This document shows, piece by piece, positions 1-64,000 of a stretch of 64,000 nucleotides of DNA. The notes under the pieces were generated by a model that saw nothing but the letters and a program-made list of their open reading frames with translations, searched no databases and was not told the origin of the DNA. The number at the start of each line of letters is the position of its first letter. Positions within the stretch are counted from its first letter, which is position 1. The position numbers and the translations under genes are program-made. This DNA comes from a virus (Duplodnaviria > Caudoviricetes), in the IMG/VR virus record IMGVR_UViG_3300029288_000063, positions 1-64,000 of that record, one strand, 5' to 3'.

Positions 1-396
1 GGACCCGGAGCACTCGTCGATGCCAGATACAACTTCTGGACCGATAAGTCCGGTCCATCCGGTGGTATAAATGACCCCGTTACAGGGAAAATCGCCAACG
101 GTACAGGAATGGTCATGGGTACATATACCCGCTTCGACCCGTGGCTTAATTGTGTCCTCGGTCAGTATAAACCGCTCGATGCCCCAGAATACCGCACAAT
201 GTCCGGCTATACACCGGCAACTGGAACGTGGGGTTCCGATTGCCAGTCCGAGGTCATCGAAACAGCCGTCCACGAAGTCGCAGTGACATATCAAGATGGG
301 AAAACACGCCGTACAGGAATGTCAGGTGCACAACTCCCGGATAAATCCGGCGTCGCCTACAATAAGGGTAAACTCGACTACCACCCCGGTAAATAA
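1..396 (+). CDS. C-terminal part of a gene entering from the left; resembles the tail of right-handed beta-helix (pectin-lyase-like) proteins
   Basis: Frame 1 is open from base 1: ...VDARYNFWTDKSGPSGG...G..G...FDPWL, similar to the 'DAxxNwWGxxxGP...DPWL' capping motif of beta-helix proteins; terminator follows. Confidence 0.45.
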   Translation, partial: GPGALVDARYNFWTDKSGPSGGINDPVTGKIANGTGMVMGTYTRFDPWLNCVLGQYKPLDAPEYRTMSGYTPATGTWGSDCQSEVIETAVHEVAVTYQDGKTRRTGMSGAQLPDKSGVAYNKGKLDYHPGK

Positions 397-410
397 ACAC
401 TCACAAAAAA

Positions 411-446
411 ACCCCCCGGATAAATAAAAATCCGGGGGTCTTTTTG
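411..446 (+). terminator. Rho-independent terminator
   Basis: cccccgga / tccggggg stem followed by ttttt; A-run upstream, so possibly bidirectional. Confidence 0.75.
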
Positions 447-481
447 TCCCAAATAACAGAACACCTGTATAATAAACCATC

Positions 482-1126
482 ATGAACCCTATCTATATAC
501 AACTCACGACCCGCTGCCATATGGGATGCCCACATTGCGCATTCGACTGTAAACCCGATGGCGTCGATATGACACTCCGTATCCTGTACCATACCCTCAG
601 TATTCTACCAAAACAAACATACGTCACCCTCGGCGGCGGTGAACCCACTGACTACATACACTGGAAGGAAGTCCTCAACATCGTACGACATGATGTCAAT
701 AACTACCAGTCAAAACTCCAATGGTCGGTCGTCACAAATGGTATGTACCCAAATGCCGTCAAAGAAATACTCTCCATACTCACACTCGCCCAAGCAAAAG
801 GAAAACCAGAAGTGTTCTCACCAGCACTCTCAAATGACCAGTTCCATAATCCACACCCAGTTTCACTCACACTCTTCAAAGCACTACCATTCCCGCAACC
901 AATCAAAACACCTGATAAAAAACCCACCCCTATGGGAAGAGCAAAAGATCAGCCGTGGTCGGATACCACCTACAGATGCCTGTGCCCATATACCTTCATT
1001 AACACACAAGGAGATATATTCCCCTGTATGTGCCCGTCCGCACCACAACATAGCCATGTCTATGACTACACCCAACAAAAACCCCTGTCACCACAAAGGG
1101 GATGTTGTCGCGTTCTCAACGTCTGA
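482..1126 (+). CDS. Radical SAM protein with short twitch/SPASM-like C-terminus
   Basis: TTRCHMGCPHC (CxxxCxxC), GGEP, TNG, C-terminal CxC...GDIFPCMC; tgtataat upstream. Confidence 0.85.
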   Translation: MNPIYIQLTTRCHMGCPHCAFDCKPDGVDMTLRILYHTLSILPKQTYVTLGGGEPTDYIHWKEVLNIVRHDVNNYQSKLQWSVVTNGMYPNAVKEILSILTLAQAKGKPEVFSPALSNDQFHNPHPVSLTLFKALPFPQPIKTPDKKPTPMGRAKDQPWSDTTYRCLCPYTFINTQGDIFPCMCPSAPQHSHVYDYTQQKPLSPQRGCCRVLNV

Positions 1127-1139
1127 AATATACATAACC

Positions 1140-1700
1140 CAAAACCAAAACCCCGAAAAATAAACAACTTAGGTACTGTTGGAACCATTTGTTCTCAATA
1201 ATCCGAAAATAATAATTCCACCCGCAATAGATAGACATCCATATGGTGTCACTGTATGGGGGCATATATAGGGGAGTGTCCCGTTATAGGGGTATCGCCT
1301 ATGGGTATATATAACCCCGTACCTATATAACCCCGTATCCATCTGTCTTGGGTAGGGGGTGGGTGGATATATGGGTAGGGGGTAGAAAGCCTTCCGAAAG
1401 TCCCCTGAAAAGCCCCGCCAAACGTCGGAGATTTTTTTGAAATTGTTTTCGTTTTCAGTTTTGCCCCGGCGTTTTGTTTCGGGTTTATCACGACCCGTTT
1501 CTGACACGAGGGCTGGTGTGACGCGTTTTATCACGTGAGGTCTTGTGTGGTTGGTGTTCTGCCTGTGGGGGCAGGGTGGTATTGGGGTGGTGTGGAAGAA
1601 ATAAGCCCAGCAAATAGGTCGCTTATCGTTTGGCTGTCCTTGGGTTTTGTAAAATGCGGGTGTCATGTGCCGCAGAAGAAATCGGGTTTTTGGTTTTGAG
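1140..1700. other. Strand-skew inversion with short repeats; candidate replication origin or genome-end junction
   Basis: C/A-rich to about 1.2 kb, strongly G/T-rich from about 1.4 kb, with genes on + on both sides; tatataaccccgta twice near 1307-1337; no credible gene. Confidence 0.5.
1613..1626 (+). repeat. Dispersed 14-nt motif AATAGGTCGCTTAT (copy 1; others at 2348-2361 and 24171-24184)
   Basis: Three exact intergenic copies. Confidence 0.7.
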
Positions 1701-1760
1701 AAAACGGTGTCAGGGTTTAATGTGTCAGGAAAAGGTTTTGGGGACGATGTGTGTTTATAG

Positions 1761-2024
1761 GTGTGTATCGTGTTCCGGTTGTTGGTTGGGGGTATTGTGA
1801 TGGGTATGCGTGTGGAGTTGGTTGGTGAGGTAGACCCGTGTGTTGACCTTGAGGATGGTGGTCGTGCGATGGTTGCGCGTGTGGTGGGTGAGGGTTCGGG
1901 GTGTGGTGGTATGTTTGTTCGGTTGCAGAGTTGGGACGAGGCGGTTCCTGTGGATGACCGTCATCGTGTATTGCAGGGTTTTTTGGGTCGTCGTGTTCGT
2001 GTCACGGTGGAGGTGTTATCGTAA
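1761..2024 (+). CDS. Hypothetical protein
   Basis: ORF translationally coupled to the next gene (taatg). Confidence 0.5.
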   Translation: MCIVFRLLVGGIVMGMRVELVGEVDPCVDLEDGGRAMVARVVGEGSGCGGMFVRLQSWDEAVPVDDRHRVLQGFLGRRVRVTVEVLS

Positions 2025-2341
2025 TGGATTACGTGATGTCGGTGGAGGTGTGTAGGTCGTGCCGGTTGTCGCGTGGCGGGGAGTGGGGTCGTGTGGACGA
2101 CCTGTTGTGGGGGCCGTGGATGTTGGATAGTGGTTCCGTGGTTTCGGGTCGTGTGGGCTGTCCGTTGGGTCGTGGTATGGAGCCTGTGTCGGTATCGGTG
2201 GGTTTGGTTCCGGAGGGTTGTCCGTATCGTGTGGAGCATGTGGTGTTGGGTGGGACGTTGGGGGGTTATCTTGACCGTCGTCGTTCGGTGTCTGTGACGG
2301 AGTTGCATCGTGAGGGCATATTGAAGTGTCGGAGGTGGTAA
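2024..2341 (+). CDS. Small Cys-rich protein, CxxC...PxxCP(Y/F)xxE family
   Basis: CRSC...CP...VPEGCPYRVEHVV. Confidence 0.6.
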   Translation: MDYVMSVEVCRSCRLSRGGEWGRVDDLLWGPWMLDSGSVVSGRVGCPLGRGMEPVSVSVGLVPEGCPYRVEHVVLGGTLGGYLDRRRSVSVTELHREGILKCRRW

Positions 2342-2440
2342 GCCCGGAATAGGTCGCTTATTGTGTCGGCGTTTTTTGCCGGTTTGGAATACGCGGGTTA
2401 TGCGTGAGTCGGAATATCGGGATTTTGGTTTTGTGGGAAA

Positions 2441-2920
2441 GTGGGGTGTGTGGTGGGTAAGGATGTTGTTTGGTCGACGAGTGTTGTCGGGTTGATATTT
2501 TGTGTGGTGCTGGGTGTGTTGTGTCTGCTTTTTGCGTTGTCCGGGCGGTCGCGTGTTGAGTCGTTGCGCGGGGCGTGTGTGGGTGCGGAGGGGGAGGCGG
2601 AGGGTTCGGGTGTTGTTGGTCAGGTGGTTGAGGTTGTTCCGGCGGGCGATTTGGCGGGGTGGTTGAAGTCGCACGGTGGTGTTCGTATTTCGTGTGTTTC
2701 GGGTCTTGGTCGTGGTTTTGACGGTTATGACAACTCGTATTTGGTGGTGTACAGCGAGGGGTCGTTTGACGGTCAGCGTCGTGTGGTGTTGGATGTTGGT
2801 GATTTGGATGGTTGGTTGTCGGAGCACCGTGGGAAGGTTCGTCTTGTTGCGTTTACGGCGTTGGGTGAGGGTTTTCGTGGTTCCCCTGTGGGGTATTTGG
2901 TGGTTTACGAGTTGGAATAG
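2441..2920 (+). CDS. Membrane-anchored protein with internal duplication
   Basis: N-terminal hydrophobic helix; DLAGWLKSHG...GLGRGF...YLVVY repeated as DLDGWLSEHR...ALGEGF...YLVVY. Confidence 0.6.
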   Translation: MGCVVGKDVVWSTSVVGLIFCVVLGVLCLLFALSGRSRVESLRGACVGAEGEAEGSGVVGQVVEVVPAGDLAGWLKSHGGVRISCVSGLGRGFDGYDNSYLVVYSEGSFDGQRRVVLDVGDLDGWLSEHRGKVRLVAFTALGEGFRGSPVGYLVVYELE

Positions 2921-2947
2921 GCGGGTTTTTGGGTGGTTTTCTTGGGG

Positions 2948-3026
2948 TTTTTGTGGTGAAAAGCGGTTTTTCTTGGGGTTTTCTTGGCTATTTTTGTGGT
3001 GAAAAGCGGTTTTCTTGGCTATTTTT
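2948..3026 (+). repeat. Intergenic direct repeats
   Basis: tttttgtggtgaaaagcggtttt(t)cttgg twice and ttttcttggctattttt twice. Confidence 0.7.
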
Positions 3027-3093
3027 TGGGTTTTTCTCGATGGTTTGTTGTGGGTTTTTGGTTTGAAAACCGCAAACCGCTGGGAGAAAACAG

Positions 3094-3288
3094 ATGGCTA
3101 TGAAATCGTTTTGGGTGAAAGAGCGTCATAATCCGCAGAACGGGGTAAGTTATACGGCGTGCGGTCAGCTTACCGTTGCGGAGGCGAAGAAGAAAGAGAA
3201 TGCGTTGTACGGGTATAACGTTATGCACCGTTACAAGACGGAGGCGGAATATCGTGCGGCGCTTGTTGGTTTTGGGTTGGGGGGTTAG
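3094..3288 (+). CDS. Hypothetical protein
   Basis: ggag SD upstream, protein-like composition. Confidence 0.6.
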   Translation: MAMKSFWVKERHNPQNGVSYTACGQLTVAEAKKKENALYGYNVMHRYKTEAEYRAALVGFGLGG

Positions 3289-3448
3289 TAGGGGGTGCTC
3301 TTCTTGGTGGTGTTATCTGTTCGGTGTTTCCGGATGAATATGACGGCAGGGTTACGATTGGTTTTGCCGATGGGACGGCGGCGTCATTTACCGTGACGGT
3401 ATTGGGTGGAAACATTCGTCTGAACACAAATCGTGTTGTAGGGGGTTC

Positions 3449-3739
3449 GTGATGCGTTGTTTGCGGTGTGGGTATTGCTGCATGCATTCGTTTGTCGTCG
3501 TGGTTCGTGACCCGGACATGGCGGACCGCGAGGGTATTTCGGACGACAATCTGATGGTTGTTGGTGCGAATGGTCCGGAGCGGTGTCCGCATTTGGTGGG
3601 TGATCGGGTTGGTGAGTATTCGTGTGCGGTGCATGGTCGTCCGTGGTATCGTTATTCGCCGTGTGCGGCGCATGTGCAGGTTGAGGTGGAGGATTCCGAC
3701 TGCCGGATGGGTGCGCATCTGTTGAAGGGCGGTGTGTGA
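3449..3739 (+). CDS. YkgJ/CxxCxxCC-type cysteine-cluster protein
   Basis: CLRCGYCC...CPHL...CAVH...PC. Confidence 0.7.
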   Translation: MMRCLRCGYCCMHSFVVVVRDPDMADREGISDDNLMVVGANGPERCPHLVGDRVGEYSCAVHGRPWYRYSPCAAHVQVEVEDSDCRMGAHLLKGGV

Positions 3740-4461
3740 TGGGTTTTATAGTGTGTCGCCGGTGCGGTTTGAGCGTCGAAATTGAAGCGAAGGGTGTGAA
3801 CTATGTGGATATTTGTAACAAGTGTCTCACTGGAAGTGAGGTTGTCGTTCGTCCGGGTGATCCTGTGGGGTCAACCAAGGAGATGCGGGCGCTTCGTGAG
3901 TCCGAAATGCTTTCTGTTTGCGAGCTTGGGTTGCTTCCCGAACCTTCCGTGGTGCCGTTCGATTTGAGGGGTGTGTTGGACGAGCGTGCCGCCGAGGAGA
4001 TGCGTAAGCGTCTTGATGGTGATGTGGTGAAAGCCATGTTCGGTGATGATACGAAGGGACCGAGTAGCTGGGAGGGTTTGCCCGGCGATGTTGGTCCTAC
4101 TTGGGTTCCCGATAAAGATATGCCGAAGGTTCCTCCGGAGCCTAAGAAGGATTTTTGGAGTCCAAGGGCTTCGGATTCCAGTCCGTTTGACCTGTCGTCG
4201 TCGGTTCGTGCCCGTTTGACCGAGGCGGGTGTCCGGGTGGCAAAGGACGATGACCTGTCGGTGGACGATGGGGGGGTTGTTCATTGTTCGATGAAGGAAT
4301 TTATGCGGACGTTTGGACCCCACTTGTGGTCGAACAGTGCTGAGCTATTTATTGATGGGTTTGTTATTGGTGAGAGTTTTAGGGTTTCGATGTCGAGTTT
4401 GACGGGTTTTGGTGGTCCTGTCGTAAATTCTCCCTTCGTAAAGACTAAAGAGGTTGTGTGA
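3736..4461 (+). CDS. Zn-ribbon hypothetical protein, paralog of the next gene
   Basis: N-terminal CxxC..CxxC; shared block DDL..DDG.V.CSMKEFMRTFGPHLWS. Confidence 0.6.
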   Translation: MMGFIVCRRCGLSVEIEAKGVNYVDICNKCLTGSEVVVRPGDPVGSTKEMRALRESEMLSVCELGLLPEPSVVPFDLRGVLDERAAEEMRKRLDGDVVKAMFGDDTKGPSSWEGLPGDVGPTWVPDKDMPKVPPEPKKDFWSPRASDSSPFDLSSSVRARLTEAGVRVAKDDDLSVDDGGVVHCSMKEFMRTFGPHLWSNSAELFIDGFVIGESFRVSMSSLTGFGGPVVNSPFVKTKEVV

Positions 4462-5006
4462 TGGGCGTCTCAACCTGTAAGCGGTGCGGGAGTGTCGTTG
4501 ACAAGGGGTCTTTGAAGGGTGATAGTTTTATTGTGATGTGTCGGATGTGTCGCACAGTAGAAGAAGAGATTGCGCATCAGAAAGCGACTGCCGAAATAGA
4601 GTCGAGGCGTGCCGGTGCCGTTCCGTCGGGGGATGTGTTTGCCGGTTTCAATCTTTTGAGTCCGGTTGAGGTCTATTTGACTCCCGAGGGTCAGAGGATT
4701 GCCCGTGCCGATGACCTGTATTCGTCCGATGACGGTATGGTGTGTTGTTCGATGAAGGAATTTATGCGGACATTTGGGCCGCATTTGTGGTCGTCGGATG
4801 TGTCTCACCTGATTGTATCGACGAGGGTCTTGGTGAACGTTAGTAATTGTGTCCCGGTGCCGCCGGAGGTGAAGGTTGGTTCGGGTAAAGAGGTCTGGCA
4901 GTGTTTTATGTGTGGTGAGAAATATACTCGTGATGGTCGTCAGGATTCGGGGTGGATGTGTGACGGGTGTCGTGCGCGAAAGGGTGGAAAGGGTGGTGCG
5001 TCGTGA
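4458..5006 (+). CDS. Zn-ribbon hypothetical protein, paralog of the previous gene
   Basis: Two CxxC..CxxC pairs; same CSMKEFMRTFGPHLWS block. Confidence 0.6.
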   Translation: MMGVSTCKRCGSVVDKGSLKGDSFIVMCRMCRTVEEEIAHQKATAEIESRRAGAVPSGDVFAGFNLLSPVEVYLTPEGQRIARADDLYSSDDGMVCCSMKEFMRTFGPHLWSSDVSHLIVSTRVLVNVSNCVPVPPEVKVGSGKEVWQCFMCGEKYTRDGRQDSGWMCDGCRARKGGKGGAS

Positions 5007-5677
5007 GTTTCAATGTTGATCTGTATGAGTCGAGGCTGCGTCGCATTGATGGGATGGATACTGAAGAGCTTCGTGATTATGTGGAGCACGTAAGGAGATT
5101 GTCTGGTTCTTCCGAGCTTGCGAGGGCGTTGGACGAATATGCGTCCGGGCGGCTGATTGCGCTTGTGACGGAGAGAAAAGACAAAGAGAAAAATTTTTTT
5201 GTTGTTCGTAAGATGTCGCAGGGGTTTTCGCGTATCCGGAAGATGTCGGAAGAAGAGTTATCGGTATATATTGCCAAGACGGAGCAGAAGGATGGCGCGT
5301 TGTTTGAGCGTTTTCTGAATGTTGCGCGGGAGCAGTTGTCGTTTTTGCGTCGGAAGCTTGACCCGGCCGCGATTGACGATATGACGGAAGACGAGTTGCA
5401 GGATTTCATCAGGAATTATACGGGTTCGGTCGCCGGGGCGGTTGGACGTGCCGAGTCCCGGTTGGCGGTATTGCGGGAGCGTGTTTCGGTTGCCGTGGCG
5501 GCGATGGCGGATTTGTTTCGGGATATTGCCCCTGCCCCGTCGGGTCCGTGCGGTTGTTCCGGTTTTGGGTCGTGTTCCCGCCTTGGTTGTCCGTCGTGGT
5601 GGCGTGGCTTTCTCGCTGAGGCGGATGTTGGCGATTTTATCGACCTAGCGAAACGCCTATCCACGACGGTAAAATAA
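4967..5677 (+). CDS. Helical hypothetical protein with repeated 'M(D/S/T)xxEL' units
   Basis: IDGMDTEEL / IRKMSEEEL / IDDMTEDEL; C-terminal Cys cluster; real start probably near 5003. Confidence 0.55.
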   Translation: MSCAKGWKGWCVVSFNVDLYESRLRRIDGMDTEELRDYVEHVRRLSGSSELARALDEYASGRLIALVTERKDKEKNFFVVRKMSQGFSRIRKMSEEELSVYIAKTEQKDGALFERFLNVAREQLSFLRRKLDPAAIDDMTEDELQDFIRNYTGSVAGAVGRAESRLAVLRERVSVAVAAMADLFRDIAPAPSGPCGCSGFGSCSRLGCPSWWRGFLAEADVGDFIDLAKRLSTTVK

Positions 5678-5738
5678 TTACATATTGCCGTTTTTGGCCG
5701 GAAAGTGTTATCCCAACGGTAAAATAATTACATATTGC
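5666..5738 (+). repeat. 23-nt AT-rich direct repeat pair
   Basis: acggtaaaataattacatattgc at 5666-5688 and 5716-5738. Confidence 0.85.
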
Positions 5739-5853
5739 TATTTCCTCTTGGAGATGGATTGTGGTGGGACGGGATTTCTTTGTCGGGGAAGCCCGTTCTT
5801 TTTTTGTGCGCGGTTTGTATGATAGAGATATTGAGGGTTTATTCTAGGGGTTC

Positions 5854-6288
5854 GTGATGTCGACTGACGGGTTGTTGGATGAATGGCAGTACGCGATTGT
5901 CGATGGGAGTCTTGGTCGATTTTTGGACGCCATGCCCGGAAGTATCAAGCGTTTGGATATTAGTGGGATGCCGTCGTATGAGTTGGGCGCGGGGCGGCGG
6001 GTGGCGTTTGTTGATGAGGACGGGGGTTCGTTCCGGTCGGAGACGTTGAAGTCCCCACGGTTTGTTTGTCCGTTGTTTGAAATAAGTGTGCCGTGTCGTC
6101 CGGACACCCCGCTTCGTTGTGTGTTTGCGCGGTTGTACGCGAAAATGGATCAGAAAGCTACGGGGTTGTCGTGTTATTTTGGCGCTCCCGGTTGTGATGT
6201 TTCTATCCCGATTCGTATTGTGTCGTTGGTTTCCCGTCCGGGTGGGCTTGTGTTGGTGTGTGCCCTTGGTATGTTTGTGGTGGGTTAA
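5854..6288 (+). CDS. Hypothetical protein, possibly a degenerate capsid-protein-derived fragment
   Basis: GMPSYE...AFVDEDG...PRFVCPLFEIS resembles a segment I recall from giant-phage major capsid proteins; unverified. Confidence 0.35.
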   Translation: MMSTDGLLDEWQYAIVDGSLGRFLDAMPGSIKRLDISGMPSYELGAGRRVAFVDEDGGSFRSETLKSPRFVCPLFEISVPCRPDTPLRCVFARLYAKMDQKATGLSCYFGAPGCDVSIPIRIVSLVSRPGGLVLVCALGMFVVG

Positions 6289-6413
6289 GTTATGGACGAG
6301 AAATCGGTTCTGTTTCGTGCCGAGTTTGGTCGCGAGTTGTCCCGTATGCGTGTTGGTGCGGGGTTTGTGGGTTTGACCCGGTGGTTGTTCGTATCGAAAG
6401 GAAGGGTTTGTCG

Positions 6414-7664
6414 ATGAGGATTTATCTGGTTGCCGCTTTGTTTTGCCTTGTGTCGCTTGTTTGTCGTGCCGGTGACGTGGTGAGTGGTCAGTTTATTTTG
6501 GCACCGGCGGCGGATGTTGGTGCGGTAGTGGAGTTGTTGCCGGGTTCCGGTGTGTTTATTTCTGAGGGGTTGCCGGAGGGTTCGACGAAGCTGGTTATTC
6601 CGTTGACTGCGGGTGGTGCGTCGAAGGTCTTTCGTGTGAAGAATTCTCTTCCGTTTTCGGAGGCTGTTGTTTCCGTTTCGTATGATGGGTTGTCGTTTCA
6701 GACGCATATTGATATTTCGGTAAGTGCGGACAAACCGAACTGGAAGAAGTCGTCGGGGGTGTATCCGGGTGATAATCCGACCATTTTGTCGGGTGATTCC
6801 GGGTCCTCGTCAGGCGGGTTTATTTTGTTGAACCCGACGAAGCCGACGGGGAACGGTGGTGGTGGTATTCCGGGGAAGTATCAGGTTTTGAATCCGGGAT
6901 GGGTATGGTTAGTGGATTGCAACCTTAGAAAGCAGACGTATTTATTCCGTGGGAATTTGCCGTTTGCGTCACCGAAGGCGACGAATGAGAGTCAAGAGGT
7001 TGATTTTAAGGGTTTGGCTGCGATTATGAAAGTGCGTGCGTTGCAGTGTGGCGTTGAGCTGCCGTCGCTGTATGTGTTGCGTGTTATATCCCTTCAGAAT
7101 CGTGGTTCTGAGGGCGGGAGTATTCAGATGGAGCTTGATTCGTTTGACGCGTCTATGAAGGTTGACGACCTTGAGGAAGGGGTTTGGGTTGGCGAGGTTG
7201 GAAAGCGTCAATTTATGAACTTCCACGTTGAGCCGTCGGTTGGTTATCAGGCGAACTATACGCTTGTGAAAACGCTTGTGGATTTGATGGGGCAACAGAG
7301 TGTTGCGCCGGTGGTGTATTATTTTCATTGCGCGAGTGGTCATGACCGGACGGGTGCGGTAGCGGTTGGGTATTTGTCGACGCTTGGACGGTTTTCTTTG
7401 TCGGAGTCGTTTATCCTTGGGACGACTGTAGCGAAGCTTCCGGCGACGGCGGGTAAAGAGGTCCGGGACTGTTTTGTGCTGGGGACGGAGAATATCGACC
7501 CGTTGAGGTCGAGGATGTTTTTGGCGGATGATGGGTTTAACCGGGCGACGCTGGATATTTTCAATTATTTTAACCCGAACAAGAAATCGAATAGTATTCC
7601 GACGGACGCGGCGGGGATGTCCCCGGCGTATGTCATTGCGTCGTTCCCGTGGTTGAGGAAGTAG
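6414..7664 (+). CDS. Secreted protein-tyrosine/dual-specificity phosphatase-like protein
   Basis: Signal peptide MRIYLVAALFCLVSLVCRAG; CX5R loop YFHCASGHDRTG. Confidence 0.75.
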   Translation: MRIYLVAALFCLVSLVCRAGDVVSGQFILAPAADVGAVVELLPGSGVFISEGLPEGSTKLVIPLTAGGASKVFRVKNSLPFSEAVVSVSYDGLSFQTHIDISVSADKPNWKKSSGVYPGDNPTILSGDSGSSSGGFILLNPTKPTGNGGGGIPGKYQVLNPGWVWLVDCNLRKQTYLFRGNLPFASPKATNESQEVDFKGLAAIMKVRALQCGVELPSLYVLRVISLQNRGSEGGSIQMELDSFDASMKVDDLEEGVWVGEVGKRQFMNFHVEPSVGYQANYTLVKTLVDLMGQQSVAPVVYYFHCASGHDRTGAVAVGYLSTLGRFSLSESFILGTTVAKLPATAGKEVRDCFVLGTENIDPLRSRMFLADDGFNRATLDIFNYFNPNKKSNSIPTDAAGMSPAYVIASFPWLRK

Positions 7665-7671
7665 GTGTCCT

Positions 7672-8523
7672 GTGTATTCTCCGGGTATAAGGGTTGATGT
7701 TCCGTTTGATGTCCCGTATGACCTTGTGGTTGGCGGTGCGTGCCGGGACGCGTTGGCGGGGGAAAAGAAAGCACCGAGGGATTACGACCTGTGGTATACA
7801 AACGAAATATCGTATTTGGCAGCGTTAATCCTCCTGTTGGTTAAAGGGGCGGTTGAGATGGAGGAGGAAAGACGTGAATCCGCGTTTTTTTTTGGCAAAC
7901 ACTATTCTCGTTCTGTGTGGGAGTTGAATGGGGTTGTTTTTGACCTGAGAAGGTTTTTCGTGAAGGGTGGTCTGGGTGAACTGGAGGCGTTGGTGCGTGA
8001 CCGGTTTGATTTTCGGGTAAATGCTTGCTATCAGCGTTTCGGTGGTGTTGTGGAGTCCGTGGCTGGCGAGGATGAATATGCCGCGAGAGTCCTTGAGCAG
8101 AATGATGTTCGCAAGATGACGCTTGGGCGTATTTTGGATCGTTGTCGTCACCTTTCCAAGCGTGGTTGGGTTGTTGGTGGCACGGTTGCGTCGAGCGCCT
8201 TTGGGCAAATAAGTGACATGTTCGAAGACCCGGAGGGTGGTTTTATAGACGATGCCAGTCGTTTTGTACGGGATGAGGGTTCCGGGTATTCCGTGCGCAA
8301 GGTCGTTTGTAGCAAGTCGGTATTTGGTGAGCTTTTCCCGTTGATACCCACAGAGCACCTTATTTTCGGTTTCCTTTCGTCCTCTGATGATGTTGTGCGG
8401 GCGACGATGCACGAATACAATCGACGTCAGAAAGGACCACTTTTGAGGGTTTTGGATGACGTCGTGGAATACGGCGCGTCTGTTATTGATCGCCTTTTGT
8501 CGGCGGTATTCGTGCTGCCGTAG
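7672..8523 (+). CDS. Class II nucleotidyltransferase (CCA-adding/poly(A) polymerase head-like), paralog 1
   Basis: VVGGACRD...RDYDL; FDFRVNA resembles RDFTINA. Confidence 0.7.
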   Translation: MYSPGIRVDVPFDVPYDLVVGGACRDALAGEKKAPRDYDLWYTNEISYLAALILLLVKGAVEMEEERRESAFFFGKHYSRSVWELNGVVFDLRRFFVKGGLGELEALVRDRFDFRVNACYQRFGGVVESVAGEDEYAARVLEQNDVRKMTLGRILDRCRHLSKRGWVVGGTVASSAFGQISDMFEDPEGGFIDDASRFVRDEGSGYSVRKVVCSKSVFGELFPLIPTEHLIFGFLSSSDDVVRATMHEYNRRQKGPLLRVLDDVVEYGASVIDRLLSAVFVLP

Positions 8524-8548
8524 TCTGATAATTATCCGGAGGTTTTCG

Positions 8549-9337
8549 ATGGAGCGATATGACGTTCCGGTCAATGTTCCGCATGGTATTCGGTATGACC
8601 TTATTGTCGGTGGGGCTTGCCGGGACGCCATTATCGGAGTGAAGCCACGCGATTATGACCTGTGGTATTGCACGGAGCGGGGTTTTTATCAGGCAATTGA
8701 GCACCTGAATAGGCTTGGCGCGAAAAGTATTGGTGCAACAAGCAGGGCTGGGTATCCAAGCAAGCAGGGGATTTGGTTCGGCAAACAATGCGCCCATTCG
8801 GTTTGGATTAAAGGGCGTGATGTTTTTGACATGATGTATTTTCCAGAAATGGAACAGGATGAGTTGAAAACCCTGTGTGCGGATAATATGTGCTTTGGGG
8901 TCAATGCCTGTTTTCAGGAGTATGGCGGCAGTATTTATTCAAAGGCGCGACCGTGTGAGTATGAAAGCCGAGAGCTTGAGCCGAATGCATCGACCATGTC
9001 GACAGTGAGCATTCTGCGGCGGAGCTATAGGCTGTTCAAGCGAGGCTGGAAGCCGGGTGCCGGGTTGACTGGGTTGCTGTTCAAACGGCTTGATGAGATT
9101 TGCAAAAACGTTGATCGTTTTTTGTACTCGGAAGAGCGTGCGATTATTTGTACTGGGAATGGGTATAGCGGCACTCTTGACCATGTGGATTTTTCACTCG
9201 TCTGGCAGGTATTTCTGAAGCATATTCCCGACGACCATATGCTTATTGGGTTTTTGTCCTCGTCGGACGATATTATCCGTGTGCTGGCGAAGGAAAACAA
9301 CCGAAGAAAAAATCATTGCCAGTCAGGATGTTGTTGA
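8549..9337 (+). CDS. Class II nucleotidyltransferase-like protein, paralog 2
   Basis: IVGGACRD...PRDYDL; FGVNAC; shares C-terminal GFLSSSDD..R with paralog 1; ggagg SD. Confidence 0.7.
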   Translation: MERYDVPVNVPHGIRYDLIVGGACRDAIIGVKPRDYDLWYCTERGFYQAIEHLNRLGAKSIGATSRAGYPSKQGIWFGKQCAHSVWIKGRDVFDMMYFPEMEQDELKTLCADNMCFGVNACFQEYGGSIYSKARPCEYESRELEPNASTMSTVSILRRSYRLFKRGWKPGAGLTGLLFKRLDEICKNVDRFLYSEERAIICTGNGYSGTLDHVDFSLVWQVFLKHIPDDHMLIGFLSSSDDIIRVLAKENNRRKNHCQSGCC

Positions 9338-9395
9338 ATTTTGTTCTTTCGTTGCGGGGGCGGTGGCGCATGCTCGGGCTTTGGGAGGTCTTTGA

Positions 9396-10706
9396 GTGAT
9401 TAACGATATTTTGAATATGGTCGTCCAAAAGATCAACGAGCTGTCTGCTGGGAACCAGATGATTGCGGGCGCGATAAGCCTGTGGTTGTTGGGTGTCGCG
9501 TCGTATGTTTTCCGTTCGATTCCGCAAAGGATTTATTGGTTTTTCTGGAAGCAGCTAACGACGGAATTTGTTGTGACGAGTCAGAATACGTCGTTTTACA
9601 ATTTACTGGATTGGTTTCGGGACGGCGGACATGCGGGGAAGGTTCGTCGGTTGAAGGTTTGGGACGGACGTTTTGGGTGGGGCGATAAGACGACGAAATC
9701 CATTGGGTATGGTTCGCACCTGTTGTGGCATGGGTGGATTCCGCTTTTTGTGTCCCTGTCGCGGGAAACGTCGAATGATTCGTACGACAAAGAAATGATT
9801 ACGATTGTGAAGCTTGGTCGTTCCCATAAGGTTTTCGATAAATTGTTGGAAAACATCGCGATTGAGCGTCGGGCGAGGAATATGTTGGAGGTTTTTTCGT
9901 CTGTTGGAGACCATTGGGAAATTGCCTGTAAGCAGCCGTTTCGTGGTTTCGACAGTGTAATTGTTGATGATGAGGTTTTGGGGAAAATGCGGAATGCGGT
10001 AGACAATTTTATTTCCGCAGAGGATTGGTATGTGAAAAATGGAATTCCGTATTCCCTCGGGATATTATTATATGGTCCGCCCGGTACGGGGAAGACGTCT
10101 GTAATTCGTGCCCTTGCCTCGCATTTGAAGAGGGATATTTACGCCATACCGGTGTCGAAGGTAATGTTTTATCCTCAGATATTGCAGCGCGTAAGCAGTG
10201 ATGGTATTTTGGTCGTCGAAGATGTTGACGCGTGTTCGTCGGCGTGTGCGCGTGCGGTTGAGAGGGTGCCAGAGCCGGGTCCGGTTGAGGAGGTAAAGCC
10301 GGGCGTTGACAAGCCGAACACACCTGTCGTTCGACATCGCCCGCGTGGTTCCGATTTGGCGGACGAATATAATGCCGCGATTGTAAATACCTCCGATTTG
10401 TTGAACGCGATAGACGGGTTGGCGACGTCGCATGGTCGAATCTTGGTTATGACGACGAACCACCCTGAAAAATTAGACCCGGCGTTATTGCGTCCGGGTC
10501 GGTGCGATGTCCGCGTGGAGATTGGGTATTTTTCGGAGAAAATGTTTATTCGTTTTTTCGAGAGGTTTTTTCCGGGGTTTTCCGAGAAAATGTCGGGGCG
10601 TGTTATCGCCGACAATTTGACGGGGGCGGTTTTGCAACAGGCGGTGTTGGAAAAGAAAACCCCCGATGAAATTATCTTGGAGTCCACGAAAGAAATACCC
10701 CGATAA
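9396..10706 (+). CDS. BCS1-like membrane AAA+ ATPase
   Basis: N-terminal TM; GPPGTGKT; VEDVD; LLNAIDGL; TTNHPEKLDPALLRPGRCD. Confidence 0.85.
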   Translation: MINDILNMVVQKINELSAGNQMIAGAISLWLLGVASYVFRSIPQRIYWFFWKQLTTEFVVTSQNTSFYNLLDWFRDGGHAGKVRRLKVWDGRFGWGDKTTKSIGYGSHLLWHGWIPLFVSLSRETSNDSYDKEMITIVKLGRSHKVFDKLLENIAIERRARNMLEVFSSVGDHWEIACKQPFRGFDSVIVDDEVLGKMRNAVDNFISAEDWYVKNGIPYSLGILLYGPPGTGKTSVIRALASHLKRDIYAIPVSKVMFYPQILQRVSSDGILVVEDVDACSSACARAVERVPEPGPVEEVKPGVDKPNTPVVRHRPRGSDLADEYNAAIVNTSDLLNAIDGLATSHGRILVMTTNHPEKLDPALLRPGRCDVRVEIGYFSEKMFIRFFERFFPGFSEKMSGRVIADNLTGAVLQQAVLEKKTPDEIILESTKEIPR

Positions 10707-10755
10707 TTTCCTGTTCGCGCCCGATGGTATTTTGTCTAACTGGAGGGTGATTTCT

Positions 10756-11160
10756 ATGGGTGGTTTATATTGTCCGATGCCGCGTGGCTCAGCATCGTCA
10801 TATTTTCGGGCGTATTTATATTGGTATCCCGAAGACGGTGAAACCCGAGTAATTATTTTGGATGACGATTTCTTTGCCGTCGAGTGCGTGTCGAAGCTTG
10901 AAGGTGTGGATTCGGCCGAGGCGGTGACCGAGGATTTTCGGGAGTGCGTCAAGGATATTGAATTTATTCGCAGTCTGTCGGAAGGGGAAATTCCTGCCGA
11001 GGGCTGTGTTGAAATTGTCGGTGAGTTTTCCGTGTCGTGGTCTGAGTCCTGTTACCCCGATTCTCAGGGGGAAATTGATTCGGAGACGGATATTGATGTT
11101 CGGGATAAGGTTTTCCTGTCCGTTGATGAGATGAACGCTATTTTTGACGAGGTGGAATAA
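10756..11160 (+). CDS. Acidic hypothetical protein
   Basis: ggagg SD before ATG. Confidence 0.6.
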   Translation: MGGLYCPMPRGSASSYFRAYLYWYPEDGETRVIILDDDFFAVECVSKLEGVDSAEAVTEDFRECVKDIEFIRSLSEGEIPAEGCVEIVGEFSVSWSESCYPDSQGEIDSETDIDVRDKVFLSVDEMNAIFDEVE

Positions 11161-11162
11161 TT

Positions 11163-11366
11163 ATGGCGTCCGAAGGTGAATATCAGGTTATGGTTCTGGA
11201 TGAGGACGAGGGCGGTGCACTAGTTTATTCTGTGGCTGGCATTCCCGCTGCGGACTCCGAGGATGGCGCTCTTGATAACTTCCGCATATGGAAGAAGTCC
11301 TGTTTCATTGCGCGTGAAGATATCCCGCATGTGGTTGTTCGGGTTGTCTGTGGCGAGTTGGTGTAA
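11163..11366 (+). CDS. Hypothetical protein
   Basis: Tightly packed ORF. Confidence 0.55.
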   Translation: MASEGEYQVMVLDEDEGGALVYSVAGIPAADSEDGALDNFRIWKKSCFIAREDIPHVVVRVVCGELV

Positions 11367-11378
11367 GGGAGAAGCAAC

Positions 11379-11942
11379 ATGCCGAATAATGTAAGAAGCA
11401 TGGTGAGGGTTTTGGGTCCACGTGCGTCAAGAGAGGCGTTTGTTGCGGCTTGTCTTTCTGTTGGTGAGGAAGAGGTTGTCGATTTCGAAAAGGTTATTCC
11501 CATTCCGCCTGAGTTGTGTGTTGTAGATAGCTCATCTGGTGATTTTGGATATACGCTCCTGAAGTATGGATGGAGGTCGTTTCAAAAGCGTTTTAAGGCA
11601 AAGACAAAAAAAGGCGTTATTGCCGCCGCTGAAAAAGTGATGCCCGGTGCCATTGAACTTGGGCGGAGGTATCTGGAAAACGAGAAGAAGTTCGGCAGCA
11701 AAACATGGTATGGGTGGTGCACCTCCAAGTGGGGAACGAAATGGAATGCGTATCGGAGCAGTATCAAGCAGACTGCCCGTTTGTTGACACTGGAGTTTTG
11801 CACGGCATGGAGCGAGCCGATGCCTGTGTTTCGGTGCTGGTCCGAGAAGTTTCCCGACCTGCGGTTTCGTGTTCATGTTAGTGGTGAGGTTGCAAAGGAG
11901 ACTTCGTTTGAGCTTTGTAAAGGGGTAGAGGTTGAGCTGTAA
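11379..11942 (+). CDS. YubB/DUF1281-like protein
   Basis: MPN...DFEKVIP.P...WYGWC..KWGTKWNA...F.TAWSEP. Confidence 0.75.
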   Translation: MPNNVRSMVRVLGPRASREAFVAACLSVGEEEVVDFEKVIPIPPELCVVDSSSGDFGYTLLKYGWRSFQKRFKAKTKKGVIAAAEKVMPGAIELGRRYLENEKKFGSKTWYGWCTSKWGTKWNAYRSSIKQTARLLTLEFCTAWSEPMPVFRCWSEKFPDLRFRVHVSGEVAKETSFELCKGVEVEL

Positions 11943-12039
11943 AAACAGGTTTCTTTGATAAAAAGAGCCAATAATTTCCTGATTATTGGTAGAGTTATAG
12001 AATGTAGGTACAATTTCTTTTCCGTAGCGGAAGGGGGTT

Positions 12040-12225
12040 GTGATGCCTGATAATCAGGATGGCGGCATGGTTTCGGTTATGCTTCCGGCGGTAATGGCTG
12101 AGAAGATTTCCGAACTTCGAAAGAACGGTGGTGAGGTTTTTCAGGTAATGGTTCGTCTTGGTTATGATTTTGCCTTTGTCGAAGAGGATGGGAAAGTCAA
12201 TTGGGACGATGACCATCACGGTTGA
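12040..12225 (+). CDS. Hypothetical protein
   Basis: Short ORF after promoter-like AT-rich region. Confidence 0.45.
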   Translation: MMPDNQDGGMVSVMLPAVMAEKISELRKNGGEVFQVMVRLGYDFAFVEEDGKVNWDDDHHG

Positions 12226-12249
12226 ATGCGGTGGTAAAAATGGCTTTGG

Positions 12250-12501
12250 ATGAGTCTTGTTGTTCTCGTGACATTTTCGAGAACGGAGTGCATGTTTTTT
12301 TCTCTTACTGATTTGCCGCCTGTGGCGATAAATGAGTGGGTGTGCAGAATATCCGAAAAATCCGGTCAACGCGTCGACTGGCATTACGTCGGCGGTATTG
12401 CGTGTGTTCGGTGTTTGGTGGATTCCGAGGCTGTGGTGTCCGCCATTCGGAGCAACTTGTCGGAGATAAGCTCGAAGACAAGTTGCTGGAGGTTTATCTG
12501 A
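12250..12501 (+). CDS. Hypothetical protein
   Basis: ORF with VDWHYVGG. Confidence 0.5.
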   Translation: MSLVVLVTFSRTECMFFSLTDLPPVAINEWVCRISEKSGQRVDWHYVGGIACVRCLVDSEAVVSAIRSNLSEISSKTSCWRFI

Positions 12502-12701
12502 CGGAAGGGTGGTTTGTGATGGAATCACGTTCAGGTCTGTTTGGTTTGGTGTTTGTTTTGGTTGTGATTTCCGTTTTTTCTTTTGCGTTGATGACGCGTC
12601 AGGATGGTTTCCGCGTGTTGTCGGTTTTGGGTTGTGTGGTTTTTTTTATTGTGCTTGTGGCTGCTATGTTTGGCGCGGCGTCTGGCGATAGGTGATATTC
12701 G

Positions 12702-13223
12702 ATGAGCGTACCTCCGATAAAAAAATCGTGGTGGGTTTGTGATGGGTTGTTGGCGGGTCCGTCACCTGTCCAGCCTGAAAGCCGGGCGCGTCTGGATAAG
12801 CTCCTTGCATATGGAATGAACTCCTTTGTAGACCTTCGTGATACAAAGGAAGAGATAGACGGATTTCCGGAGGTTCGCTACGATTCTCTTTTGCCGTCCG
12901 GTGTTGAATATAAAAATTTCCCAATCCTCGACGGACAAGCACCGGCGCGGGACGAGGACACAGACCGTATTGTGCGATATATTTGCGAGCGGATGGAGAG
13001 TGGAAAAAAGGTTTATGTTCACTGTCACGGTGGCCATGGAAGAACTGGAACGATTGTGGCGGCGTTTTTGGTTCGTGGTGGTTTTCCACCGGCTGGTTCT
13101 ATCCTGCACATAAATATATTGCGGAAAGCGGCGTGTGCAGAACTCTCAGATATTCTGAGTCCGCAAACAGACATTCAGATGGGTGCGATTCACAGTTATG
13201 GTCGTTTTTTGCAGAAGGCATAG
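12702..13223 (+). CDS. Dual-specificity/tyrosine protein phosphatase
   Basis: FPILD..AP; VYVHCHGGHGRTG; PQT..Q. Confidence 0.85.
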   Translation: MSVPPIKKSWWVCDGLLAGPSPVQPESRARLDKLLAYGMNSFVDLRDTKEEIDGFPEVRYDSLLPSGVEYKNFPILDGQAPARDEDTDRIVRYICERMESGKKVYVHCHGGHGRTGTIVAAFLVRGGFPPAGSILHINILRKAACAELSDILSPQTDIQMGAIHSYGRFLQKA

Positions 13224-13225
13224 CG

Positions 13226-13546
13226 ATGGATATTTCCGGGTGGACAAAATTGGAGCGTTCGCTTCTTTTGTATCTTGAGACGCGGGCTGTTGATTATTCC
13301 GGTGGTGTTGATGCACGCCGTATGAACGACGAAGATATTGCCATTGCGAAGCGTTGGAACGACGAGGGGTTTATTGGGTTCGGGAGGATTGCGTTCCGTG
13401 ATGTTGGCTCGCCGACGACTCCAGCCGGTTCTGTGTTTTGGTGTGAACTGAGTGATGAGGCGTGGAGTATTGTTGCCGATTTGCGTCGTAAGCGGGCGTG
13501 TCGTTCATGGGGGAAAAGAAGTTTCATGAAGACAAGCGAGGTCTGA
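13226..13546 (+). CDS. Hypothetical phage protein
   Basis: ERSLLLYLETRAVD..G.VD.RRMN.ED. Confidence 0.6.
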   Translation: MDISGWTKLERSLLLYLETRAVDYSGGVDARRMNDEDIAIAKRWNDEGFIGFGRIAFRDVGSPTTPAGSVFWCELSDEAWSIVADLRRKRACRSWGKRSFMKTSEV

Positions 13547-13849
13547 ATGAAGAGTCGCCGTGGGAAGCCCAAAGATACGGACGTTCCAGAGTCGTGTTAT
13601 TCCTGTCTGTCTCTTGCAGATGGTCGTAGGATTCGAATTAACTTCGACCTGTCTATGCGGGCGTCTGAATATGTTTGTGCGGCGTGTCGTGACGAGTGGT
13701 GTATGATGGCAAAATCGTGTAACGAAGGAAATCCGGCAGCAACGGCGATGCGGGTTGGTTGCCCGTATATTGCGGAGCACGTCATGCTGCAAAACACGCC
13801 AATATTTTTGAGTGGCTCTGTTCAGGTAACGAATAATGATAGGGATTGA
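13547..13849 (+). CDS. Small Cys-rich protein, CxxC...CP(Y/F)xxE family
   Basis: CYSC, CAAC, C, GCPYIAEHVM. Confidence 0.55.
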   Translation: MKSRRGKPKDTDVPESCYSCLSLADGRRIRINFDLSMRASEYVCAACRDEWCMMAKSCNEGNPAATAMRVGCPYIAEHVMLQNTPIFLSGSVQVTNNDRD

Positions 13850-14474
13850 ATCTCTTGCTGTGATTTTGGCAGCCGTTGGGCGTCGTCGCAAGGAAGAAAA
13901 GGCCGTAGAGGGTCTTGGTTTTGAACCGATTTGTGACATGCAGACACCGGCTGTTCCGGCAATGACGGAAGAGTTGTGGAGTGAGGTTGGCTCTGACGTT
14001 TCCGAGCTTTGTGTCGACCTGTTGAGTTTTGCCCGGTTCAATAAATACATGCGACTTGCGGGTATGGCCGCGAATCAGGTTGGCTTGAAAGGCGAGCGGG
14101 TAATGTTGGACGTCTGTTTTGTCAACACGTCCGGTTCCGATTTCAGAGGTTGCTGGGTTACGGCGTTGTGCCCGGAAATTGTTTCGCGCTCCGGCGGCTC
14201 CACGTCGTCCCGTGAAGGGTGTCTGACGTGGCCGGGGAAATATATCGCCGCAGAGCGCCATGACCATGTTGTTGTTCGGTATCGCGACCTTTCGTGGAAA
14301 GAGTGTGAGTTTGAGGCGTCGGGGTTTGAGGCGAAGGTTTGGCAACACGAGGTTAATCATCTTCGCGGCGTGGAAGAACGCATTCATTTTTCAGGAGAGT
14401 TTCGCGGTGTTGGCGTTAACGACCCGTGTCCGTGTGGCAGTGGGAAGAAGCTGAAAAAGTGTTGTGGGCGGTAG
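13836..14474 (+). CDS. def: Peptide deformylase with C-terminal SEC-C motif
   Basis: GMAANQVG, EGCLT, QHEVNHLRG; C-terminal NDPCPCGSGKKLKKCC. Confidence 0.9.
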   Translation: MIGIESLAVILAAVGRRRKEEKAVEGLGFEPICDMQTPAVPAMTEELWSEVGSDVSELCVDLLSFARFNKYMRLAGMAANQVGLKGERVMLDVCFVNTSGSDFRGCWVTALCPEIVSRSGGSTSSREGCLTWPGKYIAAERHDHVVVRYRDLSWKECEFEASGFEAKVWQHEVNHLRGVEERIHFSGEFRGVGVNDPCPCGSGKKLKKCCGR

Positions 14475-14569
14475 AAGGTTATATGTCGGAAAATAATTGG
14501 TGGAAATTCCGAAAAATTGACCAAGTTTTTTGTGTCGTCCGATATTCCTTCATGGTAATCGAAAGAAGA

Positions 14570-14745
14570 CGGCGTGTTCAGGTTCCGGAGCCTGTTTCTG
14601 CCTAGTTGCCAGTGCCTAAGGAGGTTGTGGGTTCGAATCCCACCTCTCCCGCAAGGGTGAGTAGTTCAAAGTGGCTAGAACACCTTACGCCAGTGCAGCA
14701 GCCAAGTAGATACCTACGTCGGGATGGCCATCCCGGCGTTTTTTT
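14570..14745 (+). ncRNA. Circularly permuted tRNA-like RNA (YrlA/Y-RNA-like architecture); tRNA-like core 14617-14687
   Basis: Order: taagg - aggtt - T arm gtggg/ttcgaat/cccac - acceptor ctctccc/GCAA/gggtgag - ta - D arm gttc/gaac - a - cctta; terminator follows; 5' boundary approximate. Confidence 0.7.
14716..14745 (+). terminator. Rho-independent terminator
   Basis: cgtcgggat-ggcc-atcccggcg followed by T7. Confidence 0.8.
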
Positions 14746-14797
14746 GTTTTATAGGAGATTTTTCGCTCACGGGCGATGTTATATAAAGGAGGGTATT

Positions 14798-15259
14798 ATG
14801 GAGAAGACACTTTACGCATTGCGGAACAAAAAGACGGGTGTGTTGGCTAAGGTTTATGGTCGGCCGAATGGTGGTGCCGACTGCTCGTGCGAGACACAGA
14901 ATATTGTCGGAGAAGATGGTGACCGTGACTGGTTGGTAGAAGATGCGGTGAACGCCGAATATGCTCGCCTGAACGACACACCGTGGTATAATGCCGACCA
15001 CGAAACGCCGTCCCATAGCGATTCGTGGAATCCCGGTGATTGGGAGGTTGTATCGGTTGTAATGGTTTGCGAGAAAGTCGATGTGAAGATTCCGACGATG
15101 CGTAAGTATCTGGCGGAGCGTTACAAGAAGTCGAATCCGGAACATTACAAGCACTGCATTGCCATGTTGAACGAAAAGTCGTCGCGTAGCGAGATGATGT
15201 ATTCCCTGTATGACCTTCGCATTTGGATGGATGAGAGAAATGGAAAAAAACATAGTTGA
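14798..15259 (+). CDS. Hypothetical protein
   Basis: aaggaggg SD then ATG at 14798. Confidence 0.65.
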   Translation: MEKTLYALRNKKTGVLAKVYGRPNGGADCSCETQNIVGEDGDRDWLVEDAVNAEYARLNDTPWYNADHETPSHSDSWNPGDWEVVSVVMVCEKVDVKIPTMRKYLAERYKKSNPEHYKHCIAMLNEKSSRSEMMYSLYDLRIWMDERNGKKHS

Positions 15260-15647
15260 TAAGCTGTATGACGCTTTTATTAACATGGACCACTCTCACG
15301 CGTGTGAGGCTAGGATTGAGTTGGCGGGCAGGAGTGCGTTTGGAAAGTGTTCCTGTGGTCATGACAAGGCAATAAACCTTTTCAAGCAGCTTCGTGCGCT
15401 GTTGTCGCTTGAAGGTGTTGATGGTATCGCCTATGCCCTTCGTCATAAAGAAACGAAACGTTTCTTTGTTCGTGTGAGTGACGATGGTTCTATTACGAGT
15501 GATGTTTTTTCAAAAGATGTGCATTTGGATTTCAATATAGACCGGATACGGGAACTATTGTCTGATTACGAGTTGGAGGATTTTGTGATTGTTCGTGTGA
15601 CGACTCGGACTGTTACCGTTCGGAATTTTGATGAGGTGGAGTCATGA
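15240..15647 (+). CDS. Hypothetical protein
   Basis: Overlapping, coupled ORF. Confidence 0.55.
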   Translation: MEKNIVDKLYDAFINMDHSHACEARIELAGRSAFGKCSCGHDKAINLFKQLRALLSLEGVDGIAYALRHKETKRFFVRVSDDGSITSDVFSKDVHLDFNIDRIRELLSDYELEDFVIVRVTTRTVTVRNFDEVES

Positions 15648-15799
15648 AAATCAAAATGAAGTCGGCTGCGGATCTTGCCCGTTCTGTACGGAAGTCGCCT
15701 GTTCCGCCGGGGAAGACGATTCTGTCGAAAAAGGATAAGGCGAAGAAAAACGCCCGCAGGGTTTTTCGTCAAAACCGTGACGATGCAGAAAGCCAGTAA
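15644..15799 (+). CDS. Small basic protein (51 aa)
   Basis: atga overlap, gaggtgg SD; MKIKMKSAADLARSVRK... Confidence 0.5.
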   Translation: MKIKMKSAADLARSVRKSPVPPGKTILSKKDKAKKNARRVFRQNRDDAESQ

Positions 15800-15826
15800 A
15801 TTGTTCCGCCCGTGTCGGGGAAGAGT

Positions 15827-15931
15827 TGAGACCGGCAGGATTTGAACCTGCACTTATACCTTGGTGCCCTGTGGCTGGCGATGATTCTTGCACACCGCCC
15901 CAAGGCTGCTCTCCCGTTAAGCTACGGTCTC
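15827..15931 (-). tRNA. tRNA-like RNA with a branched insert of about 35 nt in place of the anticodon loop; no encoded CCA
   Basis: Minus strand: GAGACCG-TA-GCTT/AACGGGA/GAGC-A-GCCTTGG...CCAAGGT-ATAAGT-GCAGG/TTCAAAT/CCTGC-CGGTCTC-A. Confidence 0.7.
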
Positions 15932-15950
15932 ACTTGTAACCGTAGCCAGT

Positions 15951-16001
15951 TTATTCCCTTGTTGTGTTGCAAAGACGACGAGTGGTTGTGTAATCTCTCA
16001 T
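15951..16001 (-). CDS. Putative 16-aa leader peptide MRDYTTTRRLCNTTRE
   Basis: AGGAGG 7 nt upstream of ATG; stop lies about 20 nt before the tRNA-like element. Confidence 0.45.
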   Translation of the reverse strand: MRDYTTTRRLCNTTRE

Positions 16002-16039
16002 TGTGCGTCCTCCTACTGTTAGTCGGTTGATAAAAAAAT

Positions 16040-16615
16040 ATGGGAGTTTTTTTCGTGCAACGCGATGTCTTTTCAAAGGAGGATAATCCATTGGAATCAC
16101 CCTATCTCATTCAGCGTATGAAGTTGCGAAAAGTTGCCGCCGGTGAGGGTCGCAGCATTGATGACCTTTTTTCGATGGACTATATGGGTTCGTCGGAGTT
16201 TGAGTGGGGTGCGTTGCCGGAATCGCTCAAGCGCATCTGTCGCAATATTGACGCCTATGAGCTGTTTACACCACTTGTAAACGGACAGCAAATCCACGAC
16301 TTTCGTGGGTTCCCCCTCGTTTTGATTGCCCCGCGAGAGCTACATGAAGAATACGGTGATTTTCTCGTGTCACTTGTCGGTGGTGCGGCGGGGCATCTGA
16401 AAGAGCCGTCGTATATCACAAACAACGTTTCCGGCAAGGAATGGAACGGAAAGGCACTTTCGTACGGCAAAGTTGACGCGTGGTGGGACATCGAGAACGA
16501 TGTGTTTTTCGCGTTTGGCGTTGTGGCGGATACCGTGGTGAACGCCGTTCGTGGTACTATCGAGAAGAAGCGTGCGGAAGGAAAAACCGATTGGCTTCCG
16601 AAAGGAAAAGCGTGA
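16040..16615 (+). CDS. Hypothetical phage protein
   Basis: FSMDYMGSSEFEWGALP.SL motif; WWDIENDV. Confidence 0.65.
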   Translation: MGVFFVQRDVFSKEDNPLESPYLIQRMKLRKVAAGEGRSIDDLFSMDYMGSSEFEWGALPESLKRICRNIDAYELFTPLVNGQQIHDFRGFPLVLIAPRELHEEYGDFLVSLVGGAAGHLKEPSYITNNVSGKEWNGKALSYGKVDAWWDIENDVFFAFGVVADTVVNAVRGTIEKKRAEGKTDWLPKGKA

Positions 16616-17172
16616 AAACCATCAAAGTCGTTGAGCATAAAACCACTGTTCCCGTTGATGACATTGGGGACACTTTTCTTCCCAAGGACGGTTCGAATTG
16701 GTTCTCGAAGCCGCCCGAGGACGTTTGGACGACGAAGCCGTTCATTCCGCTTGGCGCACTCGGACTCAACACATGGGATTCGCTCAGGCGGGTCGGTGTA
16801 TACGAGAAGGAATTTCGTCTGTCTGTGCAGTATGATTGCCCGTTCGTTGATGGGAATAAGTTCTATCTGTTTGTTCCGAATCTTCTGTTTACGGACGATG
16901 TTCCGTTTTGGATTGGTCGTATATCCGGCGAGGTGCATCTCCTTGGCGGCAAGGAATATATTGCCGACCACGAATGGCATCGCCATGTGTATGAGGACGA
17001 TTTCGAGAACAAAACGATGCCGATGGGATACATCTGCGAAAACATGATGGGTCATGGGTTTTCCAGTAAGTATTTGGTCGGGAATGGGTATGCCGGGAAA
17101 AAATCTGCCGTTGTTGCGCTTGAAAACGGAGATTATCTCGGCGGTCAGGTGTGGGTTTGGTATAATAAATAA
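16612..17172 (+). CDS. Hypothetical protein
   Basis: gtga overlap with upstream stop. Confidence 0.6.
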   Translation: MKTIKVVEHKTTVPVDDIGDTFLPKDGSNWFSKPPEDVWTTKPFIPLGALGLNTWDSLRRVGVYEKEFRLSVQYDCPFVDGNKFYLFVPNLLFTDDVPFWIGRISGEVHLLGGKEYIADHEWHRHVYEDDFENKTMPMGYICENMMGHGFSSKYLVGNGYAGKKSAVVALENGDYLGGQVWVWYNK

Positions 17173-17387
17173 GGGTCACCACATGCGTGTGTTTGCCGAG
17201 AGGAAGTCTGATGGAAAAAGGCTCCTTGTTGTTGGGTGGAGTGGTGATGAGATTTGTGTCTTGGAGCGGTTCACGTTTTGGTCTGATTCGGGCACGGTTA
17301 TGCGCCCACTGAGGCTGTGGCATAAAAAGGCTCTATACAAGATGGAACGCGACGGTTGTGTCGCAGAGTTGTGACAAGGAGATATTC

Positions 17388-18347
17388 ATGGCGGCGCAGG
17401 GTTATATCCCCGAAAACATCGTGTTTGTTTTTTCTGATTCCATCAAAGCCAAAGACATCAATGTCGTTCCGGCTTTTCCCGTTGATGCAGCCAACAAGAA
17501 GCGTCTTGAGTCGGCGGACAGGTGGGCGACCAATGGTAATTGGCAGAACCGTGGAAAAGAGAAGACTGTTAAGAAGAAGGAATATCCGAACGGCCCGTTT
17601 GTGGATGTTCGGATTAACGATTTGGAGTTTCGCGGCGAGGGTGGTCGTGCGTATAAGGTAGTCGTTGGTGATGACTACTACGTTGACTTCCGCGAAGACG
17701 AATTGATGTGGGTCATCAAGAATCGCGGTATCCGTGAGGGTGGGTTTATGAACGGCGAGTTTTGCTTCGCCGTCGTTGGCTCACAAACGAAACTTGTTCC
17801 CATCGGTTCTCCGCTGTGGGAGGGAGTAAGGGCGTCCGGCGCTCGTCGTGTCGCCAAAGAGATTGCGGCGTCCGACTTTGTTGTTGGTCATACCTATGAG
17901 CGGAAGAACCAGTCGCGTTTTACCATTATCGCCGAGGTGAACGTTCCGAGCATTACTCTGGTAAAGAAAGATGTTTCTTGGTGTGTGACACCGGTTTCAC
18001 AGCGCGTGCGTCTGGAGAAGGTTGGGCGCGTGTCGAAAACGTTTTTGATTTTCGATTCTTTTTACTCCGATGGAGGTCCGAAAGCCGATTTGTTGAAGGG
18101 GTATGTGTGGGAGTTCAAGTTTGCGAAGAAGCCGTCTGCGATTGTTGACCTTGGTGCTGTTCCAGCGTCCGACATGGTGACGATTGACGAGGTGAAGAAG
18201 AAAGCACAGGAGCAGCTTGGAAAATCCAACTACGTAAATGATGTATCCAAGGAGCTTCTTGGGTTGATTTGTATGCAGGACGCGTCGGTGACATACGTTC
18301 CTGACCCGGCGTTTGTTGATGGTGCGGTTGTTTGGTCGAAGAAGTAA
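17388..18347 (+). CDS. Hypothetical protein
   Basis: aaggag SD; long ORF. Confidence 0.65.
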   Translation: MAAQGYIPENIVFVFSDSIKAKDINVVPAFPVDAANKKRLESADRWATNGNWQNRGKEKTVKKKEYPNGPFVDVRINDLEFRGEGGRAYKVVVGDDYYVDFREDELMWVIKNRGIREGGFMNGEFCFAVVGSQTKLVPIGSPLWEGVRASGARRVAKEIAASDFVVGHTYERKNQSRFTIIAEVNVPSITLVKKDVSWCVTPVSQRVRLEKVGRVSKTFLIFDSFYSDGGPKADLLKGYVWEFKFAKKPSAIVDLGAVPASDMVTIDEVKKKAQEQLGKSNYVNDVSKELLGLICMQDASVTYVPDPAFVDGAVVWSKK

Positions 18348-18359
18348 GAGAGCGAATTT

Positions 18360-18659
18360 ATGAAGTCGTTTGATGAGACACTCAAAGAGGTTTATGAGCG
18401 TCAGGATGGCGACCCCATCTTTTCCGATATTGCGTTTTGGCTTTGCCGTCTGTCGACTGCCGAGCGGCGTATGCCTGTTCTTCGGGAGTTTTCCGTTCGT
18501 GAGAAGATTTGTCATGCGTGTGAGAACATATCGTCGAGTCTGAAGTGGTGTACGGCGGACAAAGCAAATCCCGTTTCAATCGCTGATATGACAGCGGTTC
18601 CTGAAAACTGTCCGTTTGCTGTTGAGATGGTTGTTGTTGCCGGTGTTGGGAGTGAATAG
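18360..18659 (+). CDS. Small Cys-rich protein, CxxC...PxxCP(Y/F)xxE family
   Basis: CHAC...WC...VPENCPFAVEMVV. Confidence 0.6.
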   Translation: MKSFDETLKEVYERQDGDPIFSDIAFWLCRLSTAERRMPVLREFSVREKICHACENISSSLKWCTADKANPVSIADMTAVPENCPFAVEMVVVAGVGSE

Positions 18660-18706
18660 TTGCCCGTGTTCTTTGTATGGCAAAACAGCTTTGCTAGGAG
18701 AAGGAG

Positions 18707-18982
18707 ATGCTTTTTGTGTTCATGTTTAACCTGTTGATTATTGGTTTGTGTGCCTATTGTTTGTATCGGGTGGTTGGTTTGCGCGTTCTGAACGCACTTA
18801 TCCCGGAACAGGAAGAGGTAAACAAAGCCCCAACGAAAGACTCCTCGCTTTCGGATTGCCTGAGTTCTGTCGAGGGTGAAGAAGTTGTTCCCGTTAAAAG
18901 GCGGGGGAAAAAGGCGTCCGAGTCGGACGAGGTGAAACCAAAGGTTGTTTGTCGGTCGAAAAAGGTTGTTGAACCCAAATAG
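18707..18982 (+). CDS. Small membrane protein
   Basis: N-terminal TM helix; aaggag SD. Confidence 0.6.
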   Translation: MLFVFMFNLLIIGLCAYCLYRVVGLRVLNALIPEQEEVNKAPTKDSSLSDCLSSVEGEEVVPVKRRGKKASESDEVKPKVVCRSKKVVEPK

Positions 18983-19020
18983 TTCGTCGTGGTGACGAAA
19001 ATATAAAAAGGAGAATCAAG

Positions 19021-20292
19021 GTGGAAATGAGTGAACGTAATGTGGCGAAGTTGATTGTGGTTGCGATTTGTCTTATGTTTGCCGCCCTTGTTATGCCGTC
19101 GATGGTTGAGACGGTTGACAATGGCACCTATCAGGTTCGGCAGTGGCCGGTGTCCGGATCCATTGACGTAAAAATGACGCCCGGCATGTGGTGGCAGTGT
19201 TTCGGCAACACTCAAACGTGGCCAAAGGCAGAGACGTTCTATTTCACAGAGGACCCGGAGGGGGCAACAGGACCGGACGACACGGGTGATGCCAGTATCG
19301 AGGTTACGTTCAACGACGGTTCGAAATGCCGTATCTCGGGAACGTGCCGTGTTGAAATGCCAAAGACTGAGGAACAGGCAAAAAACCTCATCATGGTCTT
19401 GGGATTGCGGTCGCATAACGATGTTGAGGAAAAGTTGGTCAAGCCGTGCCTTCGCAATGCGTTGATTTTGACAGCCAATATGATGACGGCACGCGAATCG
19501 TATTCGGAAAAGCGTATCGACTTTGTTATGACGGCGTGGGACCAAGTCCAGCATGGTCTGTATGAGTTCACTGAGGAAGTTACCGAGGTGAAGGACCCTG
19601 TGACCGGTATCGCAACGACCAAGAAAATCAAAATCCCATTGACGGGTAATGATGGTAAGATTATTCGCCAGCCCCAGTCAAACATCTTTGAAGGAACCGG
19701 CATTGTCCTGTCGAATTTTGAAGTGAAGAAGTTCCTGTATGAGGACAAGGTGCAGCAGCAGATTGCCCAGCAGCAGGAAGCCACAATGGCGGTTATCACG
19801 GCAATGGCGCAAGCCAAACGCGCAGAGCAGGATAGGCTCCGTATCGAAGCCGAAGGTAAAGCTGCCGTGACCAAGGCGCAGTATGAGAAGGAACAGGAAA
19901 AGATTCGCGCTGTGACTGACGCCCTGAAGGACAAGGAAGTTGCCGTAACAAAAGCAGAGCAGGAAAAGGAAGTCGCTGTCCTCGCTCGTGATGCTGCCGC
20001 GATGACTAAAGACCAGCAGATTCTACTCGGTCAGGGCGAGGCTGAGCGTAAGAAGCTCGTGATGGACGCCGATGGTGCGTTGCAGCAAAAGCTGTCCGCG
20101 TGGTTGGACTCTCAGAAGGTGTGGGCGGATGCGTTTGCGCGTCGCAATGTTCCGTCCGTCGTTATGGGTGAGAAGGGTGCCGGTCAGGATGGTTCGGCGA
20201 GCGATTTCATGTCGATGCTGACCATCAAGGCTGCGAAAGACCTTGCCCTTGATATGTCGATGAAGGGTTCCGTGCCGGTTGCGGAACAGTAG
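19021..20292 (+). CDS. SPFH/band-7 (flotillin-like) membrane protein
   Basis: N-terminal TM, ETVDNG.YQV.Q, SPFH-like core, long AE/AK coiled coil, VPSVVMG. Confidence 0.75.
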   Translation: MEMSERNVAKLIVVAICLMFAALVMPSMVETVDNGTYQVRQWPVSGSIDVKMTPGMWWQCFGNTQTWPKAETFYFTEDPEGATGPDDTGDASIEVTFNDGSKCRISGTCRVEMPKTEEQAKNLIMVLGLRSHNDVEEKLVKPCLRNALILTANMMTARESYSEKRIDFVMTAWDQVQHGLYEFTEEVTEVKDPVTGIATTKKIKIPLTGNDGKIIRQPQSNIFEGTGIVLSNFEVKKFLYEDKVQQQIAQQQEATMAVITAMAQAKRAEQDRLRIEAEGKAAVTKAQYEKEQEKIRAVTDALKDKEVAVTKAEQEKEVAVLARDAAAMTKDQQILLGQGEAERKKLVMDADGALQQKLSAWLDSQKVWADAFARRNVPSVVMGEKGAGQDGSASDFMSMLTIKAAKDLALDMSMKGSVPVAEQ

Positions 20293-20298
20293 GCTGCC

Positions 20299-20547
20299 AT
20301 GAAAAGATTGCCCATCAAGGCGGCGAAAGATGTTGCTGACAAATACAACCAGTCTCAGGTGATTATGGTCACTTGGGACAAGGAGTCGAATCTCATCCAT
20401 ACTGTGTCGTATGGCAAAACGGTAAAGGATTGTGAGGAGGCTGCGAAAGGCGCGAATATGGTTCGCCGGGCACTCGGGTTTCCCGAAGAATTGTGCAATG
20501 CGAAGCCAGCACGTCAGGTTCGCAGGGAGAAAAAGGCGAAGTCATAA
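20299..20547 (+). CDS. Hypothetical phage protein
   Basis: PIKAAKDVADKY...QVI...HTVSYG....C..AA. Confidence 0.6.
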   Translation: MKRLPIKAAKDVADKYNQSQVIMVTWDKESNLIHTVSYGKTVKDCEEAAKGANMVRRALGFPEELCNAKPARQVRREKKAKS

Positions 20548-20576
20548 TCCCAACCTCTATTCGGTTTGTTGTTTGG

Positions 20577-20605
20577 GCGGGGGTGTAAAAACCCCCGCTT
20601 TTTTT
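20577..20605 (+). terminator. Rho-independent terminator
   Basis: gcgggggt / acccccgc followed by T7. Confidence 0.85.
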
Positions 20606-20675
20606 GTCAGAGATTCTTGAATAGCACGATATTAGGTAGAGGGATTGGTTTTGCATTGGATATAAGGAGATTGCG

Positions 20676-20882
20676 ATGGGACAGACTTGTGAGGCGGTTC
20701 GCGTGATGAAGCTTGATATTGTGAAGTGGGCTTGTCAGAAAACGAACGCCGAAATCAACCAGCGTATCGACCTACTGATTGATTTCGTTCTTGCTCAAGG
20801 TGGGTGCCAAGAGGAAGTTGATCAGGCGAAGTTCGAGGCGAAGGAGCTTTCCTGTATCGTTCTTCGTCGGTGTCAGGGATGA
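20676..20882 (+). CDS. Hypothetical protein
   Basis: aaggag SD. Confidence 0.55.
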   Translation: MGQTCEAVRVMKLDIVKWACQKTNAEINQRIDLLIDFVLAQGGCQEEVDQAKFEAKELSCIVLRRCQG

Positions 20883-21094
20883 ATTGTCTGTTGTCGCCTG
20901 TTGTATCTGTGTGCAGGCAGTGCCGTTGGGGCAGATATCGTTATGACGAAAAAAGGCGGCGCAGTCGTCTGTATTGCGCCGCCTCGAACAATGAGAGTCC
21001 ATTCCGCAATTCATGGATTCAATCCAGAACGTTTTTCCCACCAGATTCGTGCCCGTATATCACCGAGTTTGTGATTTTGCGCGGCGGAAAATGA
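20879..21094 (+). CDS. Small Cys-rich protein, CxxC...PxxCP(Y/F)xxE family
   Basis: CRQC...YC...PPDSCPYITEFVI. Confidence 0.6.
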   Translation: MNCLLSPVVSVCRQCRWGRYRYDEKRRRSRLYCAASNNESPFRNSWIQSRTFFPPDSCPYITEFVILRGGK

Positions 21095-21180
21095 TTGACT
21101 GAATCGTATAGTTTGTTTATACTAACCGTGTTGGTACATGGTTGTTAGCTTGTTGCCGTTCTCTTTTTGGAGGAAGTATT

Positions 21181-21711
21181 ATGTGGAAGCATGGTGTATT
21201 GATTGGTTTGGTGGGTGCTTTGGTGGGTTCCTTTGCGTTGGTTGTGACTGGTTGCACGTCTGAGGACTACAGCAAGAACATGCGGGCAGCGACTGTTCAG
21301 GCGACAGCGATGGTTTCTGCGAAGGCTATTCTTGATGAGGTTGCAGCTGACAAGTATGACTCCACAAAAGCCAAGATGATTGAGGTGTTTGCCGAGGTTG
21401 GTCGGTTTCTCGATACTGGGAAGATTGGCGACTTGCCGTTTGATGCAGCCAAAGACGCTGTTGTGAAATTCATGCAGGAAAAGGGATGGGATCAGTATAT
21501 TCCGGCTGTTGTAAGCATAATGGATATTATTGCAGAGCAAAAGGTTCCGATTGAAAAACTTGGTATTGACAATATTGCCATGATTAAGTTGGGTCTTGAG
21601 TCTGCGTCTGTGAGTGCCTCAACATCAAAGGTTGAATGGCGTCGCCCGGCGTCCCGTGATGGTTCGAAGGCTGTTTTGCCGCCGAATAAGATTCGTTTGT
21701 ACCGCGATTAA
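21181..21711 (+). CDS. Putative lipoprotein
   Basis: Hydrophobic signal ending in lipobox-like VTG/C; ggagg SD. Confidence 0.65.
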   Translation: MWKHGVLIGLVGALVGSFALVVTGCTSEDYSKNMRAATVQATAMVSAKAILDEVAADKYDSTKAKMIEVFAEVGRFLDTGKIGDLPFDAAKDAVVKFMQEKGWDQYIPAVVSIMDIIAEQKVPIEKLGIDNIAMIKLGLESASVSASTSKVEWRRPASRDGSKAVLPPNKIRLYRD

Positions 21712-21784
21712 CCGAGATTTCCAGTTTGTGTCCGATAAGCCTTCGTGGGTATAATTCCACGAAGGCTTTTTGTTGGAGAATTGT

Positions 21785-22291
21785 ATGCATGTTGAATCAG
21801 AGGGAACCTGTTGCGGGTTCGAGTTCAAGGTTATACTTCAAGACCTTGGTTTCCGTTGTGGGTATGTTCGGTTGCCGAAGGGACATCCGTGGTATGGTAT
21901 GCGTATGTTCGATATTCCTGCAAAGGTGCATGGCGGGATAACGTTCGCTGATTTTTGCTCGTGTGGTCCTCTTGACGGCGGGTTCTGGATTGGTTTTGAT
22001 TGTGCCCATGTCTTTGACTCGTCAACCCTTGACGATGTGTCTGAGGAGCTTCGCGGAACGAACCTCGCAAACCTCATGGTGAATGGTATTTTTGACTCCG
22101 AGCCTGCAAATTCGCTCCGGAGTTTATTCAACCATTTGTTTGGCATTTCTGAAGAAGATTCGTTAGAGTGCGAACGTCAAATGAAGGCGATGCGGAAGCC
22201 GCGTAGTATGTTGTATGTTGAGTCGCAGTGCAAAAACCTTGCCGCCGAGTGTTTTGATGTTGCGAAAAGATTTAACGAAAAAAAGTTATAA
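21785..22291 (+). CDS. Conserved phage hypothetical protein
   Basis: CGYV.LP..HPWYG...VHGGITF...WIGFDCAH. Confidence 0.7.
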   Translation: MHVESEGTCCGFEFKVILQDLGFRCGYVRLPKGHPWYGMRMFDIPAKVHGGITFADFCSCGPLDGGFWIGFDCAHVFDSSTLDDVSEELRGTNLANLMVNGIFDSEPANSLRSLFNHLFGISEEDSLECERQMKAMRKPRSMLYVESQCKNLAAECFDVAKRFNEKKL

Positions 22292-22317
22292 ATTGTCAAA
22301 AATCCAGACCTCATGCG

Positions 22318-22608
22318 ATGGTGTTGCAGGAGGAAGAGTTTATGTTTGAGGTTACGATTACCGAGGTTTATCAGACGGTCTGGCGATATCATCGCTTATC
22401 ACGTCACTGGTGGTGCGAACGTGGACGCATGGTTGGCTATGAGGTGAGTGGTGGTGGGTGGTTTTTTCCAAGCAGGCATCGCAAGCTCGCTTGTGCCGAG
22501 AAAGAAAAGGCTTCTCGTGAGGCGTTCACCGCCAAGTTTCCGCCGCCGCCTATCTGGCGCAGCGAGCGTGAAATTGCGAAGAGTAAGCGTCTTGGCTTGA
22601 GGAAGTGA
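22318..22608 (+). CDS. Hypothetical protein
   Basis: ORF upstream of rtcB; start uncertain. Confidence 0.5.
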   Translation: MVLQEEEFMFEVTITEVYQTVWRYHRLSRHWWCERGRMVGYEVSGGGWFFPSRHRKLACAEKEKASREAFTAKFPPPPIWRSEREIAKSKRLGLRK

Positions 22609-22618
22609 GAGGATACCA

Positions 22619-23929
22619 ATGTTTGAGATGAACGGAAAGTATTCCGACGCGAAGGTTATGATTGATAGTGTCGATACGGAGACCGTCCGTCAGGTGCAGT
22701 TGATGGTCAATCATCCCGCCGCGTCCAACCCTGTCGCTATCATGCCTGATTGCCATGCGGGTAAGGGGTGCGTGATTGGGTTTACCATGAAGGTTGGGGA
22801 CAAGGTTGTTCCGAATTGGGTGGGGGTGGATATCGGCTGCGGGATGCTGTCCGTGCGGCTGCCACTGTCGTCACTGTCCGATAAGGAGTTGGCTGCCCTT
22901 GACGTGAAGATTCGCGAGAACGTTCCGATGGGCATGAATGTCAATAGTTCGTACAAGAAGTCACTGTGCGACGATTTCGTTCGCCTGTTGGTTGCCTCGG
23001 CGTCCGAGTCGAACAGCCCCATTGCAAGGAAGTTTATAACGGCGTCGAAGGATTCCGTCGAGGCGGAGGTTAAGTCGGTCGGTATGAATGTTGACTACTT
23101 CTGGACGTCCATTGGTTCGCTCGGTGGCGGGAATCATTTTATTGAGATTGGTCGTGACGAGGCTGGTCGTTTGTGGTTGACTGTCCATACCGGCTCCCGG
23201 AACTTCGGGAAGACGGCGTGTGAGCACTTCGATGACCGTGCGCAGGAGGTGTTGCGTAATGTTGACCTGTCGGGTTATATTTCAGAGTTGAAGGCGCGTG
23301 CCGACAGGGGAGAGATTTCCAAGTCGCAGATTGGTGACCTATTGGGCGAGAAGCAGCGTGAGTTCAAGTTGGACTTTGACGTGCGTTCGTCCGCGTATGT
23401 AACCGGAGACATGATGGATGGCTATCTGTCGGTTATGTTCTTGGCGCAGACCTACGCTGCGCTCAATCGGTCTGTGATTGTCGGGAAGATTGTGGAGTCC
23501 ATCGGGGCTATTGTCGGTGCCCCTGTATCGCCTGACGACCGCATCGAGACCACGCACAACTTCATCTCATTTGTTGACGGTATTGTCCGCAAGGGCGCGA
23601 TTCGCTCGTATGTCGGTGAGCGGATGATTATCCCCTTCAACATGCGGGATGGCTTGCTGATGTGCGAGGGCAAGTCGAATCCTGAGTGGAACTATTCCGC
23701 GCCCCACGGTGCCGGGCGCGTCCTGTCGCGTCGTCAGGCGAAGGACAGTATTGTTCTTGAGGACTACCAGAAGGCGATGTCCGGAATTTTCACCACGTCG
23801 GTTGGAGCCGATACGATTGACGAGTCGCCGATGGCGTATAAGGATGCGGCGATGATTGAGGAGGCGATTGCCCCCACTGCAACCATTATCCACCGTGTCA
23901 AGCCCATCTATAACGTAAAGGCTAGTTAA
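22619..23929 (+). CDS. rtcB: RNA-splicing/repair ligase RtcB
   Basis: MPDCHAGKG, VGVDIGCG, GSLGGGNHFIE, HTGSR, HN, RKGA, SAPHGAGR, DESPMAYK. Confidence 0.95.
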   Translation: MFEMNGKYSDAKVMIDSVDTETVRQVQLMVNHPAASNPVAIMPDCHAGKGCVIGFTMKVGDKVVPNWVGVDIGCGMLSVRLPLSSLSDKELAALDVKIRENVPMGMNVNSSYKKSLCDDFVRLLVASASESNSPIARKFITASKDSVEAEVKSVGMNVDYFWTSIGSLGGGNHFIEIGRDEAGRLWLTVHTGSRNFGKTACEHFDDRAQEVLRNVDLSGYISELKARADRGEISKSQIGDLLGEKQREFKLDFDVRSSAYVTGDMMDGYLSVMFLAQTYAALNRSVIVGKIVESIGAIVGAPVSPDDRIETTHNFISFVDGIVRKGAIRSYVGERMIIPFNMRDGLLMCEGKSNPEWNYSAPHGAGRVLSRRQAKDSIVLEDYQKAMSGIFTTSVGADTIDESPMAYKDAAMIEEAIAPTATIIHRVKPIYNVKAS

Positions 23930-23947
23930 AACAGAGAGGAGGTCAAA

Positions 23948-24148
23948 ATGAAATTCGTCATATGTGTTCTTGGCGGTCTGTTGTGTGGTGGTTGTGTTGG
24001 TGTCGCCCTCTTTGGAGAAAAAGAACTGGGTGCTTATATCCTTACTGTCGTAGGACTTGTTGTCGGGATTAAGGCAGGACTTGAAGATGACGATTCTTCA
24101 GGAGGATCTTCGAACAATCATCTTGGTTGTCCAAAAGGACACTATTAA
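23948..24148 (+). CDS. Small two-TM membrane protein
   Basis: Two hydrophobic segments; ggagg SD. Confidence 0.55.
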   Translation: MKFVICVLGGLLCGGCVGVALFGEKELGAYILTVVGLVVGIKAGLEDDDSSGGSSNNHLGCPKGHY

Positions 24149-24263
24149 CCATAACACCACAAAAACTGGAAATAGGTCGCTTATTTTTCTGGTGCCTGTG
24201 CCGGGCTGGTTTTATGCGAATTCTGTGACACAGAGAAAATCCTGATTTTCGAATCGAGGAAAA

Positions 24264-25286
24264 ATGTCAAAAGGTGAACCCATATTCAAGTCGGACAGAT
24301 TGCGGCTGATGGCGCGGCAATCAATCGAGGATATTCGGAAAAACCTTATGCAACTTGCCCGTGGTGGTCGTTCCCGTCTTGTCAGGGAAGACATCCTCAA
24401 AAACGCTGACCCGTTCCACGTGTGGAAATACATGGAGTTGCTTCTGCGTTCCGAGGGTCGACTTGAAGACTCCTACTCGATTACAATGCCGACGGCTGCG
24501 GCGTTGTCTGCCGGTTCGATGAGTCCGTTTATCTTTCAGGACAAAGAATTGGTTGAAGACATCTTGGAGTCCAAAACGAGTGGTATCCCGTTCAGTGCGG
24601 TCAAGTTCCCGTTCGACGAGTTCCTTATCGAATTGCCGGAGCCTGTGGTGTTTCCGGACGGTTCTGGCGACAAGTGGGACGTCGCGTGTTTTCGTTATGT
24701 GGACATGGTTCGCTCGCCCTATGAGTTGAACGACCAACAATCTCTCAATGCCGAATTTGGCGGGCAAGAACTTGAGAGCGAAAAGTGTATTATGCTTGTC
24801 TGTTACAATATGTCCGACAAGTCCGGCGATTCTGTGAGGACGAACTGGCTGTATTTCACGCCGCGCCCGGAATTTGTTTTCACAGACGACGATATTGTTG
24901 GTATGGATAACAAGAGCTGTGGGTCGTTTCCGAAAGAGGTCGTCGGTTCGGTTATCCTGCAAATCCTTCGTTTTGTGTTTTTCTTGGTGTCGCCGTCGTG
25001 CGTTGTAAACACTGTGAGCCGGTCGAAGCCGTCAGTGAAAGCCCCGGATGTTGTTCGGTATAGGTTCCAGCAGACGCGGATTGTTTCGGTGTCCAAGGAA
25101 AGAACCAACTACGAATACGACGAAGACGATGATAGCGGACGAAAGGTTTCCGTGCGGTTTCGGGTTGTTGGGCACTTCAAGCACTTCACGAAGGGTCGGT
25201 TGTCCGGGCGTATTATCTGGTGCCCGCCGCACTGGAAGGGTCCGGATATCGGAGTGCAGGTAGAAAAAAAGTACGTTGTTTCATAG
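24264..25286 (+). CDS. Hypothetical phage protein
   Basis: C-terminal V.GHF...IW.PPHWKG motif. Confidence 0.65.
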   Translation: MSKGEPIFKSDRLRLMARQSIEDIRKNLMQLARGGRSRLVREDILKNADPFHVWKYMELLLRSEGRLEDSYSITMPTAAALSAGSMSPFIFQDKELVEDILESKTSGIPFSAVKFPFDEFLIELPEPVVFPDGSGDKWDVACFRYVDMVRSPYELNDQQSLNAEFGGQELESEKCIMLVCYNMSDKSGDSVRTNWLYFTPRPEFVFTDDDIVGMDNKSCGSFPKEVVGSVILQILRFVFFLVSPSCVVNTVSRSKPSVKAPDVVRYRFQQTRIVSVSKERTNYEYDEDDDSGRKVSVRFRVVGHFKHFTKGRLSGRIIWCPPHWKGPDIGVQVEKKYVVS

Positions 25287-25577
25287 ATTCTGTCATGGTG
25301 GGTATTTACATGGTTTCACTTCTTTGGTATAATTCGGTATGTTGTTTTATTCCGGGTTGTCCGAGGAGGGGGTATATTGTGGCAAAAAGTCTTAAAGACG
25401 AAGAGGTTGAGCTATTGTTCTCTGTGATGTTTGCAGAGCAAAAAGCGAATGATGTATTGAAGTCAGAAGTCGAAAAGCGTTGTGGTCGTGACTCGTCGCG
25501 GTTTGTAGCGAGAATCAACCAAGCGAACGAAATGATACTTGACGCTGTTGACGAATTGTTAGCCCTGATGTCTAACC

Positions 25578-25832
25578 GTGTCTAATCCTTTTCTTATTCT
25601 GGTTCGTGAGTTCTTCTCGTCTGCTACAGATGAAGAGGCGTCTGATATTTTGTGGGGTCGTACGGCGTTTCCGTTTGATTGCTCAAGTTTGCGCGAGCAG
25701 TTGGCGGCCGCAAAATCCCATGATGATGCCGGTCGTAGACAGTGTGATTTTTGCATGAACGCGGCGGCGGATGGTGACTGTTTGTGTGCGGCGTGTTCGT
25801 CGGCTCTTAAGAGTCTCAAGAACAATCAGTGA
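25578..25832 (+). CDS. Hypothetical Zn-binding protein
   Basis: ILWGRTAFPF; CxxC..CxxC. Confidence 0.55.
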   Translation: MSNPFLILVREFFSSATDEEASDILWGRTAFPFDCSSLREQLAAAKSHDDAGRRQCDFCMNAAADGDCLCAACSSALKSLKNNQ

Positions 25833-25909
25833 ATGGCGTGCGTCTAACCGTGTATAATACAATGGTCCCGGAGATGTCGGGGTGGTTTTATTTACACGGG
25901 AGGCGGTAA

Positions 25910-26500
25910 ATGAGTTGGATTCAGACCTATTCTGGCCAAAAGTTTTTCATTTCAAATCCAAAACCAGAACTTGTGCGGGTAAATGATATCGCCCGCTCGT
26001 TGTCTATGATATGCCGGTTCGCCGGTCACTGCCGAGAGTTTTACAGCGTTTCCCAGCACAGTGTTTATACGACAATCTGGCTCCAAGACTTCTTTGAGCG
26101 AAAAAACAGTCGCGATTTTTCATCAGAACAGATTCGACACATCATGCTGGTTGGGCTTCTGCATGATGCCGCCGAGGCGTATATCGGAGATATTCCGCGC
26201 CCAGCGAAATCCGTGTTCAGTGAAGCGAAGTCACTCGAAGAACGGATTTTGCGGGCGGTGTTTGAGGCGTTGGCGTCGGATGTCCCTGAAGACTTTCTAT
26301 CCACCGCTTGGCTGTATGTCAAAATCGCTGACAATGCGTTGCTGGGTGCCGAGGCGCGTGACCTGTTCACCTACTGTATTGAGGATTGGCATATGAACCT
26401 TGGTATCGCGCCAGCCGATATTGACATTGTTCCGTGCTCGTCGAAGGATGCCGAAGAGTTGTTTTTACAGACGTACTATCAACTGCTTGGTGCAAAATGA
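25910..26500 (+). CDS. HD-domain phosphohydrolase (YfbR-like 5'-deoxynucleotidase)
   Basis: IQTYSG, DIARSLS..CRFAGH, YSVSQHS, LLHDAAEAYIGDIP.P.K. Confidence 0.85.
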   Translation: MSWIQTYSGQKFFISNPKPELVRVNDIARSLSMICRFAGHCREFYSVSQHSVYTTIWLQDFFERKNSRDFSSEQIRHIMLVGLLHDAAEAYIGDIPRPAKSVFSEAKSLEERILRAVFEALASDVPEDFLSTAWLYVKIADNALLGAEARDLFTYCIEDWHMNLGIAPADIDIVPCSSKDAEELFLQTYYQLLGAK

Positions 26501-26850
26501 AACTTGCTGTTGTTGGCTCCCGTTCGTTTCGTGATTTTGACCTTCTGGAGAAGACCTTGAAAAAGGTTTGCTCCGATTACGTTGTTGATAGCTTTGTGTC
26601 CGGCGGTGCCGTTGGAGCTGATTCGATGGGGTTGATGTTTGCCAAAGACAACAACATTCCGTCGGATGTTTATTTCCCGGATTGGGAACAGGGTAGGCAT
26701 GCCGGGTTTATAAGGAACACAAAGATTGCGGAAGAAGCTGATATTCTTGTCGCGTTTTGGGACGGTCGCTCGAATGGAACCAAAGACGTCATCGGAAAGG
26801 CGGAAAACTTGGGGAAAATTGTTATTGTCCAGTTGTTTGATTGTGGATAA
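26497..26850 (+). CDS. SLOG-family protein (DUF2493/YspA-like)
   Basis: AVVGSR.F.D, VSGGAVGAD, RN, AFWDG.S.GT. Confidence 0.8.
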   Translation: MKLAVVGSRSFRDFDLLEKTLKKVCSDYVVDSFVSGGAVGADSMGLMFAKDNNIPSDVYFPDWEQGRHAGFIRNTKIAEEADILVAFWDGRSNGTKDVIGKAENLGKIVIVQLFDCG

Positions 26851-27061
26851 ATTCCCGAAGGATTCTGTGTTGTTGCTCTATCGTTCTGTTGGTAAGGTGT
26901 AGTTGTTTTGCCCAGAAGGCGTATTCTTGTAGGTGCTGTTCTGCCTCCTGTTTGTTTGTGATGCAGGTTTTGATAAAGGCATTCTTGTGGTGTTCCATAA
27001 CCTTTAATGCTATCTGTTGGTTGCGTTTGGCGGCTCCGAGTTCCTTGAGTATGTCTATCAT
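26822..27061 (-). CDS. Small helical protein on the opposite strand
   Basis: aaaggag SD and cgataaag promoter-like motif on the minus strand; no credible + gene here. Confidence 0.55.
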   Translation of the reverse strand: MIDILKELGAAKRNQQIALKVMEHHKNAFIKTCITNKQEAEQHLQEYAFWAKQLHLTNRTIEQQHRILREFIHNQTTGQ

Positions 27062-27187
27062 ATTTTTCTCCTTTCTCAGGCTTTATCGTCGACCGGTGGC
27101 TGTTGTCTTGAGTCTTTTTTGGTTTTCGGTTCGATAATTTCGCTGCCCGAGCGATAGTGTGTTGTGGATAAACGAGGAGAATGCTTG

Positions 27188-27664
27188 ATGCCAACAATGG
27201 TTGTGATGCGCGGGCTGCCCGGTTCCGGTAAATCGACGCTGGCTCAGAATATCGCCAAGCGTCGTAATGCTGCCCTGTGCAGCGCGGACGACTGGTTCAT
27301 ACGGAACGGAAAATACTGCTTCGACCCCAAACAGCTTGGCGTCGCCCACATGCGTTGTCAGCACTATGTTCGTGAGGCTTGTAAAGCTGGTCGTGATGTT
27401 GTTGTTGATAATACGAACGCCTCGTGGGGCGAGGTGAAGGTTTGGGTTGACATTGCGAAAGAGTTCGGTTACAAGTTGGCTGTTTCCGTTCCCTCGTGGA
27501 CGGAAGATCTTTTCTGTGATGGTTCGTGGAATCTGAAGTTCCTGAGTGGTCGTTCGGTACACGATGTCCCTGATGAGGTTCTTTCCGGTATCTCTGAGAG
27601 GTTTGTTTGGGGTGTCGAGGATATGATTCGCGAAAGCGGAGTGGAGATTGAAGATGTCTGCTAA
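27188..27664 (+). CDS. P-loop kinase (AAA_33, polynucleotide-kinase/N4BP2-like)
   Basis: MRGLPGSGKST, CSADD.F, AH..C, VVDNTN, R.VH.VP. Confidence 0.85.
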   Translation: MPTMVVMRGLPGSGKSTLAQNIAKRRNAALCSADDWFIRNGKYCFDPKQLGVAHMRCQHYVREACKAGRDVVVDNTNASWGEVKVWVDIAKEFGYKLAVSVPSWTEDLFCDGSWNLKFLSGRSVHDVPDEVLSGISERFVWGVEDMIRESGVEIEDVC

Positions 27665-28523
27665 AGTGATTGGTGTTACAGGTCCAGCCGGTTCGGGGAA
27701 AAGCATGGTTGCCCAATGGTTTTACGAATGGGGCGGTCGTGTGATTGACGCCGACAGTATTGCCCATCAAGCGTTGTCCTTTGAAGAAGTAAAATCCAAA
27801 CTTGTTGAGGTATTTGGTCGTGGGTTGTTGGAAAAAGATATCATTGCCCGTGCCGCGCTGTCTGCCCTCGCGTTTCGCGATGTCGAATCGCTGAAGAAAC
27901 TGACAGATGTTTTGTATCCGGTTATAACACGTGAAGTCAGGAATGAAATTGTAGAACTTAACGCAGAGGGTGAAGAACCGATTGTGTTGGATGCACCAAC
28001 ACTATTTGAATCAGGCATGGAAGGTTTGGTTGATGTCGTTATCTCTGTGGAGTCGCCAGTCGAAATAAGAGAGCAAAGGTGTCGTTTGGAGCGCGGTTGG
28101 GAACCCGGAGAGACGAGGCGTCGTGACCAATTTCGTGTGTCCGAAGAGGAAAGACGAAACCTCAGTGACTTCGTTGTGGAAAATTCACAAGACAGAGAAA
28201 CATTTCGTAAAGAAATGTTTTCACTCTGGAAGAGTTTGTGTGGTAATATAACGATAAGGCAGGTCACACATAAAAAGTGTGTGTGTATGAAGTGCTGGAG
28301 GTTCCATGAGAGGGTGTGGAACGAAGAATGTGTTCGTATGTGGGATGAGGATAGTCGGGTGGCGTGCCCCGTTGATTGCTTTGAGATCATGAAGTTTAAA
28401 GGGAAACCTGTGCGTATGGATAAATCCATGAGGAATATGTTTTCAGCAATTTATGGGGTTCACAGGATTTCAGACGCGGTTCCTGAGTGGTGTCCGTTCC
28501 GTGATGAACACTCAGAAGAATGA
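27654..28523 (+). CDS. coaE: Dephospho-CoA kinase with C-terminal Cys-rich extension
   Basis: IGVTGPAGSGKS, IDADSIAH, R..L...AF, DAPTLFE; extension CMKC...CP...VPEWCPFRDEH. Confidence 0.85.
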   Translation: MSAKVIGVTGPAGSGKSMVAQWFYEWGGRVIDADSIAHQALSFEEVKSKLVEVFGRGLLEKDIIARAALSALAFRDVESLKKLTDVLYPVITREVRNEIVELNAEGEEPIVLDAPTLFESGMEGLVDVVISVESPVEIREQRCRLERGWEPGETRRRDQFRVSEEERRNLSDFVVENSQDRETFRKEMFSLWKSLCGNITIRQVTHKKCVCMKCWRFHERVWNEECVRMWDEDSRVACPVDCFEIMKFKGKPVRMDKSMRNMFSAIYGVHRISDAVPEWCPFRDEHSEE

Positions 28524-28584
28524 ATATATGATGTCGGGATGTTTCGAGCGTTCTTTGATTATCCGACACAGGGCAGGGTTACCT

Positions 28585-28896
28585 ATGAATGTTTGGCTTG
28601 ATGATGTGCGTCAAATGCCGGAAGGTTTTGACGCACATGTGTGTTGTGCGGAAGACGCTATATCGCTTCTGGAGTCTGGTGATGTTAAGTTTATTTCGTT
28701 TGACCACGACTTGGGTGCCGAAAAAACCGGCTACGATGTCGCGTCGTGGATTGAACAAGCTGTTTTTGAAGGGAAGCTGTCAAGGGTGCCTGATTGGAAG
28801 GTGCATTCGGCGAACCCTGTAGGTTCGTTGAATATCCTGATGGCGATGCGCTCGGCGGAACGATTTGTTTTACGGGCTGAGCAGTCAAAAATCTAA
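28585..28896 (+). CDS. Cyclic-phosphate-processing receiver-like domain protein
   Basis: VWLDDVR, ISFDHDLG, TGYDVA.WIE, VHSANPVG. Confidence 0.8.
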   Translation: MNVWLDDVRQMPEGFDAHVCCAEDAISLLESGDVKFISFDHDLGAEKTGYDVASWIEQAVFEGKLSRVPDWKVHSANPVGSLNILMAMRSAERFVLRAEQSKI

Positions 28897-28911
28897 GAAA
28901 GGAGAAACACT

Positions 28912-29100
28912 GTGCCACTTGTTGCGAGTTATCGTTTGGTGTGTGACGGCGTTGAGTGTGGTCGCATTGATATGCTTGGGGAACTCACAAAGTCGCAAGC
29001 AACATCTGAAACGATGAAGCGTGGTTGGCAAACCATGAAGGGTGGTAGTATGCTTTGCCCCACTTGCATCAAGAAACGGAATCCTGTGAAGACGGAATGA
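28912..29100 (+). CDS. Small Zn-binding protein
   Basis: CD...C...GW...LCPTC; aaggag SD. Confidence 0.55.
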   Translation: MPLVASYRLVCDGVECGRIDMLGELTKSQATSETMKRGWQTMKGGSMLCPTCIKKRNPVKTE

Positions 29101-29113
29101 TGTGAGGTTTATT

Positions 29114-29650
29114 ATGAAAGTGTTTTTTACAAGTGATACTCATTTTGGTCACAGCAATATAATCCAGTATTGCAATCGTCCGTTTTGTGATGTTGATGAG
29201 ATGGACGAAACCCTGATAGTGAACTGGAACGCGGTTGTTTCGCCCGGTGATCTTGTTTATCACATGGGTGATTTTGCGTTTGCTAAAACTCCAGACGAAA
29301 TCAATTTCTATCTTGGGTTTCTAAATGGACAAGTTCATCTTGTCAAGGGGAACCATGACCATTCAAAGACGCTCAAGGGTGCAAAGTTCGCGTCCGTGAA
29401 TGACGTGCGTATGGTTAGCGTGAACGATAGGGATATTTTCCTATCACACTACGCCCATCGTGTTTGGTCGAAATCACATTACGGCACATGGCACTTGTAC
29501 GGACATAGCCACGGGACACTGCCGGATGACCCATGTAGTTTGTCGTGTGATGTTGGTGTTGACGTGCGCAATATGCGCCCGGTGAGCTTTGAAGAGGTCG
29601 AGGCGTTGATGTCCGCGAAGGCGTTTGTGCCGCAAGACCATCACGACTGA
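29114..29650 (+). CDS. Calcineurin-like metallophosphoesterase
   Basis: FTSDTHFGH, WN..V, HMGD, GNHD, YGHSH, DVGVD. Confidence 0.9.
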   Translation: MKVFFTSDTHFGHSNIIQYCNRPFCDVDEMDETLIVNWNAVVSPGDLVYHMGDFAFAKTPDEINFYLGFLNGQVHLVKGNHDHSKTLKGAKFASVNDVRMVSVNDRDIFLSHYAHRVWSKSHYGTWHLYGHSHGTLPDDPCSLSCDVGVDVRNMRPVSFEEVEALMSAKAFVPQDHHD

Positions 29651-29663
29651 ATGGGGTGTCGCC

Positions 29664-30017
29664 ATGAGTTCTGCCAAGAATGAGAAGTTGGCGATTCATG
29701 ACAGGATTTGTGAGTGTTGTGTTGCGTCGTGTGGTGTCCTGCATAAGTGTGGTCCGTCGTACAATATTGAAACGAAGCAGTGGACTTTGGTCACGTTCGA
29801 GCTTGTTTCGTGCCCGCTATGGTGTACTGATAAGGCTGTGCATCGGTGGAAGAAGAGGCAGAGGAGGTTTCCTTTTGTGCTAACGAAGGGACAGATACCA
29901 CCGCAATGTGTGTTTTTCCTTGAACATTTTATGGTCGAAGACGATGTTGTGGTGTTAGAGTCAGTACGTATGTCTGAACAAATCTCGAATGGAGGTTCCC
30001 ATGAGTGCCTTGATTGA
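29664..30017 (+). CDS. Small Cys-rich protein, PxxC..xE family variant
   Basis: CECC...SCP...IPPQCVFFLEHFM. Confidence 0.5.
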   Translation: MSSAKNEKLAIHDRICECCVASCGVLHKCGPSYNIETKQWTLVTFELVSCPLWCTDKAVHRWKKRQRRFPFVLTKGQIPPQCVFFLEHFMVEDDVVVLESVRMSEQISNGGSHECLD

Positions 30018-31437
30018 TTTGGAAAAAATGATTGGTGATGCAGAAAAGAGAGACAATGATGAAACGCTGAAGAGAAAAATCTTGAAAGCAATAAAAGATG
30101 TCTCGGAGGCAAAATCAAAAGTCGAACTTGCGGCAAAGTCGTTGGCGGAAGCCAAACAGAAATACGGCAATCCCGATGAGATCAAGGCAGAGCGTCTCGA
30201 CAAGCTTGAAGAATTTCGAGAAAAAGCCAGAAAACTTGCAGAACATTTAGGTGATAAAAAAATGGTCGAGGAAAAACTTCGACTTGCAGACTTGGAGATC
30301 GAACAACAATGGCAAGAAGGAACTAATGCTCTTTTGCGGCTGACATCATCTCACGAATCAGCAAAAGCAGAACTATCAGAAGCACTAGGGCAATGTGATG
30401 AATTGCGTCGTATGTCTGGAGTGTCTGATCTGGAGGGTTTTACTGCTGTTTCTGAACTTCCGGCGTCAACGTCAGAAATTTTGGAAGAAGTGTCTCGGGA
30501 CTTATCCCTTTTGGTGGACTGTGCGGCTTCATGGTCGTCAAAAGAACGCCTTGCCATGATAAAGATTGTTTCCGGTCGTTGTCGGATCGTCAGTGAACAA
30601 AGGTTGCTGTCCAGTGATGAAAAGAGGATGGTTGGCAGTATTTTCGGCACGCTATCAGATCTGACTTCAAAGTATCGTCCGGGTTATATCGCCGCTATGG
30701 ACAGGAGTGCGACGAGAGATTGGGATTCCTATGTTGAGGATGCCAAATTTGAGTTTTCAGAGGCGGTTACAGTGCGTGAAGCCATTGAGTTTGAAAAAAT
30801 GGAACGGCGTGCGATAGCGGCAGAATCGCGTCGGAAAGATGTTATGCGGAAAGCGGAATCCGTAATATCTGTCTTGCGTGATTTGTTGCAGTGTGAGCGT
30901 TCGGATGAAAACAAAGAATGGATTCGTGATACTGTTCGGGTTTTACTGAAAGAAATAGGTATGGAACCCGACAACGAAGAACTTCTTGAACTTTTGTATG
31001 GCGAGGAAGAGTTGTTCAAGGAGGGAAATGTTTTTCGAGCATTACGTCGTCATTTGACTAAGAATAACGAAAGCGTCAAGCGGTCTGATGTTGCCCGTCT
31101 TTTTCCAAAAGCCTATGCGGCGCTTAAGGGTAAGAAGGTGATTATGGTCGGTGGTGTTGCGAGAGAAGATCGGCGTTCTAAGATTGAGAGCGTGTTCGAG
31201 ATGGGCTACCTTGAGTGGGTAAGTGGTTGGCGCAATGAGCCTCGTACCCTCGAAGCGACCGCCCAAAAGGCAAAATCCGGAACTGTCGATTTCGTTTTCG
31301 AGTTGGCGAGTCTGTGTGGTCACAATGTTGAAGAGATTCTGAAGTCTGCTTGTCAGGGTTCGACTTGTCGGTTTGTACGTATCCCGCAGGGGTATGGCGT
31401 GAATCGTATCGCTCAGATGGTTGAACAGGTTGTGTGA
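30001..31437 (+). CDS. Coiled-coil protein with C-terminal DUF2325-like domain
   Basis: Long helical N-terminus; KKVIMVGG...DFVF......GH...GYGVNRI. Confidence 0.6.
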   Translation: MSALIDLEKMIGDAEKRDNDETLKRKILKAIKDVSEAKSKVELAAKSLAEAKQKYGNPDEIKAERLDKLEEFREKARKLAEHLGDKKMVEEKLRLADLEIEQQWQEGTNALLRLTSSHESAKAELSEALGQCDELRRMSGVSDLEGFTAVSELPASTSEILEEVSRDLSLLVDCAASWSSKERLAMIKIVSGRCRIVSEQRLLSSDEKRMVGSIFGTLSDLTSKYRPGYIAAMDRSATRDWDSYVEDAKFEFSEAVTVREAIEFEKMERRAIAAESRRKDVMRKAESVISVLRDLLQCERSDENKEWIRDTVRVLLKEIGMEPDNEELLELLYGEEELFKEGNVFRALRRHLTKNNESVKRSDVARLFPKAYAALKGKKVIMVGGVAREDRRSKIESVFEMGYLEWVSGWRNEPRTLEATAQKAKSGTVDFVFELASLCGHNVEEILKSACQGSTCRFVRIPQGYGVNRIAQMVEQVV

Positions 31438-31554
31438 TGGTGCCTTGGATTCGTTACGCGATTGCGTTATAGCCGAGGTAAGTGTTGGCTTCGAGGGTGT
31501 GGTCTTTGTTATGGCGAACAAGAAAAAGGTGCTTTCTGTTTTAGGGGTAAGGTC

Positions 31555-32040
31555 ATGAAGATTCGTTTGGGGTTTGTGTCCAATTCCAGCTCGTCGTCCT
31601 TTGTTGTCGCGTTGGACAAGAAGCCTTCGTCCATTGAAGAGCTTCGTGGTATGCTTTTTGTTGAAGGTGAAGAGCGGTTGAATCACCCGTATGACCGCTG
31701 TGTGTCGTTTGATGTTGACGACGTTGTTAGTGCTGTCTTTGCGTTCACCCATAAGGCTGCCAAGCGGAAGGACGTCGTCGATGCGATTGCATGTGGGTGG
31801 TTCGATGGCCACCCCGACATGTCGGATTTCCGCAAGGCAGACAAGACGTATGATTGGGATGCCTACGAGAAGGAAAAGGACAGGCGTGCCCTGAAGATTG
31901 CCAAGGAATTTATGGCGAGGAACAAGGGTAAGGTGTTTTTCACGATGTGTTTTGGTGACGAGGATGGTCTGTTTGGTTGCACGATGGAACATGGTGACGT
32001 GTTTCGGCTGGTTAAGCACCTTCGGATTAGCTGTCATTGA
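31555..32040 (+). CDS. FVSNSSS-motif protein 1
   Basis: N-terminus MKIRLGFVSNSSSSSFVV. Confidence 0.8.
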   Translation: MKIRLGFVSNSSSSSFVVALDKKPSSIEELRGMLFVEGEERLNHPYDRCVSFDVDDVVSAVFAFTHKAAKRKDVVDAIACGWFDGHPDMSDFRKADKTYDWDAYEKEKDRRALKIAKEFMARNKGKVFFTMCFGDEDGLFGCTMEHGDVFRLVKHLRISCH

Positions 32041-32081
32041 TTTTTTCTGGCAGGGCAATTATGCCCGTAAGGAGGTTGTTG

Positions 32082-32582
32082 ATGAGCGGCGATGTGTCCT
32101 TCTCAACGAAGGTGATTGACGGCGTACGGATTTGTGACGCGTCGGATGGCTCGTTTCACTATCGGTTTGACATCAAGAACGGCAACTTCATGCGTTGGGG
32201 CAAGACTCCGGCGGAAGACCCGGTGTGGTGTCCGGCGGGACCGGAAATCCTCGACCTCGAAATCAGTGTGAACGGATGTCCGAATAACTGCCGCTTCTGT
32301 TTGCCAGCGGGAGTTCCTGTGAATACTCCGTCTGGACTTGTGAATATTGAAGACCTACGAGTTGGAGACAAGGTTTTTGGATTCAACTTTGCAACAAGTT
32401 CTGTTCGTGAAGAAGTGGTAGAGCAGATTCACAATCGAGAATACGAAGGTCTTATGGTTGTTGTTGAGTTAGAAGATGGTCGTATTGTTGAGATGACAGA
32501 AGATCACATGGTTATGCTTGCTAGTGGCAATGAAGTTCGTGCTGGTGATTTGACTCCGGATGATGATGTTGTTCTTATGTAA
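32082..32582 (+). CDS. Radical SAM N-terminal fragment fused to split intein N-half (intein from 32298)
   Basis: PEILDLEIS..GCPNNCRF|CLPAG..V.T..G...IEDL.VGD.V...T.DH; stop after 94 aa of intein. Confidence 0.9.
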   Translation: MSGDVSFSTKVIDGVRICDASDGSFHYRFDIKNGNFMRWGKTPAEDPVWCPAGPEILDLEISVNGCPNNCRFCLPAGVPVNTPSGLVNIEDLRVGDKVFGFNFATSSVREEVVEQIHNREYEGLMVVVELEDGRIVEMTEDHMVMLASGNEVRAGDLTPDDDVVLM

Positions 32583-32645
32583 ATTTTATATCCTGTTTAA
32601 CATGGAGGTTGTTATAAGTCCATGTGTAAACTAAAGGAGAATAAA

Positions 32646-33614
32646 ATGTACATAGGTGTCGGAGAAGCTGCCAAGATATTGGGTAAATCCACCGATTTGG
32701 TTCGGTGGCTTGAAAAAACGGGGAAAATCAAATCTGTTCGTGTTGGAAAAAAGAACAACAGAAGGTTTCTTCTTTCTGATATTCAATCTCTTGCTCTTGA
32801 AAGAGCAAGCCCCGAATATGTAAAGCAAACGCTTCTTTGCCCCAATTGTAAAAACTTTGTTGCTGTCAAAATGGTAAAGAAGCGTCCAAATATAATGTTG
32901 GAAAGGATTGGTTCTAAACGGTGCCATGACTGCATCGAGAAACAAAAAAAGAACAACTCTTTAAGAATGTCCCGGATGAACCCAATGAAGCAAGAAGGGG
33001 TTGCTGAAAAGGTTAGCTCTACTCTAAAGAAAAAATATTCGGAAGGTGTTATTGCCGTTTGTCATTCCACTGAGACAAAAGAGAAGATAAAAGATGGTAT
33101 AAATGCATTTTGGAATTCTGAAAAAGCAGAATCGGTAAAAATTAGATTTTTTGAAAGAATGTCTCAGAACAATCCTATGTCTATCCGTTCGATTGTTGAA
33201 AAGGTTCATTCTAAGTTAAAGGCAATGAGGGATAAAGGTGAATTTGTAACTCCAAAAGGAATAAATCACTGGCTATGGAAAGGAAATCGTGGATTTTATT
33301 CTTTTGTTCGTTCGCAGCTTTATCGCCCGTGGTCTCTTGAGGTGTTGAAGCGAGATGGGTTTTGTTGTTCGTCTTGTGGTAAAACACAATGCGAACTACA
33401 TGTTCATCATGTAAGGCCGTTTCGTGATATTGTTAAGAAAGTATTGTTTGAAGAAAAGATAGATGCCAAAAATCTTGAAAAATTAAAAGATATTTGGCAG
33501 GATCTCTCCGATAAGGTATTGAGAGAACATAAGCTAGAAGACGGGGTTTCTGTTTGTGTTTATTGTCATGGGAAAATAGATTCCCGATACAGGAGATATA
33601 AAGGTGAAGATTAA
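32646..33614 (+). mobile_element. Free-standing HNH homing endonuclease with N-terminal MerR-like HTH, inserted between the split intein halves
   Basis: GEAAKILG....VR..E..GKI...R; HSTETKEKI; RDG.CC..CG....LHVHH...VC..CH; lower GC than flanks. Confidence 0.85.
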
Positions 33615-34575
33615 GCATATCGTTAAGACACCATTCAAGGGGACTGTTTACGATATTGGTTGTAGTCCAGACCATGTTTTTTTTGCGAATGGTCTTCTTG
33701 TCCATAATTGCTACAAGGGGAACACGAATGCCCCGGCTGAGAACATGACGTTTGAAACGTTCAAGGCAATCTTCGACAAGATGCCGAAGACGCTGACGCA
33801 GATTGCGTTCGGCATTACTGGCATTCAGACGAATCCGGACTTTTTCAGGATGATGGAGTATTGCCGCGAACACGACGTGGTTCCGAACTTCACCATGTCA
33901 GGTATCGACCTTACCCCGGAGATTGCAGACCGCGTGGCGTCGCTTGCCGGTGCGGTTGCGGTGTCTGTATATCAGACTGACAAGAACGTTGGCTACGACG
34001 CCATCAAAATGCTGACAGACCGTGGCATGGAACAGGTCAACATTCACCTGATGGTGAGCGAGGAGACTTTTTCTTTCGTCAAAGAGGTTGTTGTTGACCG
34101 TATGTCCGACAAGCGTCTTGAGAAGATGCGGGCGATTGTGTTCCTTGGTGTAAAGCCGAAGGGTCGTGCACGTGGCTCCTATTCGCCGCTTGGTCGTGAT
34201 AAGTTTTCGACGCTGGTTAAGTTCTGTCTTGGTGCCAATGTGCCGATTGGTTTTGATTCGTGCAGTGCACCGAAGTTTGAGAGCTTTCTTGATGGGTCGA
34301 ACATGAACCCGGCGCTTAAGGAGCAGCTCCGTATGGTTGCGGAAAGCTGCGAGTCGACTCTGTTCAGTAGCTATGTTAACCAGAAGGGTGACTTCTATCC
34401 CTGCTCGTTCTGTGAGGGTGAGGGTGAGTGGGAGAACGGTGTTTCTGTGTTGGATGCGGAAGATTTCGGTGACGTGTGGCTTCACCCGCGTGTTGTGGCG
34501 TGGCGTGAGCGGTTGGTTGATTCGTCGTGTAATGGTTGCCGCAAATGTATTGTTTTTCCAGAGATTAACGTCTGA
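33604..34575 (+). CDS. Split intein C-half (33604-33708) fused to radical SAM core and SPASM-like C-terminus
   Basis: KIKHIVK.....VYDI.....H.FFANGLLVHN|CYKGN; CES..FS.YVN..G.FYPCSFCE; CRKC. Confidence 0.9.
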   Translation: MKIKHIVKTPFKGTVYDIGCSPDHVFFANGLLVHNCYKGNTNAPAENMTFETFKAIFDKMPKTLTQIAFGITGIQTNPDFFRMMEYCREHDVVPNFTMSGIDLTPEIADRVASLAGAVAVSVYQTDKNVGYDAIKMLTDRGMEQVNIHLMVSEETFSFVKEVVVDRMSDKRLEKMRAIVFLGVKPKGRARGSYSPLGRDKFSTLVKFCLGANVPIGFDSCSAPKFESFLDGSNMNPALKEQLRMVAESCESTLFSSYVNQKGDFYPCSFCEGEGEWENGVSVLDAEDFGDVWLHPRVVAWRERLVDSSCNGCRKCIVFPEINV

Positions 34576-34589
34576 GTGGAGATTCAAAA

Positions 34590-35582
34590 GTGTTGACGCT
34601 TCTTGACTGTTTTTGCGGTGCCGGGATTGGTGCCGTTGGTGCAAAGGCTGCTGGCTTTCAAACCGTGTTTGCCTTTGATAACGACCCTGTTTCCGTTCGT
34701 GTGTTCAATAAAAACAACAACCCAGTTGCTTCCGTTTTGGATGCGAGGAAGTTGGATATTGCAAAGGACTTGCCGTCAACGGATGGGATTATGGCAGGCT
34801 TCCCGTGTAACTCCTTCTCGACAAGCGGTAAGCGGCTCGGAGTGAACGACTCCAAGTATGGAAAGCTTGGGTATATTATGCTGGACATTATCAGCCAGAA
34901 GTCACCGAAGTTCTTCCTCCTTGAAAACGTGAAGGGGCTGGCTTCAAGCTCGCACAAGGAATTCTTCGACGAACTCAAAAAGAAGCTCGTTGGGTTCGGT
35001 TACAACGTATATGCGGGGCTTCTGAACGCGGCAGACTATGGGGTTCCGCAGAAGCGCGAGCGTGTTTTCATTGTCGGTATCAAACCTGACTTGGATAAGG
35101 GCTTTGAGTTTCCCAAGAAAGCTCCCAACAAGGTCTCAATCCGTCAAGCGTTGGCTGGGTTGCCGTGCACGCCAGATGGGGTTAATAACCATTATGGGTT
35201 CGAACTCAGAAACGACGAGAAGCCGTTCGCCCACAAGATTCCTGACGGCGGCAACTGGAAAGACCTTCCTGAAGCTGACCAAAAGGCGTTCATGAAGAAG
35301 TCGTTCTTTTCGTCTGGCGGGAAGACAACGTATTTGCGAAAGGTCGACCCCGAAGAGCCAGCGTTCACAGTGATGGCTCACGTTATGGGGAAACACAGCG
35401 TTCAGTTGTATGGAAACAGAAGGTTCACCATCCGCGAGAGTTTGCGGATTCAGACCGCGCCGGATTGGTTTTCGTTCGATGACGACATTCCGGTTCAGAA
35501 GCAGTATGCTTGCTGCGGTGGTGGGATTCCTTCGCTTTTGGCGAGGCAAATTTTTGAATGCATTCGTCTTGCGTTAAAATGA
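34590..35582 (+). CDS. dcm: DNA (cytosine-5) methyltransferase
   Basis: FCGAG, GFPCNSFS, ENVKG, YGVPQKRERVFIVG, R..TIRE..RIQ. Confidence 0.9.
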   Translation: MLTLLDCFCGAGIGAVGAKAAGFQTVFAFDNDPVSVRVFNKNNNPVASVLDARKLDIAKDLPSTDGIMAGFPCNSFSTSGKRLGVNDSKYGKLGYIMLDIISQKSPKFFLLENVKGLASSSHKEFFDELKKKLVGFGYNVYAGLLNAADYGVPQKRERVFIVGIKPDLDKGFEFPKKAPNKVSIRQALAGLPCTPDGVNNHYGFELRNDEKPFAHKIPDGGNWKDLPEADQKAFMKKSFFSSGGKTTYLRKVDPEEPAFTVMAHVMGKHSVQLYGNRRFTIRESLRIQTAPDWFSFDDDIPVQKQYACCGGGIPSLLARQIFECIRLALK

Positions 35583-35649
35583 GGAGCGGTTTAAGTAGTA
35601 TAATTCGTCAAATGATACTTGTTTTTTATGGATGAGTGGAGGAACTTTC

Positions 35650-36039
35650 ATGAAGGTTCGTTTTGGATTTGTGAGTAACAGCTCAAGTACGAGTTTCTGC
35701 ATCGTTGGTATAGGAGACGATATCTCCGTCAAGGACATTTTCAAACATGTCGTCGAGAAGGAGAACATTCCACTCGAAGAAGCCTACGACATGTTTGGTT
35801 GTGGTACTGAGGAAATTGGTGGTTTGGTTTTCACAGGTCACCCGGCGTACGACTGCACCTCTTGGGAGGATTTTCTTGCAAACTCCGACCTCGACTATGT
35901 TGGGGTTGATGCTGAAAAAATCCTCGAATCCGCCTCCATCTCCCAAGCACGCCAGAAGGTTCGCGCCATCTTTGCGGAAATTGGTGTTGACGTGCCCGAG
36001 AAGAGCATTGGTCTCCACTACGGCGAGGCGTCAAACTAA
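35650..36039 (+). CDS. FVSNSSS-motif protein 2
   Basis: MKVRFGFVSNSSSTSFCIVG. Confidence 0.8.
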   Translation: MKVRFGFVSNSSSTSFCIVGIGDDISVKDIFKHVVEKENIPLEEAYDMFGCGTEEIGGLVFTGHPAYDCTSWEDFLANSDLDYVGVDAEKILESASISQARQKVRAIFAEIGVDVPEKSIGLHYGEASN

Positions 36040-36221
36040 TGAAAAGAATTAAGTGTACTTGGTGCGGGAAAGCGGTGTCGTCACCGGTGCCTGATGATGT
36101 GGTGATTCGGGCTGTCATTGAATGCCCGGAGTGTGTCCTGAAGCGGAAAGCGAATAATCCGCCGGGCGATATCAACGAAAGGAAGGATGATGAAGGTTCG
36201 TCAGGGTTTTGTAAGCAATAG
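36039..36221 (+). CDS. Small Zn-finger protein
   Basis: CTWC...ECPEC. Confidence 0.55.
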   Translation: MKRIKCTWCGKAVSSPVPDDVVIRAVIECPECVLKRKANNPPGDINERKDDEGSSGFCKQ

Positions 36222-36570
36222 CTCGTCAACGTCGTTTCTGATTGGAACGACGGAGCCGATTTCGTTTGAGTTTCTATGTCGTGTGATGCGCGTCGAGGAG
36301 AGTCCTGCCAAAAAGATTCTGGAGTCTCTCGCCCGATATGTTTCCAAACACGTGAAGCAGCTTGACGCGAAGAAGTGGTGTGATGACCATTACTCGGAAT
36401 CGGTCCCGCCGGTGTTCACACGGATGGCTGCGGGTTTTCCGAACCTCTATTCCCTTAGCGTGTCAAATTGTGATGATGGTGAGGGCAATTTCCTGTATGA
36501 AGTTTTTCAGGAAGAGGTGGACGTTATCAAGTCGGCGGAAATCGAGATGTCGATGCCGTATGGGGATTGA
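36187..36570 (+). CDS. FVSNSSS-motif protein 3
   Basis: MKVRQGFVSNSSSTSFLIG. Confidence 0.8.
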   Translation: MMKVRQGFVSNSSSTSFLIGTTEPISFEFLCRVMRVEESPAKKILESLARYVSKHVKQLDAKKWCDDHYSESVPPVFTRMAAGFPNLYSLSVSNCDDGEGNFLYEVFQEEVDVIKSAEIEMSMPYGD

Positions 36571-36573
36571 ATT

Positions 36574-36861
36574 ATGAAGGCTCGTTTTGGGTTTGTGTCC
36601 AACAGCTCGTCGTGCTCGTTCGTCTTGGATGTCTCCGGGCTTCGGAAAAGCCAGAAGAACAAGATTCTCCACCACGAGGAGTTTGCAGAAAACATAGGCT
36701 GGGATGGCGCGTGTCGTGGTTGGGGGTGGGAAATCAAAGAGGATGGCGACAAGTGGTTTTGCAATACCTCGCTTGACAATTTCGATCTTGTTCGGTGGAT
36801 TGTCGAGGTTGTTGGTTTGTCGCCTGACCGCATGTCTGACATGCAGGAAGGACATTGGTAA
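36574..36861 (+). CDS. FVSNSSS-motif protein 4
   Basis: MKARFGFVSNSSSCSFVLD. Confidence 0.8.
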   Translation: MKARFGFVSNSSSCSFVLDVSGLRKSQKNKILHHEEFAENIGWDGACRGWGWEIKEDGDKWFCNTSLDNFDLVRWIVEVVGLSPDRMSDMQEGHW

Positions 36862-36899
36862 AAACACGACTCGGTTTTGTATCCAACAGATCGTCCTGA
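36855..36899 (+). pseudogene. Remnant or mini-ORF of a fifth FVSNSSS-motif gene
   Basis: ttg gta aaa aca cga ctc ggt ttt gta tcc aac aga tcg tcc tga = (M)VKTRLGFVSNRSS*. Confidence 0.6.
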
Positions 36900-36987
36900 C
36901 TAGATTCGAGCGGATAATTGTTCCGAGTTTTTAGTCCTCGATGCGATAGTGTCACATTAGTATTCTTTTTGCCGAGAGGATGAAGCT

Positions 36988-37866
36988 ATGCCGATGGAAA
37001 TTCAGTCCCTGTCGATTTGTGTTCCCACCCCGCGTTGTGTAAACAACTGCAAGTTCTGCGTCTCCAAGATGGGCGATAACGCCTATCCCAACCAAATCGA
37101 AAAGAACAAACGGTTCAGCGACCTGTATCGGCGCGACTTCATCCGCCGTTTACAATTTGCACGAGACAACGGGTGTAATACGGTTATTCTGACCGGGGAC
37201 GGTGAGCCGCTGTCCAATGTCGACTTTCTCGACAAGTTTTCCGAATGGAACGAGAAGCTGACCTCGCCGTTCCAATGGGTCGAGGTCCAGACATCGGGCG
37301 TCCTGCTGGACGAAGAGATGCTTCGTCACCTTCGGAATATGGTGGGCGTGTCGACCATCGCCCTGAGCCTGTCGAACATTTTCAATTCCGAAAGCAATCA
37401 CGAAATGAACCAGACGCCCGAGAAGCTTCGGTTCGACATCGACCACCTGTGTTCGGAAATCAAGCGGTACGATTTCAACCTGCGCCTATCTCTCAACATG
37501 ACGGACGTTTATAGCAGTTTGACACTGTGGGAGATTTTCAGCCGTGCGAAGATTCTCGGAGCAGACCAAATCACCTTCCGCGTGCTTTATGAGTCTGGCA
37601 CCGGAACGGAAGAAGACAAGTGGATTAAGAAACACCGCTGCAACCCGTACAAGATTGAGCAGATTAGCAGGTTCATCAAGAAAAACGGGCGCGAGTTGGA
37701 GGTTCTTCCGTTCGGCGCGACACGGTATTCTGTGGATGGGATGTCGGTGGTGCTGGATGGCGACTGCATGTCCGGCGCGGTGAAGCCGACGATTCGGTAT
37801 CTGGTTCTTCGCCCCGACTGCAAGCTGTATACGAAGTGGGACGACAAGGGAAGCAAGGTGTTTTGA
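36988..37866 (+). CDS. Radical SAM protein
   Basis: SICVP..RCVNNCKFC; TG.GEP; QTSG. Confidence 0.85.
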   Translation: MPMEIQSLSICVPTPRCVNNCKFCVSKMGDNAYPNQIEKNKRFSDLYRRDFIRRLQFARDNGCNTVILTGDGEPLSNVDFLDKFSEWNEKLTSPFQWVEVQTSGVLLDEEMLRHLRNMVGVSTIALSLSNIFNSESNHEMNQTPEKLRFDIDHLCSEIKRYDFNLRLSLNMTDVYSSLTLWEIFSRAKILGADQITFRVLYESGTGTEEDKWIKKHRCNPYKIEQISRFIKKNGRELEVLPFGATRYSVDGMSVVLDGDCMSGAVKPTIRYLVLRPDCKLYTKWDDKGSKVF

Positions 37867-38176
37867 TGGCGATTGCAGACCATTATCCAGTAGGGATGTC
37901 GTTTTGTGACGAAGCCGGGCTTAACGGGAATTGTGGGGTCAAGTGTTCGCGTTTTCTTGAGGGTGAGTGCCCAATCGAGACGGATGTTACAGAAGATATC
38001 ACGGACGAGGTTTATGGTGAGATTGTCTATGATATAACAGATGATTGTCTTTGTGATAGAATCGAAAAGATTATTTTAAATGGATTTGACAAGAATTCTA
38101 TCCAGAAAAAATAGTTCTCTCCGATGTTTTCTTGTTAGGAGGCAACTTTTGCCCCTTAAAACGAGAGGAGATAACT

Positions 38177-39883
38177 ATGAATCGCTTTGTTTTGTTCTTG
38201 CTGGTGCTGTCTGTCTCGTTCGTTGTCTATGCCGGTGAAGACGAACATGCCTACGACCATGTCTATTTGAAAAACGGCTCAACCATTGAGGCGGATGTCG
38301 TTTGGGTAAGCTTCAGCCCTAAGAAGAATACCGACGAAACGACACAGACAGAAACGACATTCGTGCATCCGCCCAAAAGAAGCATCATCTACATTGACAA
38401 GAGCGGTGTCGGACATACCGTGTCGACTGATGATGTCGATGAAATCCAGTTCGATGTCGGTCTTGCGAATAAAACATGGTCGCATGGATACTGTGTTATC
38501 AATGGTAGCGTAAAGCTCGTATTGGCTCGCGTAACACGCGTCAAAGACGAAATCGTTTATGGTGAAGACCATAAAGGCGTTAGCTTCGAAAGCAACGCTT
38601 GTCGTATGTGTCTATTCAACGCCAAGTATCGTTCCGTGAAAATCACAAAAACTCCTCCCCCCGAACTTAGGTGGATTGGTGCTGTTAGTGTTTATTGGTG
38701 GTTGTCTGAATACGCCGGTTATACGACTACACGTGAAAACCTGATTCAAGTTCTCGGAGGATATAAAAGTGCCAGTCCTGAGCTTTATACTGGACTCACG
38801 GAAGAAGCGAAGAACAAACTAGACGAACACTTCAAGACGAAGGGCATAACGTTTTCGCGTCGTCCTATCCCGAGAACTATTGAAGATGTCTTTGCCACGT
38901 ATCTGTTGATGGTTCGGAGTGTTGAGCGTGGGATGCCCTGTGAGTTTCCGGTTGTAGTTCGAACCCAAGATGGAACCCGTATTCTTATGTCCCGTGTTAT
39001 GTGGGGTTATCAAGATGGTGGGAATAGTCTATTTTCGAACATGTTAAATGTAAAAGGAGCATATGCAAAAACATCATTTCCTGTGATATTCACGACTGCT
39101 CAGCCGGGGGAATGGAAGTTTTATCCGCATGTGATTTCCAGCGTCATGAAGGACGGTGTTGAGGTTATTGGTGATGTTGTGTGTGATGACGATGAGACGC
39201 TCAGTTCGGAACCATTTCTTCCTGTAGCGGGTGACACAGGTATAACGGGCGACAGTGGTGTTACGGGTGACACAGGTGTGACGGGTGACAGTGGTGTTAC
39301 GGTGTCGCCGGTATCGCAAAAGTCTCCTGTGTCTCAGGTATCTCAAAAGTCTCAAGTTGCTGATGCTCAAAAGCCTCAAGTTACCGATGCTCAAAAGCCA
39401 AGTATTATCAAGCCGAAGATTGGTCCGTATTCCGGCAGGGATAAGGGTGTTATGGTTTCCGGGAAATACGGTGACCCAGTCACCTTTGACAAGTATGAAA
39501 AAGGGCATGCTAGAGGTGGTATTGGGAGGAGTTACAGCCTTCGTATCGTTGCCGAGGTGCCGAAGGAGGTCAAGGTTGGTGATAAGCCGAATCCGTACAA
39601 GAAGTATCACGTGACGAATTCGAAGTCGAATGACAAGGTTGACAAGATGGATGTGAAGTTCAACCGGGAGCACATCAAGTTTATTGAGGATTGGAATGCC
39701 GGTGAAGAGATGCCCAAGACTTTTGAATGGCTTGAATCCAGTTGGCGTCAGCAGCGTCAGATTGAGGAGAACGAAAGGCAGCGTGATAATGCTCGCCGGG
39801 AAGCTGAGCGTAGGGCTGCTTTAAGGAATGCGAATTCCAAGAGGGATGCGCTAAAGAACAAATATCTCGGCCAGAACAAGTGA
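38177..39883 (+). CDS. Large secreted protein with low-complexity linker
   Basis: Signal peptide MNRFVLFLLVLSVSFVVYA; D.VYLKNG..I; GD(T/S)G(I/V)T x4 and SPVSQ repeats; C-terminal coiled coil. Confidence 0.7.
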   Translation: MNRFVLFLLVLSVSFVVYAGEDEHAYDHVYLKNGSTIEADVVWVSFSPKKNTDETTQTETTFVHPPKRSIIYIDKSGVGHTVSTDDVDEIQFDVGLANKTWSHGYCVINGSVKLVLARVTRVKDEIVYGEDHKGVSFESNACRMCLFNAKYRSVKITKTPPPELRWIGAVSVYWWLSEYAGYTTTRENLIQVLGGYKSASPELYTGLTEEAKNKLDEHFKTKGITFSRRPIPRTIEDVFATYLLMVRSVERGMPCEFPVVVRTQDGTRILMSRVMWGYQDGGNSLFSNMLNVKGAYAKTSFPVIFTTAQPGEWKFYPHVISSVMKDGVEVIGDVVCDDDETLSSEPFLPVAGDTGITGDSGVTGDTGVTGDSGVTVSPVSQKSPVSQVSQKSQVADAQKPQVTDAQKPSIIKPKIGPYSGRDKGVMVSGKYGDPVTFDKYEKGHARGGIGRSYSLRIVAEVPKEVKVGDKPNPYKKYHVTNSKSNDKVDKMDVKFNREHIKFIEDWNAGEEMPKTFEWLESSWRQQRQIEENERQRDNARREAERRAALRNANSKRDALKNKYLGQNK

Positions 39884-39894
39884 AAAAAATCAGT

Positions 39895-39930
39895 AAAACC
39901 GCCCACTTTATCCCAGTGGGCGGTTTTTTT
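39895..39930 (+). terminator. Rho-independent terminator
   Basis: aaaaccgcccact / agtgggcggtttt. Confidence 0.85.
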
Positions 39931-40011
39931 GTTTCCATTGTCTCTATGTTGTCCTTCTGTTATAATTCCCCAAAATTTTATTATTTGCGTGTTTATAGAA
40001 GGAGGTTCCCT

Positions 40012-40278
40012 ATGTGGAATGACTCTGGATGGGGTGTTTATATTGTCAGGTGTTGTGATGGCACCCTATATTGTGGCGCGACGAACAATGTGGAAAAGAG
40101 AGTCAAGGTGCATAATAGTGGTCGGGGGGCGAAATACACCTCGAAACGTTGCCCTGTTGTTTTGGTTGCTTGGACTGGTGGTATATTACTGAAGGGTGAG
40201 GCGTTACGTTTTGAGCGGCATGTGAAGCGGATGAGGCGAGAAGAAAAGATTAGGGCTGTTCTTTTGAAAAGGGGGTGA
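40012..40278 (+). CDS. GIY-YIG nuclease (UPF0213-like)
   Basis: VYIVRC.DGTLYCG.TNN..KR...HNSG.GAKYT. Confidence 0.9.
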   Translation: MWNDSGWGVYIVRCCDGTLYCGATNNVEKRVKVHNSGRGAKYTSKRCPVVLVAWTGGILLKGEALRFERHVKRMRREEKIRAVLLKRG

Positions 40279-40279
40279 G

Positions 40280-40699
40280 TTGATGCCTGTTGTCCATCTG
40301 AATACCAAGGCGGTTGAGTCGGCATTTGCCCTGAAAGCCCGTGAGTTTGCCAAAGATGCGGTAAATATTTTTTGGATGAGAGATTTAAAGTTCCCTGATG
40401 TTGATGGCACGAATAAAGGGTTGCCATTTGTTCCTGACGAGTTTGAGATTTCACAGTTTTGTGAGGGTCTCGGCGTGACCCTTTGTCGGAATTTCGAACT
40501 TTCCTTTGAGACGGAATCAAATATGCTTTATGCTGCGTTGTCATCGGGGTGTGTAACTGCCTATATACGAGTTGCGCCTTTGAATGCAGATGAGAAAGAT
40601 TCGCCGGTGGTTGTTGATATGGGTTTTCTGGTTTCGGTTTCCCCTCCGACCCTGATGCCGGTTGAGGCGTTTTCCCCTATGCCCTCGAATGAGTCCTAA
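40280..40699 (+). CDS. Hypothetical protein
   Basis: Coupled ORF. Confidence 0.5.
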   Translation: MMPVVHLNTKAVESAFALKAREFAKDAVNIFWMRDLKFPDVDGTNKGLPFVPDEFEISQFCEGLGVTLCRNFELSFETESNMLYAALSSGCVTAYIRVAPLNADEKDSPVVVDMGFLVSVSPPTLMPVEAFSPMPSNES

Positions 40700-40731
40700 G
40701 CTTGTATAATACTGAGGGGGCGTTTGTTCGA

Positions 40732-41316
40732 ATGCAAGTTGAAGGGTTTCAGATGGAAGAGCAAGTCGAGTCATCCGTTGATAAAGTCCGCAGGGCGGAA
40801 CACAAGCGCATGGTGGACATCCTATGGAGGGATAAGTCCATCTTTGCGTCCGCGTTGAACCTAGACGCCGAGAAACTGTGGTTTCGTGGTAAGGAGTTTA
40901 TGTTCAACAAGGAGACGGGCGAAAAAGCGGATATGGTTTTTCAAGACCATTGGGACGCCTATCGAGGCGATGATAACGCGACGTGTTTTGTTGTGGAGTT
41001 GAAGTCCGAACAAGTTGACCATGAGGTTCTTGGGCAGCTAAAGAAAGCCGTTGACGCGATGGATCGTTTGGGTAAGTCGACAAAGCATTGGGGTAGGACT
41101 GTTGGTGTCGCCGTTGGAAAAAAGTTTACTGCGTCAGGTCTTGAGTTGCTGGCGTCGGGTCCGTATTTTTGTTTTGAGTGGGTTGAGGTTGAAACGAGGG
41201 TGTCTCTGGTTCCGACAGGACCGTTGTTTGCCCCGTTGTGTGGGGTTGTTAAAAAGGAAGAGATTGTAAGAAAAGCGAGGAGAAAAGGCGGTCCGGTACG
41301 ATGGTCTGATGCGTAG
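40732..41316 (+). CDS. PD-(D/E)xK nuclease, similar to the NucS C-terminal domain
   Basis: KEF...ADMVF...VVELK......VLGQL. Confidence 0.65.
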   Translation: MQVEGFQMEEQVESSVDKVRRAEHKRMVDILWRDKSIFASALNLDAEKLWFRGKEFMFNKETGEKADMVFQDHWDAYRGDDNATCFVVELKSEQVDHEVLGQLKKAVDAMDRLGKSTKHWGRTVGVAVGKKFTASGLELLASGPYFCFEWVEVETRVSLVPTGPLFAPLCGVVKKEEIVRKARRKGGPVRWSDA

Positions 41317-41480
41317 TTGGATGGCTTGGCCGTTTGTGGCTGAAAGGAAAAGTATGTCAAACCAAAAGGTCTGCCCGTATTGCGGGAAACAGATGTCTAG
41401 TTACGTTCGAGTGTGCCCTGATTGCAAAAAGATTGTTATAGGCGGAGATTCGTCTTTTGTCGGTTTTGACAGGAAGAAAG

Positions 41481-42101
41481 ATGGCAAATAACTATCTCAG
41501 TTACTCTGCGATGTTGTTTGATTCGGACGACGAGGTTTTGTCGCCAGAAGAAGTTGCGTTTTTTGAGGCTGTTTTGGATAACCAGAAGTCCGAAGACTTC
41601 GATGGAGAGCCGATTTGTTTGGAGATTAAAAAAGACAGATCAGGGAACCAGTGCAACGTTTGGTTCAATGGTGAAGAGAGCGGAAATATCGAAGGTGTTG
41701 CCAATTTGGTAGAGGAGTTTATCGGAAGGTTTCCGGCGCGTTCCGGGCTTATTTTTCACTTGGCGTGGGCGACGTGGTGCGACAAACCACGCGTTGATGA
41801 GTTTGCGGGCGGTGCTGTCGTCGTGTCGTCGTCCGGTCAGCGGTGGATGAGTTCGGATGAGTTTTTGCATAAGGTTCGTGAGGAAATCGAAAGTGGAAGA
41901 CTGTTGGATAAGGCGGAGCGTGAGAGGGAGATTCCACCGTTATCTGTTTCGAAAGAAGCCCATATTGTTTGGCGAGAGAGGGATGGAGAATGGCGTTCAA
42001 AAGTTTTGGTACATCCGCCGTGCGCGGAGGGGAAGTTGGATGCGGAGTCGGTGGGGGCGGTGGGGGCAGCTATCGTATTCGGAGGGAGTTCCGGGGGGTA
42101 G
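41481..42101 (+). CDS. Hypothetical phage protein
   Basis: MANNY...WA..CDKPRVDEF.GGA. Confidence 0.6.
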   Translation: MANNYLSYSAMLFDSDDEVLSPEEVAFFEAVLDNQKSEDFDGEPICLEIKKDRSGNQCNVWFNGEESGNIEGVANLVEEFIGRFPARSGLIFHLAWATWCDKPRVDEFAGGAVVVSSSGQRWMSSDEFLHKVREEIESGRLLDKAEREREIPPLSVSKEAHIVWRERDGEWRSKVLVHPPCAEGKLDAESVGAVGAAIVFGGSSGG

Positions 42102-42112
42102 CGTCTGACGCC

Positions 42113-42676
42113 ATGCGTTATGGCTGGGTTTTTGTTGTCGTCCTTGTGTTTTGCCTGTGTCTCGTTTCTGCCGGTGAGGCGTGGCAGCCACCGATGATGT
42201 CTGTGACGGTGCCGACCTGTTCGTCTGTTTCCGTCGCACCTGTGGCATTGTCCGAAACGGAAGTCGTGATGCCTGAAGAGGTTTGTCTGCCAGAACCGCA
42301 GGTTTTGGTTAAGCCTGAACCTGTTGCTGTTGCCCGCCCGGCGAGTCCTGTTGTGGAACGCCCGTATCGTATCGTCCGGGCAAAGGTGACGGCGTATTGT
42401 CCGTGTGCCCGTTGTTGTGGACGTAATTCGCCGGGCATTACGTCGACGAATACTTCGGCGTGGAGGCGTGGTCTGGCGGTTGACCCGAGGGCTATTTCGT
42501 ATGGCACAAAAATCGAAATCGCCGGTTACGGCATTGCGTCGGCGGATGACACTGGCGGTGCGATGCGTCGCAGTTATCGTCGTGGGATTGTGCAGATTGA
42601 CGTGCGGATGAAGAATCACAGTGCGGCGCAGGAGTGGGGTGTTCGTTGGATGAATGTCAAGGTGTTTTCAAAGTAA
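42113..42676 (+). CDS. Secreted 3D-domain (MltA-like peptidoglycan-active) protein
   Basis: Signal peptide; VTAYC, GIT, AVDP..I.YGT.I.I.GYG...ADDTGG, IDV. Confidence 0.85.
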   Translation: MRYGWVFVVVLVFCLCLVSAGEAWQPPMMSVTVPTCSSVSVAPVALSETEVVMPEEVCLPEPQVLVKPEPVAVARPASPVVERPYRIVRAKVTAYCPCARCCGRNSPGITSTNTSAWRRGLAVDPRAISYGTKIEIAGYGIASADDTGGAMRRSYRRGIVQIDVRMKNHSAAQEWGVRWMNVKVFSK

Positions 42677-42688
42677 AGGAGTTCTTCT

Positions 42689-43297
42689 GTGGGAACGCGA
42701 AACCTAACAGCAGTATTTGTTGGTGGAAAATACACGATTGCGAAATACTGTCAATGGGATGGCTATCCGAACGGTCAGGGTGTTGATTTGCTTCGGTTCC
42801 TTCGTGACGAGGCGGAGCCAACCTTCGCGTCAAAGTGTGCGGATGCCCGTATTGCCACGAAGGAGGAAATCGTAGCCGCGTATACGTCGTGTGGAGCGGC
42901 TCCGAACTCTGACCTTGTCTCTTTTGAAGTCTCCGATAAGGTTTTTGATTTGTTCCCGAACCTTCATCGCGATATGGGTGGTGCCGATGCTCTTCGGTTT
43001 GTGCAGGAAAACGCGCCCGGCGTTGCGTTTCCGTTTTCCCTTGGGTTCGCGGCGGATTCGCTGTTTTGCGAGTGGGCGTATGTTGTTGATTTCGACAAGG
43101 GAACGTTTGAGGTGTACGAGGGGTTCAACAAAGAACCGCTTGACGAGAGCGAACGTTTCGCCAATGTCGATGGTGCGGAGAAGTCGAATAAGGAATACTA
43201 CCCAGTTCGTTTGTCCGCGACGTTTTCGCTCTCCGACCTGCCGTCCGACGAGGTTTTTTTGAAGACGTTTGCAAAGGAAGATGAATGCGATGAATGA
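42689..43297 (+). CDS. Conserved phage hypothetical protein (MxTR...DGYP family)
   Basis: MGTR...YCQWDGYP.GQG...CEWAYVVD; related gene at 56222. Confidence 0.7.
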   Translation: MGTRNLTAVFVGGKYTIAKYCQWDGYPNGQGVDLLRFLRDEAEPTFASKCADARIATKEEIVAAYTSCGAAPNSDLVSFEVSDKVFDLFPNLHRDMGGADALRFVQENAPGVAFPFSLGFAADSLFCEWAYVVDFDKGTFEVYEGFNKEPLDESERFANVDGAEKSNKEYYPVRLSATFSLSDLPSDEVFLKTFAKEDECDE

Positions 43298-43681
43298 CCG
43301 CTTGGTGTTTCTCGTTATGGAGCCGCTGGATGGTGGTCAGAAGACCGTCACAAGCGTGCAAGGACCGAACGAGGAAGAAGTGTTCGAGAACCTCCGTATG
43401 TCGCCGTCAGGGCGTCCATATCGCGCCACAATGGTCGTTCTGACGTATTCTGACGCCGGGGTGTCGTCGAAGGCAATGGTGAAGGTGTTGCCGGAGAAGC
43501 CGGTTGGCGATTCCGCTGTTCGGCTTGGTTCGGGTTCTTTGCCAGATTTGCCAGTATGACCCGATAGTATGCCAGCGGGGTGGCTACTGTCGGGCAGTCC
43601 ACGGTCCAGAGGTACGCCGAATTCTCATTGTTTTCGGTGTGTGGATTTTTTTGTTTTTCTGCCATTTTTTTCAATCCTGCA

Positions 43682-43691
43682 CGATAGTCCT
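43682..43691 (+). promoter_or_regulatory. CGATAGTCCT, sigma28-like -10 element (representative of a recurring motif)
   Basis: Identical at 47121; variants at 10722, 14540, 20627, 27152, 36944, 45727, 49568, 51623 and 55218, each shortly before a gene start. Confidence 0.55.
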
Positions 43692-43717
43692 TTGTAAGCC
43701 CAAAGGAGAGAGAAAAA

Positions 43718-45703
43718 ATGGCATTCAGCGTAAACGCACAAGAAGTTGGTTACACGTCAGCCGCCCGGTTCATCGCATCTGACCGCGACACGCGGGTCAT
43801 GTTTGACGCGGTTGGCTGTGCACCGCACGCCGAAGGCTTGCTGGAAGGCGACACGGTTCACACTCTTCACCTTGGCGTTTGCCCCGTCCTCCCATCGGAC
43901 ACCGATAATCTGCTTCTGACCACGGCTTGCTGGCACGAAGCCCTTCACATTCGCCATTCGTGCGGGCTTCGCAAGGAAGAGTTCCCGCAGGGTTCCCTGC
44001 ACACGATTATGAACAGCCTCGAAGACAACCGCATCGAACGCTACGGCGCGGAAGAGTATGCCGGTGTTGGACCGATGATGCTTGAGTCGTCGATTTACTA
44101 CAACAAGAAGATTGGCGCACAGATTAGCACCGGCGAGGTTGACGCCCCATTGTGGGAAGCGGTTTGCGCGATGGATATGATGGAGCGTGGTTTGGTTCCG
44201 TCGTGGGTGCTGACCCCGAAGGCTCAGAAATACGTCGATGCGGCGTATGAGCTGTATGTCCAGATTCGCAAGATTTCTAAGGCTGACGGGATTCGTGCGG
44301 TTTTGGCGCTTGCGAAGGAAATCCACAAGAAGCTGGTTGAGGTCAACAAGGACATCGAAAAGGAATCCAAGCCCGAGCCGAAGAAGGAAAAGTCAGATAA
44401 GAAGGAAGGCGAAGACGAAGGTGAAGGTGAAGGCGAAGGCGAAGGCGAAGGCGAGGAAAGCGGGAAGCCCAGCGCCGCCGGTGATATTGAATCCGAGGAG
44501 GAAGAATCCAAGGGTGCCGGTTCGTCCGATGATTCTGAGGAGTCGGAAGAAGACGAAGAAAAGTCATCCGGCTTAGAAGCCGAAAATACCGAAGACGGCG
44601 AAGACGAGTCTGATGGTTCCGACAAGACGTCCGAGGAAGCCGAAGACAAAGCCGCCGAGGAAGCCGAAGACAAAGCTGCCGAGGAAGCCGAAGACAAAGC
44701 TGCCGAGGAAGCTGCCAAGGCGAAGATGGACGAAGAGGTGAAGGGTGGCAAGGACAAGAAAGATACAATCTGCGAAGATGTCCAGAAGAAGGTTGATGCC
44801 CTGCCAGCCGCCGAACGCCAGTATATTCCCGACCGTTGCAACGACCGCATCGAAATCATCGAAAAGCGTTCCGGTGACGACGAGCTGTATCGTGAGGGCT
44901 TGAAGCAGGTGTCCGGCAAGGTTGCCGTGATGGGTTCTGTCATCGAACAGGCGCTTCGGGCTATGGCGAAGAAGAAGATTCGCCCGAACCGCGAAGCTGG
45001 GATGCTGGACGAAAACAACCTCGTTGCCGCCGCCCGTGGGCTGACCAAGGCTGTGTTCAAAGACGAGGTTGACGGTTCCAAACTGAACACGGTTGTGTCG
45101 TTCGTGATTGATGAGTCTGGTTCGATGTGCTATGAAGACCGCGTTAACCAGACCCGCCTGATGGTTATGGCTCTCGGTGAGGTTCTGTCGCGGTTCGGCA
45201 TTCCGTTTGAGGTTCTCGGCTCGACGACCACGGAAGAATACAATAAAGCCCTTTATAACGCGAGTGGCTTTACTCGGACGAACCCGCTGTGGATGCGTGT
45301 TTACAAGGGGTTCAGTGAGTCGTGGGTTGCCGCCCGTGGCAAGGTTATGCAGACGGCTGCCCGGAACAACAACATTGACGGCGAGTGGGTTGAGTTTGCC
45401 GGTCGTCGGATTGCGAAGCGCAAGGAGCGTCGGAAGATTGTGTTCAGCCTGTCGGATGGTTGTCCTGTCTCCGGTCACGGCGCAGACATCGACCGTGGAG
45501 CGATGCGGAAGAACATCATCCGCACCTGCGAGCGCCTCCGTAAGTCCGGCATCGAGGTTTACGGCTTCGGTATCAGAACCGATGAACCCAAAGCCCTGTA
45601 TGGCGAAAAGTTCTTTGTCGGTCTTGATAGTGTCGAGAAGATGGGCGAGAAGTTTTTCCGCGAGTTTGCCGCCATTCTGACCAACGGAGCGATTCGGGTT
45701 TGA
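43718..45703 (+). CDS. CobT-like vWA protein with N-terminal HExxH domain and acidic linker
   Basis: HEALH, NSLEDNRIE; MIDAS IDESGSM; LSDG.P. Confidence 0.8.
   Translation: MAFSVNAQEVGYTSAARFIASDRDTRVMFDAVGCAPHAEGLLEGDTVHTLHLGVCPVLPSDTDNLLLTTACWHEALHIRHSCGLRKEEFPQGSLHTIMNSLEDNRIERYGAEEYAGVGPMMLESSIYYNKKIGAQISTGEVDAPLWEAVCAMDMMERGLVPSWVLTPKAQKYVDAAYELYVQIRKISKADGIRAVLALAKEIHKKLVEVNKDIEKESKPEPKKEKSDKKEGEDEGEGEGEGEGEGEESGKPSAAGDIESEEEESKGAGSSDDSEESEEDEEKSSGLEAENTEDGEDESDGSDKTSEEAEDKAAEEAEDKAAEEAEDKAAEEAAKAKMDEEVKGGKDKKDTICEDVQKKVDALPAAERQYIPDRCNDRIEIIEKRSGDDELYREGLKQVSGKVAVMGSVIEQALRAMAKKKIRPNREAGMLDENNLVAAARGLTKAVFKDEVDGSKLNTVVSFVIDESGSMCYEDRVNQTRLMVMALGEVLSRFGIPFEVLGSTTTEEYNKALYNASGFTRTNPLWMRVYKGFSESWVAARGKVMQTAARNNNIDGEWVEFAGRRIAKRKERRKIVFSLSDGCPVSGHGADIDRGAMRKNIIRTCERLRKSGIEVYGFGIRTDEPKALYGEKFFVGLDSVEKMGEKFFREFAAILTNGAIRV
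44631..44712 (+). repeat. Tandem 24-nt coding repeat (EEAEDKAA x3)
   Basis: ccgaggaagccgaagacaaagc(c/t)g repeated. Confidence 0.85.
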
Positions 45704-45765
45704 GTGTCAGAATTTCCCGTGTTGCCCGATAGTTGTGTGTAGGATTTCAAAGGAGGAGCCGTTCG

Positions 45766-46398
45766 ATGAGTGTGTTAATGGCTGCACACAATTACCGAGT
45801 TGGTCACGACAAGGTTTACATTGTCGGTGTTGTTCCGTTGCCGGGAGGCAAATTTGGTGTTGTTGCACGGTGGGGGAAGAACGCGGGGTCGTTGCCGTCG
45901 TCAAACGAGAAACAATACCACGAGTGCAATACCCTCGCGGAAGCTGGAAGCCGGGTTGTTTCGATTATCAACAAGAAAATCGGATCGGGTTATGTTAACA
46001 TCGAATCGGCGGAGTATGCGCCAAGGGGTACGCGCTTTACAATGGTGGAAGCCCGCCGCCAGTTCGGAAAGAAGCTTGCCGACGAGTTTGTTGCGCAGCC
46101 GGATGACACTGTTCCCACGACAAAAGCGGCAAAGCCTGTTGCCGCCCAAAAAGATGTTCCGTCGCAGTCCAAGAGTGGTTTTCATATCCCGAACGATATT
46201 GAGGTTCTTGTTGTTTGTGTTGACCCCGTTGGCTCGTGTCGTGACGGGATGGATGTCCGCGATGGTTTCGACAAAGACGACGAGTATGTTGCCAAGGCGT
46301 CACCACTGGGCGATAAGTTCGTGCAGGTGTTTGACCGTTTTGGAAAGCCTCGTTCGGTTCCGCAGGAGCAGTTCAAGTTTGTTGCGGCTGTCGAGTGA
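45766..46398 (+). CDS. WGR-domain protein
   Basis: HDKVY...VVARWGK...KK..SGY. Confidence 0.65.
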   Translation: MSVLMAAHNYRVGHDKVYIVGVVPLPGGKFGVVARWGKNAGSLPSSNEKQYHECNTLAEAGSRVVSIINKKIGSGYVNIESAEYAPRGTRFTMVEARRQFGKKLADEFVAQPDDTVPTTKAAKPVAAQKDVPSQSKSGFHIPNDIEVLVVCVDPVGSCRDGMDVRDGFDKDDEYVAKASPLGDKFVQVFDRFGKPRSVPQEQFKFVAAVE

Positions 46399-46419
46399 AA
46401 ATGGGGAAAGGTTTCCTCG

Positions 46420-47100
46420 ATGAACTTTGCTAGGTTTACGGCACCAGAGCCAGATTCGGAACACCTGTTCTTGCCGGGGAAAACATACATTCTCGACAAT
46501 GTTGTTCGTGGTGTGGAGATTGGCGATAATGCTGCCATCCTTGTCGGAGGTCGTCGCGTCGAGGTTGGTTTTTCCGACAAGCGGTTTCGGTTTTCTGCCG
46601 AGTCGTATGCCGTTTGGCTTGGCTCCGGACCGCGTCTTGGCGATACGCCGGGCACGGTCGTCCTCGTGGACGGTGTTGATGAGGATGGGTTGTATGTTGC
46701 CGGGAAGGGTTTTGTTCAGGCGAAGAACCTTCTTCTTGTTGACCGTTTGATTTTGTTGCCCGGTGTGTGGGTGATGGATAGGTATAATGAGAAGTGGTCA
46801 CGGATTGTCGTCGTGGATAGTTCCGACGCCATATCGGTGACAATCAATACGGCGAAAAGGCGTCCATTGTCTGAATTTGTGTTCCCCGTTTGTGGGGGTA
46901 GAATTCTTGATGTTCCCCGAGTTGTATGCCAAGATGCGTTCCTTGCGGAAGAAGGTCTTGAGGAGGGCAAGTTGTATCCTCTTGAGCAGGGTTGGCCGGG
47001 CGGCGCGGGGACGGTTGTTGTAACGGTGGAAGATTCACATGAAAAAGCTCTCGCGAACAGATTTTTGTGGGAAAATTGCAAAAAATCACACGAAGCATAG
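46420..47100 (+). CDS. Hypothetical protein
   Basis: ORF in operon context. Confidence 0.55.
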   Translation: MNFARFTAPEPDSEHLFLPGKTYILDNVVRGVEIGDNAAILVGGRRVEVGFSDKRFRFSAESYAVWLGSGPRLGDTPGTVVLVDGVDEDGLYVAGKGFVQAKNLLLVDRLILLPGVWVMDRYNEKWSRIVVVDSSDAISVTINTAKRRPLSEFVFPVCGGRILDVPRVVCQDAFLAEEGLEEGKLYPLEQGWPGGAGTVVVTVEDSHEKALANRFLWENCKKSHEA

Positions 47101-47162
47101 CCAGAAAATCTCAGGCTCCCCGATAGTCCTCTGTTGCGATAAAACCCCCAAGGAGGATTGAG

Positions 47163-48350
47163 ATGCCTATTAGCGACGCGGAAGTCAACGAACTCTACGA
47201 AAAAATCAACACGCTTCTCGGAGATTCCGATGAGGTAGAAATCAGCGACGCCGGTGTTATCGAGAAGCTTGGCGGACTGATGAAGCGTCGTCTTGCCGAG
47301 AAGGGCATCGTGGTAAAGGGTCTGGACAAGGACAAGGGTGTTGTGCGGTTTTCCCGCACGTCGATGACGACCAAGTCCCACGCGAGTCCCGTGTCGAAGA
47401 TGTCTGTTGCCGAAACGACTGTTCCGGCGGACGCCGCCGATATGACGAAGCACAGTCTGTATCTTCCGCCCAACTACAAGCGCATCAAGTCCCTGTTGGA
47501 AGACAATGTTCCGGCTGTGCCGTTCTTTATTGGCCCGGCTGGTTGTGCCAAGACGACAATCGCCGAGCACCTGTCGAAGGAACTTGGTCTGAAATACTTC
47601 GGGTTCTCGTGCACCCCGCAGACCCAAATCGTCCACATGATGGGTAAGACCGAGTTGGTAACGGATAAGGCGTCCGGTCAGTCGGTCACCAAGTTCGTGA
47701 TGGGCTCCGTCCTTCAGGCGGCGACGTGCGGGTTGGACGAGGAAGGCAATGAGGTTGGTTCCGCAGGTCTCCTGTGTCTCGACGAGTTCGGTTCGCTGGA
47801 TGAAGGCACTGCCCTGTTGTTCAATGGGTTCTGGACGGAAGAAGCACGCCGGAAGATTACGTACGAGGGAAAGACATACCACTGCCACTCGAAGTTCCGC
47901 GTGGTTCTGACCGGCAACAACGCTGGGCGCGGCAACAACTCCATGACCCAGTCGGTCTATACCGCCCAGTCGACCATGAAGGACGCGTCGACCCTCGACC
48001 GTATCTATCCGTTCCGCTTCGGGTATATGGTTGACGCGGAGCAGAAGATTATGCTTCAGCGTACCCACGATGACGACTTTGTTGCCAAGATGACCCAGTT
48101 CGCGGCGAACATCCGCAGCGCAATCAAATCGGGCGAGTGCCAGACGCCGTTCACGACCCGTACGTTGGTCAAGGTTGCGAATGCGTACCGCGTGTGGGGT
48201 GATATCGGTTACGCTATCCGCAACGCGGTTTACGACGGTCTGGCGTCTGAACAGGAACGCGCCGTGTATGCGACAGCTTCACAGACCTGCCTCGGCATCG
48301 ACCTTGCCAAGAAGGCGAACGATGGTGGGAAAATCGAGTACATGGACTAA
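47163..48350 (+). CDS. CobS/MoxR-like AAA+ ATPase
   Basis: IGPAGCAKT, LCLDEF, LTGN, STLDR, R.L. Confidence 0.85.
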   Translation: MPISDAEVNELYEKINTLLGDSDEVEISDAGVIEKLGGLMKRRLAEKGIVVKGLDKDKGVVRFSRTSMTTKSHASPVSKMSVAETTVPADAADMTKHSLYLPPNYKRIKSLLEDNVPAVPFFIGPAGCAKTTIAEHLSKELGLKYFGFSCTPQTQIVHMMGKTELVTDKASGQSVTKFVMGSVLQAATCGLDEEGNEVGSAGLLCLDEFGSLDEGTALLFNGFWTEEARRKITYEGKTYHCHSKFRVVLTGNNAGRGNNSMTQSVYTAQSTMKDASTLDRIYPFRFGYMVDAEQKIMLQRTHDDDFVAKMTQFAANIRSAIKSGECQTPFTTRTLVKVANAYRVWGDIGYAIRNAVYDGLASEQERAVYATASQTCLGIDLAKKANDGGKIEYMD

Positions 48351-48362
48351 GGAGGGGAACCA

Positions 48363-48629
48363 GTGGATGATAAATTTTTGAAAGGCGTTGTCAAGTTTCG
48401 AGAAGACGTGAAGCGGCTTTTCAACATGACGCGTCGAGATATCCTTGAGTATGTTCTTGTTCCATATGGTCTCATTTCTGTTGATGTTATTGCGTTTGAT
48501 TATGAGCTGCATAAGCGGCATGGCGACTACGAAAAAGACGGCATGTCCATGATGGCTGTTGTCCGTAAGGAATACGGCGAGGAGGCTGCAAAATGGCTGA
48601 AGGATAACGTGGAGACAAACCAGTCGTGA
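48363..48629 (+). CDS. Hypothetical protein
   Basis: aaggaggg SD. Confidence 0.55.
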   Translation: MDDKFLKGVVKFREDVKRLFNMTRRDILEYVLVPYGLISVDVIAFDYELHKRHGDYEKDGMSMMAVVRKEYGEEAAKWLKDNVETNQS

Positions 48630-48743
48630 ATTGTTGCCCAGCATGATTGCCTATTGTTACCAGTGTGGCGATAAGGTTGGTCGTATCTGTGATGGTGTGT
48701 TTGTTCCGAAAAAAACCAAAAACTCTTGACTGGAGGCATCAAC

Positions 48744-49220
48744 ATGCGATATGCTGTGAAGTGGCAAGATGGCGACGTTGTCCGTTATGGCGTTGTATAT
48801 GACAAGGCTGTCAATGGAGTTGTTACTGTGTATGATGCCGTATTGCCCGTTTCCTATGAGGTCCGTGAATCCATCCTTGTGGATATCGAGATGAAGATGG
48901 GTCGGTACGATTTCAAGACTGGTGAGTGGAGTGGGCAGGACGAGTTCCACGCCTTTATTACCAGTGAACACAAAAAGGCTGTCGAGTTGTCTGATTCGCT
49001 TCCCGAAGGGGTGTTTGTTGGGAAGGCGTTCTCGGTTGGTGTTGGTGACGGCTCGGCGTGGTATGTTGTCACCAAGGTTGGCAAGCGGAAGTGTTCGGTG
49101 GAATGGCGTGGGTTTTGCCCCGACCGTTACTTCGCGCCTGTTTTGGGGAGTGGCGGCTCGTTTGCGATTTCTTCAATCCGTCCGATGATTCGGAGCTTTT
49201 CGTTGACCCCTTTCCGTTGA
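48744..49220 (+). CDS. Hypothetical phage protein
   Basis: ggagg SD; VGDGSAWYVV. Confidence 0.6.
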   Translation: MRYAVKWQDGDVVRYGVVYDKAVNGVVTVYDAVLPVSYEVRESILVDIEMKMGRYDFKTGEWSGQDEFHAFITSEHKKAVELSDSLPEGVFVGKAFSVGVGDGSAWYVVTKVGKRKCSVEWRGFCPDRYFAPVLGSGGSFAISSIRPMIRSFSLTPFR

Positions 49221-49221
49221 G

Positions 49222-49539
49222 GTGACTATGTTTGTAAACCGCTATCAGATTTACGAAATGAAAGGTCGTCGTGTTCGTGCGATGATTCCACCGCGTTTCG
49301 GCGGAGGCGATGTCACCGGAGACGTTGTCAATGTTTACCGGGATGTTGCCAAGAAAACCATTTCCATCAAGTTCTCCGAACAAGAGTTGGTTTTCCGTGA
49401 ACCGACCGATGTCGTGTGTGATGGTAACATGGTCTCATTCGTTTACAAAGAGAGTGTCGAAAGCGTTGAGCAGGATGGAGAACTCGTAGAAGCAGAGCCA
49501 GTTGTCGTGGCTGTTGTTTCTTTTGAAATTTTGACATGA
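49222..49539 (+). CDS. Hypothetical protein
   Basis: Coupled ORF. Confidence 0.55.
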   Translation: MTMFVNRYQIYEMKGRRVRAMIPPRFGGGDVTGDVVNVYRDVAKKTISIKFSEQELVFREPTDVVCDGNMVSFVYKESVESVEQDGELVEAEPVVVAVVSFEILT

Positions 49540-49618
49540 ATTCTTCAGGATTTTTTCTTTCGGCGGACGATGGTGTATTGTGCGGGAAATAGTTCCCGCC
49601 GCCAAAGGAGAAAAGACC

Positions 49619-50539
49619 ATGATTGCCGACCTGATGAATGCCGTCGAAAAGTTCCGCGCCACCCCCGCCCCCGTGTTCGGTGGTCTCGTCGCTTGGGACC
49701 TCCCCGTTGCCGGTGAAAAGACCCTGATTGATATTCGTGAAGCCCTTGTGCGTGTCGGTCTGTCGTCCGAAATGATGCCGGAACGAAGCCACCGCGAGAC
49801 GATGTCACTCGCCATCGAACTCTTCGAAGCCAAGCATGACAATTCCATGCTCGTCCGCAAAATCCGCGATGACGCCTCCAGCATCGTCTACGGTGTGGTC
49901 GACGAGAAGAAGGACAAGGCGAACGACAAGCTGCGTTACAGCCAGAAGACCACCATCAACATGAATAAGGACACCGGTCACCTGATTGGAGAAGGACCGC
50001 ACTTCGACGAGTTCGTCGACCAGTTCCGCTGGGTTCAGACCCATGCCCTACCCGTCGACCTCCAGAAGATTATGCGTCAGGTCGTCTACATGGTTCGTGG
50101 TATCGCCTATCGTCACGGCGGCGGCACCTACTTCTATGCCGCGAGCGACAAGAATGTCGCGCTGGTATCGGCGGCGGTGGAGTTTGTTCGGTTGCTCGGG
50201 CTGACCCCGTCCCACGTCAGCAACGTCCCACTGAGCGGTGGACCGATTCAGAAGGCGGAAATCTTCCACGTTGCCAAGGAAGAAATCAAGAAGCAAATCG
50301 AAGGCATCCGCAAGGCGGCGGATAACGTCACGAAGCGGGCTTCGAGCCTGTCGAACCACGAGGGGCAGCTCAAGGATGTTGAAGAGCTGATGGAATACTA
50401 CATGACGCTGACCTCGATGGAAGAGACCGAGGAAAATCGCGAAGCGGAAGCCAAGGCACTCCGCGAGATGATTTCCGAGACCGAACTCTTCATCTCCAAG
50501 AAGATGGCTGAGGTCGAAAGCCTTCGCAAGACCGCGTAA
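49619..50539 (+). CDS. Hypothetical protein, possibly DUF6744/DUF3150-like
   Basis: G.LVAW...R.GGGTYF motif; C-terminal coiled coil; aaggag SD. Confidence 0.55.
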   Translation: MIADLMNAVEKFRATPAPVFGGLVAWDLPVAGEKTLIDIREALVRVGLSSEMMPERSHRETMSLAIELFEAKHDNSMLVRKIRDDASSIVYGVVDEKKDKANDKLRYSQKTTINMNKDTGHLIGEGPHFDEFVDQFRWVQTHALPVDLQKIMRQVVYMVRGIAYRHGGGTYFYAASDKNVALVSAAVEFVRLLGLTPSHVSNVPLSGGPIQKAEIFHVAKEEIKKQIEGIRKAADNVTKRASSLSNHEGQLKDVEELMEYYMTLTSMEETEENREAEAKALREMISETELFISKKMAEVESLRKTA

Positions 50540-50564
50540 TTCAGGCGATTCTGAATACGGTGGC

Positions 50565-50596
50565 AAACAGGGACGAAAACTCGTCCCTGTTTTTTT
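50565..50596 (+). terminator. Rho-independent terminator
   Basis: aaacagggacga / tcgtccctgttt followed by T-run. Confidence 0.85.
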
Positions 50597-50966
50597 GTAA
50601 ATATATATTGACAAAGGATGCTGCGTTGATATATTGTAAAATTGAGCGTATCCTTTTATAAGGGGTTATTGTTGTGTCTGATAGGTTGTTGTCGGAAGTG
50701 AAAAAAAGACTGTTGCAGGACGACGTCATAGTTGTTGTGGTGTCGCCCTCCGGTCGTATTGTGGATGTGAAAGCTGACCAACCACTACCGCGCATACCGC
50801 GTGGTGGTCGTTTGTTTTCGTTGTTGCTTGGTTCCGGCAAAGTTGTCGAGGCTGACTTGTCCCTTTAGTCGCCTGTTTGTTGTCGTGTATGAATCGCCCT
50901 CGGAATTTTCCCGAGGGTTTTTCGTTTGTGTGTATAATCCTATGATTGGCTTTTTTGGGAGTTTGA

Positions 50967-51602
50967 TTGATGGAAGACATCGTTGCGGTGATAAGTGCCC
51001 GGCGCAAAGAGCTGGAGCGAAAGAAAAATGAGAACAACCTGATTCAGCGTCAGGTTGACGACAGGCATGTGAAAATGAAGGCGTCCGCCGCAGACCTCCT
51101 CTTGGGTCAGGAAGCCCTACAATTCCTTGAGGACGTCGCAAACAGTCGCAGGGGTGCAATGCGCGGGCGTATTGAGCAAATCGTATCAGAAGCCCTGAGG
51201 TTGGTTTACAGCCCGAATTTTGGCGTTGAACTGACCTATGACGTCAAGAACAATCGAAGCTTCATGGATGTCCGTGTTGTTATCCAAACCGATATTGGTG
51301 AGGTGAAGCGTACTATGGAGGGGTTCGGTGGTGGGGTGTCTGACACTATTTCCATTCCGCTGCGGTTGCTCGTTTTGCTTGGAAGCCGGAAAACGGACTT
51401 GATTTGTGTGTTGGATGAGGCGTATAAACATGCAGGTCTTGACCAGATTGAAAACATTGCCCAGTTTCTTTCTGAAGTCTCTCGTATGCTTGGGGTTCAA
51501 ATAGTCCTTTGCAGTCATCATGAAGCTATGTATGGGTACGCGGACAAGACGTTTGATGTGAAGTTTGATGGTTCGAAATCTGTTGTTTCTCCAATGGAGT
51601 AG
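50967..51602 (+). CDS. C-terminal half of a Rad50/SbcC-like ABC ATPase (stand-alone)
   Basis: Coiled coil, signature GFGGG, Walker B VLDEA, H-loop CSHH; no Walker A. Confidence 0.75.
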   Translation: MMEDIVAVISARRKELERKKNENNLIQRQVDDRHVKMKASAADLLLGQEALQFLEDVANSRRGAMRGRIEQIVSEALRLVYSPNFGVELTYDVKNNRSFMDVRVVIQTDIGEVKRTMEGFGGGVSDTISIPLRLLVLLGSRKTDLICVLDEAYKHAGLDQIENIAQFLSEVSRMLGVQIVLCSHHEAMYGYADKTFDVKFDGSKSVVSPME

Positions 51603-51920
51603 TCAGTTTTTTCGTTTTCCCCCGATGTTGTGTTAGGAGGAAAACCCATGACGACCTGTGTTCAAACGAAAAAAAAGGCAAAAAAGGCTCCGACAATAAG
51701 TCTGCACGTGAAATCCGTTCGTCGCGTCCGTCCGACCTTCTCCATTCCGAACAAATGGGGTTCTATGACCTCCTTGATTCATTGGGGCGAGAAGGAATGA
51801 TAAATCAGGGATGCAAGGATGTCGTCTGACGTTGTTGTGTGTCTGGATGTGTCACGCGTGGAATGGATGTTTTTCGACGAGTTGTCTGTTTGATTGTGAG
51901 CGTGTTGTATTGGAGAAAAA

Positions 51921-52193
51921 ATGAATCGTGACTTTTCCGACCTTGACCCAAGGTTCACGCCGTTTTTTGAATCGGGAGAACGTGTCGAGGTAACGTGGAA
52001 GCCGGGGTTTGAGGATTACACCGGGTACGGGCTTCGTACCGACGGGAGAAAGTCTCGGTTTTGGGTTGGTCGGTCGACCGGACGGAAGCCGGTGTACCTG
52101 ATGGTTCTGACCAAGAGGAGCCTTGGTGGCGGGGCGATTTGTTCGAGTGCCGTCGAGTCTGTTTGTGGTACTGGCGTTTTCAGGAGGGTATGA
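51921..52193 (+). CDS. Hypothetical phage protein
   Basis: RFWVGRSTG.KPVYL...RS.GG. Confidence 0.6.
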   Translation: MNRDFSDLDPRFTPFFESGERVEVTWKPGFEDYTGYGLRTDGRKSRFWVGRSTGRKPVYLMVLTKRSLGGGAICSSAVESVCGTGVFRRV

Positions 52194-52588
52194 ATATGGA
52201 TTTGGACGAATTTGTCGCCGAGCAAAAACGGCGCATTGAAGAGTTCGAAAAGTTTTGGCGTGAAAACAACAAAAGAGACCCCAAAGCGTTTCCTATTAAA
52301 CTCAGTAAGGAGAATACGGGGTTGTGGTACGAACAGTTTCAGTTGTTTGACGAATAGGGGGAATCTTGAAAAGGTTGCCGTGTACTGTGAAGCAGATGTG
52401 TAAGATGCTTCGTTCCGGTATGTCGCCGGATGACGTCGTTGCGTGTTTCGACCATGAGGACGCGGATGTTGTTAGCGACATTTTTTCCAAAGCGCACAAA
52501 ATGGCATCGCACAAAGAAAGACGGGATAAAACCCAGCGAGAAGACGTATAGTTCTTTACTTCTGTATTTGTTTTCAAAAGGAATTGCT

Positions 52589-55189
52589 ATGTCTAAAAGC
52601 AAAGAGGTGAATCAGCGAGACCTGTCTTATAGTGGTTGTTACGGGTCTGTCGTGTCGTATGCCGAGGTTGGTGAGTTTCTGCAAACCAGTTTCCATATGA
52701 ACCGGCTCGCCGAAGAGCACGGTGACTCGCGTTATGCCGCCTGTATTTGGGGACACCCCGGTATTGGGAAATGTGTGTCTGGAGACACACTGGTTAAAAC
52801 ACAACATGGGGTTGTTGAGATTGCATCGTTATTCGATGGCATAGAGAAAGAGGGGTTCTACCCTGTCTCTGATTTGTTTTTGGCAACGAGGAAAGGGGCG
52901 GAACCTGTAAAGTCACTGTATTTTTCCGGCCGGAAAAAAGCTATCCGTATTAAAACAGACTTCGGTCGAGAACTTGTCGGGAGTGAAATTCACCCAGTTC
53001 TCTGTGCTTCTGATAATTTCCGTTGGAAGACCTTGAGTGAAATCTGTATTGGTGATTTTGTTGTAGTTCGTGGATTTCCTCTTGATTCACAGAACTGTTC
53101 TCTTCCTGCGTTTCCGTCTCCTCGTCCGAGACAGAAATCTGATTTTTCAATTCCGAAGAAAATGAATCCGGACCTCGCGTTCATCCTTGGGTGTCTTGTT
53201 GGTGAAGGGAGTGTCTCTGGAGACATCATCGCCTTTACTCAAGCCAAAGATAAGTTGTTGGCCTCTGCTTTTGTTAAGAAGTTCAAGAGTTTGTTTGGTG
53301 TTGGTGTTTCCGAGGAACATGATAGGCGTACAGAAAACACCTACAACTTTCGTTGTTTTCGCTCCTTGCTTCGTCATTGGCTTGAATTGATTGGATTGGG
53401 TCGTGTTTGTTCGTCGAACAAAGAAATACCTTGGAGTGTTCTGTGTTCCTCCGCTACATCGCAAAAGTCGTTTCTAAAGGCACTTTACGAAGGGGAAGGG
53501 ACGAACGAGGTGTGTGGTATTTCGTTGTCGTCTGCCTCGAAGCGTTTGCTTGAACAAGTCTCGACCATCCTTCTTGGGTTCGGAATTCAAGCTTCGTTAT
53601 CGTTTCGGGTGGTTGATGGAACTACCTATTGGAATCTTCTTTGCAGTGGGGAAAATGGACGCCTGTTGAATGAATTGATTGGATTTAGCAGGGCTTCCGG
53701 TAAGTGGACGAAGGTAGTTGGTTCGAATCCCAATAAGGGAGGGGTTCCGGCAAAGATAGCTTGTGAAATGTTGTTGTCCATGAAGGATAGTCATTTGAAT
53801 AATGGCGGGAAATTGTCGAAGAAGATGATTCACTCGTCTCCTCTCAACAAGATTTACAACCAGAAACATCTGCCGCAGATTCTTTCTGTCACGCTGGTCG
53901 AAAAGATTATGAAAATCTTCAATAAAGCAAGTAACGAGACACGCTCTGTTGTTGAAGATTTGCTTCGGTCAAAGTACGAGCGTGTTGTGTCTGTTGAAGT
54001 TGTTGATGATTTGCCTCTTTACGATGTGACAATGGACACAGAAGAGCATGAGTTTTTGTCGAACGGATTCGTTTCCCACAATACCGCAATCGTGAAACAG
54101 CTCGCCAAATGTCCGGTCGAATGGAATGGGAAAATGTATCCCGGATATCACGTGTCCGACGTTCCCGTTGCACAGTTCGAGGAAATGGGCGACCTGCACG
54201 GTATCCCGATGGACTGTGTGCTGATGCGCCAGCCGTCGAAGAAGGATGCCGGTGAGTTCATCACCCAGTGGGTTGCGCAGAAAGACCAGATTATCCACAC
54301 CTACCTTGCCAATGGCTGGGAGATTGATACATCGGTGCAGCCGACCACAAGGTATGCCCCGCCGGATTGGGTTCCGACCACACCCGGACCATCCATCGTT
54401 CTGTTTGACGATTGGAATCGTCCGTCTCTTCGTGTTATCAAGGGTATGATGCAGCTCCTGCAAAACTTCGGCATGGTGTCGTGGAAGCTGCCTCTCGGCT
54501 GCAATATCGTTCTGACAGGTAACCCCGATGAACAGGACTATCTCGTCACATCAATCGACACGGCGATTGTGACCCGTATTCGCCATATTACCCTGAAGGA
54601 AGACATGGCGGAGTGGGCTGTGTGGGCTGAGGCGTCCGGACTGGATGCCCGTGGGATTTCCTATGCCCTGCGTTATCCGGAAATGATTACCGGTATCGGT
54701 CGTGAGCGCACCAACCCGCGTACATTTTCGGAGTTTTGCCGGTTCATGCGGCATATTGGCACCGAAGACAAGGAACGCCTGATTCGGCATGGCATGTCGT
54801 TGTTGGACGAACAAACCGTGTCGAACATCATCGTGTTCTTCGAACGTGAGCTTGAACTTGTTATCGAGCCGGATGAAATTCTTGCAGGTGACGATTCCGC
54901 GTTCAAGGCGATTGAGAACCTGATGTCGCGCAAGGAACCCCGTGTGGATATTCTTGGGGTTATCTGTGAACGCCTGTTTGCCCGTATTGTCCAGCCGGGA
55001 TTTACCATCGAGAAGCCGAAGGTGGCGAACTTCCACAGGTTCCTCGAAATGGATTGTGTTCCCGAGGACGTGCGTTATGGGTTGTGTCACCGCATCACCA
55101 AGCGTGGCAGTCCAGAGTTGAACAGGTGGCTTGTTGGCTCGAAAAAGCTCCAGAAAATTATCGCCTCCACGCTTCGCCTTCCTGCTTGA
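52589..55189 (+). CDS. MoxR-like AAA ATPase interrupted by an intein
   Basis: IWGHPGIGK|intein|TAIV; LFDDWNR, LTGNP, R, NPRT. Confidence 0.85.
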   Translation: MSKSKEVNQRDLSYSGCYGSVVSYAEVGEFLQTSFHMNRLAEEHGDSRYAACIWGHPGIGKCVSGDTLVKTQHGVVEIASLFDGIEKEGFYPVSDLFLATRKGAEPVKSLYFSGRKKAIRIKTDFGRELVGSEIHPVLCASDNFRWKTLSEICIGDFVVVRGFPLDSQNCSLPAFPSPRPRQKSDFSIPKKMNPDLAFILGCLVGEGSVSGDIIAFTQAKDKLLASAFVKKFKSLFGVGVSEEHDRRTENTYNFRCFRSLLRHWLELIGLGRVCSSNKEIPWSVLCSSATSQKSFLKALYEGEGTNEVCGISLSSASKRLLEQVSTILLGFGIQASLSFRVVDGTTYWNLLCSGENGRLLNELIGFSRASGKWTKVVGSNPNKGGVPAKIACEMLLSMKDSHLNNGGKLSKKMIHSSPLNKIYNQKHLPQILSVTLVEKIMKIFNKASNETRSVVEDLLRSKYERVVSVEVVDDLPLYDVTMDTEEHEFLSNGFVSHNTAIVKQLAKCPVEWNGKMYPGYHVSDVPVAQFEEMGDLHGIPMDCVLMRQPSKKDAGEFITQWVAQKDQIIHTYLANGWEIDTSVQPTTRYAPPDWVPTTPGPSIVLFDDWNRPSLRVIKGMMQLLQNFGMVSWKLPLGCNIVLTGNPDEQDYLVTSIDTAIVTRIRHITLKEDMAEWAVWAEASGLDARGISYALRYPEMITGIGRERTNPRTFSEFCRFMRHIGTEDKERLIRHGMSLLDEQTVSNIIVFFERELELVIEPDEILAGDDSAFKAIENLMSRKEPRVDILGVICERLFARIVQPGFTIEKPKVANFHRFLEMDCVPEDVRYGLCHRITKRGSPELNRWLVGSKKLQKIIASTLRLPA
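52772..54082 (+). mobile_element. Contiguous intein (437 aa) with LAGLIDADG homing endonuclease, inserted in Walker A
   Basis: Starts CVSGDT; LGCLVGEG and FLKALYEGEG blocks; ends YDVT...H.FLSNGFVSHN|T. Confidence 0.9.
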
Positions 55190-55270
55190 TTTTTTTGCCA
55201 GTTTTTCTGTTGTCTCCCGATGGTCTTGTATACGGCGATGGTGTCGTACACAAGACTGTTGGAGGCAATT

Positions 55271-55693
55271 ATGGATATCAGCTTTCACGGAGTTGAAGAC
55301 GTTTGCTTGCGTCTTTGTTCGTACGGGTCGTCACATTTTGTCGAGATGTCTATTGTGTGTGGCGATAGTACTCCGTACCCCGGTGGACATTTTGTTCTGT
55401 TCTGTGGAGCTGAAGCACCTGTTGTAGAAAAGACGGCGAACTTCCGTCTTAATTCCCTTCCCCTGCTTATTCGTGCGCACGGACTATCTCGTCTTGTCGT
55501 ATCCACTGTTGATTTTTACGAAAAGACCGAGGAGCGCGGCGCGTTTTTCTTGACGACTATTCGTATTTCCCACAGTGACGGTGATGTCCTTGTTATGTTG
55601 TTTTCCGATTCGAAGATTGGCTTCGAAGAGGGCGACGTATTGGCTTTTGTGGAGCAAAAAAATGAGTGCGACATTCATTCCGAAGAAAAATGA
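55271..55693 (+). CDS. Hypothetical protein
   Basis: ggagg SD. Confidence 0.5.
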   Translation: MDISFHGVEDVCLRLCSYGSSHFVEMSIVCGDSTPYPGGHFVLFCGAEAPVVEKTANFRLNSLPLLIRAHGLSRLVVSTVDFYEKTEERGAFFLTTIRISHSDGDVLVMLFSDSKIGFEEGDVLAFVEQKNECDIHSEEK

Positions 55694-56225
55694 CCGCGTT
55701 GAGTGGAGCGATGAAGATGGAAGCGTAAAAACCGGAACTGTGTCGGTTGTTCGTGCTGTTCCCGGGCGTCTTGATATCGTGAAGGTGTTTGTTATTGTTG
55801 ACGGTGGCAAGTTCAAGGTGTCGGGTTCTTCGATGCTGTTTCGTCCGTCGTCGGTTGCCCTTCCCGTTGACCAGCCATCTGCGATGGATAAGTGGGGTGT
55901 TAAGAGCTATCGGTGTATCGGTGTCGACGACACCCCTATTTTCACCTGCAAAATCACCTTGAACGGCAAAAATGTCGGAAGTGCGAAAAACGGCGGATAC
56001 GGTGGACCGAATGAGCATTGGTTTGACACCGTTCAAATCCGCGACTCCTTTTTTTCCGACCTCAAGTTGTGGTGGGAACAGTTCGGTGGGCGGAGCGTGT
56101 ATTCCGTCGACGACCTCTGGCTCGACTGGTTTGTCAATCACAAGAAGTTTGGTCAGACGGCGCAGGAGTACATTTCCGAGTTCAACAACTCGATGGCGCA
56201 GTTCGACAAGGAGAACGCAAAATGA
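55662..56225 (+). CDS. Hypothetical phage protein
   Basis: F...I.LNGK.VG.A.N.G.GG. Confidence 0.6.
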   Translation: MSATFIPKKNDRVEWSDEDGSVKTGTVSVVRAVPGRLDIVKVFVIVDGGKFKVSGSSMLFRPSSVALPVDQPSAMDKWGVKSYRCIGVDDTPIFTCKITLNGKNVGSAKNGGYGGPNEHWFDTVQIRDSFFSDLKLWWEQFGGRSVYSVDDLWLDWFVNHKKFGQTAQEYISEFNNSMAQFDKENAK

Positions 56226-56638
56226 GTACACGTTCGCTTATCGGTGTTCAGGACGACAAAGGCACGGTGACCTACATCTATTGCCACTTCGATGGATATC
56301 CGAGCTGTGTCGGGCATATTCTGCTCAACCACTACCAAGACCCTGTCAAGGTGGAGCAACTGATGGAACTTGGTGACCTGTCGATTCTCGGTGATGATAT
56401 CGGTGAAAAACACAACTTCGATGAATCCCACGATGTTCACCCGACATGGTGTAAGGCGTATGGTCGCGACCGTGGAGAAAAGGATGTCGACGCGAAAAAT
56501 GCCGGAAATAAATCAACTTTTCGCGACAAAGACCAGTGGGCGGAATTCTGGTACCTCTTTATGGATGGCGTGTGGCACTACAGCTATCAAGGTCTGACGT
56601 CGTTTGTTCCATTAACCCCCCAAGACTGTAAGTGTTAG
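56222..56638 (+). CDS. Conserved phage hypothetical protein (MxTR...DGYP family)
   Basis: MSTRS.IG...IYCHFDGYP..VG..L..HY...LGDLS.L...AYGRDRGE. Confidence 0.7.
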   Translation: MSTRSLIGVQDDKGTVTYIYCHFDGYPSCVGHILLNHYQDPVKVEQLMELGDLSILGDDIGEKHNFDESHDVHPTWCKAYGRDRGEKDVDAKNAGNKSTFRDKDQWAEFWYLFMDGVWHYSYQGLTSFVPLTPQDCKC

Positions 56639-56665
56639 CGTTTGTGAAAGTCCATGTGTTTCCGC

Positions 56666-56700
56666 AAAACGACCCTCCCAATGACAAAGAGGGTCGTTTT
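56666..56700 (+). terminator. Terminator (possibly bidirectional)
   Basis: aaaacgaccctc / gagggtcgtttt. Confidence 0.8.
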
Positions 56701-56848
56701 GTGTTCTTGTATTTTTTGTGGATAATTTGTTGAGTTTTCTTTATAAAGTGTTGAAAAAAGTTTGTGAAAAGGTTGTTGCTGGGTTATGTTGCTATTGAAG
56801 GCGGGAAGGAGGGCATGGCCAAATATGGCTTTGAAGTAGGAGAACGCC

Positions 56849-57214
56849 ATGTGCACCTCATCCGTAAAGACGTCCATTCTCCATCGTTTGTTTGATGGGA
56901 AGGTAGACGTTAAAATCGCATGTTCGAGATGGCGTGGCTGCCTGAATGTGCTCTATGGTTTTTTCACAGATGGACATTCGGGTTCGCGCATAAAAATAGA
57001 CGATGTTCGATTAGAGTCGAAAAGCATCCTGAATGAAATTAAGACAGAACGGAAACAATACGACCATGTTCGTGCGTGTGTGATGCGCGACATTGAGAAG
57101 CGGGTTGAAACAATGTTCCTTCATAAATTGGAAGCAAAAAGGAATGAAGACTCTCGTGCAGGTTCGATTATCAGGGCGTCGTTTTCTTCCAAGCGTCCGG
57201 TCAAAAAGAACTAG
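56849..57214 (+). CDS. Hypothetical protein
   Basis: aggag SD. Confidence 0.5.
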   Translation: MCTSSVKTSILHRLFDGKVDVKIACSRWRGCLNVLYGFFTDGHSGSRIKIDDVRLESKSILNEIKTERKQYDHVRACVMRDIEKRVETMFLHKLEAKRNEDSRAGSIIRASFSSKRPVKKN

Positions 57215-57306
57215 ATGTACGGAGTTTGAGATTGTATCGAAGGCAGCCTGAATGGCTGCCTTTTGTTTTTCCAGTTCCGTTCCGAATCGTGTATAATGAA
57301 TCATGA

Positions 57307-57558
57307 ATGGAGAACGGAATGGATAGGTTTGAATGTGTTCACTGTGGCAACAAAACGAACTTTCATTGTTCGTCCATCGAACGTCATGATTGGCTTGTTG
57401 ATTGCTTTGGTGAATTTGTTTCTGACCTTGGTTGTTACGATTCGAGTCGTTCGTCCGATATAATGTGTGCCGAGTGTGGCAAAAAGGCTGAAAAGGTTAA
57501 AGTGGCTGATGAAGGCAAAGGAGTGTATCATGGGTATGTCGAGGTCAGAAGTTCGTAA
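57307..57558 (+). CDS. Zn-ribbon protein
   Basis: CVHCGN...CAECG; tgtataat upstream. Confidence 0.55.
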   Translation: MENGMDRFECVHCGNKTNFHCSSIERHDWLVDCFGEFVSDLGCYDSSRSSDIMCAECGKKAEKVKVADEGKGVYHGYVEVRSS

Positions 57559-57868
57559 GGCTTTGGCGTCCGCTGTTCAGGCGTCGTCTCCAAAAGCACT
57601 AGATGGGGACTTTGTTCACATCTGGTATCGCTCGTTTCGTAAACCTTCGCCGAGGTCCGTTTCCGAAGCCTGTCGAGCCGAAGAAATGGGACTGCCGAAG
57701 GATCACTACACGGGTCGCCTGATTCGTGTTTGGGAAGACGGGAAGGGCGATCTTCTCATTCGTATGTTTGTCGAGTTGGAGCGTCCGGGCGCAATTTTCT
57801 TTATAGTTGGCGAGCCTATAGGAAGAAGCAGGAACACTTCTTCTTGGTTTGCTTAGGGAGTCCCTTGG

Positions 57869-59011
57869 ATGAATAGTGTTTATTTTGACAACTCCGCCAC
57901 AACGTCGCTTTCCCCGACTGTGTTTGCCGAAATGTCTCCGTTCTTCTTGGAAGAATACGGCAATCCAAACTCTGCCCACTTTATGGGTTCACAGGCGGCC
58001 GAGGCTGTTTATGAGTCCCGTTCCATGATTGCGCAGTGGTTGCACGGACGTGAATACGGTGTATTTTACACATCGGGTGGCACCGAGTCTGACAACTGGG
58101 CCATTCGGAGTGCGGTACGGCAGAGCGGAAAAAATCGTGTCATCGCCTCAGCCGTTGAACACAAAGCTGTTCTTGCGACCCTTCACGACATGGAGCAAAA
58201 TCTTGGCGTTGAGTTTGTCTTGTTGCCAGTGGATTCGTGTGGACGGGTAGACCCGGATTCACTCCGGCGTGCCATCAATAACGACACGGCGTTGGTGTCC
58301 GTTATGATGGCGAATAACGAAACCGGGACGATTCAGTTTCACGAGGAACTGTACGATATCTGCCGAGACCACGGTATTCTGTTCCATTGTGACGCTGTTC
58401 AGGCTATGGGCAAGATTCCTGTGTCGTCCAGTGTGGCTGACATGATTTCCCTGTCGGGTCACAAGTTCCACGGTCCGAAGGGTGTTGGCGTGCTATATGT
58501 TGGCGAGAATGTCTCCCTTGAGCCGTTTATCTGTGGCGGTTCGCAAGAAGGCGGTTTACGCGGCGGCACGACCCCTGTGCCCCTTGTAGTGGGCATGGGT
58601 TATGCACTGCGCACAGCGGCGTCTACAGTTGCGTCATTCGCCGAAGACGTGGGTGCCCTCGGGAAACGTTTAGAGTCCGGTATTCTGGATTCTATTCCAA
58701 ACGTGTCGATAAATGGATACCCGGCGCGTCGTATTCCGGGTTTGGTCAACGTGTGTTTCCGTGGTATCGAATCCAATTCCTTGGTGGCGGCACTATCACG
58801 CCGGTACGGGATTTGTTGTTCCTCCGGCTCCGCGTGTTCGGAAAAAAACACCAAGCCTTCTTATGTTTTGCGTGCTTGTGGTCTGTCGGTTGCAGATGCT
58901 CATGCGTCGGTTCGGTTTTCCCTTGGGAACCTGAATACCGTACAGGAGGTTGATTATGTTTTGAGTGTCCTTCCCCCGTTGGTTGCCGAACTTCGTAAAA
59001 CGGGATTTTGA
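57869..59011 (+). CDS. iscS: Cysteine desulfurase (IscS/NifS class)
   Basis: YFDNSATT, YGNPNS, TSGGTES, EHKAV, ANNETG, HCDAVQ, SGHKFHGPKG, SSGSAC. Confidence 0.95.
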   Translation: MNSVYFDNSATTSLSPTVFAEMSPFFLEEYGNPNSAHFMGSQAAEAVYESRSMIAQWLHGREYGVFYTSGGTESDNWAIRSAVRQSGKNRVIASAVEHKAVLATLHDMEQNLGVEFVLLPVDSCGRVDPDSLRRAINNDTALVSVMMANNETGTIQFHEELYDICRDHGILFHCDAVQAMGKIPVSSSVADMISLSGHKFHGPKGVGVLYVGENVSLEPFICGGSQEGGLRGGTTPVPLVVGMGYALRTAASTVASFAEDVGALGKRLESGILDSIPNVSINGYPARRIPGLVNVCFRGIESNSLVAALSRRYGICCSSGSACSEKNTKPSYVLRACGLSVADAHASVRFSLGNLNTVQEVDYVLSVLPPLVAELRKTGF

Positions 59012-59038
59012 TTACCCATAGTGTTTCCCCTCCCCACT

Positions 59039-59074
59039 GGCGGCGTGGTCTTTAAGACACGCCGTCTTTTTTTT
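59039..59074 (+). terminator. Rho-independent terminator
   Basis: ggcggcgtg / cacgccgtc followed by T-run. Confidence 0.8.
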
Positions 59075-59385
59075 GACTTTCCCTTCAGTTAGCCTCCTTG
59101 ATTTGTCGATGTAACAATCACGGCAATAATGCCGCAAGGAGAAAATCAAATGATTGTTCGCAGGTTGATGGCACGACTCGTGGTTCTTGTCGCTGTTGGT
59201 TTGCTTCGTCTGGCTGTCGCCCTAGGTGGCGTTGGTCGTTACGATATTGAAATTGGTGTGTGTCCGATGGACCCCGAGCCTGTTTGGTGTATTGTGGCTT
59301 CGATTGTTGGGCTGCCAATTTTCTGGTTCGTTATCGTTGTGTTCTTCGCGGCTACCGGTGACATGTGAAAAGGGAGGGGCACAAA

Positions 59386-59637
59386 ATGGAATCGTATAAC
59401 TGGATTGACAGTGTGATGCGGCGCTCGTTGCGCGAAAAACTTGCCTCATACGACGAATCGAAAGCGCGGTGGGATGCGCTGGTGAAAAAAGGTGAAAGCT
59501 CTATGTCGAAAAACGGGGAACAAGCTGAGGCGTATTTTTTCGCGGCATTGGATATGGAAGATGAACTGACTTGCAAAATAACTGAACTGTATAGGCTGAG
59601 AGATGCCATTTTACGCAAGGAAAAGGGAATCAAATAA
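59386..59637 (+). CDS. Hypothetical helical protein
   Basis: gggagg SD. Confidence 0.55.
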   Translation: MESYNWIDSVMRRSLREKLASYDESKARWDALVKKGESSMSKNGEQAEAYFFAALDMEDELTCKITELYRLRDAILRKEKGIK

Positions 59638-59707
59638 GATTCCCTTTTTTTTTATATCTTGTCTTTATGCGACATCATGTTTTTGGTTTTCACCGAAAGG
59701 GAAACTC

Positions 59708-60097
59708 ATGAGCGGCGTAAAGACATCGAGCGATGCGCGGAGTTCCGGCCCGTGGGACAACCTCCCGCGTGGGTGGGACAAGTCCAGCCTCGAAAGCTAC
59801 TGGAAGACCATGACTGGCGAAGTAAAGCACAAAGTCACGAAGTGCATAAAGGACATGGAGGGGAAGATTGATGACCCCGGAGCCTTTTGTGCGTCGTTGG
59901 CTGATAAGGTCGAGGGGAAAGAATGGCGTTCCCGTCGCTCGTTTGTTGCGTCTGATGTAGCCCGAGAAATCGTTTTGATTGCACGTGAACTCTCCGAAGA
60001 ATCCCCAAAAGAAAATAGCCGTGTATCTGCGATTTCCGACCGCGTGGCGAAGAGTCTCGTGTCGGAATTTGAATTAAAAACCCGGAGATGTAGGTAG
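59708..60097 (+). CDS. Hypothetical protein with AxE..xARExx motif
   Basis: DDPGAFCASL; VAREIVLIARELS. Confidence 0.6.
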   Translation: MSGVKTSSDARSSGPWDNLPRGWDKSSLESYWKTMTGEVKHKVTKCIKDMEGKIDDPGAFCASLADKVEGKEWRSRRSFVASDVAREIVLIARELSEESPKENSRVSAISDRVAKSLVSEFELKTRRCR

Positions 60098-60244
60098 ATT
60101 TGCCCGGAGGCGTAGGTATACGCCTAAAACGGGTCGTTTTGTATTTACCTTTTGTGGTAAGGGTTTATGCGTTTGCTTTGTGGTTCCGCTGTGACGCAAT
60201 AACTATAATAATAGTATGATAGTATCTCTTTATGGGGTTTTAAG

Positions 60245-60538
60245 ATGCCAGTAGACCGTCGTGATGTAGACAAGCATCATCCTTTGAAGGGTGTTCAACG
60301 CCGGAAGGAATTGAAGCGGAAGCGTGTTTACAATCGCAAGCACAAGACGGAATTGAATCACAAGATGGATCGCATAGAGAAAAAAGATTGTTATGGGAAG
60401 CCGAAGGGTTGCAGTCGTGAGAAGCGTCGTTGGCGTTTTCCTAGGACGGGTGGGTTTTCACAAAAACTGGTTAATGACATTATTGCATCGGAGCTTTTGG
60501 TTATTGCGCGTTTGCTTGTTTCGTCGTCGTCCCTTTAG
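60245..60538 (+). CDS. Very basic protein with C-terminal AxE..xAR motif
   Basis: K/R-rich; IASELLVIARLLVS. Confidence 0.6.
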   Translation: MPVDRRDVDKHHPLKGVQRRKELKRKRVYNRKHKTELNHKMDRIEKKDCYGKPKGCSREKRRWRFPRTGGFSQKLVNDIIASELLVIARLLVSSSSL

Positions 60539-60552
60539 GGGAGGGTTTAATT

Positions 60553-60858
60553 ATGCGCCGGTATGAGATGTTAGTTGCGGGTTCCAAGAGTATTCGAGGT
60601 ATTCGTTCTCGTGATTTTTTCAATGGTGATATGTCCTCTGTGTTGGACGAATTATTTCGGACTATTGTGACTGTTCTTGTGTGTGTGTTGGTATTTGGTG
60701 TTGTTGCGTTTGTTGGTATTGATGTAGCGGCTATTTGCGCGATGGTTGGTTTTTGGGGTGTATGGGCGTTGTGGGTGAAGGTTTTGTCTGTGTTTGGGTT
60801 TGTTTTGGCGAACGGATTTGTTTTAGGTTTTATTTTATGGTTGCGTCAGGGGGTCTAA
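60553..60858 (+). CDS. Membrane protein
   Basis: Two hydrophobic segments. Confidence 0.5.
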   Translation: MRRYEMLVAGSKSIRGIRSRDFFNGDMSSVLDELFRTIVTVLVCVLVFGVVAFVGIDVAAICAMVGFWGVWALWVKVLSVFGFVLANGFVLGFILWLRQGV

Positions 60859-60861
60859 AAA

Positions 60862-61176
60862 ATGAGCGAGAACGGTCAGAGTCGTGATAGTGGTTTTGTT
60901 GATTCGTTGCTTTCGACATGGCGGAAGGACGCGTTGGTTTTATCGGGTCATTTTGCGAAGTTATGGGCGGCGAAGTTTATGGATGGTTTACGTGCTCGTG
61001 GGAAAGATTTTGGTGAGGAGTACGGTGAGGGTGCTGAGTGTGTGTATGTGAGTTCGGGGATATCCGCAATGCAGGCGGAGATGTTGAAGGCTGAGAAATC
61101 AGTGGAGCGGAGTTGCAAGGTTCGTTCGGCTGTTGCGGCCGAGATGTTGAAGGTTGCCCGCGAGCTGTTGTCGTAA
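60862..61176 (+). CDS. Hypothetical protein with C-terminal AxE..xARE motif
   Basis: VAAEMLKVARELLS. Confidence 0.6.
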   Translation: MSENGQSRDSGFVDSLLSTWRKDALVLSGHFAKLWAAKFMDGLRARGKDFGEEYGEGAECVYVSSGISAMQAEMLKAEKSVERSCKVRSAVAAEMLKVARELLS

Positions 61177-61214
61177 CGACGCAATAATCGAAAATAGGAT
61201 AGATTGGAGTTTCG

Positions 61215-61616
61215 ATGGACACTAAGACAGCGATGAATCTTGTAAAGAAGTATGGGACGTCGAAGGCGGCGGCGGAGGCAGCCGGTGTATCGCGTCATGT
61301 TATTTTCCGTGCGTTGAAGAAGGGTCGTATTTCGGCGGAGTGTGGTAGTGCCGAAAAGCGGAAGACGTTGACATCGTTTCGGGAGTTATATGACCGGAGT
61401 TTTATTGTTCCGAAGCGGATTAAGGCGGCGTTGAAGATGTTGGGGAATGGTTGGGAGTATGAGGTTGACTTTGCGAAGTTGGCCGGTGTTTCTCTTTCTG
61501 AGTTGTCGACCCACAGAGATGATTTTCCAGACAACGTGGTTCAGATAGGTCGTGATGGTCGTCGTGCGTGGGCTGGTACGAAATCTTTGGCGGCCCAGAT
61601 GCGGAATATGATTTAA
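61215..61616 (+). CDS. HTH DNA-binding protein
   Basis: KYGT...AAEAAGVSRH...RAL. Confidence 0.6.
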   Translation: MDTKTAMNLVKKYGTSKAAAEAAGVSRHVIFRALKKGRISAECGSAEKRKTLTSFRELYDRSFIVPKRIKAALKMLGNGWEYEVDFAKLAGVSLSELSTHRDDFPDNVVQIGRDGRRAWAGTKSLAAQMRNMI

Positions 61617-61633
61617 TCAGAAGGAGAAGAACC

Positions 61634-62473
61634 GTGGCGAAGAACTTATCTGATTTTGAGAAGGCACATGGCACTCCGAAGATCAAGTCGTTGGAGCGTC
61701 GTTTAGCGGCGGAGCGTGAGAAGGTAGCGGCGTTGAGTGGTATTCAGCATCGTGTTGCCGTGGAGCGTCGTAAGTCGTGCAATCTTCGTTTTGCTTTGAT
61801 TGGTGATTTGCATATTGGCAGTTTGTATGCCCATGAGGGTGCGTTGGAGGGTTTTTTCCGGCACTTGGAGTCGGAGGGCATCAAGGACTGTTATGTGACG
61901 GGTGACGTGTTGGATGGTCATCGGATTTACAAGGGTCAGGAGTTTGAGGTTCGTGATGTTGGTTTGGATGCGCAGTTGGCGCGTTTGGAAAGTTTGGACC
62001 TTTCCGACAAGGTGAATGTGAGTTTTATTACGGGGAACCATGATGCCTCGTTCAAGCATTTGTGTGGTGTTTCGGTTGGGAAGGCGATATCGGATATTCG
62101 TCCGGGCTGGAAGTTTTTGGGTGAAGACCAAGCGCGGGTGAAGTTTGAAACGCCGTCGGGTCCGTATGAAATCATGTTGTTGCATCCGGGCGGTGGTTCT
62201 GCGTACGCTGTTTCGTACAAGCCGCAGAAAATTGCGGAGCAGCTTGAGGGCGGCAACAAGCCGAACATGCTGTGCATTGGTCATTTTCACAAGGCGGAGA
62301 TGGTTCCGATGTATAGGAACATTTGCCTTGTTCAGACGGGGACCTTTTGTCGGCAAACTCCGTTTATGGCGCGGCAGGGTTTGGCGGCGCATGTTGGTGG
62401 GTGGGTTTTTGAGGTTTTTGTTGGCGAAGACCACAATTCGATTCGTGGTGAGTTTGTTGCTGTTTACATCTGA
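61634..62473 (+). CDS. Calcineurin-like metallophosphoesterase
   Basis: GDLHIGS, GDVLDG, GNHD, LHP, GHFH. Confidence 0.85.
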   Translation: MAKNLSDFEKAHGTPKIKSLERRLAAEREKVAALSGIQHRVAVERRKSCNLRFALIGDLHIGSLYAHEGALEGFFRHLESEGIKDCYVTGDVLDGHRIYKGQEFEVRDVGLDAQLARLESLDLSDKVNVSFITGNHDASFKHLCGVSVGKAISDIRPGWKFLGEDQARVKFETPSGPYEIMLLHPGGGSAYAVSYKPQKIAEQLEGGNKPNMLCIGHFHKAEMVPMYRNICLVQTGTFCRQTPFMARQGLAAHVGGWVFEVFVGEDHNSIRGEFVAVYI

Positions 62474-62482
62474 AGGGGGTTT

Positions 62483-62887
62483 GTGATGGGTGCCGAGAGA
62501 ATAGCCGGTGAGTTGATGGTGTTGGCGCGTGAGCTTATTGGTGGTGTTGTGAGTGCCGAGGAGTATAACGCGCTGGACATTGACGGGCTGTCGAAAGCCG
62601 CATCGTCTGTGTTTGGTTTTCCTGTAAAGCTTGACGGTGCGAGCGCCAAGAAGTACGGGCGTGGCGGGTATGAGTTTCGGATGGAACTGAGTCCTCGTGA
62701 TGCAGGTAAGCTTTCCCGGATGTTCAAGGCGATATGGGTTGTTGCGACTATTCACGCGGATGTTCCGGAAAAGGTTTGGTGTTCGCTTGGGTTCCGTTAT
62801 GACCATCCGGCGGGTGGTTCGAATGGTTATTCTATTGGTGGTGGTCGTTTTAACGGGTCGTCGTGGTCTGTAAACTATTCTGGATAA
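62483..62887 (+). CDS. Hypothetical protein with N-terminal AxE..xARE motif
   Basis: IAGELMVLARELIG; YDHP.GGSNG. Confidence 0.6.
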   Translation: MMGAERIAGELMVLARELIGGVVSAEEYNALDIDGLSKAASSVFGFPVKLDGASAKKYGRGGYEFRMELSPRDAGKLSRMFKAIWVVATIHADVPEKVWCSLGFRYDHPAGGSNGYSIGGGRFNGSSWSVNYSG

Positions 62888-62895
62888 GGTTTCGT

Positions 62896-63267
62896 ATGCA
62901 TACTCCAAGGATTCGGAACATTGTGACGTCATCCGGGTATATCGAGTTTGAGGCGATACCGTCGTGGTATCAAATTGAGGTGTATTCATATACCCGGCAC
63001 AAAGTGGGTTCCCATGTGAAGAATAGTGGCTTTGTTTATACTGACCATATTGGGAAGCGTTATCACCTTCGTTGTCGTTTGAAGCGTGGTGTGAACTCGT
63101 GGACTGTGCCGGAGTCGTTTTTCCGTCATAACAAGCACAACTACTTCAAATTCTCCTTGCGGGATTCTATTTCTGGCGAGTTGTCGGAGTTGGGTGGGGT
63201 GACGGTGAAGACGGTGAAGATGGTTGAGTGGGAACAAGTTGGTTCCCGTGTGTATATGGTTCATTGA
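62896..63267 (+). CDS. Hypothetical protein
   Basis: aaggt SD, ORF. Confidence 0.5.
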   Translation: MHTPRIRNIVTSSGYIEFEAIPSWYQIEVYSYTRHKVGSHVKNSGFVYTDHIGKRYHLRCRLKRGVNSWTVPESFFRHNKHNYFKFSLRDSISGELSELGGVTVKTVKMVEWEQVGSRVYMVH

Positions 63268-63385
63268 AAAATAGAGCAAGGGGACAACACGTAGACTACC
63301 CAGTTCCGAGAATGTCCACGTGACTATCCACCGGGACAAGGGAGTCTCTAATGTTCCCTAAACCTCGTTTATTTAGGAGCAAGAA

Positions 63386-63685
63386 ATGAAAAAGACATTA
63401 GTTGCGAAGGAAATGCTTGTTCTTGCGCGTGCTTTGGTGGCTGCGCCGTCTGAGGGTGAGCGTGTTGTGGTTGTGGATGCGATAGCGAAGACGCGTGAGC
63501 TTCTTTCGTCTTTAGATATGCTGGTAGACAAGATGTCGTACTCGAAGGAGAAAGATATCTCGTTGCAGGCGAAGCGTGTGCGTAGCATCAATACGGTGAA
63601 GCAGGCTATGTCGTCTCTTTCCAATGCGCACAAGGCGTTGGCGGGTGCGTTTCATTTGGGCTATTTTTCGACGTCGAACAGGTGA
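63386..63685 (+). CDS. Hypothetical protein with N-terminal AxE..xAR motif
   Basis: VAKEMLVLARALVA; aggag SD. Confidence 0.6.
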   Translation: MKKTLVAKEMLVLARALVAAPSEGERVVVVDAIAKTRELLSSLDMLVDKMSYSKEKDISLQAKRVRSINTVKQAMSSLSNAHKALAGAFHLGYFSTSNR

Positions 63686-63688
63686 GTC

Positions 63689-64000
63689 ATGGCCAAGCTT
63701 GATAAAAACTTTTTTGACTATTCCGACCTTGCAAAGCAAGAGTGGCGGTCGTTGGTGGTTAAGGCGAAAGATGCGTCCAGTATCGTTTTCGATTTAGAGA
63801 ACGATGAGTCCGTGGAGCAGCGTCGTGTTGCCGTGGATACGCCCGAGGACGCGTTTGAGTCTGCCCGAGGTGGGATGGTAGATGAAAAGGCTCGGTTCAA
63901 GTGTGAGCTTTGTAAGGCGGGTGGTGATTGGCAGCAGTCGACGTATTACTTCCGTTGCCAGAAATATGAGGGTTCGGCAGGGATAATTGGCGATGGCAGG
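63689..64000 (+). CDS. Partial hypothetical protein running off the window
   Basis: MAKLDKNFFDYS... open to the end. Confidence 0.55.
   Translation, partial: MAKLDKNFFDYSDLAKQEWRSLVVKAKDASSIVFDLENDESVEQRRVAVDTPEDAFESARGGMVDEKARFKCELCKAGGDWQQSTYYFRCQKYEGSAGIIGDGR

Follow-up and report, generated by a model that had tools for sequence, protein, structure and literature searches.

[quoted passage not shown]

How can a radical SAM/SPASM enzyme be produced from a gene that is in two pieces, with the break exactly at the third cluster-binding cysteine of its CxxxCxxC motif? Such a gene was observed in a giant uncultured phage (genome record of 253 kb, about 75% complete; IMGVR_UViG_3300029288_000063), of which positions 1 to 64,000 make up the window, i.e., the whole stretch of DNA that was analyzed. 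At 32082-34575, an N-extein/N-intein ORF, an HNH gene, and a C-intein/C-extein ORF follow one another on the plus strand, each with its own Shine-Dalgarno (SD) site (Table 1). The two flanking ORFs delimited in a first-pass annotation (32082-32582 and 33604-34575), with a 94-aa N-intein and a 35-aa C-intein, were recovered unchanged. That annotation also described the HNH gene as out of frame, which is correct relative to the C-half, whose ORF the 3' end of the HNH gene overlaps by 11 nt, but not relative to the N-half, whose frame it shares and from which two in-frame TAA stops (32580 and 32598) part it. The spacer from the N-half stop to the HNH start is low in G+C and measures 63 nt (ATG 32646) or 39 nt (ATG 32622). 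We regard the cassette locus as real and probably functional, with splicing as its predicted outcome.

Table 1 Features of the interrupted enzyme gene and its surroundings, in window coordinates
Feature	Position	Strand	Details
Upstream gene, product begins MKIRLGFVSNSSSSSF	31555..32040	+	Likely client of the enzyme
Shine-Dalgarno AAGGAGG of N-half gene	32069..32075	+	Read directly; 6 nt upstream of ATG 32082
N-extein	32082..32297	+	72 aa, ends ...GCPNNCRF (first two Cys of CxxxCxxC)
N-intein	32298..32582	+	94 aa; Cys1 (CLPAG, block A) at 32298-32300, T67-E-D-H70 (block B), TAA 32580-32582
Mobile cassette (N-intein + spacer + HNH gene + C-intein)	32298..33708	+	1,411 bp; GC3 step, intein conservation, scattered alleles
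RNA hairpin (predicted)	32574..32656	+	N-half stop codon to just past HNH start; pairs SD AAGGAG and AUG 32646
Homing-endonuclease gene (putative)	32646..33614	+	322 aa; ATG 32646 most likely (SD AAAGGAG), alternative ATG 32622
C-intein	33604..33708	+	35 aa; GTG 33604, SD AGGAGA; block F VYDIGCSPDHVFFA, block G LLVHN
C-extein	33709..34575	+	288 aa from Cys+1 (33709-33711), CYKGN; rest of radical SAM core and SPASM-type Cys-rich C-terminal part
Three further genes with N-terminal GFVSNSSSxSF tag	35650..36630	+	Motifs at 35665, 36205, and 36589

The explanation that, taken as a whole, we consider highly probable is that of a selfish cassette composed of a split intein and an HNH gene, with trans-splicing of the enzyme, nuclease activity, its target, and hairpin control as predicted components. 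In this explanation, the 1.4-kb cassette would have inserted directly upstream of the codon for the cysteine that is the third cluster ligand, and two polypeptides would be made, one being the N-extein with the 94-aa N-intein and the other the 35-aa C-intein with the C-extein. The acidic N-intein would pair with the basic start of the C-intein, giving a HINT fold, and trans-splicing would join ...CPNNCRF to CYKGN..., recreating the CxxxCxxC of a 360-aa enzyme in which the third Fe-S ligand doubles as the +1 nucleophile. The hairpin would mask the HNH ribosome-binding site and place the gene under translational control, while the HNH enzyme would cut cassette-free alleles in co-infecting phages, where repair would copy the whole cassette (homing).

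The identity of the two intein halves was examined by alignment to intein HMMs, as the first-pass annotation had proposed, and both scored over cut-off. The N-intein matched Pfam Hint PF01079 (7.6e-8) and TIGR01445 intein_Nterm (2e-5), and the C-intein matched TIGR01443 intein_Cterm (6.6e-5). The full class-1 catalytic set is present (Cys1, T67xxH70, H34-N35, and Cys+1), and Cys1, TxxH, HN, and Cys+1 are all retained among relatives that are only 30-55% identical. The N-intein length of 94 aa was kept in 10 of 11 relatives, the 35-aa length and MKI start of the C-intein in 18 of 19, and the end of the C-intein together with the residue after it (LVHN-C) was invariant in 19 relatives. The N-intein carries a net charge of -13 and the C-intein one of +2. 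On the PF14890 profile the two halves occupy positions 10-94 and 122-155, and the gap between positions 94 and 122 is the usual seat of endonuclease domains. The equivalent of the split point falls in a loop in the structure model (pLDDT 80.6) of P0011, a natural contiguous relative that is 64% and 83% identical to the two intein parts. The intein part of this model is a HINT domain that matched the Ssp DnaB, Npu DnaE, gp41-1, and NrdJ-1 inteins with probability 1.0 and target-normalised TM-scores of 0.76-0.82, the fold being tested on P0011 and not on the phage's own halves. Judged on these sequence features, we assign the intein to class 1, naturally split at the canonical endonuclease-insertion loop. 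Its sequence is only weakly similar to those of characterised split inteins (E of 0.2 for gp41-1 and 0.3 for NrdJ-1).

The exteins were likewise recognizable in both halves. The N-extein matched phrog_7293 (3.5e-8) and, in BLASTP, RB16p156 (2e-11), and the C-extein matched phrog_7293 (5.1e-75) and TIGR03962 (7.8e-9), with 45% identity to RB16p156, a 'putative radical SAM protein', and 77% to the intein-free P0003. Matches to SPASM profiles were weak (0.013-0.034); intein-free relatives carry PF04055, and the structure model of a relative matched the SPASM enzymes CteB (5why) and anSME (4k39). The CxxxCxxC motif is complete only once spliced (CPNNCRF+C). The predicted splice product would restore this motif, in that CPNNCRF-CYKGN corresponds to the junction of the nearest intein-free homologues, which reads CGF-CYKSN in RB16p156 and GCPNNCRFCYKGN in P0003/P0004. 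As read from sequence, the two 'short' radical SAM ORFs together encode a single enzyme, 360 aa long after predicted splicing.

The neighborhood of the gene points to possible substrates. The GFVSNSSSxSF motif has four occurrences in the whole 253-kb genome, all within 31570-36589, and in 46 of 59 related loci it lies no more than 4 kb from the enzyme gene. The spliced enzyme probably acts on proteins that carry this tag and are encoded nearby. The enzyme appears to be still needed because its gene has a single copy in the genome record (in which, at about 75% completeness, a second intact copy could sit in the missing part) and the four tag-bearing neighbor genes are intact.

Composition and descent set the insert apart from the enzyme gene around it. 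GC3 steps exactly at both splice junctions, from 0.71 in the N-extein to 0.28-0.34 in the cassette (N-intein 0.28, HNH gene 0.33, and C-intein 0.34) and back to 0.63 in the C-extein. The lower G+C content of the HNH gene noted in the first pass was confirmed (0.37 versus about 0.5 in the flanks). Compared with P0122, the N-intein is 88% and the N-extein 59% identical; compared with P0002, the C-intein is 97% and the C-extein 69% identical. The nearest exteins belong to intein-free alleles, and the 15 intein-bearing rows are scattered over the extein tree, requiring 14 changes, at least seven of which are forced by well-supported branches. These results identify the cassette as a mobile element: its composition is foreign, its intein has diverged less between relatives than the exteins have, and the intein-bearing alleles are scattered. 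The sporadic distribution and foreign composition also lend indirect support to the predicted homing by the HNH protein.

The protein encoded by the middle gene combines an HTH at its N terminus and an HNH motif (CxxC...HH...CxxCH) at its C terminus with a zinc ribbon and an NNPM/WKGNR region. It matched PHROG 8446 'HNH endonuclease' (2.6e-9) and HTH_17 (4.7e-5), and a match to Pfam HNH was below cut-off. C241, C244, H254, H255, H295, C304, C307, and H308 are invariant in the alignment of HNH relatives (A4). The top PDB matches of its structure model (pLDDT 69.5) were the phage HNH endonucleases SciA and GVE2; Foldseek probabilities were 1.0 for 9qgx and 0.96 for 5h0m, at E of 0.056-0.3, with no match at E <= 0.001. 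Queried by tblastn against the genomes of 50,697 isolated phages, the protein gave no match at E <= 1e-3. Based on the PHROG match, the conserved Cys/His columns, and a modest model, the gene is assigned to a putative HTH+HNH endonuclease. The hairpin predicted at its start has a minimum free energy of -27.2 kcal/mol (z of -5.6), and none of 200 shuffles folded as well; comparable hairpins were found in L028 (z of -2.65) and L032 (z of -3.5). Scans for sigma-70 promoters and terminators yielded nothing above chance.

The same N-half/HNH/C-half layout, with a homologous HNH gene, was also present in viral contigs L028, L032, and L066 at identities of only 30-44%. Furthermore, in metagenomes, split N-halves that end at the same point form at least 60 clusters (50% identity), and C-halves that begin MKI... 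and carry a 35-aa C-intein form at least 13 (90% identity). With at least three other viral contigs and at least 60 metagenome N-half clusters, the split layout is therefore neither an assembly artefact nor rare. The alternative of a contiguous intein with an in-frame HNH domain, disrupted through errors of assembly or sequencing, draws on the frame shared by the HNH ORF and the N-half, and on loci in which an endonuclease runs on in frame after the N-intein, as in L031, P0137, and some of about 18 clusters that extend past the N-intein (L031, P0137, and P0155 being those inspected). This would require two in-frame stops, a 63-nt low-G+C spacer with a ribosome-binding site, and a 3' frame change all to be errors, whereas the same stop and restart positions occur in independent assemblies, frame relations vary between loci, and even L031 has its C-intein as a separate ORF; we consider it extremely improbable. 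Excision of the insert as RNA, by a group I or II intron, would make the intein likeness irrelevant, and introns carrying HNH genes are frequent in phage genes. However, an Rfam intron search of 31800-34800 gave no match even at E <= 1, and the two ends of the insert are genuine intein halves that continue the reading frames of the exteins, leaving this explanation with next to no credibility.

Gene inactivation is a frequent outcome of mobile-element insertion, and the cassette could likewise have killed the gene, leaving the halves as pseudogene remnants. That is very improbable, given that the three ORFs (both halves and the HNH gene) are all intact and each has a ribosome-binding site of its own, that the layout persists across highly divergent phages in which the intein parts stay at 94 and 35 aa, and that client-like tag genes alongside are intact. 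Assembly artefact, RNA splicing, and pseudogene readings were rejected on repeated independent layouts, the Rfam result, and intact ORFs, respectively. The halves could also merely dock via their intein pieces, forming a non-covalent two-chain enzyme with no splicing, much as mobile-element remnants are reported to hold together the Aeh1 NrdA fragments (PMC3045599). The relatives L030, P0128/P0112, and P0132 have the enzyme broken at a second point, where all that is carried is the ~40 C-terminal aa of an N-intein and the ~13 N-terminal aa of a C-intein, remnants without Cys1 and HN, so that docking alone seems enough there. At the break studied here, the retention of all catalytic residues across relatives 30-55% identical is not expected of a mere dock, and the third Fe-S ligand would sit right behind an unremoved 35-aa intein piece. 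Docking is accordingly improbable, and trans-splicing is the reading that we prefer.

Fractured genes of this layout have been known since 2009 (Dassa, London, Stoddard, Schueler-Furman, and Pietrokovski; PMC2677866), including gp41-1, gp41-8, NrdJ-1, NrdA-2, IMPDH-1, and others, and no radical SAM/SPASM host is among the published cases in the literature searched. Published loci have a 5' gap of 27-51 nt and a 3' overlap of 6-69 bp between the endonuclease gene and the C-intein ORF (PMC2677866). The first-pass comparison with this layout was upheld by gene order, 5' hairpin, and 3' overlap: the locus shares the same-strand order, a short gap (39 or 63 nt), a hairpin in the endonuclease 5' UTR, an 11-nt overlap, and a phage context. 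It differs in its radical SAM/SPASM host, its HTH+HNH endonuclease, the marginal similarity of its intein (E of 0.2-0.3), and the absence near the HNH gene of the T4-type late promoter TATAAATA, which lies near the endonuclease gene in 10 published fractured loci (PMC2677866). The 2009 sample comprised eight DNA synthesis or repair host enzymes with GIY-YIG or Vsr-like endonucleases, and its authors anticipated further hosts and HNH cases (PMC2677866); such nucleases and a DNA-synthesis host are traits of that sample, not of the definition of a fractured gene.

A published precedent with an HNH-family endonuclease is PolB of the Pseudomonas jumbo phage vB_PaeM_MIJ3 (PMC6892783), where a split intein and a separate HNH-family ORF lie between the gene halves. 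Unlike the locus studied here, the host is DNA polymerase B and not an Fe-S motif, and the intein uses Ser1/Ser+1 (SVDGST..., ...LVHNS) instead of Cys1/Cys+1 (PMC6892783). In Aeromonas phage Aeh1, a free-standing HNH gene (mobE) also splits a phage enzyme gene, nrdA (Friedrich et al. 2007; PMC3045599), and its ribosome-binding site is hairpin-masked (cited in PMC2677866); in contrast, Aeh1 nrdA is reported to be without an intein and its fragments to assemble non-covalently (PMC3045599). The Npu/Ssp DnaE inteins resemble the studied one in their split position (about 100 + about 35 aa), acidic N piece, and basic C piece, and the P0011 HINT fold matched Npu DnaE with a target-normalised TM-score of 0.78, whereas the halves of cyanobacterial DnaE are encoded at widely separated places in the genome, lack an intervening endonuclease gene, and belong to another host protein.

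The first-pass remark that no fractured gene was known in a radical SAM Fe-S motif stands for split inteins in the literature searched, in which no paper described a split or contiguous intein within CxxxCxxC; contiguous inteins do exist at or near the site. NF038136 ('intein-containing Rv2578c family radical SAM protein', NCBIfam) gave a colinear match across CxxxCxx-C into the N-intein, and in P0248 and P0262, which are TIGR04115-type radical SAM peptide maturases, an intein follows directly after C...C.. at the third Cys. Unlike that of the studied phage, these inteins are contiguous and in other radical SAM families, and the studied protein is not a member of either family, because its scores are far below the family cut-offs.

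The primary study of the Pyrococcus abyssi MoaA intein is reportedly that of Callahan et al. 2011, and its oxygen-labile host, MoaA, is a radical SAM enzyme. According to PMC3922620 and PMC10663303, a cysteine at -3 of this contiguous intein can form a disulfide with Cys1. This C(-3)xx-C1 arrangement is like that of the studied phage, in which Cys -7 and Cys -3 of the N-extein and Cys+1 are the predicted 4Fe-4S ligands and intein Cys1 is set three residues after Cys -3 (CRF-C); unlike the studied locus, the MoaA intein is contiguous, archaeal, and without a free-standing endonuclease gene. We infer that its insertion site is the same. A more speculative proposal, which we think unlikely, is that trans-splicing is redox-gated, making enzyme maturation conditional, with the halves held unspliced when oxidised and active enzyme arising only in a reducing cell, and that a large split-intein pool is untapped. 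The block on splicing could then come from a disulfide between Cys1 and either Cys(-3) or Cys+1, or from metal bound too early. If true, the gate would be a natural switch resembling that reported for the contiguous P. abyssi MoaA intein, and the family, of which at least 60 clusters (50% identity) exist, would supply many split inteins that tolerate Phe at -1 and Cys-Tyr-Lys at +1 to +3 of the junction.

Under the preferred reading of a trans-spliced enzyme, the fractured-gene layout would no longer be confined to genes of replication and nucleotide metabolism but would include an Fe-S radical enzyme, one whose metal ligand doubles as a splicing nucleophile. Because several states coexist among relatives (empty alleles, a contiguous mini-intein, an in-frame N-intein-endonuclease fusion, and endonuclease-gene breaks without intein), the gene family is suited to study as a natural series for endonuclease entry into inteins and gene breakage. 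These sequence-distinct split inteins are also candidates to be assayed for speed and for orthogonality versus gp41-1 and Npu DnaE. For annotation, the locus is a warning that its paired short radical SAM ORFs belong to a single enzyme. A blastn search of the locus matched only the neighboring methylase. The closest split relatives were P0002, P0122, and P0016, the last on a 508-kb NCBI contig.

Judged from its sequence, the fractured radical SAM locus is real and almost certainly forms a working mobile split-intein/HNH cassette with predicted trans-splicing. All three ORFs claimed in the first-pass annotation were found where it had put them, with the N-extein, the first part of the host enzyme, ending in ...GCPNNCRF. 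The HNH gene had also been described as out of frame, which holds relative to the C-half, with which it overlaps by 11 nt, and fails relative to the N-half: N-half and HNH ORF share one frame, with two TAA codons (32580 and 32598) between them.

Features of the fractured gene, its neighbors and further inteins of the phage (window positions, except G000:C1, the phage's own 253-kb record)
Feature	Position	Start	Details
N-half	32082-32582	ATG 32082, AAGGAGG ahead	72-aa extein + 94-aa intein
N-intein	Cys1 32298-32300; TAA stop 32580-32582		94 residues
Middle (HNH) gene	ATG 32646 (most likely) to 33614	AAAGGAG ahead; earlier ATG at 32622	intact
C-half	33604-34575	GTG 33604, AGGAGA ahead	35-aa C-intein, closing with ...LLVHN, + 288-aa C-extein; Cys+1 33709-33711
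Tag genes	31555-32040; 35650-36039; 36190-36570; 36574 onward		start M-K-x-R-x-GFVSNSSSxSF
C5 cytosine DNA methyltransferase	34590-35582		PF00145, 3.6e-62; just downstream of fractured gene
Second, unrelated radical SAM gene	36988-37866		292 aa; PF04055, 2.8e-12; just downstream of fractured gene
Further contiguous inteins	G000:C1 147097-148806; 236136-240602; 86954-90037		same phage, outside the window

Both exteins matched phrog_7293 (N-extein, positions 30 to 86; C-extein, positions 75 to 360). A "putative radical SAM protein" of 384 aa, present in coliphage RB16 and in some 170 T4-like phages related to it, is 45% identical to the C-extein; in RB16 it reads CGF-CYKSN across the junction. 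Of the metagenomic homologues without an intein, the closest are P0003 (77%) and P0004 (73%); their junction is GCPNNCRFCYKGNTNAPAENM..., exactly that of the predicted spliced product. The intein therefore lies between Cys 2 and Cys 3 of the CxxxCxxC motif, and the third Cys is the predicted +1 nucleophile. The host enzyme is of the SPASM type, based on a TIGR03962 match (7.8e-9), weak SPASM-domain matches and the model of a relative, which matches CteB and anSME. The 253-kb record, estimated to be 75% complete, yielded a single copy of its gene.

Compared with intein HMMs, both halves exceeded the curated thresholds: the N-intein matched Pfam Hint (7.6e-8) and TIGR01445 (2e-5), and the C-intein matched TIGR01443 (6.6e-5). 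Together they carry the full class-1 catalytic set, consisting of Cys1, T67-x-x-H70, the block F Asp, His-Asn and Cys+1. The N part covers positions 10 to 94 of the PF14890 profile and the C part positions 122 to 155, and the split point is therefore the usual endonuclease-domain site. The N piece has a net charge of -13 and the C piece of +2, with +4 in the first 14 residues of the latter. Sequence similarity to characterized split inteins was remote (gp41-1, E 0.2; NrdJ-1, E 0.3); among PDB entries, a BIL domain matched best (4.5e-6). A natural contiguous relative, P0011 (517 aa), has intein parts 64% and 83% identical to those of the window and joins ...DDVVVLK directly to MKIENI.... In its model (pLDDT 80.6), the HINT domain gave target-normalized TM scores of 0.76 to 0.82 against the Ssp DnaB, Npu DnaE, gp41-1 and NrdJ-1 inteins, and the point equivalent to the window's split falls in a loop.

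GC3 was 0.71 for the N-extein and 0.63 for the C-extein, with neighboring genes at about 0.60. The HNH gene, claimed to be of lower GC, was at 0.33, and the N-intein (0.28), spacer (0.24) and C-intein (0.34) were low too; the steps coincide with the splice junctions. The N-intein was 88% identical to that of P0122 and the N-extein 59%; with P0002, the C-intein was 97% and the C-extein 69% identical. The exteins nearest to the window's lack an intein. Mapped onto a tree built from 117 C-exteins, the 15 rows that have an intein required 14 changes, as many as shuffled labels did (mean, 14.3); branches whose SH-aLRT is at least 95 force seven or more of them. Such a sporadic distribution is the pattern that homing and loss would make.

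The middle protein matched PHROG 8446, "HNH endonuclease" (2.6e-9), with HTH_17 at its N terminus. Aligned with seven relatives, it showed an invariant zinc ribbon (C65, C68, C93, C96), NPM and WKGNR motifs, and an HNH signature (C241, C244, H254, H255, H295, C304, C307, H308). Its model (pLDDT 69.5) most closely resembled HNH endonucleases of phages (SciA of T5 and GVE2); the probabilities were high and the E-values weak. In place of the HTH_17/excisionase-like domain (32646-32810), relatives have extra Cys-rich zinc ribbons; the DNA-recognition module was apparently swapped. In the 5' UTR of the HNH gene, a hairpin (-27.2 kcal/mol, z -5.6; 0 of 200 shuffles as stable) pairs the Shine-Dalgarno site and AUG and extends back across the N-half stop codon. 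Comparable hairpins occur in the related viral contigs L028 and L032, and none was found in L066.

Searching 62 related viral contigs with five parts of the locus (tblastn, plus ORF maps) recovered the same order of N-half, HNH gene and C-half in L028, L032 and L066, with homologous HNH proteins (31 to 35% identity) and exteins 40 to 44% identical. This site holds a contiguous mini-intein in L030 and no intein in about 50 loci. The protein collections added at least 13 C-half clusters (90% identity) that begin MKI... and have a C-intein of 35 aa. When 1.84 billion representatives were searched in full with HMMER, 1,120 matched; of the best 146, at least 60 were N-halves ending about 94 residues past C...C../C (the slash marks the junction). 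Of the relatives inspected, 10 of 11 had an N-intein of 94 aa, and 18 of 19 a C-intein of 35 aa. Frame relations of the three ORFs vary from locus to locus, and they are therefore translated independently; intron models had no match at the locus. The locus is thus neither an artefact nor unique, and is one of a large uncharacterized family.

About 18 clusters in the HMMER listing continue beyond the N-intein, and in some of them an endonuclease is fused in frame behind it. In the cases inspected (L031, 2509-4108; P0137; P0155), this yields a single N fragment of 370 to 500 aa, and the 35-aa C-intein begins a separate ORF. The fused domain belongs to the window's HNH family in P0137 and looks like a different, AP2-like endonuclease in L031, where tblastn gave no match to the window's HNH protein. 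This fusion may be an intermediate between free-standing and intein-embedded endonucleases.

The enzyme gene family is a hot spot for homing endonucleases. In L065 (2712-4936) it is broken after ...LTQIAFGIG by a GIY-YIG ORF, and in L068 (2549-4642) after ...AVSVYEH..QKY by an HNH-like ORF, both without an intein. In L030 (2497-4795), P0128, P0112 and P0132, the enzyme is also broken in a second way, after ...FDKM. There, the upstream ORF closes with an N-intein-like tail of which only the final ~40 residues are left, lacking Cys1 and TxxH, and the downstream ORF opens with the first strand (~13 aa) of an MKI/MIV..-type C-intein running directly into LTQIAFG, without His-Asn; L030 has a 392-aa ORF in the gap. 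The arrangement resembles a decayed split intein whose remains serve as paired docking strands, as in Aeh1 NrdA.

Products beginning GFVSNSSSxSF are encoded by just four genes in the 253-kb genome, all flanking the fractured gene (31570-36589), and such genes lie on the same strand within 4 kb of the enzyme gene in 46 of 59 related loci. These proteins are probably clients of the enzyme. Elsewhere in the window, a 919-aa ORF (52430-55189) has a contiguous LAGLIDADG intein in a P-loop (...GHPGIGK/C...SHN/TAIVKQ); its host protein matched no Pfam family. Further contiguous inteins of the phage lie in a uracil-DNA glycosylase (one, with LAGLIDADG), in NrdD, the anaerobic ribonucleotide reductase (apparently two), and in a protein of 1,027 aa (one). 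No split intein other than that of the radical SAM gene was found.

The 26 loci from which fractured genes were defined belong to eight enzymes of DNA metabolism and have endonucleases of GIY-YIG or Vsr-like type; other hosts and HNH cases were predicted (Dassa et al. 2009, PMC2677866). The claimed fit to this layout is borne out by the hairpin, short gap and 3' overlap, all nucleotide features reported there; unlike many published loci, the window's lacks a T4-type late promoter. A split intein with an HNH ORF has been published for PolB of jumbo phage MIJ3 (PMC6892783). In agreement with the first-pass annotation, we found no description of a split intein in a radical SAM gene, or its Fe-S motif, in the literature searched. 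Contiguous inteins at the third Cys occur in radical SAM peptide maturases, and an NCBIfam model for intein-containing radical SAM proteins aligns colinearly across the window's junction. The window also shares the C(-3)xx/C1 geometry of the intein in oxygen-labile P. abyssi MoaA, in which, according to two reviews (PMC3922620, PMC10663303), a Cys-3/Cys1 disulfide gates splicing. Another radical SAM family (P0247, P0217) has two inteins at CxxxCxxC: a contiguous mini-intein, closing with ...ILVHN, directly precedes the first Cys, and a split one begins at the third, with only seven extein residues (CPFACRY) separating the two.
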